64,000 bases of DNA from an uncultured Nitrospiraceae bacterium (lineage in GTDB: Bacteria > Nitrospirota > Nitrospiria > Nitrospirales > Nitrospiraceae): positions 1,216,001 to 1,280,000 of the forward strand of contig CAVSTP010000004.1 in NCBI GenBank assembly GCA_963730935.1. Direction: 5' to 3'. This document shows, one piece after another, positions 1-64,000 of the stretch. Each line of letters starts with the position of its first letter. Position 1 is the first letter of the stretch. The notes beneath the pieces were generated by a model, which did no database searches, was not told the origin of the DNA, and saw only the letters and a list, made by a program, of their open reading frames with translations. The position numbers and the translations under genes were made by a program.

Positions 1-111
1 TGGAATGAACGGGGTAACCTTCGAGTCCGGCGACTGTAAGTTCCGTCGCTCTCTAATGTCCCCCGTTCCGCAAAACTTGCCGCAGCAACCCGCTCATGCG
101 ACACTAGACGT

Positions 112-1053
112 ATGACAGGGGACGCTACATATACCCATCTCCGATCACGCTTACACCTTGCCCTCGGATTGAACGCAATCGTCATCGCCGCCGAATTCAT
201 CGGAGGCCTCGTACTCAATAGCGTCGGATTGATCGGGGACGCCGGCCACAACCTCATCGATCAAGGCGCCTTGTTCGCCGCCCTCTACGCCCACATCTTG
301 ACGGCGCGCCCTGCCACTGAAGCGCGGACGTTCGGCTATCATCGAGCCGGCATCATCACCGCGTTGCTCAGCTCGTTCGTGTTGCTGTTCACCGCTCTGG
401 GCATCACAATGATCGGCGTGAAACGCCTGATGTATCCGGTCCCGGTCGATGGTGCTTGGGTCATGGCGATCGCCGCTCTCAGCTTTGCGGCCAATCTCGG
501 CATCGCGCTGTTGTTGCAGCACGGGGCGAAGGATGACCTCAATATCAGGAGCGCCTTCTGGCACATGCTGGCGGACGCCTGGGTCTCGCTGGGCGTGATC
601 TTGAGCGGAGGCGCGATCTTATTGACCGGCTGGACCATTCTCGATCCCCTCGTCAGTTTTCTGCTTGTCGCGGCTATTCTACGCGGCGCCTGGCCGATCT
701 TCCGCGAATCTCTGGAAATCCTGCTTGAATCCACACCGCCGGGCGTCAGTGCCTCGAACATCGCAGGCGCCATTGAAGCGATTCCTGGCGTGGACAACGT
801 TCATGATCTGCATGTGTGGGCCATCGAGCCGCGGTTGGTGATGCTGACCTGTCACGTTCTGGTCGACGAGAATCATGGCGCCGTTACGAGCGAACTGCTC
901 AAGAACATCCGCGGGCGAATCGCCGAGGATTTCGGGATTACCCACATCACGATCCAGCTCGAGACGCATTGCGCCCATAAAGATGCGGTGCATTGCGACC
1001 TGACGACCTTGGCGGGCCAACACCGATCCGATCATCTTCACGCCCATCACTAG
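112..1053 (+). CDS. czcD: Cation diffusion facilitator (CzcD/ZitB-like Zn/Co/Cd exporter)
   Basis: DAGHNLID, TFGYHR, NIRSAFWHMLAD, VHDLHVW and HITIQLE motifs; six hydrophobic segments; His/Cys-rich C-terminal tail. Confidence 0.92.
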   Translation: MTGDATYTHLRSRLHLALGLNAIVIAAEFIGGLVLNSVGLIGDAGHNLIDQGALFAALYAHILTARPATEARTFGYHRAGIITALLSSFVLLFTALGITMIGVKRLMYPVPVDGAWVMAIAALSFAANLGIALLLQHGAKDDLNIRSAFWHMLADAWVSLGVILSGGAILLTGWTILDPLVSFLLVAAILRGAWPIFRESLEILLESTPPGVSASNIAGAIEAIPGVDNVHDLHVWAIEPRLVMLTCHVLVDENHGAVTSELLKNIRGRIAEDFGITHITIQLETHCAHKDAVHCDLTTLAGQHRSDHLHAHH

Positions 1054-1060
1054 CACGCCC

Positions 1061-2026
1061 ATGGCTCACGCTCCCGTTCCCTTCTACATGCTCTGCGGAT
1101 CGCTCGGGGCGGGAAAAACGACGCTCCTCATGCGGTTGCTGGAACACTGGAAACAACGCGGACTACGCGCGGGCGTCCTCATGAACGAGGCCGGCGAAAT
1201 CAGTATTGACGGGCCTCGGGTCGGCACCATTGCCGAGCAAGTGATGAATCTCGCCGGTGGATGCGTCTGCTGCGACACCAAAGAAGATCTGTCCTGGGGA
1301 ATCGCAGAGCTTGTCCGCGATTATGGGTCTGACCTGATCGTCCTCGAGTGCTCAGGGTTGGCGGACCCGGCCGAGGTCATCGACGGCGTGACAGATCTCT
1401 ACACGGCCAGACTCGCTCAACTGGAACGGGTCATCGCGCTCCTTCACCCTATCGCCGGGACAGAAAGCCCTTCGAGCGTCTTTGTCACGGAACAGGCCAT
1501 CCGCTGCGCCGACGAGTTGATCCTGAACAAGCGGGACCTCTATGTGTCCGGCCACTGGGAACAATTCAAAGCCTCAATCCTCGCACGCAACCCGCACGCG
1601 CGCCTCTGGGAGACCACCCACGTACGCGTTGACCCCGCCGCACTTCTACAGTCCGAGGCCGGAGAGCGGCATGCGGCGACGACCAACGTCGAGTTTGGTG
1701 CGCCACGTTCCACTGCCCGTGCCCTCTATCATCCAATTGCCACGACCGTCCGCTTGGCAGGACCGTTGAACCGCAAGCGCTTCCTTTTGTGGATCCAGAC
1801 CTTACCCAAGGAAGTGGAACGCGCAAAAGGCTTCGTTCGTTTTGTAAAGGAGCCGGAGCTGCACGAATTTCAGTATGCGCCGCCCGCAGAGGCTACGGTC
1901 ACACCTGTGATGTTACTGGACGAACCCGAGAAAGCCATTGTCCTGATCGGCAGAGGGTACGACGTGGATCATTACGGGGCAGAGCTGTCGGCTTGCGTCG
2001 ATGCCATCGGCGATAGCCCGCGCTGA
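1061..2026 (+). CDS. COG0523/CobW-family metallochaperone GTPase
   Basis: Walker A GSLGAGKTT, GGCVCC metal motif, LECSG, NKRD, C-terminal RAKG (CobW_C). Confidence 0.9.
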   Translation: MAHAPVPFYMLCGSLGAGKTTLLMRLLEHWKQRGLRAGVLMNEAGEISIDGPRVGTIAEQVMNLAGGCVCCDTKEDLSWGIAELVRDYGSDLIVLECSGLADPAEVIDGVTDLYTARLAQLERVIALLHPIAGTESPSSVFVTEQAIRCADELILNKRDLYVSGHWEQFKASILARNPHARLWETTHVRVDPAALLQSEAGERHAATTNVEFGAPRSTARALYHPIATTVRLAGPLNRKRFLLWIQTLPKEVERAKGFVRFVKEPELHEFQYAPPAEATVTPVMLLDEPEKAIVLIGRGYDVDHYGAELSACVDAIGDSPR

Positions 2027-2550
2027 CGGAACTGAGGCCATTGCAGCAGGAGCCAGGCGATGCCGGCGCCGCAAAGTCCCCCGATCATCCATCCGCCCAG
2101 CACGTCCGTCACGTAATGCGCTCCAATATAGACGCGGGCCCAGCCGACGAGCCCGACGATGGGCCAACTGATCCATCCCGATCGGGGATACAACACCTGT
2201 AAAAAAGCCGCGGCTGTGGCCGTATTGATGGCATGGTTAGAGGGGAAGCTAAACGTCTTGCCGCAGGCCTGCAGCTGATGCAGGTCCGACATGCTCACAC
2301 AAGGCCGCGGACGGGCCACCAGATGTTTGATTTGCGCCCCCAGAAAATCAAAGAGTCCGATGGAGGCCCCCAAGCTGAGCCCGCCGATAACGGCCTCCCG
2401 CGGAGAGAGCCACAGCCAATAGATGCCCAGCAGAATACCCGGAAGCCACAATACGTCGGGATCCGACAAATGGAGAAACCACCAATCCATCCAGGACGAT
2501 TGCCCGGCCAATTCGTTGATCGACCGCGTCAGAAACGCATCCACGCCCAT
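1972..2550 (-). CDS. PAP2-family membrane phosphatase
   Basis: KHLVARPRP, FPSNH and ARVYIGAHYVTDV motifs; start uncertain (2550/2562/2586); 55-nt convergent overlap with the COG0523 gene. Confidence 0.88.
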   Translation of the reverse strand: MGVDAFLTRSINELAGQSSWMDWWFLHLSDPDVLWLPGILLGIYWLWLSPREAVIGGLSLGASIGLFDFLGAQIKHLVARPRPCVSMSDLHQLQACGKTFSFPSNHAINTATAAAFLQVLYPRSGWISWPIVGLVGWARVYIGAHYVTDVLGGWMIGGLCGAGIAWLLLQWPQFRQRGLSPMASTQADSSAP

Positions 2551-2623
2551 GGCGCTGACCATATAGGGTCGTCCACGGTTCGTCAACCGGCGCTCGGAAT
2601 TCCGATCCGGTCGATCCCTGAGT

Positions 2624-3052
2624 TCACTTCGTATGGAAATGGATGCGGACGGTCAGCTCACCATCGACAGGCACGTCGCCTTGCATTTGCGGATCGAAGG
2701 TCCATTTTTTGAGCGCCGCGATACCTGAGGCGGTGAGTTCACGATGCCGACAAGGCTCGAGGATCACGACGGTGACCTTGGCATCTTTCGAGACCAGCAT
2801 GCGCGCCTTCATCCAGTCATCGATCACGGTGCCGTCGAGCGCTGGCGGGATGCCTGGCCAAGGAGTGGATTTTGGAACCGGTCCACCTTGCTGGTCCTTG
2901 TTAAGCGGTAGACCGTGAACATGGACTTCCGGGAGCTCAATGATATCTTCCTGGTGGTCGCTTTCATGGGTCGCTTCGTCCCCGACGATCGCAAACGCGT
3001 TCCAAGACTGAACAAGAAGAAGGACAGAAAGTACTCTCATGACAAAGGGCAT
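2624..3052 (-). CDS. Small exported protein with TonB C-terminal-like domain
   Basis: Signal peptide ending NAFA; C-terminus ALKKWTFDPQMQGDVPV...VRIHF resembles TonB_C; directly downstream of the TonB-dependent receptor. Confidence 0.65.
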   Translation of the reverse strand: MPFVMRVLSVLLLVQSWNAFAIVGDEATHESDHQEDIIELPEVHVHGLPLNKDQQGGPVPKSTPWPGIPPALDGTVIDDWMKARMLVSKDAKVTVVILEPCRHRELTASGIAALKKWTFDPQMQGDVPVDGELTVRIHFHTK

Positions 3053-3098
3053 ATCCTAGTCACTCTCACGGATAGAATGGTCAAAGGGAACAATCCAT

Positions 3099-3170
3099 AA
3101 GGCCTCAAGGAAAAGAGGCCCCGAGCCGTACAGCGGTCGTACGTCGAGGCCTATTTCAGCATCATACTAG
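3099..3170. repeat. Palindromic intergenic element (REP/MITE-like, degenerate)
   Basis: GGCCTC (3101) can pair with GAGGCC (3115 or 3146); internal CGTAC..GTACG; ends TTTCAGCATCATACTAG; family link recalled, not searched. Confidence 0.35.
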
Positions 3171-5584
3171 AAAAACCATTGAGCCCGAAAGAAGAACGAC
3201 CGTGGCATCCCCGCATGCGCGACCCCGAGGCCGATGCTACCTTCCCCCGTATTGTAGAAGTACTGATGATCGAGCAAGTTGATGACGTCGAATCCTACTA
3301 ACAGCTTTTGCTGATCCCACGGCAGATTGAACACGTGCGTAATTGAGGCGTTGTAAATGGTCCATGACTCGAAGTGCGAGGAGTTTGTGAACGCATCCTC
3401 GCTGTCCGAAGTCCGTAAGCCCGACCCATAGAGCATTTGGCCGGACACCGTTGTGTTGAATGGAAACCGGTACGCCACAACGGCCGAACTCGTCATCGTT
3501 TGCGAGTGGTCGCAGAACACGCCTCCCGCGGTATTGATATCCGTAATCTCCTTCGTATCCAGCAGGTAATTCCCCGACTGCAATCCGCTCCCCTTGCACC
3601 GGCCCCACGCCACGTTGCCGCGCGCGCTGAGCTCGTCAGTAATCTGTACTTTGAGGGCCCCGTCGATGCCCATTTGATAGCCCCACTGGAACGCGAAAAA
3701 ATTCAACATTGGCGTCGAGCCGAATTGGCCCGCATCGGACTGGAAATGGGTTCGCTTGTAATAGGCCGCCAATTCCAGGGTGGCCCATTTGCTGAGCGCG
3801 TGGTAACTGCCCACCTCAAAATAGTGAGAGCGCTCCGCCCGGGGATTAAATCCGGTTGGATCCTCCGGTTGCGCCGTCGTTCCCTCGAGATTCACTTTGG
3901 TAAACGCGATCTGCTCAACATTCGGCGGCGTGAACAGTCGGCCATAGTAGGCATGAAACACGTTCGCCCGATTCAACTTATAGGTAACGCCGAGGCGTGG
4001 GCTCACCTGCCCTTCATTGTAGAAGCCTTGAATGATGTCCCCCCGCAGGCCGAGGTTCACAGTCAATGCATCAGTCGGGCTCCACTGGTCCTGGATCCAG
4101 AATTCCTCGCGCGTCTGTACGTTGGTATTGGCACCGGTTTGCGAGAGCACCGGTCCCACGGGGAGGCCGGTCCCTGAGTCGACAGCGAAGTCAAACAACT
4201 GGAATTGATTCTGCGCGTGCGTGTACTCGAACTGAAACCCGGTCTTTACGAGATGTTGTCTGTTGGGAACCCACGTATGATCGAGCCTTGTGCCGAGTGC
4301 GTATGCCTTCCGCTCCTGACTTGCTGTCTGCGTGTCATAAGCCAGCGCGTTGAACGGATCGGTAGTGAAGTTCGCATAGGAATTCCGAAGATAGCCGGAC
4401 AGCTGAAAGAAGTTCTCAGCATTCACGTCATGGCGCCAGACGAGGTGGGTGTATTGAGAATTCTCCTTCTGGTTCTGGTTAACGGCCTGAGAAGCCACTG
4501 GTGAGAACGTGGGGTCCTGCGCTTGAAGGAGCGGCAGCGTGTCTCCGTTCACTTCTAACCCCGGGCTAGTCGGAATCTGATACTTCGCCACTGCATTCAA
4601 AAACACCCAACTGAAGCTGTTGCGGTTGTCATGCTGGTAGTCACCCCGCAGATAGGTCTGATTACGCTCGTGCTGATCGTGAAATACCGAATGGCCGAGC
4701 GTGGGCGGTTCGATGCCTCGATTCGTCGTGGTATAGCTGTTCAGGACATAAAATCGAACCTTCTCTCCGATCGTGCCTCCGTACTCGAACGAGGGGTTCA
4801 CTGTCTCGTTGGAGCCGCCAAAAATTTGGGCCGAGCCGAACCCAGGACGGGTTCCGCTCTTGCTGGTAATATCGACCAGAAGTGCGGTCTTGTTGCCGTA
4901 CTGTGCCTCCATGCCGCCGAGGATGATATCAGCCCGCTCCCACATGCGGGGCGACATGACATCGGTGAAGGTTGAGCTGACCCCTTGGGGAATCGGCACC
5001 CCGTCGATCCGGAACTGCTGGTTCGCATGGTCCTGTCGGATGTGGGTCTGTCCCAAGGCACCATAGGCCACACTGGGAACCGTCAGGAGCACGTCGGCCA
5101 CCGTGTTATTGTTGCCCCGTGGAAGAACCTCAACATCCTTTCGGCTTAATTGATAGGTTTCGCTCGAGGCCTTGTATTGGATCGCCGGAAGCGGCGACAC
5201 GATCTCTAAAGCGATCTCCCGCGTCACCGCAAGGGTGAGCGAGACGGGCGAAAGCGGCATTATCCCGATCTTCACCACGACGTATTCGCTCCGGAAGGTG
5301 TCCCGAACGGCACTGATCGAATAGGTGCCAGACTCCGGGACCCTAACGCGGAACTCGCCGGCCTGATTCGTGACCCCCTGAGCTACCATGGTGCCTTCTT
5401 GATCGCGCACCTGCACGATGGCCTGATCCACACGCCGAAGATCCTGATCCTGGACCGTCCCGATAATCGTCTGGGTGAGGTCACTGTCCGCCGCGTAGGT
5501 GAACGAGGCCGGCCCCTGAGGGACGTAGATGCTTCCCACTAACAAGAAGATACCGAATGAACGCGATAACGCTGCCCGCCGCAT
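3167..5584 (-). CDS. TonB-dependent receptor with N-terminal carboxypeptidase-regulatory-like domain, probable metal uptake
   Basis: Signal peptide, GTVQDQ..TNQAGEF domain, plug IDGVP, SPRLG, C-terminal PRSFFFRAQWFF; ATG 5584 has GGAGG 6 nt upstream (track start 5605). Confidence 0.9.
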   Translation of the reverse strand: MRRAALSRSFGIFLLVGSIYVPQGPASFTYAADSDLTQTIIGTVQDQDLRRVDQAIVQVRDQEGTMVAQGVTNQAGEFRVRVPESGTYSISAVRDTFRSEYVVVKIGIMPLSPVSLTLAVTREIALEIVSPLPAIQYKASSETYQLSRKDVEVLPRGNNNTVADVLLTVPSVAYGALGQTHIRQDHANQQFRIDGVPIPQGVSSTFTDVMSPRMWERADIILGGMEAQYGNKTALLVDITSKSGTRPGFGSAQIFGGSNETVNPSFEYGGTIGEKVRFYVLNSYTTTNRGIEPPTLGHSVFHDQHERNQTYLRGDYQHDNRNSFSWVFLNAVAKYQIPTSPGLEVNGDTLPLLQAQDPTFSPVASQAVNQNQKENSQYTHLVWRHDVNAENFFQLSGYLRNSYANFTTDPFNALAYDTQTASQERKAYALGTRLDHTWVPNRQHLVKTGFQFEYTHAQNQFQLFDFAVDSGTGLPVGPVLSQTGANTNVQTREEFWIQDQWSPTDALTVNLGLRGDIIQGFYNEGQVSPRLGVTYKLNRANVFHAYYGRLFTPPNVEQIAFTKVNLEGTTAQPEDPTGFNPRAERSHYFEVGSYHALSKWATLELAAYYKRTHFQSDAGQFGSTPMLNFFAFQWGYQMGIDGALKVQITDELSARGNVAWGRCKGSGLQSGNYLLDTKEITDINTAGGVFCDHSQTMTSSAVVAYRFPFNTTVSGQMLYGSGLRTSDSEDAFTNSSHFESWTIYNASITHVFNLPWDQQKLLVGFDVINLLDHQYFYNTGEGSIGLGVAHAGMPRSFFFRAQWFF

Positions 5585-5686
5585 TCTCCGCCTCCGAAAA
5601 CTCACCGGCGGACGTCAGCCGGATGAACAAAGTCATCGTCGGACCAACACGGGTCCGATCAATGAGTAAGGCGAAACCTGACGCTG

Positions 5687-5995
5687 TCAGGCATGAGGAG
5701 GTGCGCGAGAAGGACCGATTGAGGGGAATTCGATCGAAAAGAGTTGCGCGGGTGCAGGAGCTTCATGGGAACCGACGAGCTCGAACGTGGAACAGGGGGG
5801 GCCACCAACATCAAGCGAGCCGGACGTATGGTGTTGCACCCATTGGCAGAGGTCGGTATCGGAGTGTTCGTGTCCATCCGTATCAGCCGCAGCCAGCTCA
5901 TGATGGACATCCTGGGCTACTGCAAAAGGAGCCAGTGCCAGCAGAAGCAGGATGAGGCCTACAGAAAGCCCGCGCGTGACGAAAGAATGACTCAT
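5687..5995 (-). CDS. DUF2946-like His-rich leader protein with C-terminal RAPP arrest motif
   Basis: Hydrophobic N-terminus, DVHHE..GHEHSDTDLCQWVQHH, Pro-rich tail ending GPSRAPPHA*; directly upstream of the receptor. Confidence 0.75.
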   Translation of the reverse strand: MSHSFVTRGLSVGLILLLLALAPFAVAQDVHHELAAADTDGHEHSDTDLCQWVQHHTSGSLDVGGPPCSTFELVGSHEAPAPAQLFSIEFPSIGPSRAPPHA

Positions 5996-6008
5996 GGTGC
6001 GGCCATTG

Positions 6009-6036
6009 ACTATCACAAGGCTCCAAAGCCTGTCAA
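6009..6036 (-). promoter_or_regulatory. Putative sigma70 promoter for the uORF-receptor unit
   Basis: TTGACA-N16-GATAGT with extended TG; palindrome AGGCT-N4-AGCCT in the spacer. Confidence 0.5.
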
Positions 6037-6150
6037 AATCAGCGAATAAACGTGCATCTTCCCTGATATTCCCATATGTTATGCACGCCCATGTAGATTT
6101 TTATTGAGGATTTCGTTATGCTACGTGGTTCAAAGCTTAAAAGGCAGGAC

Positions 6151-7209
6151 ATGAATCGACCGATCGACAATCAACACGTCATAGAAATCAAGGCATTGCC
6201 GTCCCCGCGTGCAATCAAGACCAAGCTTCCCATTCCCGATGAAGCCGCAGCGCTTGTCGTGGAAACACGAGAAGCGATCCGCCGAATCCTCCACGGGCAG
6301 GACCGGGAACGGCTACTGGTCATTGTCGGTCCCTGTTCGATCCATGATCCCGAGGCCGCGTACGAGTATGCGTCAAGACTCAAGCCATTGGCCGTTGCGG
6401 TCCGTGACCGGTTGCTGATCGTCATGCGCACCTATTTCGAGAAGCCCAGGACCACGGTGGGATGGAAAGGGCTCATCAACGATCCCCATCTCGACGGCAC
6501 TTGCGACATTGCCACCGGCATGGAATTGGCCAGGACCATTCTCTTAAAGATCAATCAATCCGGCATGCCCTGCGCCACCGAACTGTTGGATCCGATCAGC
6601 CCGCAGTACATTGCCGATCTCATCAGCTGGACCGCTATTGGAGCCAGAACAACGGAAAGTCAGACCCACAGGGAGATGGCAAGCGGTGTGTCGATGCCGG
6701 TCGGCTTCAAAAACGGCACGGAAGGGAGTTTGCACGTGGCCGTGAACGCCATGACATCCGCCCGAACTCCCCATCATTTCGTCGGCATCAATGCCGATGG
6801 GCAAACCTCGATCATCAAAACCATGGGGAATCCGGACCGGCACATCGTGTTGCGAGGAGGCGGGGGCAAGACCAACTACGAGGCGGAGCACGTCGCCAAA
6901 GCCGAAGCGGCCGTCTCAGGAGAAGGGATCGCACGACCGATCATGATCGATTGCTCTCACGACAACTCCAACAAGGATCATACGCGCCAAGGCACGGTCG
7001 CGCGCGAGGTGCTCCGGCAATTCCGCGAAGGCCGTCAATCGATCATGGGCCTGATGCTTGAGAGCAATCTCAACTCCGGCAAACAGACCTGGAAACAGGG
7101 CGTGGCACTTGTCCATGGTGTCTCGATCACCGACGGCTGCCTCGGCTGGAATGATACCGCAGCCCTCTTGAACGAATTGGCTGAGAGCATCGTCACCCGA
7201 CCTGCCTGA
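6151..7209 (+). CDS. aroG: DAHP synthase, class I alpha (feedback isoform not determinable)
   Basis: GPCSIHD, YFEKPRTTVGWKG, IGARTTESQTHRE, GFKNGT, DCSH, SITDGC. Confidence 0.95.
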   Translation: MNRPIDNQHVIEIKALPSPRAIKTKLPIPDEAAALVVETREAIRRILHGQDRERLLVIVGPCSIHDPEAAYEYASRLKPLAVAVRDRLLIVMRTYFEKPRTTVGWKGLINDPHLDGTCDIATGMELARTILLKINQSGMPCATELLDPISPQYIADLISWTAIGARTTESQTHREMASGVSMPVGFKNGTEGSLHVAVNAMTSARTPHHFVGINADGQTSIIKTMGNPDRHIVLRGGGGKTNYEAEHVAKAEAAVSGEGIARPIMIDCSHDNSNKDHTRQGTVAREVLRQFREGRQSIMGLMLESNLNSGKQTWKQGVALVHGVSITDGCLGWNDTAALLNELAESIVTRPA

Positions 7210-7252
7210 CCGGTTTCACGGTCTCGTCCGAGGCCGGCCTCAAGCGATCTGC

Positions 7253-8038
7253 ATGCTCATCGATACCCATACCCATCTGGACGACACTCGCTACGATGCG
7301 GACCGCGAAGCGACGATCGAGCGGGCACGCCAGGCAGGGGTGGGTGCATTCGTGACGATCGGGTGCGATCTCGCCACCAGCCGGTCCGCCGTCACGCTCG
7401 CCGATCGCCATCCTGACATCTACGCCTCGATCGGCGTTCACCCGCATGAGGTGAAACACATCAGCGATGGGTGGTACGACGAACTACGCCGCCTCGCCCA
7501 ACATGAGAAGGTGGTGGCATACGGCGAGATCGGACTCGATTATCACTATAATCACTCGGCGCCCAAGGAGCAGCGCGAGCGGTTTCGCGAACAAGTTCAG
7601 CTGGCACGCGAACTCCGCCTTCCCGTCATCATTCACACGAGAGAGGCGCAGGAAGATACGATCAACATCCTCAAGGAAGAAAAGGCGTCAGAAGTCGGCG
7701 GAGTCTTCCACTGCTTTTCGGGAGACACCTGGCTGGCGAAGGATGCATTGGATTTGGGATTCTACCTTTCCTTTTCCGGAATTCTGACGTTCAACAACGC
7801 GACGATGCTGCGGGAGATCGCCAAACAGACGCCGCTGGATCGCGTGCTTATTGAGACCGACTGCCCTTACCTCACACCGGTTCCCCACCGTGGCAAACGC
7901 AACGAGCCGGCCTTCGTCTCGCACGTCGCCAAACAGCTCGCCGACATCCATTCTGACCTTTCGTTGGCACAGATCGAACAAGCCACGACAGACAATGCCC
8001 ACCGCCTATTCAGCAAGATGCGTGAGCGTACTGCCTAG
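7253..8038 (+). CDS. tatD: TatD-family DNase
   Basis: DTHTH, GVHPH, GEIGLDY, IHTRE, FHCF, ETDCPYL, RGKRNEP. Confidence 0.95.
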   Translation: MLIDTHTHLDDTRYDADREATIERARQAGVGAFVTIGCDLATSRSAVTLADRHPDIYASIGVHPHEVKHISDGWYDELRRLAQHEKVVAYGEIGLDYHYNHSAPKEQRERFREQVQLARELRLPVIIHTREAQEDTINILKEEKASEVGGVFHCFSGDTWLAKDALDLGFYLSFSGILTFNNATMLREIAKQTPLDRVLIETDCPYLTPVPHRGKRNEPAFVSHVAKQLADIHSDLSLAQIEQATTDNAHRLFSKMRERTA

Positions 8039-8059
8039 TCGGCACGGGCTCGCGCGTGC

Positions 8060-8581
8060 CTAGAATCGCTTAAGCTGTCGGCCGCGGCGGCGAAGCGCCT
8101 TGGGAAGTTTTCGAGGATTGCCTTTCTTCTCCGGCCCGCGCCGGGGTGCCAAATCTTCATCCACGGCCAATTCCTTGTGGGGCATCGGACCTTGCGAGAA
8201 GGACTTCACTTGGAGTTTCTGGGCAAACTCCGGCGCCCTCATGATCAACGCTCCTTGTGCCTGCGCCGCGCGGATCACTTCGTGATCGGACGTCACGACC
8301 GCGCACGCCGCTCCATATTCCTGCGCCAGCCGCTCGATCACCTGGTCGGCCTTCTCGCCCCGCTTTGAATAGATCACCTGGACACCGGCGCGGTGCTCAC
8401 GTCCTTCGAGCGACTGTCCCCGTTGCCATCCGTCAAAGACAACGGTCAGCGCATGACCCTTCCGATGTCGATAGCCCGCCAGCAGTCGCAGCACGGATTC
8501 CCGCGCCATTTCGGAGAACGGATTTGCACCGGACCAGCTCATTAGGGCCAACAGGTTGTAGCCGTCAATAATCACGTGCAT
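8060..8581 (-). CDS. NYN-domain (YacP/Rae1-like) nuclease
   Basis: IIDGYN, VVFDG, ADQVI, VVTSD; basic C-terminal tail. Confidence 0.85.
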   Translation of the reverse strand: MHVIIDGYNLLALMSWSGANPFSEMARESVLRLLAGYRHRKGHALTVVFDGWQRGQSLEGREHRAGVQVIYSKRGEKADQVIERLAQEYGAACAVVTSDHEVIRAAQAQGALIMRAPEFAQKLQVKSFSQGPMPHKELAVDEDLAPRRGPEKKGNPRKLPKALRRRGRQLKRF

Positions 8582-8592
8582 GACGATGAGAA

Positions 8593-8621
8593 ACCCTACG
8601 CGAGGCGATAGGTGCTGTCAA
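8593..8621 (-). promoter_or_regulatory. Putative sigma70 promoter of the NYN gene (near-leaderless)
   Basis: TTGACA-N17-TAGGGT ending 11 nt before ATG 8581. Confidence 0.45.
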
Positions 8622-8716
8622 CCGACCCACAGGCACCGTTCAAAACTCCGCTCCCCTTGACAACCCTCGGGACATCTGAGAGATAGATATATCTTCTGCC
8701 GTCCCCGTGGAAACCC

Positions 8717-9976
8717 ATGCCCCCTGCTCGCTGGCGTGTAATCTCTCTAGTCGTGCTGCTGGGACTGTTCAGTCTCGATGGACTGTTGTGGCTTCAGCCT
8801 GTTAAGGCCGCGTCGCAAGACCAGCGGGATGAGTCGCCGTCATCCAAACGATCCCGCCGCTCGAAGGTCAGCCTCCTTACACTTCCACCTGCGATGATCC
8901 AGAATCTGAGGACTGCCTTCTCGCCAGAGTCATTTCGGTTGGTCCTTGATCTCGACCGCAAGACACGGGTCAAGAAGCACCTCCCATCTCGGGAAGACGG
9001 CTTGGTCGTCGAAATCCCTCACGCGGCGTTAAGCAAGTCTGCGCAAACGAAAATCGCGCAGGGATCGCTCGACGGCCGGTTCATCGTCAGGCAAACGCCC
9101 GACGACTCCGTGACGGTCACCCTGCCGAACGGATCGTTCCAGAGGTATGCCTTGTTTTCACTGACGAATCCTCCGCGACTCGTCGTTGACGTGGTCCCTT
9201 CAGGCGTCCAGCCTTCCGCACCGACGCTGGATATGATTGAGCCTGCGGCAGCACCAACTCCTCCGCCGCAACCGCTACCGCCGCGGGCCAAGGCCTTCAC
9301 AACCATCGTGATCGACCCCGGACACGGCGGGAGAGATCCTGGCGCCCATGGGTACCGCGGCACCGAGGAGAAGGACATTACCCTGAAGGTGGGATTGAAG
9401 CTGCGGGAGCTCCTGAAAAAGGATCCGGGCGTGCGCGTCCTGATGACGCGGGAACGGGACGTGTTCGTCGAACTCGAAGACCGTGCACGGTTCGCCAACG
9501 GCAATGAAGCCGACCTCTTTGTCTCGATCCACGTCAACTCGCACCCTCAACGGTCCGTGCGAGGGATTGAAATCTACCATTTCGGGGAGGCCAAGGATCA
9601 GCGGGCCCTGGAGCTGGCGGCCCGAGAAAACGGCACTCCGCTGAGCAGCACCGGCATGGGATGGGAATATTTGGTTGCCGATCTCTTGACGACCAAGAAG
9701 ATCGAAGCGTCATTGGAGCTGGCCTGGACCACCAAGGAGGCCATGATTACCCACCTGAACGGGCAGTATGCGCTCGTCGATCATGGCGTCAAGACCGCGC
9801 CGTTCTACGTTCTCCGCTTTACCAGCATGCCGAGCATCCTGGCAGAAATCGCCTACATTTCGAATGCCGCCGAGGAGGAGCTTTTGAGGACCGGTACCTT
9901 TGTCACACGCGTCGCTGAATCCCTTCATGAGGGAGTAGCCGCCTTTTTGGCCGCTTCAAAACAGCCGGCGCGATAA
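8717..9976 (+). CDS. amiC: N-acetylmuramoyl-L-alanine amidase (AMIN + Amidase_3)
   Basis: Signal/TM, NPPRLVVD, IDPGHGGRDPGA, FVSIHVN, LAAREN, PSILAE. Confidence 0.92.
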   Translation: MPPARWRVISLVVLLGLFSLDGLLWLQPVKAASQDQRDESPSSKRSRRSKVSLLTLPPAMIQNLRTAFSPESFRLVLDLDRKTRVKKHLPSREDGLVVEIPHAALSKSAQTKIAQGSLDGRFIVRQTPDDSVTVTLPNGSFQRYALFSLTNPPRLVVDVVPSGVQPSAPTLDMIEPAAAPTPPPQPLPPRAKAFTTIVIDPGHGGRDPGAHGYRGTEEKDITLKVGLKLRELLKKDPGVRVLMTRERDVFVELEDRARFANGNEADLFVSIHVNSHPQRSVRGIEIYHFGEAKDQRALELAARENGTPLSSTGMGWEYLVADLLTTKKIEASLELAWTTKEAMITHLNGQYALVDHGVKTAPFYVLRFTSMPSILAEIAYISNAAEEELLRTGTFVTRVAESLHEGVAAFLAASKQPAR

Positions 9977-10004
9977 TGCGCCACGCCCTGCTCACCGCGC
10001 CGCT

Positions 10005-10781
10005 ATGCCGACCGTGAGACTGGTCCTCGAATACGATGGTTCCCGTTATGCCGGCTGGCAGCGCCAACCCGATCAGCCCACCATCCAAGAGGCCATCGAA
10101 ACCGCCCTGTTTCAGCTGACCCAAGAAACCGTGTCGGTGATCGGCGCGGGACGTACCGACGCGGGCGTGCACGCACTCGGTCAGGTGGCAAGCTTCCGCA
10201 TTGAGCGGAAATGGACGTCCCACGAGTGGCTGCGAGGGTTGAACGCCAGGCTTCCCGAAGATATTGCCGTGCGATCGGCGGCGATAGCGTCCGACGACTT
10301 TCACGCTCGATATGCCGCCCGTGGGAAGCTGTACGAGTACCGCATTATGAATCGCGGGGAACGGCCCGCCATCGATCGCACCTATCTCTGGCACATCCAT
10401 AAGCCCTTGGACGAAACCGCCATGAAGCGAGCCGCCACTCATCTCGTCGGCACACACGACTTCTCCTCGTTCGAAGGCACCCTCACCGACAACGAAGACC
10501 CGATCTGCGACCTGCGGCAACTGTCTCTCGATCGACACGGGGACATGATGACGATTCACGCCTACGCAGATCGTTTCTTGAAACATATGGTCCGTGCGAT
10601 CGTCGGGACGCTCGTTGAGGTGGGCCATGGTAAACGGGCGCCGGAGGCCCTCGCGACGATCCTGTCCGCGAGGGATCGTACGGCTGCCGGCAGAACCGCG
10701 CCACCGCACGGTCTGTTCCTCCTCCACGTCGACTACGACGGCGAGGAGGCACAGAGGAGCAACACTTCACTTGTTCAATAG
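10005..10781 (+). CDS. truA: tRNA pseudouridine(38-40) synthase
   Basis: YDGSRYAGWQRQ, GAGRTDAGVHA, FHARY, GTHDFSSF, FLKHMVR, TAPPHGL. Confidence 0.97.
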   Translation: MPTVRLVLEYDGSRYAGWQRQPDQPTIQEAIETALFQLTQETVSVIGAGRTDAGVHALGQVASFRIERKWTSHEWLRGLNARLPEDIAVRSAAIASDDFHARYAARGKLYEYRIMNRGERPAIDRTYLWHIHKPLDETAMKRAATHLVGTHDFSSFEGTLTDNEDPICDLRQLSLDRHGDMMTIHAYADRFLKHMVRAIVGTLVEVGHGKRAPEALATILSARDRTAAGRTAPPHGLFLLHVDYDGEEAQRSNTSLVQ

Positions 10782-10826
10782 TGTGAGCGGGGCGAGGGTG
10801 AGAAAAGAAAGACGAGGAACGGAAGG

Positions 10827-11477
10827 TCAGGGGGAGGAAGGCTCGTCGCGGTTCTCGAGCTTCTTGCGAAGTTCGATGAGTTCTTGCTCGAGGGCCAGGA
10901 AACGGTCGCTGATCGGGTCCGGAAGATTGCTATGGTCCATGGTCGCATCGGGGAGCCGCTCGCCCTGCGTCTTAATGACCCTGGCGGGCACGCCGATGAC
11001 GGTCGAGTTCGCGGCGACGTTCTTGAGGACGACGGAATTCGCTCCGATCTTCACGTTGTCACCGATCGTGATCCCTCCGAGGATCTTGGCCCCCGCGCCG
11101 ACCACCACATGATTGCCCAGCGTCGGATGGCGCTTCCCGCGCTCCTTTCCCGTTCCACCGAGCGTCACCCCTTGGAAGAGCGTCACGTAATCCCCGATTT
11201 CAGCGGTTTCCCCAACGACAACCCCCATGCCGTGATCGATGAAGAACCCGGTGCCGATGCGGGCTGAGGGATGGATCTCGATCCCGGTCAGCCAGCGAGC
11301 AACCTGGGAAATGGCGCGGGGTACGAAGGGAATGCCGTAGAACTTCAGCCAATGGGCGACGCGATAGGCCATCAATGCATGAAAGCCGGCATAGGTCAGA
11401 ATGACTTCCAGCTTGCTGGTGGCTGCAGGATCCCGGTCAAACACGGCTTTGAAGTCTTGTCGAATCGCGTTCAGCAT
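10827..11477 (-). CDS. cysE: Serine O-acetyltransferase
   Basis: [37 protein letters not shown]. Confidence 0.96.
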
Positions 11478-11496
11478 GTCGGTGATTGTACGATGC

Positions 11497-11970
11497 TCAG
11501 ACCGGTTCAATCAAACAAACGGCGTGGGCGATCATCCCTTCTTCCCTGCCCACCGCATCCAGTCCCTCTCCGCTCTTCACCTTCACGTTGACCCTGTCGG
11601 GGTCGATGCCCGCAGCCTCGGCCATTTTTTTCTGCATCGCGGCAAGATGCGGCGCGAGTCGCGGGGCCTGCGCAACAATGACGGTATCGATATTGCCGAC
11701 GCGGTAGCCCTTCGCCTTGAGCTTGCTCATCACGTCTTCCAGCAGCTTGAGGCTTGAGATCCCTTTATATCGCGAATCCGAGCTCGGATAGTGCCGTCCG
11801 AGATCGCCCTCTCCCATTGCTCCAAGCAAGGCATCGCAGACCGCGTGGACGAGCACATCGGAGTCTGAGTGTCCGAGCAGGCCCTTGCTGTGCGGAATGT
11901 CGACGCCGCCCAGAATGAGCTTGCGCCCCGGCGCCAGCGGATGCACGTCATAGCCATAGCCAATGCGCAT
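11497..11970 (-). CDS. ispF: 2-C-methyl-D-erythritol 2,4-cyclodiphosphate synthase
   Basis: [31 protein letters not shown]; upstream extension of the track ORF lies within ispD. Confidence 0.96.
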
Positions 11971-11999
11971 GAGATGCCCCTTGTATTCTGCTGGCCGCG

Positions 12000-12716
12000 T
12001 TACGGCTTGCGGCCCGCCCGCGAAGCCAAGATGGCTTCGCCGATGACGAGATCTTCCGGCCTTGTCACTTTGATGTTCTCTCCGCTGCCTTCGACCACCC
12101 TGACCGGATGGCCCATCCATTCCATAAGAAACGCATCGTCCGTCGCGGCCAGCCCTTCGGCCTGCGCTTTCCGATGCGCCTCCTCGAGCCAGTCTCGACG
12201 GAAGGCTTGCGGCGTCTGGGCGAGCCATAACGGGTTGCGGTCGATCGTGCGTTCGATGACGCGATCCGCGCCAACTTGCTTGACGGTATCCCGCATGGGC
12301 AAGGCAATAATGGCCGCGCCGTCGACCGCTGCGGCTTCGACGACCTGTCTCACCATCGTTTCTGTCACACAGGGCCGAACGGCATCATGGATCACGACGA
12401 GGTGGACTCCCTCCCCTACAACGGCCAACGCCCGGCGAACTGAATCCTGCCGTTCTTTTCCGCCCGCCACCACCTGTGTGACCTTGGTAAAACCGTGTGC
12501 TTCGACGATTTCCGTTCGACAATAGTGCAGATCCGCTTCGGGAACCGCAAGAATCACCGCCTCGATGATCGGAGAAGATTGAAAGACACGAAGGGAATAG
12601 ACGAGGAGTGGCAGCCCTCCGAGCGGGCGAAACTGCTTGCGGACGGCCCCTCCCAGCCGGAGGCCCAAGCCCGCGGCCGGGATGAGTGCAACGGTACGAC
12701 GAGGCTCCGGTGCCAT
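12000..12716 (-). CDS. ispD: 2-C-methyl-D-erythritol 4-phosphate cytidylyltransferase
   Basis: PAAGLGLR, GGKERQDSV, HDAVRP, AQTPQAF, TDD, NIKVT; GGAGG upstream of ATG 12716. Confidence 0.95.
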   Translation of the reverse strand: MAPEPRRTVALIPAAGLGLRLGGAVRKQFRPLGGLPLLVYSLRVFQSSPIIEAVILAVPEADLHYCRTEIVEAHGFTKVTQVVAGGKERQDSVRRALAVVGEGVHLVVIHDAVRPCVTETMVRQVVEAAAVDGAAIIALPMRDTVKQVGADRVIERTIDRNPLWLAQTPQAFRRDWLEEAHRKAQAEGLAATDDAFLMEWMGHPVRVVEGSGENIKVTRPEDLVIGEAILASRAGRKP

Positions 12717-12773
12717 GGGGGGCCTCCGCGCCATGGCTATGGGCACGGCCGCATGACGAACCCGAAGCGGCAG

Positions 12774-13799
12774 CTATCCACGCGCGACCTGCATCTCCTC
12801 TCGCTCGGTCTCTTCCTTCAGCCGGGTGAAGATCATGCGTCCGGCAGTCGTCTGCAGCACGCTGGTGACGACGACGTCCACATTCTTTCCGATGTAGCGG
12901 CGGGCATTGTCGACCACGATCATGGTGCCGTCGTCGAGATAGGCGACACCCTGCCCCGCTTCCTTGCCTTCTTTAAGCACGAACACCCGAATGGCCTCCC
13001 CCGGCAGAACGACCGGCCGCAATGCGTTGCACAGTTCGTTGATGTTGAGCACGCGAATGCCCTGCAACTCGGCGACCTTGTTAAGGTTCAAATCGTTCGT
13101 GACAATCTTCGCGTTCATCTTCTTGGCCAGCACAATCAGTTTGGCATCCACTTCTTTGACGTGTGGAAAATCTTCGTCGATGATCCGGACGTCCACATCA
13201 CCCATTTTCTGGATCTTGTTCAGGATATCAAGGCCGCGTCGTCCCCGCGCGCGCTTTAACGAGTCCGAGGAGTCGGCAATGTGTTGCAGCTCGTCCAGGA
13301 TGAAATGGGGCACGAGGAAGGTCCCTTCGAGAAATCTCGTTTCACAGAGATCGGCAACCCGTCCGTCAATGATGACGCTCGTGTCGAGGACCTTGGGACA
13401 GACGGTGTTGCCATCCAGCTCAAAGAGTTTCTGCTCGGGGCTTGGCAGCTTCTCCTTGCCGAACCTGGCGCCCAGCACGAGGCCGAGATAAGGGAATCCG
13501 AGAAGAAAGACGAGGCCGCCGATATGGAAGAGGAAGGTCTGGACGTCAAAAATCTCGCCGCCCACCCATTCGACGAGCCCCGTCAACACCAGGCCCGCCG
13601 CCAATCCTGCCGCGCCTCCGACAATGATGCCGAATGAGAGGTTGTGTAGGGCATATTCTCCGGCGACGATCAATCCGCCGGTCACCGCTCCGATCCCGAA
13701 CCCGTACATCCAATACGAGGCGCTGGCTCCATCCGCTTTGATAAAGAGCGCCATTCCCGCCAATGCACTGAGAAGGACAAATATGGCTCGCGATACCAT
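12774..13799 (-). CDS. PIN/TRAM-domain membrane protein (YacL-like)
   Basis: N-terminal TMs, [46 protein letters not shown]. Confidence 0.93.
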
Positions 13800-13816
13800 A
13801 CCTTCACCTCCTCTCG

Positions 13817-15337
13817 CTAAGGACGTAACGTTAAATAAATCGTCTGGCCTTTCCGTTTCAACAGTAGCAGGACCGCCTGATCTTTGGCCAGACCGGACAC
13901 CGCCCGCTCATAGGACTTGATCGAATTGACAGGTTTGCGGTTCACCTCGAGCACAATATCGCCTTCTCTGACGCTCATTTCCTCTGCCGTACTCCCGGGC
14001 TTGACCCGCACGATGACCACGCCCCGTTCGCTGGGCTTGATGCCGTACCGAGCAGCCAGTTCCTCGTTCAACTCACGGACATCGATATCGGACAGCACAC
14101 CGGTCGGGGCGGTGGACTCGCCGTTGTCCTCGGGGCCCGCCTGACCGAGGGACTTCGGCTGCTCCACGATCGTCACCTCGATGGTCTTGATCTTCTTTTC
14201 CCTGATCACCTTGATCGGCACCTTGCGTCCGATCGGCGTCTGCGCCACCGCGTTCCGAAGATGCGTCGGTGAATCCATGGGTTTGCCGTCGTATTCCGTG
14301 ATCACGTCGGCGCGCTCAAACCCCGCCTTTTTGGCGGGACTGTCGTCCATCACGTCGCTCACCAACACTCCCTTTGTGTCCGTCAGTCCGAACTGGGAAG
14401 CAAGTTCTGGGGTTAGTTCTTGAATCGCGACGCCGAGCCAGCCGCGCACAACTTTTCCGGTCTTGACCAGCTGGTCCATGATCGAGCGGGCCAGATTACT
14501 GGGCACGGCAAAACCGATTCCCATGTTGCCGCCGCTCTGGCTGAAGATCGCCGTATTGATGCCGACCAGTTCGCCGCGCACGTTCACCAACGCGCCCCCG
14601 GAATTGCCGGGATTGATTGCGGCATCGGTTTGAATGAAGTCTTCGTACTCCGCGATGCCCATGCTGGCCCGCCCCACGGCGCTGACGATGCCCATCGTCA
14701 CGCTCTGCGTCAGCCCGAAGGGGCTGCCGACTGCGAGGACGAATTCACCCACCTCAAGCTGATCCGAATCGGCAAACGGAATGGTCGACAATCCCGTCGC
14801 CTCGATTCTCACAATCGCCACGTCGGTCTTGGTGTCGGTGCCGATCAATTTGCCCTTGAACTCACGCTTGTCCGAGAGAATCACCCGGATATCGTCGGCC
14901 TTGTTGACGACATGGTTGTTGGTGATGATCAGGCCGCTCGAGTCGACGATCACGCCTGAGCCCTGCCCCCGCTCTTTTCGCTCACGATGCGGCTGCTCGC
15001 GCTTGAAGAATTCATCACCGAAGAATTTGCGAAAAAAGGGGTCATCGAAGGGGGAGCTTTGCGGCCCGTCACCCGACTTTCCGGACCGGCTCGCGGCGAT
15101 GTTGACCACGGCGGGCTTGACGGTTTTGGCGATCTCGACAAAGCTCTTGGCAGTGCCGCCAGTCACGGGTTGCTGAGGAACCGTGGCCACAGGGCGGACC
15201 ACTCCTTCCGTCGGCGAATCGTGTCCCGCCGTCCCACGCGGCAGCCAGCCGAGATCAGACGCTGCAACGACGCCGATGACGGCGCCCAATGCGAGGAGCA
15301 GATACGGAAGCGCCCGTGAACGGCCGAGTGTCATCAT
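13817..15337 (-). CDS. degP: DegP/DegQ periplasmic serine protease with two PDZ domains
   Basis: [28 protein letters not shown]. Confidence 0.94.
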
Positions 15338-15343
15338 GAATCC

Positions 15344-16267
15344 TTATTGAATTTCACCCGCATAAATCCCCATGACCGTCTGTAAAAACTTCACCGCTTC
15401 CGCCTTCGGACGCTGAAACGAGTTCCGCCCGATGATGCTGCCGAATCCGCCGCCCTCTCGGATGGCCCGAGCCTCCTCGAAGACATTCTTGTCCTCGCTC
15501 TTCGCCCCGCCAGAGAAAATGACGATGCGTCGGCCGTCGAACGAGCTCTGAACCACATGCTTGACGCGCTCAGCGAGCGTCTTAATGGGAACCTGGGTGG
15601 ATTCATATACTTTCTTGGCTGCAGCCTGCTCGAGATGGGCCGACGGAAGCTTGACCTTGATGATATGCGCACCCAATTGGGCCGCAATTTGGGCCGCATA
15701 AGCCACCACATCCATCGCGGTCTCCCCTTCTTTGCTGATGGCCGACCCACGGGGATAGGACCACACCACAACGGCAAGCCCGCCTTCCTTCGCTTCTTCC
15801 GCGATCGCGCGCAACTGCTCGTACATCACGTTGCAATGAGCCGATCCGGGGTAGATCGTGAAGCCGACGGCCACGCAACCGAGACGGAGTGCGTCCTTGA
15901 CGCTGCCGGTAACCGAGGGCAGCGGATCCTTGTCGTCATGCAGGACGTCGTGGTTGTTCAGCTTCAAAATCAGGGGAATCTGCCCGGCGAACTGGCTTGC
16001 ACCGGCCTCCAAAAATCCCAGCGGCGCCGCATAGGCATTGCAACCGGCGTCAATGGCCAATTGAAAATGATACAGCGGGTTGTAGCCGGGCGGGTTGGGT
16101 GCAAAGCTCCTCGCTGGGCCGTGCTCGAAACCTTGATCGACCGGCAGGATGACCAACTTTCCGGTACCGGCCAATTTTCCGCTTCGCAGCAACCGCGCAA
16201 TGTTCGTTTTTGTTCCTGCGTTGTCGCTCGTATAGTAACTCAAAATTTCTTGTACTTGATCACCCAT
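15344..16267 (-). CDS. fbaB: Class I fructose-bisphosphate aldolase
   Basis: ILPVDQGFEHGP, GFTIYPGS, WSYPRG, IIKVK, IGRNSFQRP. Confidence 0.93.
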   Translation of the reverse strand: MGDQVQEILSYYTSDNAGTKTNIARLLRSGKLAGTGKLVILPVDQGFEHGPARSFAPNPPGYNPLYHFQLAIDAGCNAYAAPLGFLEAGASQFAGQIPLILKLNNHDVLHDDKDPLPSVTGSVKDALRLGCVAVGFTIYPGSAHCNVMYEQLRAIAEEAKEGGLAVVVWSYPRGSAISKEGETAMDVVAYAAQIAAQLGAHIIKVKLPSAHLEQAAAKKVYESTQVPIKTLAERVKHVVQSSFDGRRIVIFSGGAKSEDKNVFEEARAIREGGGFGSIIGRNSFQRPKAEAVKFLQTVMGIYAGEIQ

Positions 16268-16297
16268 CTCGACTCTCCGGTTCGTCGATCACACCCG

Positions 16298-17311
16298 TTA
16301 TGAGAGTACCGTTGTCCCCTGTATGTACGATTCGGCGTCCCTCACATCGTCGGCGCTGCCGATGATGAGCGGGACCCGTTGATGCAGCTTTTTCGGCTCG
16401 ATGTCGAGGATGCGGGTCACGCCGGTGCTCGCTCTGCCGCCTGCCTGCTCGACGACCATCGCCATGGGATTGGCCTCGTACAGCAATCGCAATTTTCCTT
16501 CCGGTTTGTTGATCTCGCCTGGATACAAATAGATCCCCCCGCCGAGAAGGAGCCGGTGCACGTCGGCCACGAGACAACCCGAATAGCGGCTGGTGTAGGG
16601 ACGGCCTGCCGCCTTGTCGGGCTTCTTGAGCGAATCAACGTATCGCTTGGTTCCGTCCGGCCATTTTTCGTAATTGCCTTCATTCACGGCGTATACTTTT
16701 CCACGCGAAGGCATCTTGATGCCGGGATGAGACAATTGATACTCCCCGACGTTGGGATCGAGCGTAAACCCGTAAACGCCCTTGCCGGTCGTAAAGACGA
16801 GCATCGTGCTCGGCCCGAACAGAAAATAGCCGGCCGCCAGCTGATGGGTGCCTTTCCTGAGCAAATCGTTGTCTCCCGGCGGCTGATCCTGATGCTGGTG
16901 CTCGATGATCGAAAAGATCGATCCCAGCGGCATGTTGACGTCGGTGTTCGACGAGCCGTCCAATGGATCAAAGAGCACCATGTAGGGTGCGGGTCTGCCC
17001 GGCGAGTCGACAAAGACCGGCTTTTCCATTTCTTCCGAGGCCAAGGCGCCGGCCACGCCGTCCCGCTGCAAGACCTCAATAAACGTATCATTAGCAATCT
17101 GATCCAGCTTTTTGACGGATTCACCCTGGACGTTCGTCTCGCCGGTGATCCCCAGCATATTGAGCAGTCCGGCAATCCGCAGGTCGCGGGCGAGGGTCTT
17201 TCCGACCAGCCCAATGGCGGAGAGCAGCGCGGTCAAGGATCCGGCCCCGCCGAGCGAAGCGGGAGGATTGGCCATGAGAAATTGTTCGACGGTGAGCGGC
17301 CGCTGCGACAT
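16298..17311 (-). CDS. fbp: Class 1 fructose-1,6-bisphosphatase
   Basis: NVQGE, ASEE, FDPLDGSSN, RYSGCLVADVHR, KLRLLYEANP. Confidence 0.96.
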   Translation of the reverse strand: MSQRPLTVEQFLMANPPASLGGAGSLTALLSAIGLVGKTLARDLRIAGLLNMLGITGETNVQGESVKKLDQIANDTFIEVLQRDGVAGALASEEMEKPVFVDSPGRPAPYMVLFDPLDGSSNTDVNMPLGSIFSIIEHQHQDQPPGDNDLLRKGTHQLAAGYFLFGPSTMLVFTTGKGVYGFTLDPNVGEYQLSHPGIKMPSRGKVYAVNEGNYEKWPDGTKRYVDSLKKPDKAAGRPYTSRYSGCLVADVHRLLLGGGIYLYPGEINKPEGKLRLLYEANPMAMVVEQAGGRASTGVTRILDIEPKKLHQRVPLIIGSADDVRDAESYIQGTTVLS

Positions 17312-17399
17312 GGAGGGGCAAGACCTGTATAAAGCCAAAGAGCCTCGCCGTCGCGGCTACGCGAGGGGCGAGTCCCGAACATGAGTATGATTGTGAGCG

Positions 17400-17428
17400 A
17401 TTATAGCCCGTCTCGAGTGGGCGGGCAA
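17400..17428 (-). promoter_or_regulatory. Putative sigma70 promoter upstream of fbp
   Basis: TTGCCC-N17-TATAAT; spacer is a near-palindrome GCCC-ACTCGAGAC-GGGC. Confidence 0.55.
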
Positions 17429-17444
17429 CGAATCTCCAGTCTCG

Positions 17445-18218
17445 TTAAGAGGGCCCTTTGGCGGGCGGGAAGCCATCGACTAAATCGGCAACGATGGCGC
17501 CAATGATGACCTTGGCCTTCATTCGAACAGGGATACGCCGTTCGTCGGTCGTGAACCAGACTCGTATGTTGCCCTTGTTGATAAACAGGCCTTTAAACGG
17601 CATGATCACAACCACTTGCGCGGTTTCCGCCCTTCCCCACGCCCCCTCCAACATCTCAATATTTTCGACCCGCACCTCCACTTGTCGGTTCTTTTTATCG
17701 TGATAGACGTTGAGCATGAGCGAGGCCCCGGGGGTCATCGGTAGCTGGTTACGGACATAATAGAGGCAGGAAATCAAATCCTGAGTTCCCGCAGGAATGG
17801 GAACGGTTTCTGTCGTGCCCTGCCGCACCGCGGTGACCGTTCCCTCGGCATGGTGAAAGGTGTACTCGATGTCTTCCTTGTTCTTCCCTTCTCGACGATG
17901 GAAGACCATATGCTGCGGCAGCTGGGTGCGGAGATCGAACTCCGACTCCACCCGATTGTCCACCGGGAAAAACTTACTGATCGCAGGTCGGGATTGCGCT
18001 GTCGTCACCAGCTTAGCCCGTGACCTGTCCGCAGTGCCGTCGGGCTGGACTTCCATGACGGCCGTTCCCGCGAGGATGTTCAACCAGGATATGTCGTAGG
18101 TCAGCCGCTCTCCGGTTTGGACCGCTTGGGCTGACGCGTCAGTCGCGTCTGCTAGGGAGCCAGAGGTCCCTCCCAAGAGAAGACAGATCAACGCGTACCA
18201 ATACCACAGGCGAATCAT
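17445..18218 (-). CDS. DUF3108-like exported protein
   Basis: Signal peptide, GERLTYDISW..AG, QDLISCLYYVR, WFTTDERRIPV. Confidence 0.75.
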   Translation of the reverse strand: MIRLWYWYALICLLLGGTSGSLADATDASAQAVQTGERLTYDISWLNILAGTAVMEVQPDGTADRSRAKLVTTAQSRPAISKFFPVDNRVESEFDLRTQLPQHMVFHRREGKNKEDIEYTFHHAEGTVTAVRQGTTETVPIPAGTQDLISCLYYVRNQLPMTPGASLMLNVYHDKKNRQVEVRVENIEMLEGAWGRAETAQVVVIMPFKGLFINKGNIRVWFTTDERRIPVRMKAKVIIGAIVADLVDGFPPAKGPS

Positions 18219-19651
18219 GATGACAGGTGTATGTGTTCGCAGAGAAGGCTAAGAGGGCATCGTGCCGTTTGACCGCGGCCAATTCTCCCTCCACAGCGGC
18301 CCTGATGGCCGTGAGGCGGTCAGCCGATGCGGCTTCGAAGCGCAGGACCAATGCCGGTTGGGTGTTGGAAGCCCTGATTAAACCCCAGCCGTCCTGAAAG
18401 ATGGCTCGCACCCCGTCGATCGTCACGACTTCACGGACAATGTCCTTGCCTGGCCCGATGGGCTGGCGGGAGCGGGCATAGCCGGCCAAGCGCTCCTGGA
18501 CCTGCTTGACCAATTCGAATTTGATCGTATCCGGAGTATCCACGCGAATCTCAGGGGTCACCGCCGTGGCAGGCAGATCGGCGACCAGCGAAGAGAGCGG
18601 CTTTCCGGTTTTGGCGAGAATTTCAACCAGACGGCAAGAGGCATAAATTGCATCGTCATAGCCGAAATACCTGTCGGCAAAAAACATGTGCCCGGACATT
18701 TCTCCGGCCAGCACCGCGTGCTCGCTCTTCATCTTGGCTTTGATCAGGGAGTGACCGGTCTTCCACATGATCGGCCGACCACCCTGTTTCGCAATATCGT
18801 CATAGAGACACTGAGAAGCCTTCACCTCGGAGATGATAGTACTGCCCGGGTTCGTTAAGAGAATATCGCGGGAATACACGACCATCAGACGGTCGCCCCA
18901 CAAGACCTGGCCCTGCTCATCGATGGCGCCGATACGGTCACCATCGCCGTCGTAGCCGATGCCAACGTCCGCCTTGTGATGTGTGACGGCTTTGACGAGG
19001 TCGTCGAGATTCTCGAGCACCGTTGGATCGGGATGATGGTTCGGAAACCGGCCATCCAGCTCGCAGTACAAGCCGGTCACGCGGCAGCCCAGGAGTTCTA
19101 ACGCATCCTTCGCCACCAGGGACGCGGCGCCGTTGCCGCAATCAATGACGACATGCAGGTGCTTCGCATCCACACTACTGAAGCTCTTTTTAATGTAGGC
19201 CAGATAGTCGGGAATGATGGGATGTTCCGATTGTGTCCCGTGACCGGACGTGAAGACACCGGACTCTAGGACGCGGCGCAAGCTCCTGAATGGCCTCTCC
19301 GTGGATGGCCTCTTTGCCGATGCAGATCTTGAATCCGTTGTATTCCGACGCGTTGTGACTGCCCGTGATCATGATGCCGCCGTCGACCGGCAATTGAAAA
19401 AGGGAGAAATAGACCAGAGGGGACGGACAGATCCCGACATCGATCACGTTCATCCCGCCCGCCAACAGTCCCTTGACCAGGGCATCGAACAAGCCCGGCG
19501 AGCTGAGTCTGCCATCTCGCCCGACGGAAATGGTCTGTACACCTCGATCTTTGACATAGGTGCAGTAGGCCCGCCCGACCTGTTCTGCAATCGATTCCGT
19601 CAATTCCTTGCCGACGATGCCGCGGAGGTCATATTCGCGAAAGAGTCCCAT
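18139..19651 (-). pseudogene. algC: Phosphomannomutase/phosphoglucomutase, frameshifted at ~19281 (mutation or assembly error)
   Basis: FREYDLRG and ITGSHN in one frame (from 19651); FPNHHPDP, DGDGDR, GEMSGH and RASNT in another (19281-18139); natural end possibly TAG at 18249. Confidence 0.85.
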
Positions 19652-19664
19652 GCAGTGCCTCAGT

Positions 19665-21113
19665 TTATGTTCCTGCTGTGCGCCCGTAATCATCTTTGAA
19701 ACGGACGATGTCGTCTTCTCCGAGATACGGGCCATCCTGAACTTCGATGATGTGCAGGGTGTCCTGACCAGGATTTTCCAACCGGTGCTTTGTCTCGACC
19801 GGGATGGCTGTGCTTTCGCCGATCTGCAAGTTAAAGACTTCCTCACCTCGGGTCACCCGAGCGGTGCCGGCGATCACGACCCAATGTTCGCTGCGCTTGT
19901 GGTGGAGCTGTAAGGAGAGCCGGCCGCCGGCGTGGACCGTGACCCGCTTCACCTTGTAGCCCGGTCCTTCTTCGAGAACCGTGTAGGAGCCCCAGGGCCG
20001 ATGCACGGTCAGATGCTCCAAATGCTCCGGAGCCCGCTGCTGCTTAAGAATGTCGACGATCCGTTTTACGTCCTGCGCACGGGACTTCGGACAGACCAGC
20101 GTGGCATCCGGAGTATCTACCACGACCATGTCGGTCAAACCGATCGTCGCTACGACCCGCCGGTCTCCATACACCACAGACCGCTGACTCCCAATATCGA
20201 CGACCCGGCCGACGACGACGTTGCCGGCCTTGTCCTTCGCAGCCACTTCGTCCAAGCTGCCCCAACTCCCGACGTCGGACCACTTGAACCCCACAGGCAC
20301 CATGGCCGCCTTGTCGGACTTTTCCATGACGCCGTTGTCTATCGAGATGGACGGCAACCGGCGATACTCGTCATCGATGGCGCTTTTTGAGGCCTTCTGC
20401 TCCATCAAGCGGCCGATGTGATCAATCCCACGCCCAAGCGCGGGCTGATGACGGCGGATCTCCTCAAGAATCGTCGCAGCGCGCCAGACGAACATCCCGC
20501 TGTTCCAGTAATAATCGCCCGCCTTGAGATATTGCGCCGCCTTGACAGCATCGGGCTTTTCGACGAAGCGGCCTACGCGATAGCCCTTGAGCGTTCCTCG
20601 TTTACCCAGGACCTTCTTGCGGTCCGGCTTGATGTAGCCATAGCCGGTTTCTGGCCTGATCGGCTTGATCCCGAACGTGACCAACAGGCCCTGTTCAGCC
20701 AGTTCGGCTGCCAAGGCCACTGCGGCGTCGAACTCCTTCTGCCCTTTGACAATATGGTCGGCCGGCACCACCAACATGACCGCGTCGGGGTCCCGCCGCA
20801 CCAGTTCCAGAGCCACCAGCGCAATGGCCGGCGCCGTATTCCGCCCTTCCGGCTCGAGCACAAAATTATCTTTCAACGCATCCTTCCATCCACTCAGCTG
20901 CACCCGGATGGATTCGGCCTGAGGCGGATTCGTGGAAATAATGACTCGCTCCGGCGGGGCCCCGGTCACGACCCGTCGCATAGTCTGTTGGATCAGCGTT
21001 TCGTCGCCGATGATCCTCAGCAATTGTTTCGGAAACAGCTGCCGGCTCAGCGGCCAAAACCTCGTGCCGCTGCCCCCGGCCATAATCACCGGATACACGG
21101 TTGGCATGTTCAT
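19665..21113 (-). CDS. manC: Mannose-1-phosphate guanylyltransferase/mannose-6-phosphate isomerase
   Basis: GGSGTRFWPLSR, EPEGRNTAPA, FVEKP, WNSGMF, WSDVGSW, RPWG, HHKRSEHW. Confidence 0.96.
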   Translation of the reverse strand: MNMPTVYPVIMAGGSGTRFWPLSRQLFPKQLLRIIGDETLIQQTMRRVVTGAPPERVIISTNPPQAESIRVQLSGWKDALKDNFVLEPEGRNTAPAIALVALELVRRDPDAVMLVVPADHIVKGQKEFDAAVALAAELAEQGLLVTFGIKPIRPETGYGYIKPDRKKVLGKRGTLKGYRVGRFVEKPDAVKAAQYLKAGDYYWNSGMFVWRAATILEEIRRHQPALGRGIDHIGRLMEQKASKSAIDDEYRRLPSISIDNGVMEKSDKAAMVPVGFKWSDVGSWGSLDEVAAKDKAGNVVVGRVVDIGSQRSVVYGDRRVVATIGLTDMVVVDTPDATLVCPKSRAQDVKRIVDILKQQRAPEHLEHLTVHRPWGSYTVLEEGPGYKVKRVTVHAGGRLSLQLHHKRSEHWVVIAGTARVTRGEEVFNLQIGESTAIPVETKHRLENPGQDTLHIIEVQDGPYLGEDDIVRFKDDYGRTAGT

Positions 21114-21655
21114 CGGATTTTGCCCCCGATGGCATTGACCGATTTGTGCTGAGCCCCAAGAATCATTTCGATGATTTCACGCACGGCCCCCTCGCCGCCT
21201 TTCTTTGCACAGACATAGTCCACTACCGCTACCGCTTGAGGCATACCATCCGCAGGCGTGGCGGAGAACCCGACCGCCTTCAAGGTGGCGACATCGTTCA
21301 CGTCGTCTCCAATGTAGGCCACTTCTTCCATGGCAAGCCCGAGTCGTTCCACCATCTCACGAACCAAGGTCAGCTTGTCCATGATGCCCTGGTGCACCTC
21401 CGGAATCATGAGCTTTTCCCCTCTCCGCGCCACCAGCTTCGTGCGCTCCTGTGTCACGATGGCGGTGATAATGCCCGCCCGCTGCAGGAGCTTGATGCCC
21501 ATACCGTCCCGGGTATTGAATTTCTTCAGTTCCTCCCCGGACTCCGAATAGTACATGCCGGCATCCGTCAACACACCGTCCACATCGGTGGCGAAAAGAC
21601 GGATTCGTTTCAGAGTCGATGCCAAGGCCTTTCCCGGGCGCTTTCTCGTAGTCAT
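21110..21655 (-). CDS. kdsC: KdsC/YrbI-family HAD phosphatase
   Basis: DVDGVLTD, FNTRDGMGI, YIGDDVND, GGEGAVRE; alternative start 21694. Confidence 0.85.
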   Translation of the reverse strand: MTTRKRPGKALASTLKRIRLFATDVDGVLTDAGMYYSESGEELKKFNTRDGMGIKLLQRAGIITAIVTQERTKLVARRGEKLMIPEVHQGIMDKLTLVREMVERLGLAMEEVAYIGDDVNDVATLKAVGFSATPADGMPQAVAVVDYVCAKKGGEGAVREIIEMILGAQHKSVNAIGGKIR

Positions 21656-21751
21656 AGGTCCTTGATCCCTCTGTTGGGTCTGCTCTAGGGCCATCTTACT
21701 GGCTCAGGAGCACAGTTCAAAACAAAAAATTAAGGGGGGGGTAGGCGTGGA

Positions 21752-22600
21752 TCAGGCGGGCGAGAGGGGATGGGAGATGCTCTTCATGAATCTGAACAGG
21801 GCATCCTGCCAATCGGGCAGTGCGGAGTACTGCGTCGCAAACCGGTCGTGAGAGAGCACCGAATAGGCGGGCCGTTTCGCCGGCCTTCCGGCTTGAGCCG
21901 TCGTGATCGGCCGAACCGCGGTCTTTATCGCTGTCTGACTGACAATCGCTTGGGCGAATTCATACCAAGAGCAGTCGCCGCTGTTGGTCACGTGACAGAT
22001 CCCCCGAAGATCACTCGTGGCGAGCCGCTTGAGCGCATGAGCCAAATCTTCGGCATAGGTCGGACAGCCTCGCTGGTCGGCCACAATCTCGAGCTCCGGC
22101 CGCTCCTCTGTCAGACGCATGATCGTCTTGACAAAATTGTTGCCGTCATGACCAAACAGCCAGGCGGTCCGCACCACGAGACCATCCGGACAGAGCGTCA
22201 ACACCGCATGCTCACCTTCGTATTTTGAGAGGCCATACTGGTTGAGCGGGTGAGGCTGGTCCTGCTCATGGTACGGGCTTGTCTTCATCCCATCAAAGAC
22301 ATAGTCGGTGGACAGGTAGATGAGACGAGCGTTGAGCGCTTTTGCCGCCTGCGCCACCCGCCTCGTCCCTTGCGCATTGACGGCGTGAGCCTGCTCCGGA
22401 TCACGCTCAGCCTGATCCACGCTGGTATAGGCTCCGACATGCAGGATGATGTCGGGGTTTGCCCGTCTAATCTCGTCTTCGCACGCGGGGTTTGTGAGAT
22501 CGAACTCAGGCAGGTCTTTCAGGACGAGGTCCTGCCCTGCCAGAATCCGCTTTAACGCGCTCCCCAACTGTCCCTGTGATCCGGTGATTAGGATCCGCAT
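21752..22600 (-). CDS. rfbD: dTDP-4-dehydrorhamnose reductase
   Basis: GSQGQLG, STDYVFDG, YGLSKYEGE, DQRGCPT, AKRPAYS. Confidence 0.95.
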   Translation of the reverse strand: MRILITGSQGQLGSALKRILAGQDLVLKDLPEFDLTNPACEDEIRRANPDIILHVGAYTSVDQAERDPEQAHAVNAQGTRRVAQAAKALNARLIYLSTDYVFDGMKTSPYHEQDQPHPLNQYGLSKYEGEHAVLTLCPDGLVVRTAWLFGHDGNNFVKTIMRLTEERPELEIVADQRGCPTYAEDLAHALKRLATSDLRGICHVTNSGDCSWYEFAQAIVSQTAIKTAVRPITTAQAGRPAKRPAYSVLSHDRFATQYSALPDWQDALFRFMKSISHPLSPA

Positions 22601-22605
22601 GACGG

Positions 22606-23628
22606 CTATGCCGAAGAACCTTCCCTCAGACGTTTCCCATACATCGCTTCGTAATAAGCACGGAACTCTCCCGATTTGATCGACCGCCACCAGGACTCGT
22701 TCTTTCGATACCACTCCACGGTGGCCTTGAGCCCATCGTTGAGCGGAACCGTGGGCTGCCACCCTATCTTCGTCAACTTCCGTGAATCTACGGCGTAGCG
22801 CCGGTCATGGCCGGGCCGGTCTTCGACAAATCGGATCAGAGACTTGGGTTTTCCCAATAGCGACAAGAGCTGTTCAGCCACGTCGAGGTTTTCCCGTTCA
22901 TTGCCTCCGCCGATGTTATAGATCTGTCCAGGCTCACCGTCGCTTAGGACTCGCTCAATGGCGGCACAGTGATCCTCAACCGCCAACCAGTCGCGCCGTT
23001 GGCGACCATCGCCGTATAGGGGCAAGGGCTGATCGTCTATTGCGTTCGTTACGAACAGCGGGATGAATTTTTCCGGATACTGGTTGGGCCCATAGGTGTT
23101 GCTTCCTCGCGTCACCATGACGGGAAACCGATAGGTGGTCCAGAAGCTCAAGGTCAGCAGATCACCTCCCGCTTTGCTGGCCGAGTACGGGCTCCTCGGG
23201 ACGAGTCGGTCCTCTTCGGTGGACGTCCCCGTTTCAACCGATCCGTACACCTCATCGGTGCTCACCTGGACAAATCGTTTTACGCCGGCCGTGCGCGCTT
23301 CTTCGAGCAAGACCCCGGTTCCTACGACATCAGTGTTCGCAAAACTGCCCGGGTCCAGAATGGACCGGTCGACGTGCGTCTCAGCGGCAGCATTGATTAC
23401 GCCTTCGATCTGATGCTCTTCCAACAATCGTTTGACGAGCGCTTGATCGGCGATGTCGCCATGGACAAATCGGTATCGAGCATGCCCGTTGAGATCCTGC
23501 GTATTTGCGGGATTGCCGGAATACTTGAGCGCGTCGAGATTTACGACCTGGTGGCCGTCTTGGATCACCAACCGCCGAACGAGATGCGAGCCGATGAATC
23601 CCGCTCCTCCCGTTACCAGAATGTTCAT
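22606..23628 (-). CDS. rfbB: dTDP-glucose 4,6-dehydratase
   Basis: GGAGFIG, AAETHVDRSI, STDEVYG, SPYSASK, QYPEKFIP, DRPGHDRRY. Confidence 0.96.
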   Translation of the reverse strand: MNILVTGGAGFIGSHLVRRLVIQDGHQVVNLDALKYSGNPANTQDLNGHARYRFVHGDIADQALVKRLLEEHQIEGVINAAAETHVDRSILDPGSFANTDVVGTGVLLEEARTAGVKRFVQVSTDEVYGSVETGTSTEEDRLVPRSPYSASKAGGDLLTLSFWTTYRFPVMVTRGSNTYGPNQYPEKFIPLFVTNAIDDQPLPLYGDGRQRRDWLAVEDHCAAIERVLSDGEPGQIYNIGGGNERENLDVAEQLLSLLGKPKSLIRFVEDRPGHDRRYAVDSRKLTKIGWQPTVPLNDGLKATVEWYRKNESWWRSIKSGEFRAYYEAMYGKRLREGSSA

Positions 23629-23913
23629 GAGTGCGTCTCAGTGCAACTTATTGACCGCTTTGTCATTGGGGTGGATCGTCCTGGGCTTAGCCGCACCATA
23701 ATAGTCGCTTCTGAGCAACACCTACTAGGATCGAAGCAACTCATTCGAGCCTAGTCGTTCTGAGTGCCCTGTCACTGATTGTTAATCGAGAATCGCACCG
23801 ACCGTCAACGCGAGGCTTTCCTTCGAGTCCCATGTTTCCGCTTTACACAGCACAAGGAAAGGAAAAGTCGCCTTACGAGGTAGGGGTTTCTATCATCAAG
23901 GAGCTCGTAACCG

Positions 23914-25119
23914 TCACATCCCTTTTTCGTCGGTTCGAGCATTCACGACTTGTCTTCTTCTATTTCGGGCTGCTAAACGTGGCCACACTTGGTTGGTCTC
24001 GGACAACGTTTCTGAGGTCTTAGGCTTCATCCGCAAAAGAACGCCAGCATCCAGCGGATCCTGATACTGCGTGGGTTTCGCGTTAGGCTCATTTCGCATA
24101 AGGAGCAGCCTCAAAAACAATAAGAGCTTCCTCAAGAGGCCTTGCCGGCGAAGAGGCAATCGATGAATCGTCCATAAGCGGCGCACGGTACCCTGTCCTG
24201 AACAAGAAACAAAACCGTCAAGCAGTTCCAAACTCTCACTTGAGCAATTTACTTTTTTCCCTCTAATACGTTCACTGAGAACCTTTGCTTGGCCAATTGG
24301 TCCCAACATGTAATCCTGGATTTTTGATAGACGCTTTCGAACGGCGGAGAGATTCACTAGCCTGTCCACCGTCAGAGCTCCAATCTGATTTGTTGAATGT
24401 TGGCGGTATTGAACAAGTGGTTCATCTATGTAACCAATTCGACCACACGCAGCGGCGCAGATTGCCAACCACCAATCGTGCAGAACGACCTCATCAGGAA
24501 TAGGAGTGACGAATTCCAAAAGATCGCGATTGATGACGACAGCACAACCGGTGACGAGGTTCTGAGTCAAGAGAACGTGTATGGGATTCTGAGACTCATG
24601 CCTTAGTTTTTCATAACGCATGAAGGACGGATGTATTTGATGGAGCTCTTCATCGACTACTTCCAAATCTGAGTAACATAACAAAGGCGTACCAGGTGCA
24701 TATTGTCTCTCCATTTCCTGTAGAGACCGAAGCTGGCGTGCAATCTTATGAGGTCGCCAAATATCATCCTGATCGGAGAAGAAAATTGCATCAGCGCCTT
24801 CCGCTAATGCCACCTGCATTAACGCGGCGAAGTTCTTAGTCGTTCCCCTGCCCTCGCGTTCATCATGGAGAAGCCGTATACGGGTGTCCCTCGCAGCAAA
24901 GTCTTCGATAATATCTTTTGAATGATCATCCGATCCATCATCTCTGACCAGCAAAGTCCAATTCGAAATTGTTTGTCCTTGAATGCTCTGGATTTGTTCA
25001 GATAAATACTTTTCCCCATTGTAAGCAGCTAACAGGATAAGGATCTTCTTCCTTTCCCCGCGTAACTCCAAGGCTTCGATCGGATTTTGCATGTGAACAA
25101 GATTGGCGTTTGAGAACAC
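23914..25119 (-). CDS. GT2 glycosyltransferase (RgpB-like putative rhamnosyltransferase)
   Basis: YNGEKYL, RDDGSDD, FSDQDDIW, VTGC, HDWW, YRQHSTN; start uncertain. Confidence 0.88.
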   Translation of the reverse strand: MFSNANLVHMQNPIEALELRGERKKILILLAAYNGEKYLSEQIQSIQGQTISNWTLLVRDDGSDDHSKDIIEDFAARDTRIRLLHDEREGRGTTKNFAALMQVALAEGADAIFFSDQDDIWRPHKIARQLRSLQEMERQYAPGTPLLCYSDLEVVDEELHQIHPSFMRYEKLRHESQNPIHVLLTQNLVTGCAVVINRDLLEFVTPIPDEVVLHDWWLAICAAACGRIGYIDEPLVQYRQHSTNQIGALTVDRLVNLSAVRKRLSKIQDYMLGPIGQAKVLSERIRGKKVNCSSESLELLDGFVSCSGQGTVRRLWTIHRLPLRRQGLLRKLLLFLRLLLMRNEPNAKPTQYQDPLDAGVLLRMKPKTSETLSETNQVWPRLAARNRRRQVVNARTDEKGM

Positions 25120-25391
25120 AACTTATATTGTTGCTTATTAGTTTCTAGATATTCAACCTTAAAAAGCCGCACGTTATCCAGGCGAAAACATGTGCTCCCA
25201 GAGCATTTCAAAAACTAAAGAGCCCGGCGCTTCCCGTCTACCAACCTCCAGCAACTATCGACGATATATGGATTGGCTGGGCGGTTCGTTCTTATACATG
25301 GATTTAGATGTTCCAGGTGATTAGCGCTATCGCGGTAGATAGGGCACCCTTTTTATCATTAACTCCACGGACAAATACCCGAATCAGCTCA

Positions 25392-26372
25392 CTAAGTACT
25401 ATCCACCGGAAACAGCCTCTTTGACGTTTGACACGATTGAGTTTTTTGCAAGGTCACAAAAAACTCACAACCAACTGTTTCGAATTCAGCTTTTATATCA
25501 AAGCGAATCAATCCGAGCGCTCGAAGGTCGTAAACTATTGCTCGGAAACTTGCTGGGGTGAATCGCCAATTATGAATATCAAAGTATCCATCCGTAGTTC
25601 GTGCTTGTTGCCAGTTTTTTATCGCGTCGGAAAAATCATGAACAAACTCGATTGTCCCTCGAGTATCGGCATCCCAAGCGATTTGTCCATTTCGCTTCGT
25701 TGCTCCTGCAAAATGGTCAAAGACCTTACCCGGTGATGGACGCCTTCTCTTTTGATCGTAGGCATCCAAGAGTTCACCGGTAGAGGTAGGCCCATGGAGA
25801 TAGTCGAAACAATATTGTTTATCAGGAACAATTAATGATAGTACTCCGTCATCTTTAAGCAATTCTTCGCACTCTCCAAGGAAGGAAATCAAATCTGGCC
25901 TATGCTCAATGACATGACTGGCAATAATCCAGTCATAACAGCCTTTACGGCCTATTAATTGAGCCACTGGCTCACCGCGCCAGACAAAATCCACCTCCTC
26001 AATGTTTGCAAGGTTGACACCATGCCCCATATATTTTACGCGGAGTTCCTCGGCGCTGGCATGATCCAAAATATGGACATTAAATCCCTCTTTCTTTGAC
26101 GCGATGGGACTGTAGCTTGGACCGACCTCCAGTCCTAAGCCGTTTCGATTGATCATGACCAAGGCCTTTTCACGTCTTTCGTGCAAAGGTTCTTGTTCCC
26201 CCTTAAATATCTTTCTCAGTCTCTTAAGTCCCTTCCATCTCTCCCGCTTTAAGATAGCCACCACTTTCCAGAGAGCCGGTTTCACTCCTCCACTACGGCG
26301 TACCGAGATGTTGAGAACCTCCTTTAGCCGGCGCAATTTATTTGAATTGGACGATTCAACTGAGAGGGACAT
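25392..26372 (-). CDS. SAM-dependent methyltransferase-domain protein with basic N-terminal helix
   Basis: GLEVGP, YDWIIASHVIEH, LIVPDKQYCFD. Confidence 0.75.
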   Translation of the reverse strand: MSLSVESSNSNKLRRLKEVLNISVRRSGGVKPALWKVVAILKRERWKGLKRLRKIFKGEQEPLHERREKALVMINRNGLGLEVGPSYSPIASKKEGFNVHILDHASAEELRVKYMGHGVNLANIEEVDFVWRGEPVAQLIGRKGCYDWIIASHVIEHRPDLISFLGECEELLKDDGVLSLIVPDKQYCFDYLHGPTSTGELLDAYDQKRRRPSPGKVFDHFAGATKRNGQIAWDADTRGTIEFVHDFSDAIKNWQQARTTDGYFDIHNWRFTPASFRAIVYDLRALGLIRFDIKAEFETVGCEFFVTLQKTQSCQTSKRLFPVDST

Positions 26373-26395
26373 TTTTAGAGGCAGATCGCGTTTAA

Positions 26396-29300
26396 CTAGT
26401 AGCGGAGGTCCACACGTGGCGGCCATGCCAAGCTGAAATCCTCTAACTTGAGGGTTAAGTTTGGGCTGTAGGCCGGGTCTCGAAGGAGCACATCACCCCA
26501 ACGTTCGTTCAAATATTGCGCTTCCTTCTGAAATCGTAACTCCTTTTCCGGAGTGTTCTCATATCCTCTCGTTGCTGATTCGTGGTGATACAGCTCCGCA
26601 TAAGGAGTCCACACATTGCGATAACCGGCTTCGCGGACTCGTAGACAGAAATCAATGTCGTTCAAAGCCACTTGAAGGGATTCGTTGAATCCGCCTACCT
26701 TGTCGTACACTTCCTTTCTAATTACGAGACATGCAGCAGTCACAGCCGAAACCGATTGAGTCAGTTTCGCACGATGAAAATACCCGCTCAGGTTGCGCGG
26801 GAGCCGTTTGTGCGCATGCCCCGATACCCCATTAATACCAAGTATCACACCTCCGTGTTGAAGCGTCCCATCGGGATATAGCAGTCTGGCCCCGACGGCT
26901 CCGACATCCGGCTGAAGTGCATGGCTCACCATTTCGGAGAGCCAGTCCGGCGAAATGACTTCAATGTCGTTATTCAGAAGCGCCAAGAGGGTGCCGTGTG
27001 CCAGTCTGGATGCGGCATTATTGAGCGCCGAAAAGTTAAAGGGACGATCGTCTCGAAGGACCCGTATGTTTGACTGGCACTCCAGCGATGTGAGGTAGTT
27101 GAGTGTCTCGCTTTGGTCTGATCCATTATCCACGATGATGATCTCGTAATTGTAATAGGTCGTTTTCTTAAGCACGCTCGTGATGCATCGTCGTAGTAAG
27201 TCGAAGCCGTTTCTCGTAGGAATAATCACACTGACTAATGGAAGGTGTTCAGGCAATTTATAACGAATCCGATGCATCATGAAATCATTCAATGGCTCTA
27301 CCCAACCAGCGATGCCTCTCCGCTCTAAATGTTCGTTAATCGCTTTCTTCCCGGCCTTAAAGGCGTAAGGTTTTGCAGCCAATCCTGCCGCCGTACTTCC
27401 CCGATGCATACGCCAGTGATACAGCACGCGCGGAATGTGGATGATCTGTTTGGGCGTAATCCGCTCGATACTTCGGAGAGCCAGATCGTAGTCTTGAGCT
27501 CCTTCGAATCCCCGCCGAAAACCGCCCAGCTCTCTGACCATGGCTGTCCGATAGACGCCGAGATGACAGATCATGTTGTGGGAAAAAAAGAGCTCGGGAT
27601 TCCAGTCGCATTTGAAATATGGAGTGGACCGTTTCCCTTCCAAGTCAATTTTATCTTCATCCGAATAAATCAATTCCGCGTCCGGATTGTTCGCGATCGC
27701 ATCGGCGACCCAAAACAGTGCATGTTCAGCAAGGACGTCGTCATGGTCCAGTAGGGCGAAATATTCACCGGTTACCGCCTCCAACGCTGTGTTCGACGCG
27801 GCAGAAATATGCCCATTGGTTGGTCGGAAGATCACTTTAATCCTTGAATCTTCGGATGCATATCGCTCTAGCGTGGAACGTACGCGAGGATCGGTCGACG
27901 CATCGTCTGCAATACAAAGTTCCCAATAGGGATATAATTGCCCTCGGACGGATTCGATGGCTTCAACGAGCCATTGGGTATTCGTGTTATAGACAGGCAT
28001 AAGCACCGAGAGGAGCGGCCTGCGTGCTAATCCTTCAACACGCCTGCGTATGCCGGATCGAACGTCGTCGGTGATCGCATCGTAGCAGCGCATCCAGTCG
28101 TTATACTGCTTGTGTTCAATCCGAATGGAAGCCCATTTTTGTATGAGCCCCTTCAATCCCTCACGCTTGAGAAGCCGCACCGTCTTAGCAAGAACCAGTT
28201 TGACCCCGCCGCTACGGCGAAACACCGCCGTGATGGTTTGATTAGCGGTCCTGCCCGCCCTCACCACTCTCTTCAGGGATGATACAGTTCGACTTGCGCG
28301 AGTCGACGCCAGGAACGCGCGAGCCGTTCTCAGGGGTTGAGTAAGGCGCCAAGACGTTGAAGCAAGCAGGGATTGGATCTCTTTGTCGCGTTCAGCGATG
28401 GCCCGTCTCAGGGTGACCGTCGCACCATCGATTCCTTGCTCCAATCCTTTGACACGCTGATGCATAAACTCGATGTAGCGTGCATGCTCGATGAATAGAT
28501 CTCCGGTCGAACATTCGGATCGGCGCTTTCCCAAATCAGCCAACAATCGCAACTTGCGCGCAAGCCGTAAGGGCACAGGCTCATTGAGATTTTCTCTCTG
28601 CCAAATGGCAGACGATAACCCAGGATCGAAGCTGGCACACGCAACCTTGTAAAGCTGTTCCAATCCCCTCGCTTGCGATTTGACGTCAAAATACTGCTCG
28701 GCCAAGAGGCGGCCCGCCCGTCCGATCGCGTCAGCTTTCTCAGGGTCGGAGAACAACTCTATACACTTGTCTGCAATTTCTTCCGCACTTCCAGTGCGCA
28801 ACAGGACCGCGTTGATTCCATCAGCGAACAAGTGGGCAATGTTGACGTCCGGAATGACGACAGGGCGAGCCATTCCTAAAAATTCAGGAATCTTTCCCGG
28901 CAGACGAAGATCCTCAAACGGATCAATTTCGCCAGGCTGCACGAACACATCGGCGAGAGACAAAATGCCGGGCAGTTCAGCTTTCGGCACCAAACCAAGA
29001 TCGCTGATCTTGGATCGGCTTTCCGCGGTGAGTGTGTCAAGAAAGTCCAGCGGGCGAATGCCGGTGCGCAACAATCTGCACGGATATCCACGATGATTGA
29101 TGATGGCGATTGCTTTGCAAAGCTTCTCGATAGCAGACTTTTTGAATTGATCGACGCCGCCATGATACACGATGACCCGCTCCGTCTCGCCAACGCCGTA
29201 TTTCTTTCTCAAACGTGCATCCGGCTGCTGCGGAGAGAACAATTGAAGGTCTACGCCGATCATGACGGTCTGACAGTGGACCCATGGCGGCACCTCATTT

Positions 29301-29791
29301 TTTAACTTCTCTTGAATCACCGCCACCGCATCGGCAAGGCCTATGAAGCTGGGATAGCGGAAAGGATGAGACAAGCCGTCTGGCAGTACCTGGGCAATGG
29401 TGAGATCGGTCTCCCCTCCCAGCGTCTTCTCCTGCAGCCCCAACTCATGGAGAGCGATCCAGCGTTCATTGTCTTCCAGATATACGACTAAGGGTGTGGG
29501 AAATTTGGCCAGGTAGGACGTCACGAATCGTCGCACGACTTCTCGAGGGGTGCAGGCATGAATGACATCGGCGACGCGGCCATCCGGAAAGACGGCCGTC
29601 GGCTCGGCCAGTACGTCCTCGTACAGAGCTGGTCGGAACGTGGGGTTCGCGTAGAGACTAGCCGTGTCGAGACCGCTTGGTACCGCAATCGCGCAATGGT
29701 GTCCTGCTGAACGAAGCTCACGCGCGTAAAGCGTCAAAGGATTGGCACTATTGCTGGTGAAATTCCCGTATAGGACGAACAGAATATTCAT
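26396..29791 (-). CDS. Multidomain glycosyltransferase (GT4-like + coiled coil + two GT2), probable ABC-pathway polymerase
   Basis: PGKIPEFL (GT4-like); SWRLTQPLR; SVLMPVYNT/DDAS/LDHDD/GAQDYD; SVIIPTRN/VDNGS/FNFS/LNND/NDIDFCLR. Confidence 0.9.
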   Translation of the reverse strand: MNILFVLYGNFTSNSANPLTLYARELRSAGHHCAIAVPSGLDTASLYANPTFRPALYEDVLAEPTAVFPDGRVADVIHACTPREVVRRFVTSYLAKFPTPLVVYLEDNERWIALHELGLQEKTLGGETDLTIAQVLPDGLSHPFRYPSFIGLADAVAVIQEKLKNEVPPWVHCQTVMIGVDLQLFSPQQPDARLRKKYGVGETERVIVYHGGVDQFKKSAIEKLCKAIAIINHRGYPCRLLRTGIRPLDFLDTLTAESRSKISDLGLVPKAELPGILSLADVFVQPGEIDPFEDLRLPGKIPEFLGMARPVVIPDVNIAHLFADGINAVLLRTGSAEEIADKCIELFSDPEKADAIGRAGRLLAEQYFDVKSQARGLEQLYKVACASFDPGLSSAIWQRENLNEPVPLRLARKLRLLADLGKRRSECSTGDLFIEHARYIEFMHQRVKGLEQGIDGATVTLRRAIAERDKEIQSLLASTSWRLTQPLRTARAFLASTRASRTVSSLKRVVRAGRTANQTITAVFRRSGGVKLVLAKTVRLLKREGLKGLIQKWASIRIEHKQYNDWMRCYDAITDDVRSGIRRRVEGLARRPLLSVLMPVYNTNTQWLVEAIESVRGQLYPYWELCIADDASTDPRVRSTLERYASEDSRIKVIFRPTNGHISAASNTALEAVTGEYFALLDHDDVLAEHALFWVADAIANNPDAELIYSDEDKIDLEGKRSTPYFKCDWNPELFFSHNMICHLGVYRTAMVRELGGFRRGFEGAQDYDLALRSIERITPKQIIHIPRVLYHWRMHRGSTAAGLAAKPYAFKAGKKAINEHLERRGIAGWVEPLNDFMMHRIRYKLPEHLPLVSVIIPTRNGFDLLRRCITSVLKKTTYYNYEIIIVDNGSDQSETLNYLTSLECQSNIRVLRDDRPFNFSALNNAASRLAHGTLLALLNNDIEVISPDWLSEMVSHALQPDVGAVGARLLYPDGTLQHGGVILGINGVSGHAHKRLPRNLSGYFHRAKLTQSVSAVTAACLVIRKEVYDKVGGFNESLQVALNDIDFCLRVREAGYRNVWTPYAELYHHESATRGYENTPEKELRFQKEAQYLNERWGDVLLRDPAYSPNLTLKLEDFSLAWPPRVDLRY

Positions 29792-29806
29792 GCGCGTTCA
29801 GATCGA

Positions 29807-31192
29807 TCAGACCTCGTCATTTCGCCATAACCCTTCCAGTTTCCGAATGGCCATCGCGTCGTCGAGGCATCGTCCCATGGGGACATATTGAATTTGAGGA
29901 TGCGTCCGTACGGCTTCAGGCAAGCAGCGCCAAAAATCGATGACGGTGACCAACTGTTTTCCGCCAAGAAAGTCGGCAGGCTTGAGTGCCTTAAATGCTT
30001 CGTCCGGAGTAGTCACAAGGACGCATTCGGCGTCCTGGAGGCAGGCCGCAAGCGAATCCGCTACCAACGCATGCATGCGCAACGCGGCCTGTGCTTCAGC
30101 CGCCGCGAGCGGATCGTACCCGATAACCCGGAAACCGCTGCTGGCCAGTGAGAGGCACAGATACATACCAGCCGATTCCTCGATGACATGGGACAACGGC
30201 TTGTAGGCAAGGCCGAGCACAGCGACAGTGGAGCCTTTGTGAAGATACGCTTTGAGTTTATCCACGAACCGTGGCGAAATTGTTCTATTGAACGTGTCAT
30301 TGACCTCCAATAGTTGCGTGGATGCGCCGAGATGCTGGCCAATGAAGTTGAGGGCCACATTGTCACGTGGAAAGCAGGGGCCGCCATACCCGAACCCGCC
30401 GGTCAAGTACTTCCGCCCGATACGCTTGTCCATCCCAATGGCGTCGCTTACCACGTCGACGTCTCCTCCAGGGATTCGTTCGCAGAGATCGGCCAACATG
30501 TTCGCATAGCTGATCTTTAAGGTGACAAAGCTATTGACCGAGATCTTCGCCAGTTCGGCGTTTTCAAGGCTCATTCTCTTTGACGGAGCCTTGTTCAGCG
30601 CGACACGGTCATTCACTGATTCTAAGGCCGCGCCGGAACGCTCATCAAACTCGCCGACCAAATAGAAATCCGGATTCAAATAGTCCCGGATGACGGTTCC
30701 GAGAGCGATAAACTCGGGACTGTAACACAGCCCGAAATCTTTTCCGCATCGCTTCCCCGAGTGCTTTTCCAAAATCGGCAGTAGTCCGTATCGGGTCGAT
30801 CCAGGCAGCACCGTGCTCGTCAAGACGATGGTATGATAGCGTTCACGTTTGGCAAGGGCATTACCAATCCCCTCAAATGCATAGGCCGCATATTGAAGCG
30901 AAAACGCACCTCGCTCATCGCTCGGCGTCGGAACAATGACGAAACTGAGATCACTATTGAGAATCGCATCCTCATGGTTCAAGGTGGCCCGAATACGATC
31001 CTTGTGTTTCGCAATGAGTTCATCCAACCCGGTTTCTTGGACCGGCGCTCGCCCTGCGTTCATCGCACTCACAGCTTTCTGTGATACATCCACACCGATC
31101 ACATTAAAACCTCGGCTGGCCAAACAAGCGGTCATCGTGGCGCCGAGCTTCCCCAAACCAATCACCGCGATATCAGTAATCATGGTCACCAT
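29807..31192 (-). CDS. UDP-glucose/GDP-mannose dehydrogenase family
   Basis: GLGKLG, VPTPS, STVLPG, YSPEF, AELAK, GGPCFPRD, LGLAYKP. Confidence 0.9.
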   Translation of the reverse strand: MVTMITDIAVIGLGKLGATMTACLASRGFNVIGVDVSQKAVSAMNAGRAPVQETGLDELIAKHKDRIRATLNHEDAILNSDLSFVIVPTPSDERGAFSLQYAAYAFEGIGNALAKRERYHTIVLTSTVLPGSTRYGLLPILEKHSGKRCGKDFGLCYSPEFIALGTVIRDYLNPDFYLVGEFDERSGAALESVNDRVALNKAPSKRMSLENAELAKISVNSFVTLKISYANMLADLCERIPGGDVDVVSDAIGMDKRIGRKYLTGGFGYGGPCFPRDNVALNFIGQHLGASTQLLEVNDTFNRTISPRFVDKLKAYLHKGSTVAVLGLAYKPLSHVIEESAGMYLCLSLASSGFRVIGYDPLAAAEAQAALRMHALVADSLAACLQDAECVLVTTPDEAFKALKPADFLGGKQLVTVIDFWRCLPEAVRTHPQIQYVPMGRCLDDAMAIRKLEGLWRNDEV

Positions 31193-31315
31193 CCTCTTCG
31201 CTTTGAACTAATCGTTTATTACTACAAATCCCCTTCAGCCAAGATCGACAATCAGAAATAGTTCACGACAGAGCACGAAGATAACGAATGCTTAAGAATT
31301 ATATTGGTGGGACCA

Positions 31316-32974
31316 TTATCTCGACGGGGAACACTTCATTTCTATGGAGAGACTGATCGGGTATTCAATATTTTGAGGCAGTCGAGGAAGAATCAATTGA
31401 GGATCTGATCCCGTGCTAATGATGCGAAACGGCTTATGGCTTGTCTCTAGTGCCTCACGAAGTCTTTGCTTCCAATGTCCTCCCCTCACAGCGAAGGCTG
31501 TGCCACGAACGACGACCTTGCCAGCGTTGCGTCTGGTAAGTTCCCAGACCACCTTTTTATTCTTGTCCATGATAGTCATGGTATGAATCGTTACCAGACC
31601 TGGGCTTTCCCCTGGATCAAAGCGCAAGGGGAACTGATGAGGGAATTTATCCAGCTTGAATTCGATCGCCTTGTCCTGGAGCCCGAGTTCATCTGAAAGA
31701 CGAGATTTTTCTGAATAGCTTCCATCTGCTTGCGGAATATAGAGGACTGCCCGGTTCGCATTCGTCCCGAACATGACCGACCCACAGCGACGCTCAAACA
31801 TCAGCGTCAGTCGATCCAGGTCATACGCTGGCTGGATCGACGAGACCGAGCACGTATCGATCTGTCTCCCCGGGGATTCCAAAATAGAACTCGGAACAGG
31901 CTCGTTATCGCCGAGCGTTCGTTCAGGGAGTTCTATATTAGCCAGTCCCCAGTTGCCATTATTGAACTCCAAGGCTTTTGCCTTTTTCCTCATCTCGTCA
32001 ACGAGCGGCATGAGCACGGGCCATTCAGGGTTCAGAATCTCGGCCTTTTCCAACCGATTAAACAGATGTTTTTCACCTTCCGGAGTCCAGCCAGAGCCGA
32101 CTCCATGCTCGATATGGAAACACACGCAGGGAGGGAGCAGCGCCACTTCTTCATATCCCGCATAATGAGCGGCGACGATCCCGATGCTATCAATATTAAA
32201 TGAGAAGGCTTCAAACTCGGGATACCCTCGGATTGCAAACCAGGCTTCCCGGGACATCAACGTAAAATCTCCACAGGCATTCGTATGGAGATAGTTCATA
32301 GCAACCGAACGTTTCGGCCGTATCTGCCACATCCCGTCTTCTTCTACCATTGTGACATTCTCGTCCTTCCTTTGAAATCCCTGCGCAGGACCGCATGTCT
32401 TTTTGAAAATTTCTCGTCCATAGAGGTGCCGCACCAATCCATCTGGCTGATATCGCCGATGGGCACGGATGGGGTGACTCCAAGCATAATCCAATGTCTC
32501 CTTCAATGTAGCTTGTTGTGTCAGACCACTTTCTATGTCGTACCGGTCGACCCGATACTGCTTATTGGGGTCTAGCCGTTGTCGGGCGATAAATCCTATG
32601 AGCTCGTCAGAGAATAGAATATCGATATTCGTGGCTAGCACGAAGTGGCCCTTTGCGCGGCGAATACCAACGTTCTTTGCGATCATCTGGAAGAACGGCA
32701 ACCGCTCTGCGTATTTCAGACGTTGATGAAGGATCGTAGGGACTGTGACCGTACGTGCCTGAATGAACGTCGATTCGGAAGGTAAGTGCAGCACGGCTGC
32801 CAGGCCAGGCCTCTCCGGAACCGGGTTCCAATCAACAACAATGAGTTCTGCAGGCAGTTGATGTATTTCGCACTGGCGCGCCAAATTGTTGATGAAAATC
32901 TGTGTACGAATGAGTGGATCGCCGCCATGATCATCGTTACGTGAAGCGGCGACGATACTAATATACGGTTGCAT
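31316..32974 (-). CDS. Hypothetical GT-A-like protein with C-terminal beta domain
   Basis: ISIVAASRNDDHGG, VVDWN, AKNVGIRRAKG, ATNID, GDFTLM; C-terminal LRFDP and GSDPQL. Confidence 0.6.
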   Translation of the reverse strand: MQPYISIVAASRNDDHGGDPLIRTQIFINNLARQCEIHQLPAELIVVDWNPVPERPGLAAVLHLPSESTFIQARTVTVPTILHQRLKYAERLPFFQMIAKNVGIRRAKGHFVLATNIDILFSDELIGFIARQRLDPNKQYRVDRYDIESGLTQQATLKETLDYAWSHPIRAHRRYQPDGLVRHLYGREIFKKTCGPAQGFQRKDENVTMVEEDGMWQIRPKRSVAMNYLHTNACGDFTLMSREAWFAIRGYPEFEAFSFNIDSIGIVAAHYAGYEEVALLPPCVCFHIEHGVGSGWTPEGEKHLFNRLEKAEILNPEWPVLMPLVDEMRKKAKALEFNNGNWGLANIELPERTLGDNEPVPSSILESPGRQIDTCSVSSIQPAYDLDRLTLMFERRCGSVMFGTNANRAVLYIPQADGSYSEKSRLSDELGLQDKAIEFKLDKFPHQFPLRFDPGESPGLVTIHTMTIMDKNKKVVWELTRRNAGKVVVRGTAFAVRGGHWKQRLREALETSHKPFRIISTGSDPQLILPRLPQNIEYPISLSIEMKCSPSR

Positions 32975-33021
32975 AACTATCCAAACTGAACCCTATTGTC
33001 GAATTGGAAAAGAAGTGCAAA

Positions 33022-34548
33022 CTAAACCTGGTTCGCAGAACAGTTTGCGCTATATGACTCCCCTGTGGTTGAGGGAACCGCCGCATCCGACTTCATGGTC
33101 GGTAACTGTGTTTTTGGCACGAACCCTCGCTCAAGATCGCGCGCAAAATACGGAAGGAATTGCGCCAATGCCACCCAAGCCTGCACGCGAACTCCTTCAG
33201 GGGTGAAATGGATTGCATCGGTAAAGAGGTTGGGGTCACGAGGAAACGTTCCGGCGATATCCATGAAGTCAAGTTTCTTTGAAGCAGCAAATCGATGAAA
33301 CACACGATTCTGAAAATCGACGAGCCGTCGTATATCCGGTTGCGAGAGAGGCCAGAATGCTTGGTTCACTTGTGAAAGTATTCCGATGTAGCGCGTTGTA
33401 TCACTCATGATCTCTGGTTCACCGCCATCCAACCATACAAAAGAGGACATAAGAAACCGGGCGTTGGACTCCTTGCTGCTCGCTGACATATGACGAAGAT
33501 TATCAAGAATACTCGATAAGTTGCCAGGGAGGTCATTTTGGTCAATGTCTGGATCAGCTTCATTTACTGCATCAGGAAAGATAAGTTTCGATGGAGGACG
33601 CCGCCATTCCGCCAAAATTGGGACGATCCTAACTCGGTAGAAATCATCTATCACTTTAGCGACAGAAGAGAACTGAACCCATTTCCTCGGAAGCAATTCC
33701 TGGGAAGGATGCCTTGCAAATCGCCCGAAGGAATCAAGCAGGTCAGAGCCAGCTTGTAGGTCATTGGCGCCCTCGTAATAAATCACGTAGTCGGGTGCAA
33801 GGGGCAGAACCTCCTGTTTAACAATGGCGGCGATATCTGATGAGCCGATCCCTTCTCTTCCAGCGTTAATCACTTCCACTTGCAGCGGATAATTGTTTGC
33901 TTTAAGCCACAGGTTTAACCAATGGCCGAAATGCTCGGGATACGAGAATGGAAAAGAATGCATTGCAATAGTGGTCGAGGCGCCAAGGAAAGCAATTCTA
34001 ACGATGTTAGAACCTTTTTGAAGCGCCAGCTCAGGACCCCGAAACCCATAGCGATTGGTGCGTAGACCGCTTGCCGTGAGGGTATTTGCGGGATTTCTGT
34101 ACCGCGGAAAGGGTTCCCCATCATGGGGCATGAAAACCTTCAGATTATTGGTCAAATCACCATAGCGGCCAAAAACATAGTCATTTTTGACGCAGATGCG
34201 TTTTTCTACAAAGACTTTGTTCCACACATAGAAAGATTGAGATGGATACACTCCGCGCTGATGGTATGTCTCATACAGTTCGGCAGCAACTGGAGACACC
34301 TCGTGTGGATTTCGCGCAATTGGTGGAGGATCTTGGCGAAACCATGTGCGGTCAACCCCTTTAGGTAAAATGATGGAATCCAAGCGATGGTCTGCGATTC
34401 GTACATCATCAGAAAATCCGGCAGGAGATAGGATAGCATTCCCGGGAAAATCGCCATAAATCCTAATCCCGTACTCGCACAGGGCCAAAATAAGCAGCAC
34501 AGAAATCAATACCAACAGAGTGTTTTGCAATAAGCTCTTAATTCTCAC
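33022..34548 (-). CDS. Membrane-anchored SGNH/GDSL-family protein
   Basis: N-terminal TM, NRYGFRG, LGASTT, VINAG, GAND, DAIH. Confidence 0.78.
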   Translation of the reverse strand: MRIKSLLQNTLLVLISVLLILALCEYGIRIYGDFPGNAILSPAGFSDDVRIADHRLDSIILPKGVDRTWFRQDPPPIARNPHEVSPVAAELYETYHQRGVYPSQSFYVWNKVFVEKRICVKNDYVFGRYGDLTNNLKVFMPHDGEPFPRYRNPANTLTASGLRTNRYGFRGPELALQKGSNIVRIAFLGASTTIAMHSFPFSYPEHFGHWLNLWLKANNYPLQVEVINAGREGIGSSDIAAIVKQEVLPLAPDYVIYYEGANDLQAGSDLLDSFGRFARHPSQELLPRKWVQFSSVAKVIDDFYRVRIVPILAEWRRPPSKLIFPDAVNEADPDIDQNDLPGNLSSILDNLRHMSASSKESNARFLMSSFVWLDGGEPEIMSDTTRYIGILSQVNQAFWPLSQPDIRRLVDFQNRVFHRFAASKKLDFMDIAGTFPRDPNLFTDAIHFTPEGVRVQAWVALAQFLPYFARDLERGFVPKTQLPTMKSDAAVPSTTGESYSANCSANQV

Positions 34549-34662
34549 GAGACCTCACAACGCGCTTCCGACAAGCGCAGCACATGATGTCACTGCCGGA
34601 TATGAGCACAATGATGATTGGAGACAATGAGAGAAAGCAGCGCTATCAACCCGTAGGACCAA

Positions 34663-35454
34663 TTAAGAAAGGCGTGCGGTCACCAGCATGTGCCATCCCA
34701 GCTTCCTCTCTAACGCAGCAAACATGGTCTTTGGCATGGAAGCAAACCACGGCACGATTTCGTATTCGTACTTTACGTACTTTTCGACAACAAACGGGAA
34801 AATATGATCCTGCTTGAGTTCCAGAACGGTAAAGCCTTGGAGCAACTCTTTCACCTCATCCTCCGTGTACGTAAATGCCACGGGACATCCGCTCTGAGCC
34901 TCTGGTTGATCCAGTCCCATCTCAATCATGATGTTCTTCCAAGAATTCTTCGCGTACAACATCAGCCGAAGCTCTGACGAAGCTGCCATATATTTACGTA
35001 ACTGAGCGATGGCGTTGGGAGGGTTCGGGGTATGGTGTATCACCCCAAAAGAATACACCAGGTCGAAGCATCCGGCTGGAACGACGGTTCCGAGTTCCTC
35101 TGCATTCCCTTGGTAAAACTTGATCTGATGATCAAGTCCGAAGACCTTCGCTCTCTGACGCGCCAACGATAGAGACTCATCCGACAAATCAACTGCCGTT
35201 ACAGAAGCACCCGCTCTGGCGAAATTAATCGTATCCGTTCCGATTCCACAGCCCACCTCGAGAACCTTCTTGCCCTTCCATTTGTCGAACTGGGCAAATG
35301 ATGGAATGTGAGGCTCGACGAAATATTTTCTTTTTTCCACGTCGTCAAAATACTCTCTTGTTCCGATCGGCTTAGTTGAGTGCCGGATGTTGCATGGCCG
35401 AGCATTCCAGTACGCCTGGACCGTTTGAATGTCTGGTGATTGCGATATATTCAT
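34663..35454 (-). CDS. Class I SAM-dependent methyltransferase
   Basis: VLEVGCGIG, VDLS, FDLVYSFGVIHH. Confidence 0.9.
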   Translation of the reverse strand: MNISQSPDIQTVQAYWNARPCNIRHSTKPIGTREYFDDVEKRKYFVEPHIPSFAQFDKWKGKKVLEVGCGIGTDTINFARAGASVTAVDLSDESLSLARQRAKVFGLDHQIKFYQGNAEELGTVVPAGCFDLVYSFGVIHHTPNPPNAIAQLRKYMAASSELRLMLYAKNSWKNIMIEMGLDQPEAQSGCPVAFTYTEDEVKELLQGFTVLELKQDHIFPFVVEKYVKYEYEIVPWFASMPKTMFAALERKLGWHMLVTARLS

Positions 35455-36623
35455 CGATTTGCCGTAATTGCCTGCTTCATGTGTTTCAGTAATTTGCCGG
35501 TTTGCATTTTTATCCCGGACAGGCGGCGCCGAAACAGGGACCTGAGTGCAGACGAGAACTTATCTTCATTCAGCACTCCAACACTGTTCGCTGCCCTTCT
35601 GGAACGATAAAACGACGTTGGGTCGTTTGAGAATTTTGTGATGTACTCGGCATAACTTTTAAATCGCGGATCAACCTCGTGAGCAAGGGTATCCAAGAGT
35701 TCATCAGGATTGCAAATACCAGACAGATGCCCAGCATTGGCACGAACCAACTCGGCAGCATGATCCGGCAGCCCAAAGCATTCGAATAGGCACGCAAGCT
35801 TGAGCATCTTATATGGTGATAAACTCGGGCAGTGTGGGCCGCCTGTGGTCATTGGATCACGAAGGTAGATCGCATCACCCTGATATGGCCTCCCAAACAT
35901 TGTTTGCGCGGGCCCGTCGTATTCAAATGGTGCTGGAAGCGCCCCCGTCGAATAGCGTCTCAGTGACAGGTCAAACAAATCGAATCCCCATTGACGCATG
36001 AGCTTGTCAGTATTGTGAAAGGTGTGATCCGTATCAATGGCCGTCCCAAAAAAATTTACTTCTAACGTATAGCCAAGGACGGGAGAAGAGCGACTGGACT
36101 CTTCTGCAGAAAGAATCACATCAAGATCGTATCCGTCCACATCAACCTTTATGAAATCCAATTCAAATAGTTTCTCTTCCTTTACCAGGTCATCCACTTG
36201 CAGCTTCGTCTTAAGATCCGTGAGTCCGGACGTCTGCCAATCGTTGAGAATCGCAAGTTTCTGTTCTTTTTTGGTTGTGGATTGAAGAAACTCGAAAGCC
36301 GTCCTCGAGCTCAATCTATTCCATGGATTGCCACCCCAAGGTTCTCTGCTCCCCCGTCTTTGTACAAACGGATGATCCTCGGGTAAGCCAACAAAACGCG
36401 GAAGATATCGTACGTTTGGGTTTAATTCTTTCCTGTTAAGGCGTTCACACTCCGGCACAACGGGATCAATCCCTCGCGCGATAAGTGATGGCTCGAAGAC
36501 CCGCCAGAACGGAGAGATACCTCCGCTACATCCAACGTCCAATAAAGTGAACGGATGCGACGCAAAAATGCCCCGCTCTACCAGAGAGCGAGCCATTTTT
36601 GTAAACCTTAGAGTGTTTTCCAT
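35451..36623 (-). CDS. FkbM-like methyltransferase
   Basis: LLDVGCSGG, DFIKVDVDGYDLDVI, LEVNF, GFDLFD, GDAIY. Confidence 0.72.
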   Translation of the reverse strand: MENTLRFTKMARSLVERGIFASHPFTLLDVGCSGGISPFWRVFEPSLIARGIDPVVPECERLNRKELNPNVRYLPRFVGLPEDHPFVQRRGSREPWGGNPWNRLSSRTAFEFLQSTTKKEQKLAILNDWQTSGLTDLKTKLQVDDLVKEEKLFELDFIKVDVDGYDLDVILSAEESSRSSPVLGYTLEVNFFGTAIDTDHTFHNTDKLMRQWGFDLFDLSLRRYSTGALPAPFEYDGPAQTMFGRPYQGDAIYLRDPMTTGGPHCPSLSPYKMLKLACLFECFGLPDHAAELVRANAGHLSGICNPDELLDTLAHEVDPRFKSYAEYITKFSNDPTSFYRSRRAANSVGVLNEDKFSSALRSLFRRRLSGIKMQTGKLLKHMKQAITANR

Positions 36624-36639
36624 GAACGAATGCTCTGGC

Positions 36640-37650
36640 TTAATCGAGATTTACAACTGCATCTCTCGACTGCCCGCTCTTCATCTGGTCGTAGATCCAT
36701 GCGTAGGTCCGTTCCATGCCGGTCCGTAGGGGAATGGACGGTTCCCATCCCAACATTTTATTGATGAGCGCATTGTCACTATTCCGCCCATTGACGCCCT
36801 TGGGCGCATTTAGATTGTACCGGCGTTTTAGTTGAATCCCGGCAATGTCTTCGACGATATCGACGAGCTGATTGATGGAGACCTTTTCAGCGCTTCCCAA
36901 ATTGATCGGGAAGGTGATTGTCTCGCTTCGCATGATGTCCTGAGTACCCTTGAGACAATCATCGATGTACATGAAGCTCCGTGTTTGCTCGCCGCTGCCC
37001 CAGATTTCAATATTGTGGTTGCCGCTGAGCTTTGCTTCGACAACTTTTCGACAGATAGCGGCAGGGGCTTTTTCCCGGCCTCCATCGTACGTTCCAAGTG
37101 GACCATACACATTGTGATACCGCACGACCCTCGTCACGACCTTGAAATCTTCCGTGAAGTGCCGGCACATACGCTCGCTGAACAACTTTTCCCATCCGTA
37201 TCCGTCCTCCGGCATCCCGGGATAGGCATCTTCCTCCTTGAGTCCGGTCACGTTCGGGTCCCTTTGTTTGTCATGGTTGTAGACGCATGCTGATGACGCA
37301 TAGAAAAAACGGCTGACATCAGCTTCGCGGGCGGCTTGTAATAGGTGAGTGTTGATCAGCACGCTGAGCATGCAGAGCGCTTTATTGTTTTCGATAAATC
37401 CCATGCCACCCATATCGGCCGCAAGATTGTAGATCCAATAAGCACCTTTCGCAGCACGGCGGCATGACGACAATTCTTTGAGATCGGCCGAACCAAAATT
37501 CTCAACTCCATCAAATCGCTGATACCACCGATCCAACGGCTTGATGTCCACCGCCCGAATGCGTGTGTGTCCTTGTTTCAATAAGTCGGCCACGAGATGG
37601 CCTCCGATGAACCCGCCTGCTCCACAGACTACGATCAGATCGTTCTTCAC
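36640..37650 (-). CDS. NAD-dependent epimerase, GDP-mannose 3,5-epimerase-like
   Basis: GAGGFIG, LAADMGGMGFI, ASSACVY, YGWEK, GGREKAPAAICRK, QTRSFMYIDDC. Confidence 0.88.
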   Translation of the reverse strand: MKNDLIVVCGAGGFIGGHLVADLLKQGHTRIRAVDIKPLDRWYQRFDGVENFGSADLKELSSCRRAAKGAYWIYNLAADMGGMGFIENNKALCMLSVLINTHLLQAAREADVSRFFYASSACVYNHDKQRDPNVTGLKEEDAYPGMPEDGYGWEKLFSERMCRHFTEDFKVVTRVVRYHNVYGPLGTYDGGREKAPAAICRKVVEAKLSGNHNIEIWGSGEQTRSFMYIDDCLKGTQDIMRSETITFPINLGSAEKVSINQLVDIVEDIAGIQLKRRYNLNAPKGVNGRNSDNALINKMLGWEPSIPLRTGMERTYAWIYDQMKSGQSRDAVVNLD

Positions 37651-37671
37651 CTGTCCCTCGTTTCTACACGG

Positions 37672-39642
37672 TTACGTGCGTTGATTCTTGAGCTGCCTGA
37701 TTTCCGCCAGCCACATAGCCGCCGATGCGTCGCTTGGCATTCGCCAGTCCCCGCGCGGCGACAATGCCACAGATCCCACCTTGGGACCATCCGGCATGGC
37801 CGATCGTTTGAATTGTTGACTGAAAAACCGTGCCACAAAAACCTCCAGCCACCGTAGGATCGTTGCCTGGTCATAGATGGTGTTGAAGGCAAGTTCCGCC
37901 ATACGTAGGATCTTTGCCGGGCGTTCTCCGTATCGAATCATGTGATAGAGAAAATAGTCGTGCAACTCATACGGACCGACAATTTCCTCAGTGATGTGTT
38001 GCACTTCCCCTTGTGCGTTCACAGGCAATAATTCTGGTGAGATCGGCATGGCACTGATATCCCGGAGGACAGCTGAGATGCCGGCCGAGAATTCCTCTTC
38101 TGCGCACCATTCGATGATATAGCGCACCAGTGTTTTGGGCACCCCGATATTGACGTGATACATCGACATGTGGTCGCCGTTGAACGTGCACCACCCCAAG
38201 GCAGCTTCTGAGAGATCGCCAGTTCCTACCACGAAGCCGCCCATTTTGTTGGCAAGGTCCATGAGAATCTGCGTGCGTTCGCGAGCCTGCGCATTTTCAT
38301 AGGTGACGTCCAACATCTCTTCGCTGTGTTCGATATCCTTGAAGTGTTGAACGACGGCGTCTCGTATCGGAATAACCCGCAGTTCCGCCCCGATAAGCCC
38401 AACGAGCGTTTCGGCATTCGCTTTGGTTCGCCGGCTCGTTCCCAGCCCTGGCATCGTGACGGCGAGAATCCCCTTCCGGTCGAGACCCAGCACATCAAAA
38501 GCATGGACGACCACAAGCAGCGCCAATGTGGAATCGAGTCCTCCTGAGATGCCGATTACGACCCGTCGGGAACCGGTGTGTTTCAATCTCTTGGCCAAAC
38601 CAGTGGATTGAATGGCAAAAATCTCTCGACAGGTCGAGGCGCGAACATGAGGATCACTCGGCACAAAGGGCATCGGCGGATTGGGCCGCAGTTTGCCACA
38701 CGGCTCATGTCCCGGCTCGGTAACCTTGAATGTCACCGGCACCACATGGAATATCTTTTTCGACGAATCTCTCGAAAATGAACTGTTGCATAGACGTTCG
38801 TGCTGAATGCGATCAAAGTCCACGTCCGCGTAGATGATCTGCGTATCGAATCGAAAGCGATCCGACTCGGCGAGCACGATGCCGTTCTCCGCGACCATGC
38901 AGTGACCGGAAAAGACCAAGTCGGTGGAAGACTCACCAGGACCCGCAGAGGCGTAGCCATACGCGGCGAGACAGCGGGCGGACTGCGATTTCACAAGATC
39001 TCTTCGATAGGCGTTCTTACCCAGCAATTCATTGCTGGCAGAAATATTACAAAGGAGCGTCGCTCCAGCCAGTGCTTGACTACCGCTCGGTGGTTCGACT
39101 GCCCATAAGTCCTCACAGATTTCGATGCCGATCGTGCAGCCGGGAACCGAGGTCACGGGGAATAGCAGGTCGGTGGTAAATGGAACAGCATAGCTGCCCA
39201 TGTCGATTTGCGAAGACTCAATGTTCTTGCCGGATGTAAACCATCGTTCCTCATAAAATTCTCCGCTAGTGGGAAGAAACACTTTGGGGACAATGCCAAG
39301 GACAACACCCTCGCCGATCATCGCCGCACAGTTGTAGAGACGTCCTTGAATGGCAAGCGGCAACCCCACAATCGCATGCAGGTGCAATCGTCCTGTTTCT
39401 GACGCCAAGCTGTGAAGTGCTTGCCGAGCCTTCTCGACGAGGAGGGACTGCGCAAAAAGATCAGCACAGCTATAGGCCGTCACGGATAACTCAGGAAAGA
39501 GAATAAGAGATGCACCCCTCTCGGCCGCCACGTGCATGGCCCGTTGTATTTGGGTCACGTTGAACTCGACATCTCCGACACGAAGTTCTGGAGCGCAGGA
39601 TGCCAGTCGCATGAATGAAACAGAATCCCTATGCGAACTCAC
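37672..39642 (-). CDS. nadE: Glutamine-dependent NAD+ synthetase
   Basis: Nitrilase triad (FPEL, VPK, ICED), [36 protein letters not shown]. Confidence 0.93.
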
Positions 39643-40418
39643 TTTTTAATCCCCAATAATATCCAGCTAGGATTGATCCAACATAAGCGTTGCAATTCAG
39701 TCCGCAACTCCGGAAAGATCGGCTCCAGTCCCTCAGTCACGCCCTTGACCGATTCAAATTGAGAGCGAATTTCCGACAATGGACAGAAATCGTGCCAAAT
39801 CATCAGCCCGCCGGAGCGCAACAAAGGGAGTGCCTTCCGGGTGTCGTTCATTACAACATCCGGTTGATGTCCTCCGTCAACCAATACACTGTCAAAAAAT
39901 CCAGCGGGATAATTTGACGTATCCCATTTGCGGCTATCACAAAAGACCTGACAGACTCGATGACTCAGACCTTTTTCGCGATACAAGCGCCCGATATAAC
40001 CCGCCGCGTCAGTACGGTGATAGGTACACGGACCTGACTCATCTTGCCCATAAGTCGCAGTGATAATTCCATAAGGAGCGTCGGTCCCATCAACAACGCG
40101 TTGCCCATATGCCCATGTTCCATCAGGTCGCATTTCTCCTGTTGGAAGATTGATGGTCCATACGGTCGCCTCACAGGCCTCGAGACACAGCACGGTCCCC
40201 CACCCTTGCCAAGTACCGAATTCAAGATGCCTGCGCGGCTGATGGGCACGATAGAGATATTGCAAAATGGGAGCGTCGTCTTCCTCCATTTTCCATCGAT
40301 GCAATGGCGTGGATGACGCAGGTGGAGGTGTGATGTGATTTACGAAATAGAGGCTGCCAATCTCAGACAGCGGCAAACCTTCTACACTAGATGATATTAA
40401 CAAGCGCGTTCCTCCCAA
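39639..40418 (-). CDS. Class I SAM-dependent methyltransferase (Methyltransf_24-like)
   Basis: [29 protein letters not shown]. Confidence 0.8.
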
Positions 40419-41126
40419 TCATGTTGGGAAATGTAATTGAAAAGACCGCTGTGTTCTCAAGAACCCTGACCCTGCCGACCTTCGCAGAACAAAATTGTCA
40501 TCATCCAATACAAGAGCTTGGTGGTATCCCCTGTCGAGCAGCCATGATAAGGCCGCTATGTTCGAGTAACCGCGGACGCCAAGCGCATGATTCAGTTCCA
40601 CTACAAGCCAGGGGTCGAATCGCTCAAGCGTCTTCTCAGCCCCCATTAATACTTCGAAGTCAAATGAGTCGACGTCAATCTTTATACAATCCAGTTTTTC
40701 GAGCTTTGCCTCCTCGACGAAATGATCGAGCGTCGAAAAGTCATACTCGCATTCTTCTGCAGCCTGTCCCCATAACCGAAAGATTTTATCGACCCGTCGG
40801 CCGGAGTATTGGCCCATCGCTAATCGATGCACCACAATATTCTGACACTTGTTGTGCTTAATGTTCACCTCAAGCATGTCGGCGGTTGCCGTGGGCTCAA
40901 CAGCGTGCACTTTCCCGTCGGGCGACAACTGAGAAAACAGAATGCTGTAATAACCGATATTTGCACCGCAATCGATATACACCCAGTCGGGGCGTGCGTT
41001 TTTGACGAACCATGCTTTGGTCTCGAGTTCACACTTCGGGTAATACCATGCAAAGCTCTCGTAGAAAGCCGGCAGTTCGATATCAGGACGTCCTGGAATT
41101 CTCGTCACGGCGATGTTGGTCATCAT
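40419..41126 (-). CDS. FkbM-family methyltransferase
   Basis: DCGANIGYYS, AVEP, TLD, IKIDVD, EVLMGA. Confidence 0.9.
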   Translation of the reverse strand: MMTNIAVTRIPGRPDIELPAFYESFAWYYPKCELETKAWFVKNARPDWVYIDCGANIGYYSILFSQLSPDGKVHAVEPTATADMLEVNIKHNKCQNIVVHRLAMGQYSGRRVDKIFRLWGQAAEECEYDFSTLDHFVEEAKLEKLDCIKIDVDSFDFEVLMGAEKTLERFDPWLVVELNHALGVRGYSNIAALSWLLDRGYHQALVLDDDNFVLRRSAGSGFLRTQRSFQLHFPT

Positions 41127-42589
41127 CAGGTAATTTTTAGCACTCTTAATTCGATGGAAGTATGGACAGGACCAGCGAGCGGCATGATCTTACAAGGTTC
41201 TACCTTAATGAACGCTGCATCTTCAATCACGTCCCAAATGACGGACTTCGAATAGTCGTATGCTTCGCTGCCAAATGCCAGACCGTCCCTGAATCCAAAA
41301 ATACCGGTGAGCAATACATAATCCTGATGCGCAAGTGGAACACGGCAACTCGTAGAGACTAGAAATCGGTCGCCGGCGTTACCAACAATACGATGGACTG
41401 AATTTATGTCATTCGCGGAAAGTACAAAACTACCTTTCAAATCACGCAGTCTAATTCCTAGAATGAATTCCGAGTTCACTGGCCGACACACTTCTAACAG
41501 GTAATGCAAGGATATCTGCTCGTTGTATTCACAAGAGGTGACTCGACTACCTGACTCGTTGAGCAAGACCAAGTTCTTCACAATCACATCGCCTGTTCCA
41601 ATACGTGACCGTTCCCTGTTTGCTTCAAAGGTGGGATTCGGCTCAAACAGCTGCGGAGGAACAGAAAGTTTCCCGATCTTGGTACCGTAAGATACTGGCC
41701 CGATTTCCGGTGGACCGAGCGGCTGGACCGAGTCCGACATATCCGAACGGCTTAGAATGATTCCTTGCTCCGCCCAGCAGAACCGCTCGTATTCTTTGGA
41801 CACTGTTTTCGCATCACCCCACAACTCCGCACGTCCGTTCTTCAACCATAGTGCGCGGCTGCAAATGGACCGGACTGTGGAGATATCGTGCGAGACGAAC
41901 AACACACTTTTCCCGTCGTCGACCAAACGGCGAAGCCGCTTATAGCACTTCGATTGGAACGGTACGTCCCCTACACCAAGCGCTTCATCTACGACCAAAA
42001 TTTCCGGCTCGATACAAGTGTTTACGGCAAAAGCCAAACGCATTAGCATGCCTGAACTGTAGGTTTTTATCGGCTGCTCAAGGAACTCACCGATGTCTGC
42101 GAACGCCGCAATGTCATCGAACTTTGCATCAATCTCTTTCTTGCTCAGGCCTTGAATCGCCGCATTTATATAGACGTTTTCGCGTCCAGTGAATTCTGGA
42201 TTGAACCCGCTGCCTAGTTCCAATAATGCTGCCACACGGCCATGCACTTGAACTTCACCCCGGGTCACATCCAGCGTCCCTGCGATGATTTGCAAAAGCG
42301 TCGATTTCCCTGAGCCATTCCGGCCAACAATGCCAACGGTTTCTCCTCTCTTGACTTCAAAGCAGACATCCTTCAAGGCCCAAAATTCACGAGCGTAGGA
42401 TGTGACCGACATCCCTAAGAGACGGTGAAGATGCGGGAAGATCGCCTGTTTGAGTCGATCCTGTGCCTTGTCATAGAGATGGTAACATTTGCTCACATTC
42501 GTGGCTTGAATGGCAAGGTCGCTGTGCGAGTCGACGAGTTCTTCCCCTGCGCGGTCTTCTTTCAGTAGCACCTGGCTTTCAGACGACAT
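41126..42589 (-). CDS. wzt: Polysaccharide ABC exporter ATPase with C-terminal Wzt_C-like domain
   Basis: FWALKD, GRNGSGKST, TYSSGM, VDEAL, VSH; long C-terminal extension. Confidence 0.95.
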   Translation of the reverse strand: MSSESQVLLKEDRAGEELVDSHSDLAIQATNVSKCYHLYDKAQDRLKQAIFPHLHRLLGMSVTSYAREFWALKDVCFEVKRGETVGIVGRNGSGKSTLLQIIAGTLDVTRGEVQVHGRVAALLELGSGFNPEFTGRENVYINAAIQGLSKKEIDAKFDDIAAFADIGEFLEQPIKTYSSGMLMRLAFAVNTCIEPEILVVDEALGVGDVPFQSKCYKRLRRLVDDGKSVLFVSHDISTVRSICSRALWLKNGRAELWGDAKTVSKEYERFCWAEQGIILSRSDMSDSVQPLGPPEIGPVSYGTKIGKLSVPPQLFEPNPTFEANRERSRIGTGDVIVKNLVLLNESGSRVTSCEYNEQISLHYLLEVCRPVNSEFILGIRLRDLKGSFVLSANDINSVHRIVGNAGDRFLVSTSCRVPLAHQDYVLLTGIFGFRDGLAFGSEAYDYSKSVIWDVIEDAAFIKVEPCKIMPLAGPVHTSIELRVLKIT

Positions 42590-43400
42590 CGGCGAAACCT
42601 CTTCGAGTCTTCTGAAACCACCAGAATCCAGCCCAAGCGATGGCGAAACTGCTGACTGCATACCAGGTCCACCCGATCCAGTCGAAGGTCCGTCCAAAAA
42701 TCAAGACGTTGCGTCCCGCCTCAATTACGAAGGTTAGGGGGTTTAGCTTGAGCAAGTTTTGAAATTCTTGAGGCACCGCGGAGAGAGGGAAAAACACCGG
42801 AGAAATAAATAAGAAGATCGTAGTGACGATGCCGGTGACCTGGACAATATCGCGGATGTACACACCAAGGGCCGAAAGGAACCAGGCAATTCCAAGTGTC
42901 GCGCATAGCAAGGGCATCAGCACGAACGGAATCAGCACAATGGTCCAGGGAATGGTCCCGTGCGTCAACAGCAGTGCCAGGAGCATGACTGCCAAACTGA
43001 TGCCGCCATGAAAGGTGGCTGAGCCCATCGCCACACAAGGCAGAATCTCCAATGGAAAAACGACTTTCTTCACGTAGTTGGGATTTGAAAGAATCAAACT
43101 CGGCGCGCGATTCACGCATTCGGCAAACAGCGCATGAAGAATCATCCCGACGAATAACAGAAGAGCAAAATCGGCCGTACTGCCTTCCGCCATGCCTGGC
43201 CATCTCGCTCGAAAGACGACCGAGAAGACAAAGGTGTAAATCGCCAACATCACAAGCGGGTGAAACAGCGACCATCCCAATCCCATAATGGACCCGCGAT
43301 ACCTTCCGAGCACATCCCTTTTTGTCATCTGGACAATTAGGGAACGATTGCGCCAGAGACTGGCGAAAATCTCTTTAGGTGAGCTGGGAAAATGTTGCAT
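42579..43400 (-). CDS. wzm: Polysaccharide ABC exporter permease
   Basis: RYRGSIMG, YVKKVVFP, LNPL, GFADV. Confidence 0.95.
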   Translation of the reverse strand: MQHFPSSPKEIFASLWRNRSLIVQMTKRDVLGRYRGSIMGLGWSLFHPLVMLAIYTFVFSVVFRARWPGMAEGSTADFALLLFVGMILHALFAECVNRAPSLILSNPNYVKKVVFPLEILPCVAMGSATFHGGISLAVMLLALLLTHGTIPWTIVLIPFVLMPLLCATLGIAWFLSALGVYIRDIVQVTGIVTTIFLFISPVFFPLSAVPQEFQNLLKLNPLTFVIEAGRNVLIFGRTFDWIGWTWYAVSSFAIAWAGFWWFQKTRRGFADVV

Positions 43401-43424
43401 GACAAGAAGGTGGAAATCGTGGAA

Positions 43425-44306
43425 TCAATACACCGTTTCTTGTAGGACTCGTAGCAAATACTGTCCGTATCCATTCTTGGCCAATGGTTCCGCAAGACTC
43501 TCTAATTGCTCGGCATCGATCCATTTTTGCCTGTATGCAATTTCTTCCGGACACGCCACTTTGAGTCCTTGTCGGTGTTCCAGTGTGGCGATGAACTGGC
43601 TTGCATCGAGCAGGGACTCGTGTGTCCCAGTATCGAGCCATGCGTAGCCGCGACCCATGAGTTCCACATTGAGCTTTCCCACTTCCAGATAAGAACGATT
43701 CAGGTCTGTGATTTCTAGTTCTCCGCGGGCTGAAGGCTTAAGACCCTTGGCCACATCGGCGACTTGTTCGTCATAGAAGTATAGACCAGTGACAGCATAG
43801 CTGGATTTCGGCTTACAGGGCTTTTCTTCGAGCGATACTACCCTGCCGCCTTGGTCAAACTCGATGACCCCATACCGCTCCGGATCCTGAACATGGTAAG
43901 CAAAAATGGTGGCGCCCTCCGTGCGTGCCATCGCATTCCTCAGTAAATGATGAAAATCATGGCCGTAGAAAATATTGTCGCCTAACACAAGGGCTGACGA
44001 AGAGTTCTTAACAAAGGATGCACCAATAATGAAGGCTTGTGCCAGACCATCAGGCGATGGTTGTACAGCGTATTGCAGATTGAGCCCCCACTGTTCTCCG
44101 GTGCCAAGTAGTTGCCGAAACCGGGGAGTGTCATGCGGCGTAGAAATGATTAGGATTTCTCGGATGCCAGCCAGCATCAGCGTGCTGAGCGGATAATAGA
44201 TCATTGGCTTATCAAATACCGGCAACAACTGCTTCGATAATGCTTGGGTAACCGGATACAGTCTGGTTCCTGAACCTCCAGCGAGGATGATGCCTTTGCG
44301 TGTCAT
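43425..44306 (-). CDS. rfbA: Glucose-1-phosphate thymidylyltransferase
   Basis: [37 protein letters not shown]. Confidence 0.97.
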
Positions 44307-44355
44307 GCAGAACCCTAATTCACAAAAGGTGACGAGCCGGCGACATTAGTCGCCA

Positions 44356-45750
44356 TTAATACGCGTGCTTATGAATGAATCCTCTCCACAGAGTGAGACA
44401 CATGATTTTGAGGTCAAACCACACTGACCAGTGTTCGATGTAATATAAGTCATGCTCAATCCGTTTATCGAGTGACGTATCCCCCCTCCACCCATTCACC
44501 TGGGCCCATCCTGTAATGCCTGCCTTCATCTTGTGTTTGAGCATGTAGAGTGGAATCTGTTTCCTGACTGCCTCCACGACCCACGAACGTTCAGGGCGCG
44601 GCCCTACGATGCTCATCTCTCCCTTGATGACGTTGAAGAACTGAGGCAACTCGTCCAAGCTGGTCTTGCGGAGAAAGCGGCCAATGCTCGTCACCCGAGG
44701 ATCATTCTTCGGAGTGAGCAAGACGGTGTCACCGGGTTGGTCGACCAGCATGGTTCGAAATTTGAGCATCATAAAGGGCTTCCCGTCCACGCCCATTCGT
44801 TCCTGTCGATAAAAAACAGGCCCTGGCGATGTCAGCTTCACGGCCAGCGCAATGACGAACATCAATGGGGCTGTCAATGTCAGTGCCACCGCCGCACCGA
44901 TGAAATCCGTTATGGCCTTCACGACGACGTTCCATCCATAGAGAGGCGAGCCCTGTAAGGTGATGACAGGCAGGCCCTCGAACATCTCGGCCTCGGCACG
45001 CAAGGTGATGAATTCGTAGATGGAAGGAATGACCTTCACCTCCAGCGTCGTTGTGGCCAAAAACTGCAAGATCTTCTCCGCCCCCTGCTCTTCATCAGGA
45101 GGCAAACAAACAAACACAATGTCAAGCGCTGGCGCATATTTCTCTATGTCTGAATAGAGACCACTGACCCTTATTCCTTCATATGTTTGCCCTAACTTAT
45201 TCGGATGGCGCGTCAGAAAGCCCTGTATATTGATTCCAAATTCGCTATGCATCGCGATCAGCCGTGCCACTCGTTGTCCCAGTTTTCCTGCTCCGATCAC
45301 GAGAGAGTGGCGCTGGTTAAACCCTTGCTTGCGCATGAACCGCAGGCCCTCTCGGAAGGCCATGCGGGAGAAACCAAGCGCAACGAGATTGAGCAGCCAG
45401 AAATAAAGAAACACAAGCCGGGAGTATTCAAATTGACGGTGAAACGCGGTGAAGGCGACAAGGACAAGAACGGATAGCGTATTGGCCTTAGCAATGTCCA
45501 AAAATTCCGCTAGGTGTGATCCCATGCGCCGGGGACGGTACAAGTTGAAGGCTCGAAACGATATTCCCCATACCGCGAGAATCGGAATCAGCAGCCACAG
45601 GTAGATCTCAAAAGGCGGAATGCCCTTATCAATCGGCGCAAGCCCCTCCAGAAATCGAAGATAGTACGCGAGGAGCCAGCACCCGCAGATCACAGCGAGG
45701 TCAAAGAGAAAAAGAAGACTCTGCAAGAATTGTGAGTGTCGTTTGAGCAT
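44356..45750 (-). CDS. wcaJ: Undecaprenyl-phosphate sugar phosphotransferase (WcaJ-like)
   Basis: N-terminal TMs, KFRTM, DPRVT, SLDELPQ, GPRPE, GITGWAQVNG, DLYYIEHW. Confidence 0.92.
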   Translation of the reverse strand: MLKRHSQFLQSLLFLFDLAVICGCWLLAYYLRFLEGLAPIDKGIPPFEIYLWLLIPILAVWGISFRAFNLYRPRRMGSHLAEFLDIAKANTLSVLVLVAFTAFHRQFEYSRLVFLYFWLLNLVALGFSRMAFREGLRFMRKQGFNQRHSLVIGAGKLGQRVARLIAMHSEFGINIQGFLTRHPNKLGQTYEGIRVSGLYSDIEKYAPALDIVFVCLPPDEEQGAEKILQFLATTTLEVKVIPSIYEFITLRAEAEMFEGLPVITLQGSPLYGWNVVVKAITDFIGAAVALTLTAPLMFVIALAVKLTSPGPVFYRQERMGVDGKPFMMLKFRTMLVDQPGDTVLLTPKNDPRVTSIGRFLRKTSLDELPQFFNVIKGEMSIVGPRPERSWVVEAVRKQIPLYMLKHKMKAGITGWAQVNGWRGDTSLDKRIEHDLYYIEHWSVWFDLKIMCLTLWRGFIHKHAY

Positions 45751-45798
45751 GAGGATAGTTCGCTTACCGGCCGTAAGACGCGCCTGCACCGAAAGGCG

Positions 45799-46716
45799 CT
45801 ATTTCGAATGCATGCTCGCCCATCGAACGATCCAGTTTGGCAAATACGGATACAAATGTCCTAACTGGTACCCTCCCCATTTGGCAGCGTTGCGGAGGAG
45901 GCTTACGGGAACAAAGCGCGTAAAGCCGTTGTTACGGAGGAAGGCTACCTCCGATCGTACGAATCGCAAACCCTCAGAACTTGCACTCCCATATCTTTCA
46001 AGTATCCACTGTTCCCTGTTAAAAAAAGCACCGAGATCGAAATACCGCTTGAATTCCTGCTGCATCGAATAGTTGTGCGAGTGATAGACGACCGCATCGG
46101 CCACGTACGCAATGCGGAATCCGTTTACCAGCATCTTCGCACATGCGTGCATGTCCTCCCCCATCAACAGCCCTGCCTTAAACCACCCGACGTTTTCTAG
46201 AGCCTTTCGCTTGTACGCGGCAAAAGAATTGGAGCAGAAAAATGTTTTCATACCGTATTGGTCACAATCCTCGATTGCTCGAGTATGCGAGACAGCTGGA
46301 TAATTGAACGCTCTGAGATGCTGCGCAAAGGGGGTGGCGTCTCGATGAGGAACCTGGCGACCAAATGCCGCGCCTATCCGGTCGTCTTCAAGTAGTTTCG
46401 ACACGAGCGCGGACACTGTTCCTTCATTCAAAGGAAGCGCGTCTTGGGTCACATACACTAGGACGTCACCTTTCGCCAACTTGCCCATATTGGTACGAGT
46501 CCGGCCGTGGTCGAAGTCCCGCTTCGGAATGACCAGCGTCCTCGCTCCATGAGACTTCGCAATGGATAATGTATCGTCTGTCGAAGAGGAGTCGACCACA
46601 ATGACCTCGAAGAGACTGAGCTGTTGGCGGTTCAATATCTCGAGTAACGTCCCAAACGAAGGCCCAGCATTGTACGTCGGGATGAGAATGCTGACCATCT
46701 GGTCAGCGATCAGCAC
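45799..46716 (-). CDS. GT2 glycosyltransferase (putative rhamnosyltransferase)
   Basis: IPTYNA, VDSSSTD, FDHGRTR, TQDA, GED, VYHSHNY. Confidence 0.88.
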   Translation of the reverse strand: MLIADQMVSILIPTYNAGPSFGTLLEILNRQQLSLFEVIVVDSSSTDDTLSIAKSHGARTLVIPKRDFDHGRTRTNMGKLAKGDVLVYVTQDALPLNEGTVSALVSKLLEDDRIGAAFGRQVPHRDATPFAQHLRAFNYPAVSHTRAIEDCDQYGMKTFFCSNSFAAYKRKALENVGWFKAGLLMGEDMHACAKMLVNGFRIAYVADAVVYHSHNYSMQQEFKRYFDLGAFFNREQWILERYGSASSEGLRFVRSEVAFLRNNGFTRFVPVSLLRNAAKWGGYQLGHLYPYLPNWIVRWASMHSK

Positions 46717-47927
46717 GCAAGCACCTTTTCATAGATGCGTTCAAGCTCTTTGATATGACGGTCAAGGGTTCTGGGATGCTTCCAATACTGGTCATGGGCT
46801 GCACGACCCATGGCCGACGCACGTTGAGGTTCGCGGATGGCCACCATCTTCCTCGCCAGATCTCGGCTGTCGCCGGCTTTGAACCATGATCCAGTGACAC
46901 CATCAATCACAGAGGCGCGGGCTGCCGAGGCGTCGGACACGATCGATGGAATGCCAAGCGCTGCAGCCTCAGAGACAGCGAGTCCTTCAGTTTCATACAA
47001 AAGGGAAGGAAATACCAAAGCCCTTGCATGTTTCAGCTGTGCGGTGACCTCCTGCCGCGAAAGCCAACCCAACATCTTAGCCGTAGGGCAGCGGCGCAGC
47101 ACATCCGCACGCTGGTCTCCGTCACCTATAAATACAGCTTCACAGCCTACCTGACTTGCGGCCTCGGCGAACAGCTGAGGACCTTTCTCTTGCGCGATTC
47201 TTCCGACCATCACAAATGCAGAATTTGCTTCGACGTCTACAGGATCTTGATAAGACGCCTGAACAGGATTTTGCACGTGATAAATCTGTGAGTCCGGAGG
47301 TAAAAACGGCTTGAGAATGCGTTCGCTAAATGGTGACACGACAATGAAATGGCGGATCTCTCTCGGGAGGCCACCGAAGCGGTTTTGCACGACTTGGCGT
47401 ACCACCCGCCATAACTTCTGACCGTAGTGTCGCCGGTCACACTGGCTGGCGATGCACGAACCGGAAAGCGGCCGGAGCTCGCAAATGGTATTCGTGGTGT
47501 AATTGAAAAAGCTTCCGTTGGGGCAGGCCGAGAAGTAATCGTGAAGTGTGCAAATAACTTTGAACTTGCGCGACAAGGCGGCTCTGATCACGCTTGAAGA
47601 AAGCGCTTTGGTCCACCCGTGGACATGAACCACCGTCTGATGAGGGTCCAGGTTGCTGAGAACGTCCTCCATGGCCCGAGCCGCCTTCCTGTTCCAGAGA
47701 CCTTGCACAAGCGCGCCCATTCGCTGCGGATCGTCGGCAATAGCATGTTGGCCCGTGCAGACCACACGAAACACGCTCTTTTGAACAGCCGGATCGATTG
47801 GAGGAACGGCCGACAGGAGGGTAACCCGGTGTCCGGCATCTGCAAGTCCAATGGCACCTGATAGCGCAACGACGCTGTTGCCGCCTTCAACGTGAGCAAA
47901 ATCGCTGACGACAACGATGTTCAACAT
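46710..47927 (-). CDS. GT4 glycosyltransferase
   Basis: TLHDY..CP, VGRIAQEKG, PSLLYETEGLAVSEA. Confidence 0.88.
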   Translation of the reverse strand: MLNIVVVSDFAHVEGGNSVVALSGAIGLADAGHRVTLLSAVPPIDPAVQKSVFRVVCTGQHAIADDPQRMGALVQGLWNRKAARAMEDVLSNLDPHQTVVHVHGWTKALSSSVIRAALSRKFKVICTLHDYFSACPNGSFFNYTTNTICELRPLSGSCIASQCDRRHYGQKLWRVVRQVVQNRFGGLPREIRHFIVVSPFSERILKPFLPPDSQIYHVQNPVQASYQDPVDVEANSAFVMVGRIAQEKGPQLFAEAASQVGCEAVFIGDGDQRADVLRRCPTAKMLGWLSRQEVTAQLKHARALVFPSLLYETEGLAVSEAAALGIPSIVSDASAARASVIDGVTGSWFKAGDSRDLARKMVAIREPQRASAMGRAAHDQYWKHPRTLDRHIKELERIYEKVLAC

Positions 47928-47974
47928 CGATGAAGGATGAAAGACACACCAAACGGAACTGTTTTTTGAGCGCT

Positions 47975-49141
47975 CTAAGAAAGACCGACCAGATCTATCA
48001 TGCGACGGACGATTCGGTTCCAATCCTTGCCGGCAGCGTAGTTCTGAAGCGTGCTCTGTTCTGGCGGCCGCGAGATGGCCTCTAGAATCCCTGCAAGAAA
48101 GTGTTCCCGGTCGTTGGTTAATGCCGCGGGACTTTTAAGATTCTGTAGCTCTTCCCACTCTACCGCGACGACAGGCAATCCGCTGGCCAGATATTCATAC
48201 AACTTGAGCGGATGAATGCTGCGCACGAGATCCCGGTGATTGACGACATCGAAGGGAATTAACCCTACGTTTGCATGCTGCAGATAGCCCGGGAGTTCGT
48301 CGTAGGGCCTCGACCCCAGGACGAAAAGATTCTTGGCAGGTTTCAACATCGTCCGTGCTCGGTGGTCCGGACCGACGAGAACAAATGAGACTTCTGGCAG
48401 ATGCGCCACCGAGAAATTCATCAGCTCCCAATCAAACCACACATCCATCGCGCCGATATATATCGCAATCGGTTTCGGAATGGCGTCGTATTCGCATGGC
48501 TGTTCATCTCGCTTGCGAAAGAAATGATCGAAATTCACTCCGTTGGGCAGATGTGCCATATTTCGCGGATGCATTGCCTTTACATGTTCTTCCAACGTTT
48601 GAGCGGCATAGACGACAACGTCGACCCACTGTGCCAAATCAAGCTCCGATTCAGCGAGTGCAGGTGAGAATTTGTCGAATGACGAATAGTGGTCAGCGAT
48701 CCGATAAACCGCCTTGCGATGCGGGACATCCCGTAACCAACTGAATGGCACGGCGCTGTCGCAGTACAGGAGGTCGGCCTCTGCAAATCCGGCCCCGCGC
48801 ATCACACGACCAATTGGGGGCCACGCTAGCTTGGCCCATTGGCGGGATACCCAACGATTCCTTAAGATGGGCTTATTATGAGGCGTCACGAACGCCCCCG
48901 GAACATACGCCCATAAATGTCCCTTGAGGTCCCATTCGCCACCACCAGCATACAGGCGATATCGCTCCCGTAGCTGCTGAAACTCGCCGCCTCCTACATG
49001 CCACGGTGAAATGGGATCAGAGACGAACGCGACGTCCCAACCTGCATTGACAAAACCACGAGCTAGATGGTGGCTTCCCACCTGAAAAGGAGAATTCCAA
49101 TGGTTGGCGGCAGCCACAACGACCTTTTTTCGCATCGCCAT
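47975..49141 (-). CDS. GT4-like glycosyltransferase (TuaH-like)
   Basis: YIGA, WFDWEL, GLIPF, PLKLYEYLASGLPVV. Confidence 0.85.
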   Translation of the reverse strand: MAMRKKVVVAAANHWNSPFQVGSHHLARGFVNAGWDVAFVSDPISPWHVGGGEFQQLRERYRLYAGGGEWDLKGHLWAYVPGAFVTPHNKPILRNRWVSRQWAKLAWPPIGRVMRGAGFAEADLLYCDSAVPFSWLRDVPHRKAVYRIADHYSSFDKFSPALAESELDLAQWVDVVVYAAQTLEEHVKAMHPRNMAHLPNGVNFDHFFRKRDEQPCEYDAIPKPIAIYIGAMDVWFDWELMNFSVAHLPEVSFVLVGPDHRARTMLKPAKNLFVLGSRPYDELPGYLQHANVGLIPFDVVNHRDLVRSIHPLKLYEYLASGLPVVAVEWEELQNLKSPAALTNDREHFLAGILEAISRPPEQSTLQNYAAGKDWNRIVRRMIDLVGLS

Positions 49142-49242
49142 TGACTGGATCTCAGAGGCCAACGAATACTACTCGATCTCAACCTATTTGACGGCTTTTA
49201 GGGCAATAAACCATCCACAATCTCTGGGATGGACTTCAGTAC

Positions 49243-51558
49243 TCATACCTTGATAGTCCACTCAATACACCGTGATTCTGTTTTCAGAGAAATGACATGT
49301 GTTCGAGCAAGTAAGCCGTATCCATTCGAATGGTACGAATCAGCAATTGACCATTCGCCACCAGCACTGGATAGCCTGTACGTATGCGAATTACAGATAA
49401 GATCTACACGGGTGGGATCCGATGAAAGGGTTACCCTGAGAGATGGCGGGACATGAAACAAGACTTGTTTGGCACCTTCAACCGCATATTGGTCGCATGC
49501 ATGGATGCCATTTTGCGTGATGCGCATCTCGCGCCGGTGGCTGGAGCCAAAGCCTGAGTGTTCTCCTAGAAAGTGAGTCGGCTGACAGGCAATGACTTTC
49601 GGACTCGACCTGTCTCGGAGCAAAAACAATCCTTCTCGCCCTTCCTTCCAGTCGTTCTGTTCCCTGCCATCAATCACCAGACTGTTGTGCATCGAGGTGG
49701 ACCTAAACCGATTCCTCATATTGGGCAAGGGGGTGTACACATAGGTGCCAGGGTCTGTAACAAGCACATTCCCATCAAAAGCCAGCTCAAAGGACAAAAT
49801 GTCATTATGTGCGTGGTTTCCGATTTGATTGACGTCACCTCGCCCACATCGTATGGCAAGGTACACTCGGGGCGATTTGTAGACGAATAGGCCGAAATCC
49901 GGATAGGCAGCTACCCGCAACCCTTTCCGAAGATCTCCTGATAACGCCGATGCCTCTCCCGCGGTGTTTTCTTCTGAGGGGGTCCTGGTGGAACACGGCA
50001 CTGGTTCCGGATCAGAGCGATCCCGAGACCCTTTGGCTAGACGACGGACAACGTACGAGTCAACATGCTCGCGTTTGTCACCGATTTGCGGGTTGGGCGC
50101 ATCCAATAAGGCGCCGATGGCAGATATGAGATGGCCATGATCCAATTGGTCCTCTTCACATCTTGGATCATCCGTCGTGTAGGAGGGATGTAACTTCAAG
50201 AAACGCCCGTTGTCGCAGTCGCCGATCTGCACAACATGTCCGTCGGGTCTCGTGATATCCCGAGTGAACTCGGCCATGAGACCAATCCTCTCGAAGTACC
50301 AATCCGGGAAGGGAGAGGCTTCATGCTGTCCCGCTCTGTAATGAAGGATCAGTGGCGGAGGGCCTAATGCCGGTTGTGTACGGTGCATCCTATGATCGTA
50401 CGACATGAGTGCGCTGCGTTTTTCCGAATTCAGACCCAACACTAGAGCTGTCGCATACACAACCATTTCTGCGCATAATCGATGATAGCTCGTAGACGCC
50501 TCGAAATTCGCGCCATCCGGCGTAAACTGATGTCCGACCTCTCTCACGAGCTCTTGAACGGAAAATGCCAACCAGAGGTCGGTTTCGGCAGACCGAGGCA
50601 AGTACGCCGCGACGAATAGCAAGCCAACGATGTCTGCTAGATAGTGATTCCCGACGGCTTCGTTGTTCCATTCCAAATTGGCAATGATATGCGAGCCATG
50701 CTGGTACACACTTCGCATGAGCTCGCGTTCGAACTCCGCGTCGAAACGTGCGCCGAAGGCATGGAAAAGATCATAGCTGACCAACCAGTTCGCCACACGA
50801 ATAGCGACGTCCATCGTGCAAGCCCAGTTCACTCCAAAACGCGGGGGATTTGTCGCAACAAAATCCAGAATCTGATGACGAAACTCGTTCACGTATACTT
50901 CCGGTCTCTCAAACCCATGTGTTCGCCGTGACGCCACGGTAAAGCCGTAGGCCAGCATAGGCAGGTGCTGCATGCGCGCGAGTTCCCACGGCACTTTGAT
51001 GTCGACCCCCGCCTTATGCCCGGTATGCACAAACGGGATCTGCTTGTACCAGTCCGCTTCCGACCAACGGAATCCGGATTTGAAATCCAGTTGCCAGTCA
51101 ATTGGCGCGTACCCTGGCTGAATCAAGCTCCAAATACGACGTGATTCTTTCAGGTTCGCCGGATTGATATAGGCATTAAGCCAATTTCCTTGGGCATCAG
51201 GGTCCACCGCTGAACCTGCATGGTATCGATGGCCTTCCATTCCTTTGCATTCGATGCCGTGTCGGACGTCCATCCAACCGGAACCCAATAAATCAAAACG
51301 ATGACGGCAATAGTTCTCGAGAAGCGAAGCGAGATGAGAGGTTGGGAAGGACCAGGGAGTGCCGGAGAGTCCGTCGAGGTAGCGAAGCAGCTGTCGGGAA
51401 GGGAAAGCCTCTTCTTTCAAATATGTGGGGTGTCGCAAATCCCCTTGTCTGCGTGCACGCTCACTGCAATGGCGTCTGACGCGGCCGATGACCTTCTGCA
51501 CGATCACATGAGGCGGCAGCGACAAGACTCGATGTGCTTGATTAATTAACCGCCTCAC
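49243..51558 (-). CDS. Heparinase II/III-family protein
   Basis: DIKVPWELAR, NW.CTMDVAIR, NHYLAD, EASTSYH, HAHND, DPGTYVY, RST..HN; GTGA overlap with upstream gene. Confidence 0.85.
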   Translation of the reverse strand: MRRLINQAHRVLSLPPHVIVQKVIGRVRRHCSERARRQGDLRHPTYLKEEAFPSRQLLRYLDGLSGTPWSFPTSHLASLLENYCRHRFDLLGSGWMDVRHGIECKGMEGHRYHAGSAVDPDAQGNWLNAYINPANLKESRRIWSLIQPGYAPIDWQLDFKSGFRWSEADWYKQIPFVHTGHKAGVDIKVPWELARMQHLPMLAYGFTVASRRTHGFERPEVYVNEFRHQILDFVATNPPRFGVNWACTMDVAIRVANWLVSYDLFHAFGARFDAEFERELMRSVYQHGSHIIANLEWNNEAVGNHYLADIVGLLFVAAYLPRSAETDLWLAFSVQELVREVGHQFTPDGANFEASTSYHRLCAEMVVYATALVLGLNSEKRSALMSYDHRMHRTQPALGPPPLILHYRAGQHEASPFPDWYFERIGLMAEFTRDITRPDGHVVQIGDCDNGRFLKLHPSYTTDDPRCEEDQLDHGHLISAIGALLDAPNPQIGDKREHVDSYVVRRLAKGSRDRSDPEPVPCSTRTPSEENTAGEASALSGDLRKGLRVAAYPDFGLFVYKSPRVYLAIRCGRGDVNQIGNHAHNDILSFELAFDGNVLVTDPGTYVYTPLPNMRNRFRSTSMHNSLVIDGREQNDWKEGREGLFLLRDRSSPKVIACQPTHFLGEHSGFGSSHRREMRITQNGIHACDQYAVEGAKQVLFHVPPSLRVTLSSDPTRVDLICNSHTYRLSSAGGEWSIADSYHSNGYGLLARTHVISLKTESRCIEWTIKV

Positions 51559-53153
51559 CGACAGAGCTCCGCCAACTTGTCGATGATCCGTCCGGTGTGC
51601 GCCTCCCAGGTGAAACGGGAAACCACATCCTTTCTGGCATTTGCGCCGAGGCGCTCTCTCCGCGATTTGTCCTCGACGAGCACAATTATTCCTTCGCACA
51701 AGGACTTGACGTCCGCGGGCTTCACCAATAGAGCTGTCATATCGTGGCGCAGTACTTCTCCGATCTGATCGAGATCCGATGCAACGATGCCCTTCCCCAT
51801 TGCCATATACTCGAACAGCTTCGTCGGAGATCCAAAAAAGGGGGTCCCGTCTGGATTCGGAACATGCGGCGAAACCAGGATATCGCAGGCGGCCAGATGC
51901 TCTGGTCCTTGCTCTTGCGCAATAAGTCCCGTAAAAATCGTAGCGGCTTCAGCTCCTGATTTAGCCAATCGCCGCTTGACTTCTGGCATCATGACGCCGT
52001 CTCCGATCATGAACAGGCGCACCGTATCCCGATGCTGCGGATGAGCGTGCAGCAGTTGACCGAAGGCTTCCGCAAGGACTTCCGCCCCATGCCAACGTCC
52101 AAACGTCCCGATAAACCCGAGGACAATCTTGTCTTCAAGACCGTATCGCCGTCTCACAGCGGTTCCATCCACAGCCGGCGTGTATCGATCGGGGTTTACC
52201 CCATTGGGATTGACGAGAATCTTCGCTGAATCAATACCTTGACCGATAAGTTCCTCTTTGATCGCATTGCTGACGACGACGACAAGATCGGCGGCTGCCA
52301 GATTCAGCGACTCGATGCGCACCGAGAGTGGCTCATACTTCAATGCCTTCCCCCAGTTTCGGGCTACCCAAATTTCAGAACCATTAAATTCAAGGACAAA
52401 AGGGACATGGTAGCGCTGTGCAAGCTTCAGCCCCGTATAGTTATTTAGGCTATACCTTTGATAGATGAAAGCAGGCCGTCGTGAGCCAAGGACTTGTGAA
52501 ACTCTTCCATCGAGGGACTGATTAAATTCGATGCTTGGCAAGTCTCTAAAATCCCTAAACCGTCCAAGCGGGCGCAGCACGTGAGTTTCAACCGATTGGT
52601 CTACTGTGGGAACGTGATCAGTCGTGATAAACACGGGTTGGCCCGAATAGCGGCTCAGGTGGTTGAGCACGCCGGCGATATGGCCGACCGATCCACCGGA
52701 TTGCAAACCGTACGTGAGGTCTGTGCGCAGGTACAGCGGCGATGGTGTCAGGTTGAGTTTTTCCTTTAGCGGAGGCTGGATGTTTCTCAATGACTCCACC
52801 TCGGCAGTAACTTCTCGAAGCAGCCGGGATCTTGCAAATGTATCTAACACAAAACCAAAAAGAAGCTTGGCCAGTAGTTTGGCTCCTATACGTTCTTCCT
52901 GACCCGTTTCATCCTGAAACGTGCAGGGCCCGCGGCTTAGTAGACGTAATAAAATGGCGGTACCCAGTGGTTTGTTCATCAAATCAACTCTATGCGTGTA
53001 CAGCCTGGCCCGCTTATAGGCGAACAGATGCTTTACTCCCTTTCCAGAAACGATTTGCTCACGCAACTTCTCTAAGGGAAGAACGTTGCCTGAGAGGGAG
53101 GCAGGCACTTTCACTCCTAAATCACGCACCACGGTAATTTCAGACGTATCCAT
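51555..53153 (-). CDS. GT4 glycosyltransferase
   Basis: PNGV, GFIGTFGRWHG, SPTKLFEYMAMG. Confidence 0.9.
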   Translation of the reverse strand: MDTSEITVVRDLGVKVPASLSGNVLPLEKLREQIVSGKGVKHLFAYKRARLYTHRVDLMNKPLGTAILLRLLSRGPCTFQDETGQEERIGAKLLAKLLFGFVLDTFARSRLLREVTAEVESLRNIQPPLKEKLNLTPSPLYLRTDLTYGLQSGGSVGHIAGVLNHLSRYSGQPVFITTDHVPTVDQSVETHVLRPLGRFRDFRDLPSIEFNQSLDGRVSQVLGSRRPAFIYQRYSLNNYTGLKLAQRYHVPFVLEFNGSEIWVARNWGKALKYEPLSVRIESLNLAAADLVVVVSNAIKEELIGQGIDSAKILVNPNGVNPDRYTPAVDGTAVRRRYGLEDKIVLGFIGTFGRWHGAEVLAEAFGQLLHAHPQHRDTVRLFMIGDGVMMPEVKRRLAKSGAEAATIFTGLIAQEQGPEHLAACDILVSPHVPNPDGTPFFGSPTKLFEYMAMGKGIVASDLDQIGEVLRHDMTALLVKPADVKSLCEGIIVLVEDKSRRERLGANARKDVVSRFTWEAHTGRIIDKLAELCR

Positions 53154-53162
53154 ACCCCCTAG

Positions 53163-53981
53163 CTAAGTGTGAGAACGATGAACTGGACGGCACGCGACGT
53201 AAAAGCCGGCGGACAATCTCGGCATCCATCTGCCAAGCAAACAGTTAATTTTCATCACAGGTCCAAGACCGGTATAAAAGAGGTTGCTGAAAGGGCCGGC
53301 AAACAGGACTGAGCCGGTTGTGGAAACGATTTCAAAGCCGTGGCTGATCAAAAGCCGCTGAATGGATCCATAGGTAAAACGCTGAACGTGGGGCGAGTCG
53401 GCTAGCGTCGAGGGTGGATAGGGTTCTCCTCGGCTGCAGGAAAATAACGCAGACTTGATCCATCTGACGGCACTGGCCATACGCGTCCGTTCGAGAATCC
53501 ATCCCAGTCCAGTCTTAAACCAAAGAAAACTTTCCATCTCAAACCAGCCGTAGCCGTTGGGCACTGTCACCAAAAGTACACCGTCATGTGCCAGCTTGTT
53601 CTTGATCTCAAACAACATCTTTTCAAGTTCCTCATCAAGAAGGTGCTCTAGGACTTCCGAAGCAATCAAGACGTCGGGTTTGAAGCTCACATCCCGCATG
53701 TTCTGTCGTCGTAATATCGACGCAGAAAGACCGTGTGCGCGCAACAATTCGCGCCCAAACTCAATGCTTTGATGATCCATATCAACGCCAACCACTTGAT
53801 AACCCTGCACTGCCAACGGAATGGTGATCATGGAACCGGTTCCACATCCTAACTCAATGATGGTCATGTCTTTTTGTAGGTAGCCGACGATCCACTCTAA
53901 ACGTTTTGAATGCCCGTAGACATTCTCTGGGATCAGCGGTGGCCTAGGCAGGGAGTTTGTGGAATGCTGACGAGCAGTCAT
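53163..53981 (-). CDS. Class I SAM-dependent methyltransferase
   Basis: ELGCGTG, GVD, SEVLEHL, VTVPNG; ATGA overlap. Confidence 0.87.
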   Translation of the reverse strand: MTARQHSTNSLPRPPLIPENVYGHSKRLEWIVGYLQKDMTIIELGCGTGSMITIPLAVQGYQVVGVDMDHQSIEFGRELLRAHGLSASILRRQNMRDVSFKPDVLIASEVLEHLLDEELEKMLFEIKNKLAHDGVLLVTVPNGYGWFEMESFLWFKTGLGWILERTRMASAVRWIKSALFSCSRGEPYPPSTLADSPHVQRFTYGSIQRLLISHGFEIVSTTGSVLFAGPFSNLFYTGLGPVMKINCLLGRWMPRLSAGFYVACRPVHRSHT

Positions 53982-54802
53982 AACTTGCGGGCACGTACAA
54001 CGACATACCATCCAAAAACGTGTCCCAACCGGTCGAGCAATTTCTGCGGCACAGGGCGTATGAGACGAGCAATCGTCCCGGGGAAATCCTCATGGACGAG
54101 TTTCCGACATCCAATGAACTCGATAGAGAATCGTGCTTGTTGAACAAGTTCTTGGACCTCCGCTTTGGAATAGACATTCACAATCGGCATCGCATCGCTA
54201 GCCGTGTATTCGATTAGAGACCGGCGCTCTTCAAGAGACAGCTTCCGAAATCCCCCTTTCAGGATGTGGGCCCATAGACAAATACTGAGCCTATAGAACA
54301 CGGAATTTTTATGATAAAGCGTCAACCAAAATTCGCCTCGAGGTTTCAGTATTCTATGGATCTCGTCGAAGCCCTTGCGGATATTGGGGATGTGGTGTAG
54401 TACACCATTCGAAAATGTTAGATCGAAGGATTCATTTGAAAACTCTAAGTTTTCGGCGTCACCGAGACGAGTGTCCGCATCGAAGCCAACTAGACGAAGG
54501 TGCTTCTTGGTTCGCTCAATGTTTTCGGGTGTGATATCGATCCCGGTATAGTTCGCACCATTTCGGCAAAATTCGTAGGCGTCATAGCCTGCTCCACACC
54601 CTACCTCCAAAACTCTTCTCCCTCTCGTCTTGTCAAAGGGAAAGACTTCAGACAACCAAGGCAATTCATAAGTAGAGCGTTTCCTTATGACATTCTCAAA
54701 ATATTCCTTTGTCCCTAGGGCAGCGCCCTCACCGTAAACCCACCCTGCCGGTGAGGCGCCCCAAACCTGTTTAGCCGCTTCCTTCCCATCGTATGGAGTC
54801 AT
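53978..54802 (-). CDS. Class I SAM-dependent methyltransferase
   Basis: VLEVGCGAG, GDAENL, NGVLHH, RILKP. Confidence 0.9.
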   Translation of the reverse strand: MTPYDGKEAAKQVWGASPAGWVYGEGAALGTKEYFENVIRKRSTYELPWLSEVFPFDKTRGRRVLEVGCGAGYDAYEFCRNGANYTGIDITPENIERTKKHLRLVGFDADTRLGDAENLEFSNESFDLTFSNGVLHHIPNIRKGFDEIHRILKPRGEFWLTLYHKNSVFYRLSICLWAHILKGGFRKLSLEERRSLIEYTASDAMPIVNVYSKAEVQELVQQARFSIEFIGCRKLVHEDFPGTIARLIRPVPQKLLDRLGHVFGWYVVVRARKL

Positions 54803-54926
54803 CTTTCTCCTTCATGAGAACTCAAATCTCGCGTCGACACGTTGCCCTTGCACAGACGTGATTCTGATTGTGCCTCCGCTTCGTGATCCACTAACTTGCC
54901 ATGTCGAGTGATGGGACCAGCGTCGC

Positions 54927-55751
54927 TTAACGAAACGTGCAGGCAACGGCGAGGCATTCTCTGGTGTCGGGCCATGCCCAAAAGGCAAGCGTCTGAAGAG
55001 GATAGTGAAAGAACTGTTCCAATGGGGAACCTGCTTGGGAATAATTGTAAAACTCTTCTTTGACGATCCGAAGATCCATGTGGTCGACCAAGGCCCTCAA
55101 TTCGGCGATCGTATATTCATGGTGGTGACCGATGAAGGGAATGTCTGAACGTACGATATCTTGGATGGGAACGAGGGGAGTCTCCCCGCGCAACAATGCC
55201 ATACGCTTGGGCCAATAGGCGATGTTCGGAACCTCCAGATAGATGGCTCCATCGCGTTTGAGCATCGCCACCACATTGTCTAAAAGCGGCTTTGGCGAAT
55301 GGGGGTAATGTTCCAGCACTGCCATGATGGTCACAAGATCGAATGTGCCGACGAGAGATGCGGCCGGTTCAAATGGATCCATGTCGACGATGGTAACCCC
55401 TTTGGTTCGCACAAAATCAAACAGCTTGTGGAAGGAATCGCTATAGAATTTCAACGATTCGGTCATCGTCACTTCACATCCCAATCGTTGAAACGTCAAT
55501 GGTAAGACACCCCAGAAGCCTCCCACATCGCAGACCGTTCGTCCCTCAGTCAACTTGCAAAGTGACGCATAGGCCCGGTAGTAGCGGGGCGAGGACGCCT
55601 GCAGGTACCGACCAAAATCGAACCGGTCAGGATGCCAACCGTAACAGTGCGCGGCCAACTCCACTTGCATCTCTCGTGTCCAGTACCCGAGCACCTGCTG
55701 GACCGATTCCTGGTACGCACGGACAAACTCTTGATACGTACAAGGGTTCAA
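54927..55751 (-). CDS. Class I SAM-dependent methyltransferase
   Basis: CDVGG, FDLVTIMAVLEH, LEVPN, HHHEYT. Confidence 0.82.
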   Translation of the reverse strand: MNPCTYQEFVRAYQESVQQVLGYWTREMQVELAAHCYGWHPDRFDFGRYLQASSPRYYRAYASLCKLTEGRTVCDVGGFWGVLPLTFQRLGCEVTMTESLKFYSDSFHKLFDFVRTKGVTIVDMDPFEPAASLVGTFDLVTIMAVLEHYPHSPKPLLDNVVAMLKRDGAIYLEVPNIAYWPKRMALLRGETPLVPIQDIVRSDIPFIGHHHEYTIAELRALVDHMDLRIVKEEFYNYSQAGSPLEQFFHYPLQTLAFWAWPDTRECLAVACTFR

Positions 55752-55781
55752 ATTGCCGCCGATCCTGACTTATTGCTCTTT

Positions 55782-57068
55782 CTAAGGCCCAACGGGTGCC
55801 GGAAGCCGATGTCTGTAGATATACGATAGGACAATAGTCAGCATGATGCCGGCCGACACCGTCATGCTTATTGAGGCGCCCTGAATGCCGAGCGAAGGAA
55901 TCAAATTCAGGTTTAAGGCTACATTTGCTATAGCAGCGATCCCCGATGAGTACATCACTACGGGAGGCATCCCGATCGACGCCAAGTAGTTCATCAATAA
56001 TGAACTCACCGACAACAGCACGATGCCGGGCAGGAGCCAGACGAAGGCGGCGGTCGCTGGTTGAAATGCCGGACCATAAAGCGTGCGAATAAGGGGCCCA
56101 GACCCGAACGAGGCTATCACCGCGATCGCCATCATGATGAGGCCAATAACACCCGCAATCCTTTTGGAAAACCTCCACCGCTCAGCATCATCACACATGC
56201 CGGAGAGAGCGGGAAACAGGATGGTACCCACCGTCATCGGTAGCATGTACAAGGCGTCGGTTAGCGTGACGGCCACCGAGTAATATCCGGCCTGTTCCAC
56301 GCCAAGTAGATACTGGATGAGCAGCAAATCAAGCCGGAGCGCAACAAATGCAAACAACGCAGCCACATACCCGCGCAGGCTATAACCCAAACCTTCCCGA
56401 AACAGGTCGAACGACGGACGTGCGAGATGGACAGCGTGCCTGTTCAGAATCGTGAATGTCCACACTAGGCTCCAGCCCAAGGCAAGCAATCCCATGGCGA
56501 AGACCGTTTCCGCAGTCACGAACCCGGACAAGATCACCGCGCCGATAAGGATCACTGATAGTATCTTGCTTGCCAATTCGACTTGGTTGTACGCTCGGAT
56601 CTCGCCAATGCCTAACAACAGATTTTGGAACAAGAGGTAGCACAGACCGAAAGGAAGCCAGCAGAGACTCAGCCAGAGCAGTAGTCCATGAAGCGGCGCC
56701 AACGTCGGATGGAGGGAAAACACAAGACCCACTGCTGCTGCCACCGCTCCGCCAAGCCCGATTCCCACTACAGCAGAATTCACCACCAATGTGGAAAGCA
56801 ATTCCGGTTTCTTGGCCACGGTGTACGTATTTGATGCGTGCAGACCGAGATTACAGAACTGGACGCCGATCGCGCCGATTGCGACTGCGACCGCATAGGC
56901 CCCACGCCCCTCAGGGCCGAGGACGCGTGCGACGATCACGCTGGCGACAAACCCGATCCCGAGCAGCAGGATTCTGTTGGTAAACGTTACTGCAACGTTG
57001 CGAAAAAACCCCGATGCTGTCACGCGACGAACATACTGGGAGCAGCTCCGCCAAAAAGAGAACACCAT
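55782..57068 (-). CDS. wzx: Wzx-type oligosaccharide flippase
   Basis: ARVLGPEGRG, many TMs, RLD, GYYSVA, LFP, LIP..GIQGA; start uncertain. Confidence 0.85.
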   Translation of the reverse strand: MVFSFWRSCSQYVRRVTASGFFRNVAVTFTNRILLLGIGFVASVIVARVLGPEGRGAYAVAVAIGAIGVQFCNLGLHASNTYTVAKKPELLSTLVVNSAVVGIGLGGAVAAAVGLVFSLHPTLAPLHGLLLWLSLCWLPFGLCYLLFQNLLLGIGEIRAYNQVELASKILSVILIGAVILSGFVTAETVFAMGLLALGWSLVWTFTILNRHAVHLARPSFDLFREGLGYSLRGYVAALFAFVALRLDLLLIQYLLGVEQAGYYSVAVTLTDALYMLPMTVGTILFPALSGMCDDAERWRFSKRIAGVIGLIMMAIAVIASFGSGPLIRTLYGPAFQPATAAFVWLLPGIVLLSVSSLLMNYLASIGMPPVVMYSSGIAAIANVALNLNLIPSLGIQGASISMTVSAGIMLTIVLSYIYRHRLPAPVGP

Positions 57069-57097
57069 CGCGTGTTCCACCGACTCGGCTTTCTGTC

Positions 57098-58996
57098 TCA
57101 CGCGATGTATTCCTTCCACCAAAGCGCAAAATTCAGGAGGTACCACACCTCAGGGCCGCGCCTCTCGTCCAGCAACCGAGACACTTCGGCAGGGTTGAAA
57201 AAGTCTGTCTTCTTGCAGAACATGTGCAGTTCGGATTTTGCGTGGTCGCCAAGCCGGTCAAAAAACCATTCGTACACCGGTACCCCGAAGCCTTGTTTGG
57301 GTCGATCGATGAGCTCGTCTGGAATGACGCCTCGTACCGATTTCTTCAAAATATGTTTCAGCGTCCCGTGTTTCGTTTTCACCCGCTCAGGAATACTCAT
57401 GGCGAACTCTACAAACTTATGGTCCAAAAATGGCACTCTCCCCTCCAAACTCACACCCATACTCATCTTGTCGACCCGCATGAGTAGCAGTTCAGGTAAT
57501 CGAAGATTGAGATCGATGTAGCTCATCCAATTCAGATGGCTTTTTTCCCAGGCTTTGTCATCAAATCGTCGTCTGATAGGTTCAATCGCATCCCAGGAGC
57601 TCGCTCCTTGTAATTGCCGCGCCAACCTGGGCGAGAGAAGCCGTGATTTCTGCGCCTCTGTGAAGGCCTCTGCACCTCCCCAGAAGACCGGCAGACCCAA
57701 TGATCCGCGACGAAGGTATTCATACTTCCGCCCATGATTTTTTCCAACCGCAGTGAGGCATGAGAGGCCAACCTTCTTGATCCAACGCGGAACCGGCACA
57801 TCGTCCCAGGACTGCAGCTGAAGCATTTGCTTCCAGGCGGAATATCCCCAGAACAGTTCGTCCGATCCTTCGCCGACCTGGCACACGATCACCCCATTGT
57901 CCCGAGCAAGTTTAGACACGTAATAGACCGGCACACACACCGGGTCTGCAATCGGCTCGTCTTGCAACTTGATCATGAGCGGAAGGAAATCGAGGAGATC
58001 GTCCATGGTAAGTAAGCGCTCATGATGGTCGGCGCCTACTTCTTGGGCCATCCTCCTAGCATAGTGCAATTCATTCTGATAACTCTGGTACTCACCTTGG
58101 TACCCGATGGAAAAGGTCTTGACCGGCCTGGTCTCCCCTTCCGAAAACAGCGCCGCGTTGGTGCTGGAGTCGATGCCTCCAGAAAGGAACACTCCAACGG
58201 GTACATCGCTGACCTTCCTGTACTTCACCGCGGTCCGCAGTTCATCCAGCAATCGGCCGGCAATGTCATCTTCCGATACGCCGACGAGAGGATTGGTGTG
58301 ATCCCACACGTCCCAGTAGCGATGTTCTGTGATTGTGCCGTCATCTTTGACGCGGAGCCACGTGCCGCCCGGCAGTTTTCGAATGCCGTCGAAGAGGGTC
58401 TGAGGTGCCGGTGTTGTTAGAAAAGATAAGTAATGAAAAAACGCCTCCTCATGCACCGACCGCGGCTGATCTGGATCTTGTAACAGCGCCTTAATTTCTG
58501 ACGCGAAGGTAATCCGTCCGTGATGGATGCTGTAATAGAGCGGCTTAATGCCAATTCGGTCCCTGACGAGCCAAAGTTCGCGGGATCTGGTGTCCCACAG
58601 CGCTATAGCGAACATGCCACGGAACTTTTGAAGGCACTCGATTCCCCATTCCTCGAATGCATGAAGAATAACTTCGGTATCGGAGTGATCGGTCTTCCAT
58701 CGATGGCCCCCTATGCTCTCCAATTCCCTGCGGATCTCAGCATGATTATAGATTTCGCCGTTAAATGACACCCAGACAGTTCCGTCTTCGTTGCACATCG
58801 GCTGTGTGGCCGCTTCCGACAGATCGATGATCGAGAGGCGGCGATGGCCCAAGCCAATCCGCCTGTCAGTGGCAATCCACACACCTGCCCCGTCGGGTCC
58901 ACGATGAGTCATCACATCTCGCATTCTGGAGACGTAGGGCTCGGTGACCCGAAAGGAAGACTGGTCAAAAACCAACGCGCCGACTATGCCGCACAT
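57098..58996 (-). CDS. asnB: Asparagine synthase-like amidotransferase (probable glycan amidation, WbpS-like role)
   Basis: MCGI, HRGPD, RRLSIID, FNGEIYN, LSGGIDS, GEGSDE, RVPFLD. Confidence 0.93.
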   Translation of the reverse strand: MCGIVGALVFDQSSFRVTEPYVSRMRDVMTHRGPDGAGVWIATDRRIGLGHRRLSIIDLSEAATQPMCNEDGTVWVSFNGEIYNHAEIRRELESIGGHRWKTDHSDTEVILHAFEEWGIECLQKFRGMFAIALWDTRSRELWLVRDRIGIKPLYYSIHHGRITFASEIKALLQDPDQPRSVHEEAFFHYLSFLTTPAPQTLFDGIRKLPGGTWLRVKDDGTITEHRYWDVWDHTNPLVGVSEDDIAGRLLDELRTAVKYRKVSDVPVGVFLSGGIDSSTNAALFSEGETRPVKTFSIGYQGEYQSYQNELHYARRMAQEVGADHHERLLTMDDLLDFLPLMIKLQDEPIADPVCVPVYYVSKLARDNGVIVCQVGEGSDELFWGYSAWKQMLQLQSWDDVPVPRWIKKVGLSCLTAVGKNHGRKYEYLRRGSLGLPVFWGGAEAFTEAQKSRLLSPRLARQLQGASSWDAIEPIRRRFDDKAWEKSHLNWMSYIDLNLRLPELLLMRVDKMSMGVSLEGRVPFLDHKFVEFAMSIPERVKTKHGTLKHILKKSVRGVIPDELIDRPKQGFGVPVYEWFFDRLGDHAKSELHMFCKKTDFFNPAEVSRLLDERRGPEVWYLLNFALWWKEYIA

Positions 58997-59025
58997 TCAA
59001 GTGTCTCCGGAGGTCGCATCCCGCT

Positions 59026-60216
59026 TCACATACGAACAAGTCTATTCCTATATGTCTTCAATAAGGGAAGCAGTTGCTCTGCGAGATACTCCCCAATACG
59101 GCTCTGTCCCTCCTCATATAGATGGACAGAGTCGAAGAAAAAGCGATCACGCGGCTTCAACGATTCACGGATCCACTCCTCCAAATCCACCAGCAATAGA
59201 TTCTGACTTTTGGCTAATCGGCGAAGCCCCTTGTTATATTCTTCACTAATTTTTGCTAGGACATAGGGATTGTCAGTGAAAGTGGGGAGGTGGCCGACTA
59301 TCAGTGCTCGCGGAGAGGGCTCCTCTTCCATTACAAAAAGACCCGGCAGTGTGATCAGGACAACCTCACTTCCTGCAGCCCGCATTTCTTTCACAATCGT
59401 TTCAAGCTCGGCCATGAAGGTCGGCGCATAGCCATCTAATGCCTCCACCTCTGGAGCGTCACGCTGTACATGTTTTGGTTTGCTGTAAGCCTCTAACGCC
59501 ATCTCTGTACGGCCGAAAATCCGTTCGCGTACCTTTCCATAGGCCTTTCTAAAGAGCCGCACGCTCTTGAGATGGTATTCGACTCCATAACTCTCCGGCT
59601 CCGCGTACAACGCGTTCCATCCAATATAGATGGTAGTTATCTCTGGACGAAGCGCCTTGAATTCTTCAATGCGCCCGAGGACATTGTCTGGACCATATCC
59701 CTCGACGCCGGCATTAATGACCTCGACCGACTCCCCCAAGCGGCCGAGCTCCCGTTCGAGCGCTCGAGGATACGAGTATTCATCGAACATCGTCCCAAAC
59801 GTGCAGGAGTCGCCTATCGTCAAAATCCTAACGCGTGAGTGCGTCTTATCAATCTCGGGTCCTTTGAATCCATCTGCATTAATTCGCATCACGACAGCAT
59901 TAGGTTCAATTTTGAGCGCTGCAGCCCTCTGCTTGAGCAGTTCCTCCGCGAAGACCCTGCCACTCTCCTTTTTAGCTTGGATGATCTGACCGATAGTGGC
60001 CGAATAGCCAGCTTTGGGCTTCCAATTCCATGGATGCGCCACATCGGCTACCTCGTAGTCGTCCAAGACGTTCGGATCTACGCTGACTACCTCATCTCGG
60101 AGTTGTTCTTTGATGGCGAAAAACAGTCGCGCACCCCCTTCCACAGCCAATGCCATCGCGGCAAGGACAATTGCGGCAACCGCAATCTGAACCCGAGTGC
60201 GTCGTAGGATTATCAT
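59026..60216 (-). CDS. Membrane-anchored SGNH/GDSL-family protein
   Basis: N-terminal TM, GDSCTFG, VINAG, GWN, DSVH. Confidence 0.82.
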   Translation of the reverse strand: MIILRRTRVQIAVAAIVLAAMALAVEGGARLFFAIKEQLRDEVVSVDPNVLDDYEVADVAHPWNWKPKAGYSATIGQIIQAKKESGRVFAEELLKQRAAALKIEPNAVVMRINADGFKGPEIDKTHSRVRILTIGDSCTFGTMFDEYSYPRALERELGRLGESVEVINAGVEGYGPDNVLGRIEEFKALRPEITTIYIGWNALYAEPESYGVEYHLKSVRLFRKAYGKVRERIFGRTEMALEAYSKPKHVQRDAPEVEALDGYAPTFMAELETIVKEMRAAGSEVVLITLPGLFVMEEEPSPRALIVGHLPTFTDNPYVLAKISEEYNKGLRRLAKSQNLLLVDLEEWIRESLKPRDRFFFDSVHLYEEGQSRIGEYLAEQLLPLLKTYRNRLVRM

Positions 60217-60248
60217 CGTGGCAGGAACGGAGCGGTGAGGACTTTTCG

Positions 60249-62402
60249 TTATTCCCAGCCCGGATTGATCTGGTCTTCCACCTGAAAACTGATTTCGGTC
60301 GCTTGCAGTTGTTGCCAAAGAGGGATCGGCCATTCTCCTCCATCTCGGATCACTCGGCCGAACGATTCGAGTTCATGCTTCTGCCCTTTATCCGCGATCG
60401 CCGAGTCGACTCCCTTTGCCATGGCACCGGCAATCGTGAGTCGTTTGTAATCGTCCAAGAACAGCACCTTTCCGTCGACGAATATCTCGAAGCGTTCTTT
60501 AGGGTAATCGGAGGTTCCCAGCGCCGTGTAGGTTAACGTCGCGATTGAGCCGTCCTGAAATGTGATGGTCGTGATAAAGTTGTCATGTCGGCGGTAGTGG
60601 CCTGTCGCGGGGCGAATGGCGTCACTGTGGACTTTCTCAACACGACTGTCCGTGAGGGCCGTGAAGAGATCATAGATGTGGCACGCCTCGCCGATGTTTC
60701 GTCCTCCGCCCTCTTTTCCATGCACCCAATGATCCATCCCGAGATGGCCCGCATTCATGCGGTAATTGAGGATCATTGGATTGCTTCGATTGGCGATGAG
60801 CTCACGAATGCGCGAGACCGCAGGGGAAAATCGGCGATTAAACCCGGTCAGGAGCAAGGGAAGTCCCATCCCATTCCCCTTCGCGTAAAGATCCTGAATT
60901 GAGGCCAATTCTGCCCTGGACAACGCGAGTGGCTTTTCCACCAACACATGCTTGCCGGCGTGAAGGGCTTGAAGAACCATCCCGCTATGAAGATCGTGAC
61001 GCGTCGAGATCAGTACGGCTTGAACTTCGGTGTCCTTGAGCACTGCTTCATAGTCTGTGGTGGAGTATTGCGCACCGAACTGCTTCGCCGTGGCGACCGC
61101 ATTATGGCCGGAACGACTCATAATGGCATGTATGCTGTAAAGGTGCGACAACGCCTTTAGGTTCGGCAAGTGCATGGCCTTCGCAAATCCGCCTGCTCCT
61201 ATGATAGCCATGCGGATTCGAGCCCCCCCTGCTGGTTGGGCAATCGGGTTCATGATGACCCGGGACTGTGCAGGTTCCCTTATTTCATGAGGATAGGTGA
61301 GGAGGACCATGAGAGGCTTTTTTTGATCGGTCTTCAACCGCTCATATGCCACGGGAGCCTCATTGATCGGGTAGGTTGCCTCAATCAATGGAGCGACAGT
61401 GACCTTCCGTTCGTTCAACATGCGTAGGTACTCGGACATGTTGCGGTTTTCCGTCCAGCGCACAAAGGCAACAGGGTAATCAAGACCCTCCTCTTCATAC
61501 CGGCGGTCGTATCGGCCTGGACCATAGGAACTCGATATCAAGAAGTCCAGCTCCTTTTGATAGAAGTCTGCTCGGTTCAACTGAAGCCCGACATCGCCGA
61601 CGAGTACGACGCGTCCCTTTTTCCGGCACATTTGAAACGCCGTCGAGACAATCGCATCCGAGGGACTTGCTGCCGTGATGATCACGCCGTCCGCGCCAAT
61701 CCCGTCCGTGAGGCGGATGACCTGCTCTATACTGGCTCCCTCCTCCGGATAGACACCCACATCCATTCCCAACCGCTTTCCGAGATCGATGCGATCATGG
61801 GATAAATCAGTCCCGATGATCCGACACCCGTTCGACCGCAGCATCTGGCAGGTCAATTGACCAAGAATCCCTAATCCAAGTACGACAAAAGTTTCGCCTA
61901 GAGTCGGAGCGGCCCGGCGGAGACCTTGTAATGCGATTGCCCCCAACGTCACGGTACTGGCTGCCTCGAAATCGAGTCCATCCGGAATGGGAACCGTCAA
62001 ATTTCGTGGAACATTGATGACCGCGGCATGGTGGGCACATTGTGCTCCTGCACAGGCGACCTGGTCTCCGATGGCGATGTCATGGACATCAGCACCAACA
62101 CCGATGACGACTCCTGCTGCTGAATAACCGGTAGGCTGCCCAGAGGTGAGCGCCCCCTGTGCATGGCTTATCGTCTGAGCGAGGCCTCGCTCCGACACCA
62201 TCGCAATGGCTTTTTTCACCTTTGCCGGGTAACGGAACGCTTTTCTCCATAACGGCTCCCCGCTGGCCTTGAGGCCACTGAGCTCTGTCCCGATAGAAAT
62301 GCACGAATTACGCACTTGTACAAGCACGGTACCGGGCTCGACACTTGGAGCGGGCACCTCTTCGATGACCACCTGCCCTTGCTTAATGAGTACTTGCTTC
62401 AA
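60249..62402 (-). CDS. Bi-domain oxidoreductase (MDR-like + Gfo/Idh/MocA)
   Basis: SIGTE, GYSAAG, GLGILG, SYGPGRYD, WTENRN, EKPL, GFNRRF, GEACH; TTG with GGAGG RBS. Confidence 0.9.
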   Translation of the reverse strand: MKQVLIKQGQVVIEEVPAPSVEPGTVLVQVRNSCISIGTELSGLKASGEPLWRKAFRYPAKVKKAIAMVSERGLAQTISHAQGALTSGQPTGYSAAGVVIGVGADVHDIAIGDQVACAGAQCAHHAAVINVPRNLTVPIPDGLDFEAASTVTLGAIALQGLRRAAPTLGETFVVLGLGILGQLTCQMLRSNGCRIIGTDLSHDRIDLGKRLGMDVGVYPEEGASIEQVIRLTDGIGADGVIITAASPSDAIVSTAFQMCRKKGRVVLVGDVGLQLNRADFYQKELDFLISSSYGPGRYDRRYEEEGLDYPVAFVRWTENRNMSEYLRMLNERKVTVAPLIEATYPINEAPVAYERLKTDQKKPLMVLLTYPHEIREPAQSRVIMNPIAQPAGGARIRMAIIGAGGFAKAMHLPNLKALSHLYSIHAIMSRSGHNAVATAKQFGAQYSTTDYEAVLKDTEVQAVLISTRHDLHSGMVLQALHAGKHVLVEKPLALSRAELASIQDLYAKGNGMGLPLLLTGFNRRFSPAVSRIRELIANRSNPMILNYRMNAGHLGMDHWVHGKEGGGRNIGEACHIYDLFTALTDSRVEKVHSDAIRPATGHYRRHDNFITTITFQDGSIATLTYTALGTSDYPKERFEIFVDGKVLFLDDYKRLTIAGAMAKGVDSAIADKGQKHELESFGRVIRDGGEWPIPLWQQLQATEISFQVEDQINPGWE

Positions 62403-63660
62403 TTCCGCTCCTCCCCAACGATTGTTCTGCCTTAAAGGACAGTCCAATGGCCACCAAAATCCAAAACAAGGTGGCGAGACTCCCGGCAAACATATAGTCA
62501 AAAAGGTTTCTGACCACAAAGCCGATGACTGCCAAGGCAATGGCCATACGGAACACCATGGGTCCGCTCGGTCGAAGATCAGATACTCGTATGCCGGAAA
62601 GCAGCTCCTGAAGTGCGCACACTATGATCCAGGCGAACAAAAGAAAAGCAGGGATCCCGCTTCCCATGAGCACCATCGCAAAGGTGTTGTGTAAGGCTGG
62701 GAGTACTTTTTCTACTGGCCCCTTGTTCTTGTCTGCTTCAATCTCGGTCGCGTAGACTTTCGAAAACGTATCATTGCCGAAACCGGCGCCTACGATTGGG
62801 TGTTCAATTACTTGCTGCAATCCAAGCCGCCATGTTTTCACACGTGCGCTGAATGTCCAAGGATCGGTGGTCTCCTGCTGAAACCCAATTAACGATAGGG
62901 TAATCAACACACTTCCTGCCAGCACGGCGCCAATGAGGATCCATACAATCAATTGTTGCCGCCGAACAATGAACAGCAATCCTAGTGCCTGCGTGAAATG
63001 GGCAACCCACCCGGCTCGAGTGTAGGCGGCGACTTGTGCGAGCATCGACGTCGCGAGACTGAAGAGTCCCAGCGCTCGCGTTGCACGAGACGACTGGGTC
63101 AATAGCCATCCAATAAGAATCGGAATGACAAGCACGAAATAGGTCGTTAACCAATTGTAATCTGAAGATGGTGCGGCTGCCCGGACCAGACGATCTCTCC
63201 AACTACCTCCACGCAAGAAAAAATCCTCAAGAGCGAACATTGACAAGGCTAAGCTGCCCAACACCACCACAAACAAGATTTTACGGGTCGGTGCTTCATC
63301 GGCGCGAACGCGCAACACGAACATTGCCCAATAAAAGACGAGCATGGAGGCAACAAACTTTCGCCACTCCGAAAAACTGTATGCGGGATCGATCGCATAG
63401 GGGATCGTCAGCAACACCCAGCTCATGAATGCGATAAGCGGTATATCCAACCGGGTTCGAACATGCGGCTTGATTTTTTCTACCCAAGCAAAACCTATCG
63501 CCACGACGAACAACAGAAAGAAAACACGTTCTTGCAGACGAAAGAGTCTTGGAAAGAAAGTCAACAGTGTGATTCCGGCGAGCCCGTACACCTGAAGTTG
63601 CAATATCCACGGTCTGGCATGAAAACGATCTCCGAAGCCTTCTCGGGCATGGCTAGGCAT
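62383..63660 (-). CDS. O-antigen ligase/Wzy_C-family membrane protein
   Basis: Many TMs, YTRAGW, R...W, HPIVGAGFG, HN motif. Confidence 0.82.
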   Translation of the reverse strand: MPSHAREGFGDRFHARPWILQLQVYGLAGITLLTFFPRLFRLQERVFFLLFVVAIGFAWVEKIKPHVRTRLDIPLIAFMSWVLLTIPYAIDPAYSFSEWRKFVASMLVFYWAMFVLRVRADEAPTRKILFVVVLGSLALSMFALEDFFLRGGSWRDRLVRAAAPSSDYNWLTTYFVLVIPILIGWLLTQSSRATRALGLFSLATSMLAQVAAYTRAGWVAHFTQALGLLFIVRRQQLIVWILIGAVLAGSVLITLSLIGFQQETTDPWTFSARVKTWRLGLQQVIEHPIVGAGFGNDTFSKVYATEIEADKNKGPVEKVLPALHNTFAMVLMGSGIPAFLLFAWIIVCALQELLSGIRVSDLRPSGPMVFRMAIALAVIGFVVRNLFDYMFAGSLATLFWILVAIGLSFKAEQSLGRSGIEASTH

Positions 63661-63686
63661 ATTGATGTAACTCTTGAAAGTAACGG

Positions 63687-64000
63687 TCAGAAAACAGGTA
63701 TCCTCAGCTCAGACCCAGAGCTGCGCTCGGCTAGGCTGAGTTTTCTGTTGACGAGGATATTCACTATTCTTCCAGCGGTATGACCGTCCCAGCCATCCGG
63801 TATACCGCCTTTCACCCAGTCACCGGCCAAAGCCCTGTCCGCTTCCTCCAGAATCCGTTTTGTATCAGTACCGACAACACGATTAGTTCCGACAGTCACG
63901 GTGACAGGACGCTCCGTGCCTTCTCGCAGTGTCAAGCACGGAATGCCGAGGACGGTCGTCTCCTCCTGAATGCCTCCAGAGTCCGTGATCACCAATGCCG
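63687..64000 (-). CDS. wecB: UDP-N-acetylglucosamine 2-epimerase (3' part, truncated by window)
   Basis: TDSGGIQEE, PCLTLR..TERP, WDG.TA.RI. Confidence 0.9.
   Translation of the reverse strand, partial: ALVITDSGGIQEETTVLGIPCLTLREGTERPVTVTVGTNRVVGTDTKRILEEADRALAGDWVKGGIPDGWDGHTAGRIVNILVNRKLSLAERSSGSELRIPVF

Follow-up and report, generated by a model that had tools for sequence, protein, structure and literature searches.

A RAPP-ending leader peptide of Nitrospirales as a candidate zinc-responsive arrest switch ahead of a TonB-dependent receptor

Results

A 102-residue leader ORF precedes a TonB-dependent receptor gene in an uncultured Nitrospiraceae bacterium. We propose, with moderate confidence, that the leader peptide likely stalls its own ribosome at a C-terminal RAPP motif and that translation of the receptor is thereby likely maintained under scarcity of a metal, probably zinc. 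Plain coordinates below refer to the window, i.e. the whole stretch of 64,000 nucleotides that was analysed.

By analogy with the copper leader CruR, the ribosome would halt with Pro99 and Pro100 in the P and A sites. It would then cover the Pro-Pro and tail codons, which would otherwise be paired with the Shine-Dalgarno (SD) region of the receptor gene, and the receptor would be made. In the stalled state a His/His/Asp/Cys cluster would be positioned 43 to 68 residues from the peptidyl-transferase centre, either spanning the Sec channel or just beyond the tunnel. On binding zinc, this cluster would fold, pull the chain and release the stall; after ribosome run-off the helix would reform and the importer would be shut off. 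Such a scheme would join the logic of CruR (metal frees the stall and uptake goes off) to an output of the CutF/SecM type (unmasking of the ribosome binding site). The direction, in which low zinc would cause the stall and turn the receptor on, is deduced from the nature of the targets, which are uptake and zinc-sparing genes, and from analogy.

Leader gene, promoter and neighbourhood

The leader ORF (P0001, 5687..5995, minus strand) was delimited from its translation, its homologues and its conservation. The hydrophobic N-terminus, the His/acidic tract and the RAPP located two codons ahead of the stop, all described in the original prediction, are present in the translation. Residues 1-27 (5915..5995, minus strand) resemble a signal peptide on inspection and finish with an A-x-A end, here A-V-A (residues 25-27), whose Ala27 is found in 149/157 leaders. 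The tract reads DVHHE..GHEHSDTDLCQWVQHH and belongs to a putative metal site delimited by conservation, residues 29-56 (5828..5911, minus strand), comprising H31, H32, D38, D40, H42, H44, D48, C50, W52 and H56. There follows a linker (5708..5827, minus strand) whose sequence varies while its length, as counted from Cys-to-Arg distances, is almost constant; it leads to the arrest-type motif RAPP (5696..5707, minus strand, read 5707-5696), after which come His, Ala and the stop. The Pro-Pro codons, CCUCC at 5701-5697, are complementary to the SD sequence of the receptor. Two spaced cysteines without CxxC had also been announced. Both are seen (Cys50 and Cys68), with the correction that only Cys50 is conserved, position 68 being Cys in 9/157 leaders only. 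Cys50 stands in the context C-Q-W-V-Q-H-H, with no CxxC and no CxxxC, and 157/157 leaders have V, L, I or M at position 53. The AlphaFold model of the leader (pTM 0.36) consists of two helices and coil, the metal-site segment forming a helix-loop-helix at low confidence; Foldseek returned no match for this model, which carries no weight as evidence.

The best sigma-70-type promoter candidate (10/12) lies at 6007..6036 (minus strand), with TTGACA at 6036-6031 and an extended -10 at about 6016-6007, and its predicted start site would leave a very short 5' leader. A similar -35/N18/TA pattern was found upstream of 100/144 leader-receptor loci, the same loci from which the pattern had been derived, and in 0/159 coding control windows. 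In 74 of the 100 loci carrying it, an in-frame ATG is located 5-14 nt past the -10 element. Given this promoter-like site just upstream and the proximity of the ATG, the leader is likely the first and nearly leaderless gene of its transcript.

The receptor is, as originally stated, the first gene past the leader, its ATG (5584) being located 102 nt past the leader stop. It encodes 805 residues (3167..5584, minus strand; PF00593, PF07715, PF13620), in which Pfam detects the TonB barrel (E 1.4e-15) and the plug (3.9e-5), and a search of solved structures retrieved no relative. The 102-nt intergenic region (5585..5686, minus strand) is predicted to be structured; it contains the SD GGAGG (5595-5591) as well as another anti-SD stretch (5676-5668), and has no Rfam match up to E 1. 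Behind the receptor are found a short TonB C-terminal-domain protein conserved at this place (2624..3052, minus strand; PF03544 at E 5.3e-5 and synteny) and an often conserved membrane phosphatase of the PAP2 family (1972..2556, minus strand; PF01569).

The original prediction had placed the leader beside CDF and COG0523 genes. These genes are real and both convergent: a CDF transporter (112-1053, plus strand; best equivalog ZitB, below cut-off) and a COG0523 GTPase (1061-2026, plus strand). Their synteny is kept in many Nitrospiraceae. They are neighbours and not members of the transcript, because they lie on the opposite strand at 3.7-5.6 kb, and we dropped them as the main evidence on the metal. 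Elsewhere in the window, from about 19600 to 64000, a long minus-strand cluster of polysaccharide/glycosyltransferase type (labels from N-termini) has a GC content of 0.46-0.55, as compared with 0.57-0.61.

Pairing of the leader end with the receptor Shine-Dalgarno region

The first Pro codon of the motif is CCT in 139/198 leaders; the share of CCT is lower among linker prolines (150/569, 26%) and across the genome (14%). Near the motif, T occupies 45% and G 9% of the four-fold sites, the upstream values being 21% and 30%. For 72 representatives, we compared the binding of each leader end to its own SD with that of swapped pairs: own pairs outbind swapped ones (0/20000 permutations, for the tail alone too) in the expected register only (60/20000, against 7387-17113 for shifted registers), the controls giving 9770/20000 for the upstream linker and 105/20000, i.e. 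some covariation, for the stretch past the start codon; as kin are not independent, these permutation counts are overstated. The footprint of a stalled ribosome lowers the cost of opening the ribosome binding site by >2 kcal in 101/164 loci, as compared with 29/164 for a control footprint. These 164 loci replace an earlier ensemble test on 124 loci, from which a start-codon rule had excluded the present locus and where motif-SD pairing was weakly raised in receptor loci (0.25, synonymous controls 0.18). An RNAalifold run on a 41-sequence alignment of loci yielded no consensus pair.

At the present locus, the stalled footprint lowers the opening cost by 1.3 kcal, vs 1.0 kcal for the control, and 4/5 close relatives show gains of 0.0-0.9 kcal or a change in the wrong direction. 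The weak gain here is attributed to the second anti-SD stretch, which sits inside the intergenic region. Thus, the family-wide covariation of the Pro-Pro and tail codons with the SD region of the receptor points to translational unmasking, with a weak effect at this locus.

The same zinc-responsive stall could instead act, as in CruR, through Rho-dependent termination between leader and receptor. The leader 3' end is indeed rich in C over G, both here (23-27 C vs 9-12 G per 60 nt in the segment 5800-5651) and family-wide (0.39-0.43 vs 0.18). A Pfam search detects Rho in this genome, and the weakness of the unmasking at this locus would fit such an output. Against it, structure is predicted in the intergenic region, and a covariation with the SD that is specific of one register would be unexpected from a rut site. 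We regard Rho termination as the unlikely one of the two outputs, which may also coexist.

Metal specificity of the leader family

We collected the first gene located behind 201 leader hits. It is the same receptor in 145 of them, a share that is inflated because the loci were chosen among the best matches of this ORF; a porin with ZnuA/ZnuC-like genes after it in 21; a ZnuA-like gene in 1; a COG0523 gene in 10; and an S14 gene in 4. The remaining 20 hits precede another gene, are broken or meet a contig end. The COG0523 leader operons start with a Fur-family gene. Among their products are the long S14, a ZIP transporter, ZigA, which passes the NCBIfam threshold of 600 bits with 615 and 627, additional copies of dihydroorotase and HemB, and 'all3515 Zur-repressed' proteins. 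Such a set marks zinc starvation. For the binding proteins of leader operons, MntC scores near AztC/ZnuA, all below cut-off. No copper gene comes first behind a single-Cys leader among the annotated downstream genes. We also retrieved 18 plasmid-borne homologues of the receptor, about 30% identical, and inspected 8 of them: 2 belong to zinc-type clusters with Zur-type boxes (box from PMC4176598), 1 lies behind DUF2946, 1 lies directly behind nikR, which speaks against zinc, and 4 are uninformative.

Zinc is thus most likely the metal of the leader, judging from these genes and from the operator described below. Of the Zn/Ni/Co sensing initially suggested, the non-copper context stands and the choice narrows to zinc, on the strength of the paralogue context and the operator instead of the CDF and COG0523 neighbours.

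It appears quite unlikely that the leader is a switch for nickel, cobalt, manganese or copper. This reading would draw on the His-only CutF-like clusters tied to HupE/UreJ (Ni/Co; PMC9973294), on the one receptor homologue found behind nikR, on the closeness of the MntC and AztC/ZnuA scores, none above cut-off, and on the apparent derivation of the family from leaders with C-x-W-x-C, of which this genome has two close to a Cu-type ATPase. It is opposed by ZigA, the long S14, ZIP, all3515 and the Zur-type box, which all indicate zinc, by the lack of a copper gene first behind annotated single-Cys leaders, and by the position of the nikR of this genome, on a different contig from the leader.

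Several loci are of note for their organisation. One zinc-type cluster (L033:5494-12303) contains three leaders, in the order Fur-family gene, leader, leader, receptor, leader, S14, ZigA. In another locus (L057:6449-7405), an ORF that looks transposase-like by inspection separates the leader from the porin-znu operon. The ZnuA-like ABC operon of the present genome (G000:C2:427954-430569) has no RAPP leader in front.

Zur-type operator and Zur-like repressor

Upstream of the COG0523 leader operons, a palindrome (A/T)TGCAA-N5-TTGCA(A/T) is found at the -10 region. It matches the Desulfovibrio Zur box ATGCAACNNNGTTGCAT, itself a prediction (PMC545781). Counted on loci that were not used in defining it, the palindrome is present in sister-family genomes having a Zur-like gene before 22/23 leader-receptor loci and 20/20 leader-porin-znu loci. 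It is absent from all 35 leader-receptor loci in Nitrospiraceae without a Zur-like gene, this genome included, and from 159/159 control windows. In Nitrospiraceae genomes having a Zur-like gene, it is missing before the receptor in 14/16 loci. The proteobacterial Zur box was also tried upstream of the leaders and gave no real signal (16/196 at 3 mismatches). Because the palindrome precedes the leader-receptor unit in 22/23 loci of the sister family, this unit is there, by its predicted operator, a member of a zinc-type regulon.

The Zur-like protein was detected at E <1e-40 in 57/72 sister-family genomes and 20/73 Nitrospiraceae, leaving 53/73 sampled Nitrospiraceae genomes where it was not found; its name relies on context and operator only, as solved structures do not separate this Fur-family protein from Fur or PerR. 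The genome studied here (99.9% complete) has one Fur-family gene, 31% identical to the Zur-like protein, and no box before the leader. In Nitrospiraceae, either the receptor would have come under zinc control by the leader, or it would have left zinc control. In this genome, where neither a Zur-like repressor nor its operator was found, zinc control of the importer would lie mainly with the leader.

Conservation of the leader

The leader protein has 1119 homologues. The search of representative proteins reached 84 proteins, essentially all of the leader's own family, and no Pfam or NCBIfam family was matched by the leader. In the phylum sample of 301 genomes, 62 have a match, all from one order, and no match was found outside the Nitrospirales. 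A broader profile detects leaders in 127/151 genomes of the order and in 73/73 sampled Nitrospiraceae, two of these weakly. R[AG]PP is located at most 12 residues from the stop in 116/121 sequences (120 best hits and the query). The loci analysed contain 202 distinct leader hits, of which 198 keep RAPP (154), RGPP (38) or RPPP (6), with a tail of mostly 2-5 residues. The Cys-to-Arg distance is 47 in 157/202, 48 in 17/202 and 46 in 9/202 hits, i.e. 46-48 in 183/202, spacings of 84-94 being mis-picks of the pattern. In a set of 56 diverse leaders, H32, H44, D48, W52, R97, P99 and P100 do not vary, and C50 is kept in at least 90%. The features whose conservation had been proposed as a check (His, Cys, RAPP and synteny) are largely kept in relatives, save Cys68.

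This pattern of conservation bears on the idea that the exported peptide is a small periplasmic zinc-binding or shuttling protein of the zinc regulon, in which RAPP would couple translation or report Sec export without any sensing of metal. The cleavable-looking signal, the highly conserved acidic and His-rich segment and the Zur-type box found before the gene in the sister family would suit such a protein. The linker, which keeps its length and not its sequence, rather bears the mark of a nascent-chain ruler; moreover, paralogues head genes for cytoplasmic proteins (COG0523, S14) and none of the leaders was seen to precede a sec or yidC gene. We therefore hold this possibility as very improbable.

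Core codon differences at positions 1/2/3 amount to 0.155/0.108/0.528, and this bias towards position 3 is that of a protein-coding sequence. By contrast with conservation, the motif alone tells nothing above chance in this genome: in a six-frame count of short ORFs that combine a hydrophobic stretch with the motif close to their end, no excess was observed, with RAPP counted 1, RGPP 2, RSPP 1 and RPPP 0 times and six control tetrapeptides 0-2 times each. A chance ORF between genes, for which these equally frequent control tetrapeptides and the lack of a Pfam or NCBIfam family might plead, is refuted by the number of homologues, the position-3-biased variation and the fixed synteny. The leader ORF is a genuine conserved gene, the case for which stands on conservation and not on motif counts in one genome.

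Relationship to known arrest leaders

The original prediction viewed the ORF as a RAPP leader of the CruR/CutF type devoid of CxxC. It is borne out in that such a leader is conserved and fixed in front of the receptor. It also suggested a kinship with DUF2946, and here the profile search was negative: PF11162 does not match P0001 up to E 10, nor anything at the leader's place in the genome. Weak PF11162 matches, with E values of at most 1 and 0.0074 for the best, occur in 19/56 members of the leader family. Of the named Atlas clusters, the one nearest to the leader carries DUF2946 on 16% of its members (score 0.94). The alignment of the leader profile with a DUF2946 protein covers the C-terminus only (probability 7.7). 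Directly in front of a Bradyrhizobium homologue of the receptor lies an annotated DUF2946 gene with CxxC and RGPP. Judged from these comparisons, the leader is akin to DUF2946 and a distant relative of CruR and CutF, and is not a member of DUF2946 by Cys pair, Pfam score and copper context.

CruR (Bp2923, DUF2946/PF11162) of Bordetella pertussis arrests in vitro at RAPP, the P and A sites being occupied by the two prolines (PMC12992588). Its spacing to RAPP matters, the first Cys being 49 residues from Arg; copper relieves the stall, and the signal peptide is dispensable (PMC9426467). When our leader is compared with CruR as described in these two articles, both are small, of exported type and first in their operon, with a TonB-dependent transporter downstream. 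They share a C-terminal RAPP a few residues ahead of the stop and at a fixed distance from the Cys site, a C-rich 3' end and, likely, the same direction, in which metal would turn uptake off. They differ in that our leader has C-Q-W-V in place of CxxC, a first Cys-to-Arg distance of 47 vs 49, no PF11162 match, a zinc instead of a copper context, and an intergenic region of 102 nt vs 162 nt. Moreover, SD masking is favoured here by the family evidence, whereas Rho termination is the output in CruR.

The statement that CruR and CutF both possess a CxxC is correct for CruR only, as CutF of Rhodobacter capsulatus has a CxxxC (PMC9973294). CutF resembles our leader by its metal motif and its Pro-rich end. 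Its Sec signal, which it needs (PMC9973294), has a putative counterpart in the signal-like N-terminus of our leader, and its stem-loop shielding the SD, which the stalled ribosome opens (PMC9973294; bioRxiv 10.1101/2025.02.05.636593), would have one in the predicted pairing of the leader end with the receptor SD. In the same two sources, CutF combines CxxxC with PPP and depends on EF-P, whereas our leader has Gln at the second Cys position. There, a stall caused by Cu turns a detoxifying oxidase on, whereas the family studied here precedes uptake and zinc-sparing genes. The nature of these targets implies the opposite direction. No multicopper oxidase is found behind the leader here.

Among the CutF-like proteins, clusters 14 and 17 are His-only, precede HupE/UreJ (Ni/Co) and were proposed as non-copper sensors (PMC9973294). 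Our leader shares with them a His-rich sequence without a Cys pair and departs from them by one conserved Cys and by zinc-regulon genes instead of HupE/UreJ. The string 'Nitrospir' is absent from the main text of PMC9973294 and from those of its supplementary files that were searched. With the ApdA/ApdP/SecM class, as presented in PMC12992588, the leader has in common an RAPP-type arrest motif and a putative export signal; it differs by its conserved metal-type site and by its location, which is not ahead of sec or yidC genes. The same article describes RAPP uORFs ahead of TonB receptors as universal in Gram-negative bacteria.

In the articles cited here, CruR and CutF are the metal-sensing arrest leaders that were tested, and both respond to copper (PMC9426467, PMC9973294). 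Non-copper CutF-like leaders, for Ni/Co, are already predicted in print (PMC9973294). Our searches of the open-access literature retrieved neither a zinc version of such arrest leaders nor a description of a zinc regulon in Nitrospira; the supplements of PMC9973294 and PMC12992588 may list the family. More tentatively, a zinc-sensing arrest-peptide family might run zinc control in Nitrospirales, under a Zur-type repressor in one family and as the sole zinc switch on the importer in most Nitrospiraceae; it might have arisen from C-x-W-x-C leaders that traded the second Cys for His/Asp ligands, with Pro-Pro codons serving as anti-SD. We consider this broader picture possible, with rather less confidence than an even chance would warrant. 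A zinc-responsive leader would explain how zinc uptake could still be regulated in widespread nitrifiers without a detected Zur-like repressor, such as the 53 Nitrospiraceae genomes mentioned above. It would also mean that the arrest-leader scaffold can be retuned to other metals via a ligand swap.

Leader variants

Two further His-rich leaders are found in series in this genome (G000:C2:193011-193598 and 189723-190025; L068), with C-x-W-x-C and RGPP. Their Cys-to-motif distances, 46 and 47, match that of the leader studied here. One is located before a TonB protein and the other before a different TonB-dependent receptor; a Cu-type P-ATPase lies downstream, and nikR is about 15 kb off. Together with the single-Cys leader of the same genome, they offer a clean natural comparison.

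Cys-free leaders, in which D-x-H-A-W-L stands for D-x-C-x-W, occur before S14-ZigA or another TonB receptor (L064:15672-15986, L067:4861-5211, L118, L120 and L122) and form a His-only step of the family. In the sister family (L106, L107, L108, L110, L114 and L059), a leader subtype ..SDFDLCDW.[QH]IQTTGS..RAPP is followed by a gap of 560-620 nt, where no long ORF was seen directly behind the leader, and then by a membrane protein of 700 residues. Finally, one locus (L069:9467-9730) has a frameshifted leader with the receptor missing behind it; elsewhere in the same genome, a second leader is intact and precedes a gene without annotation and one for a CDF transporter (L046).
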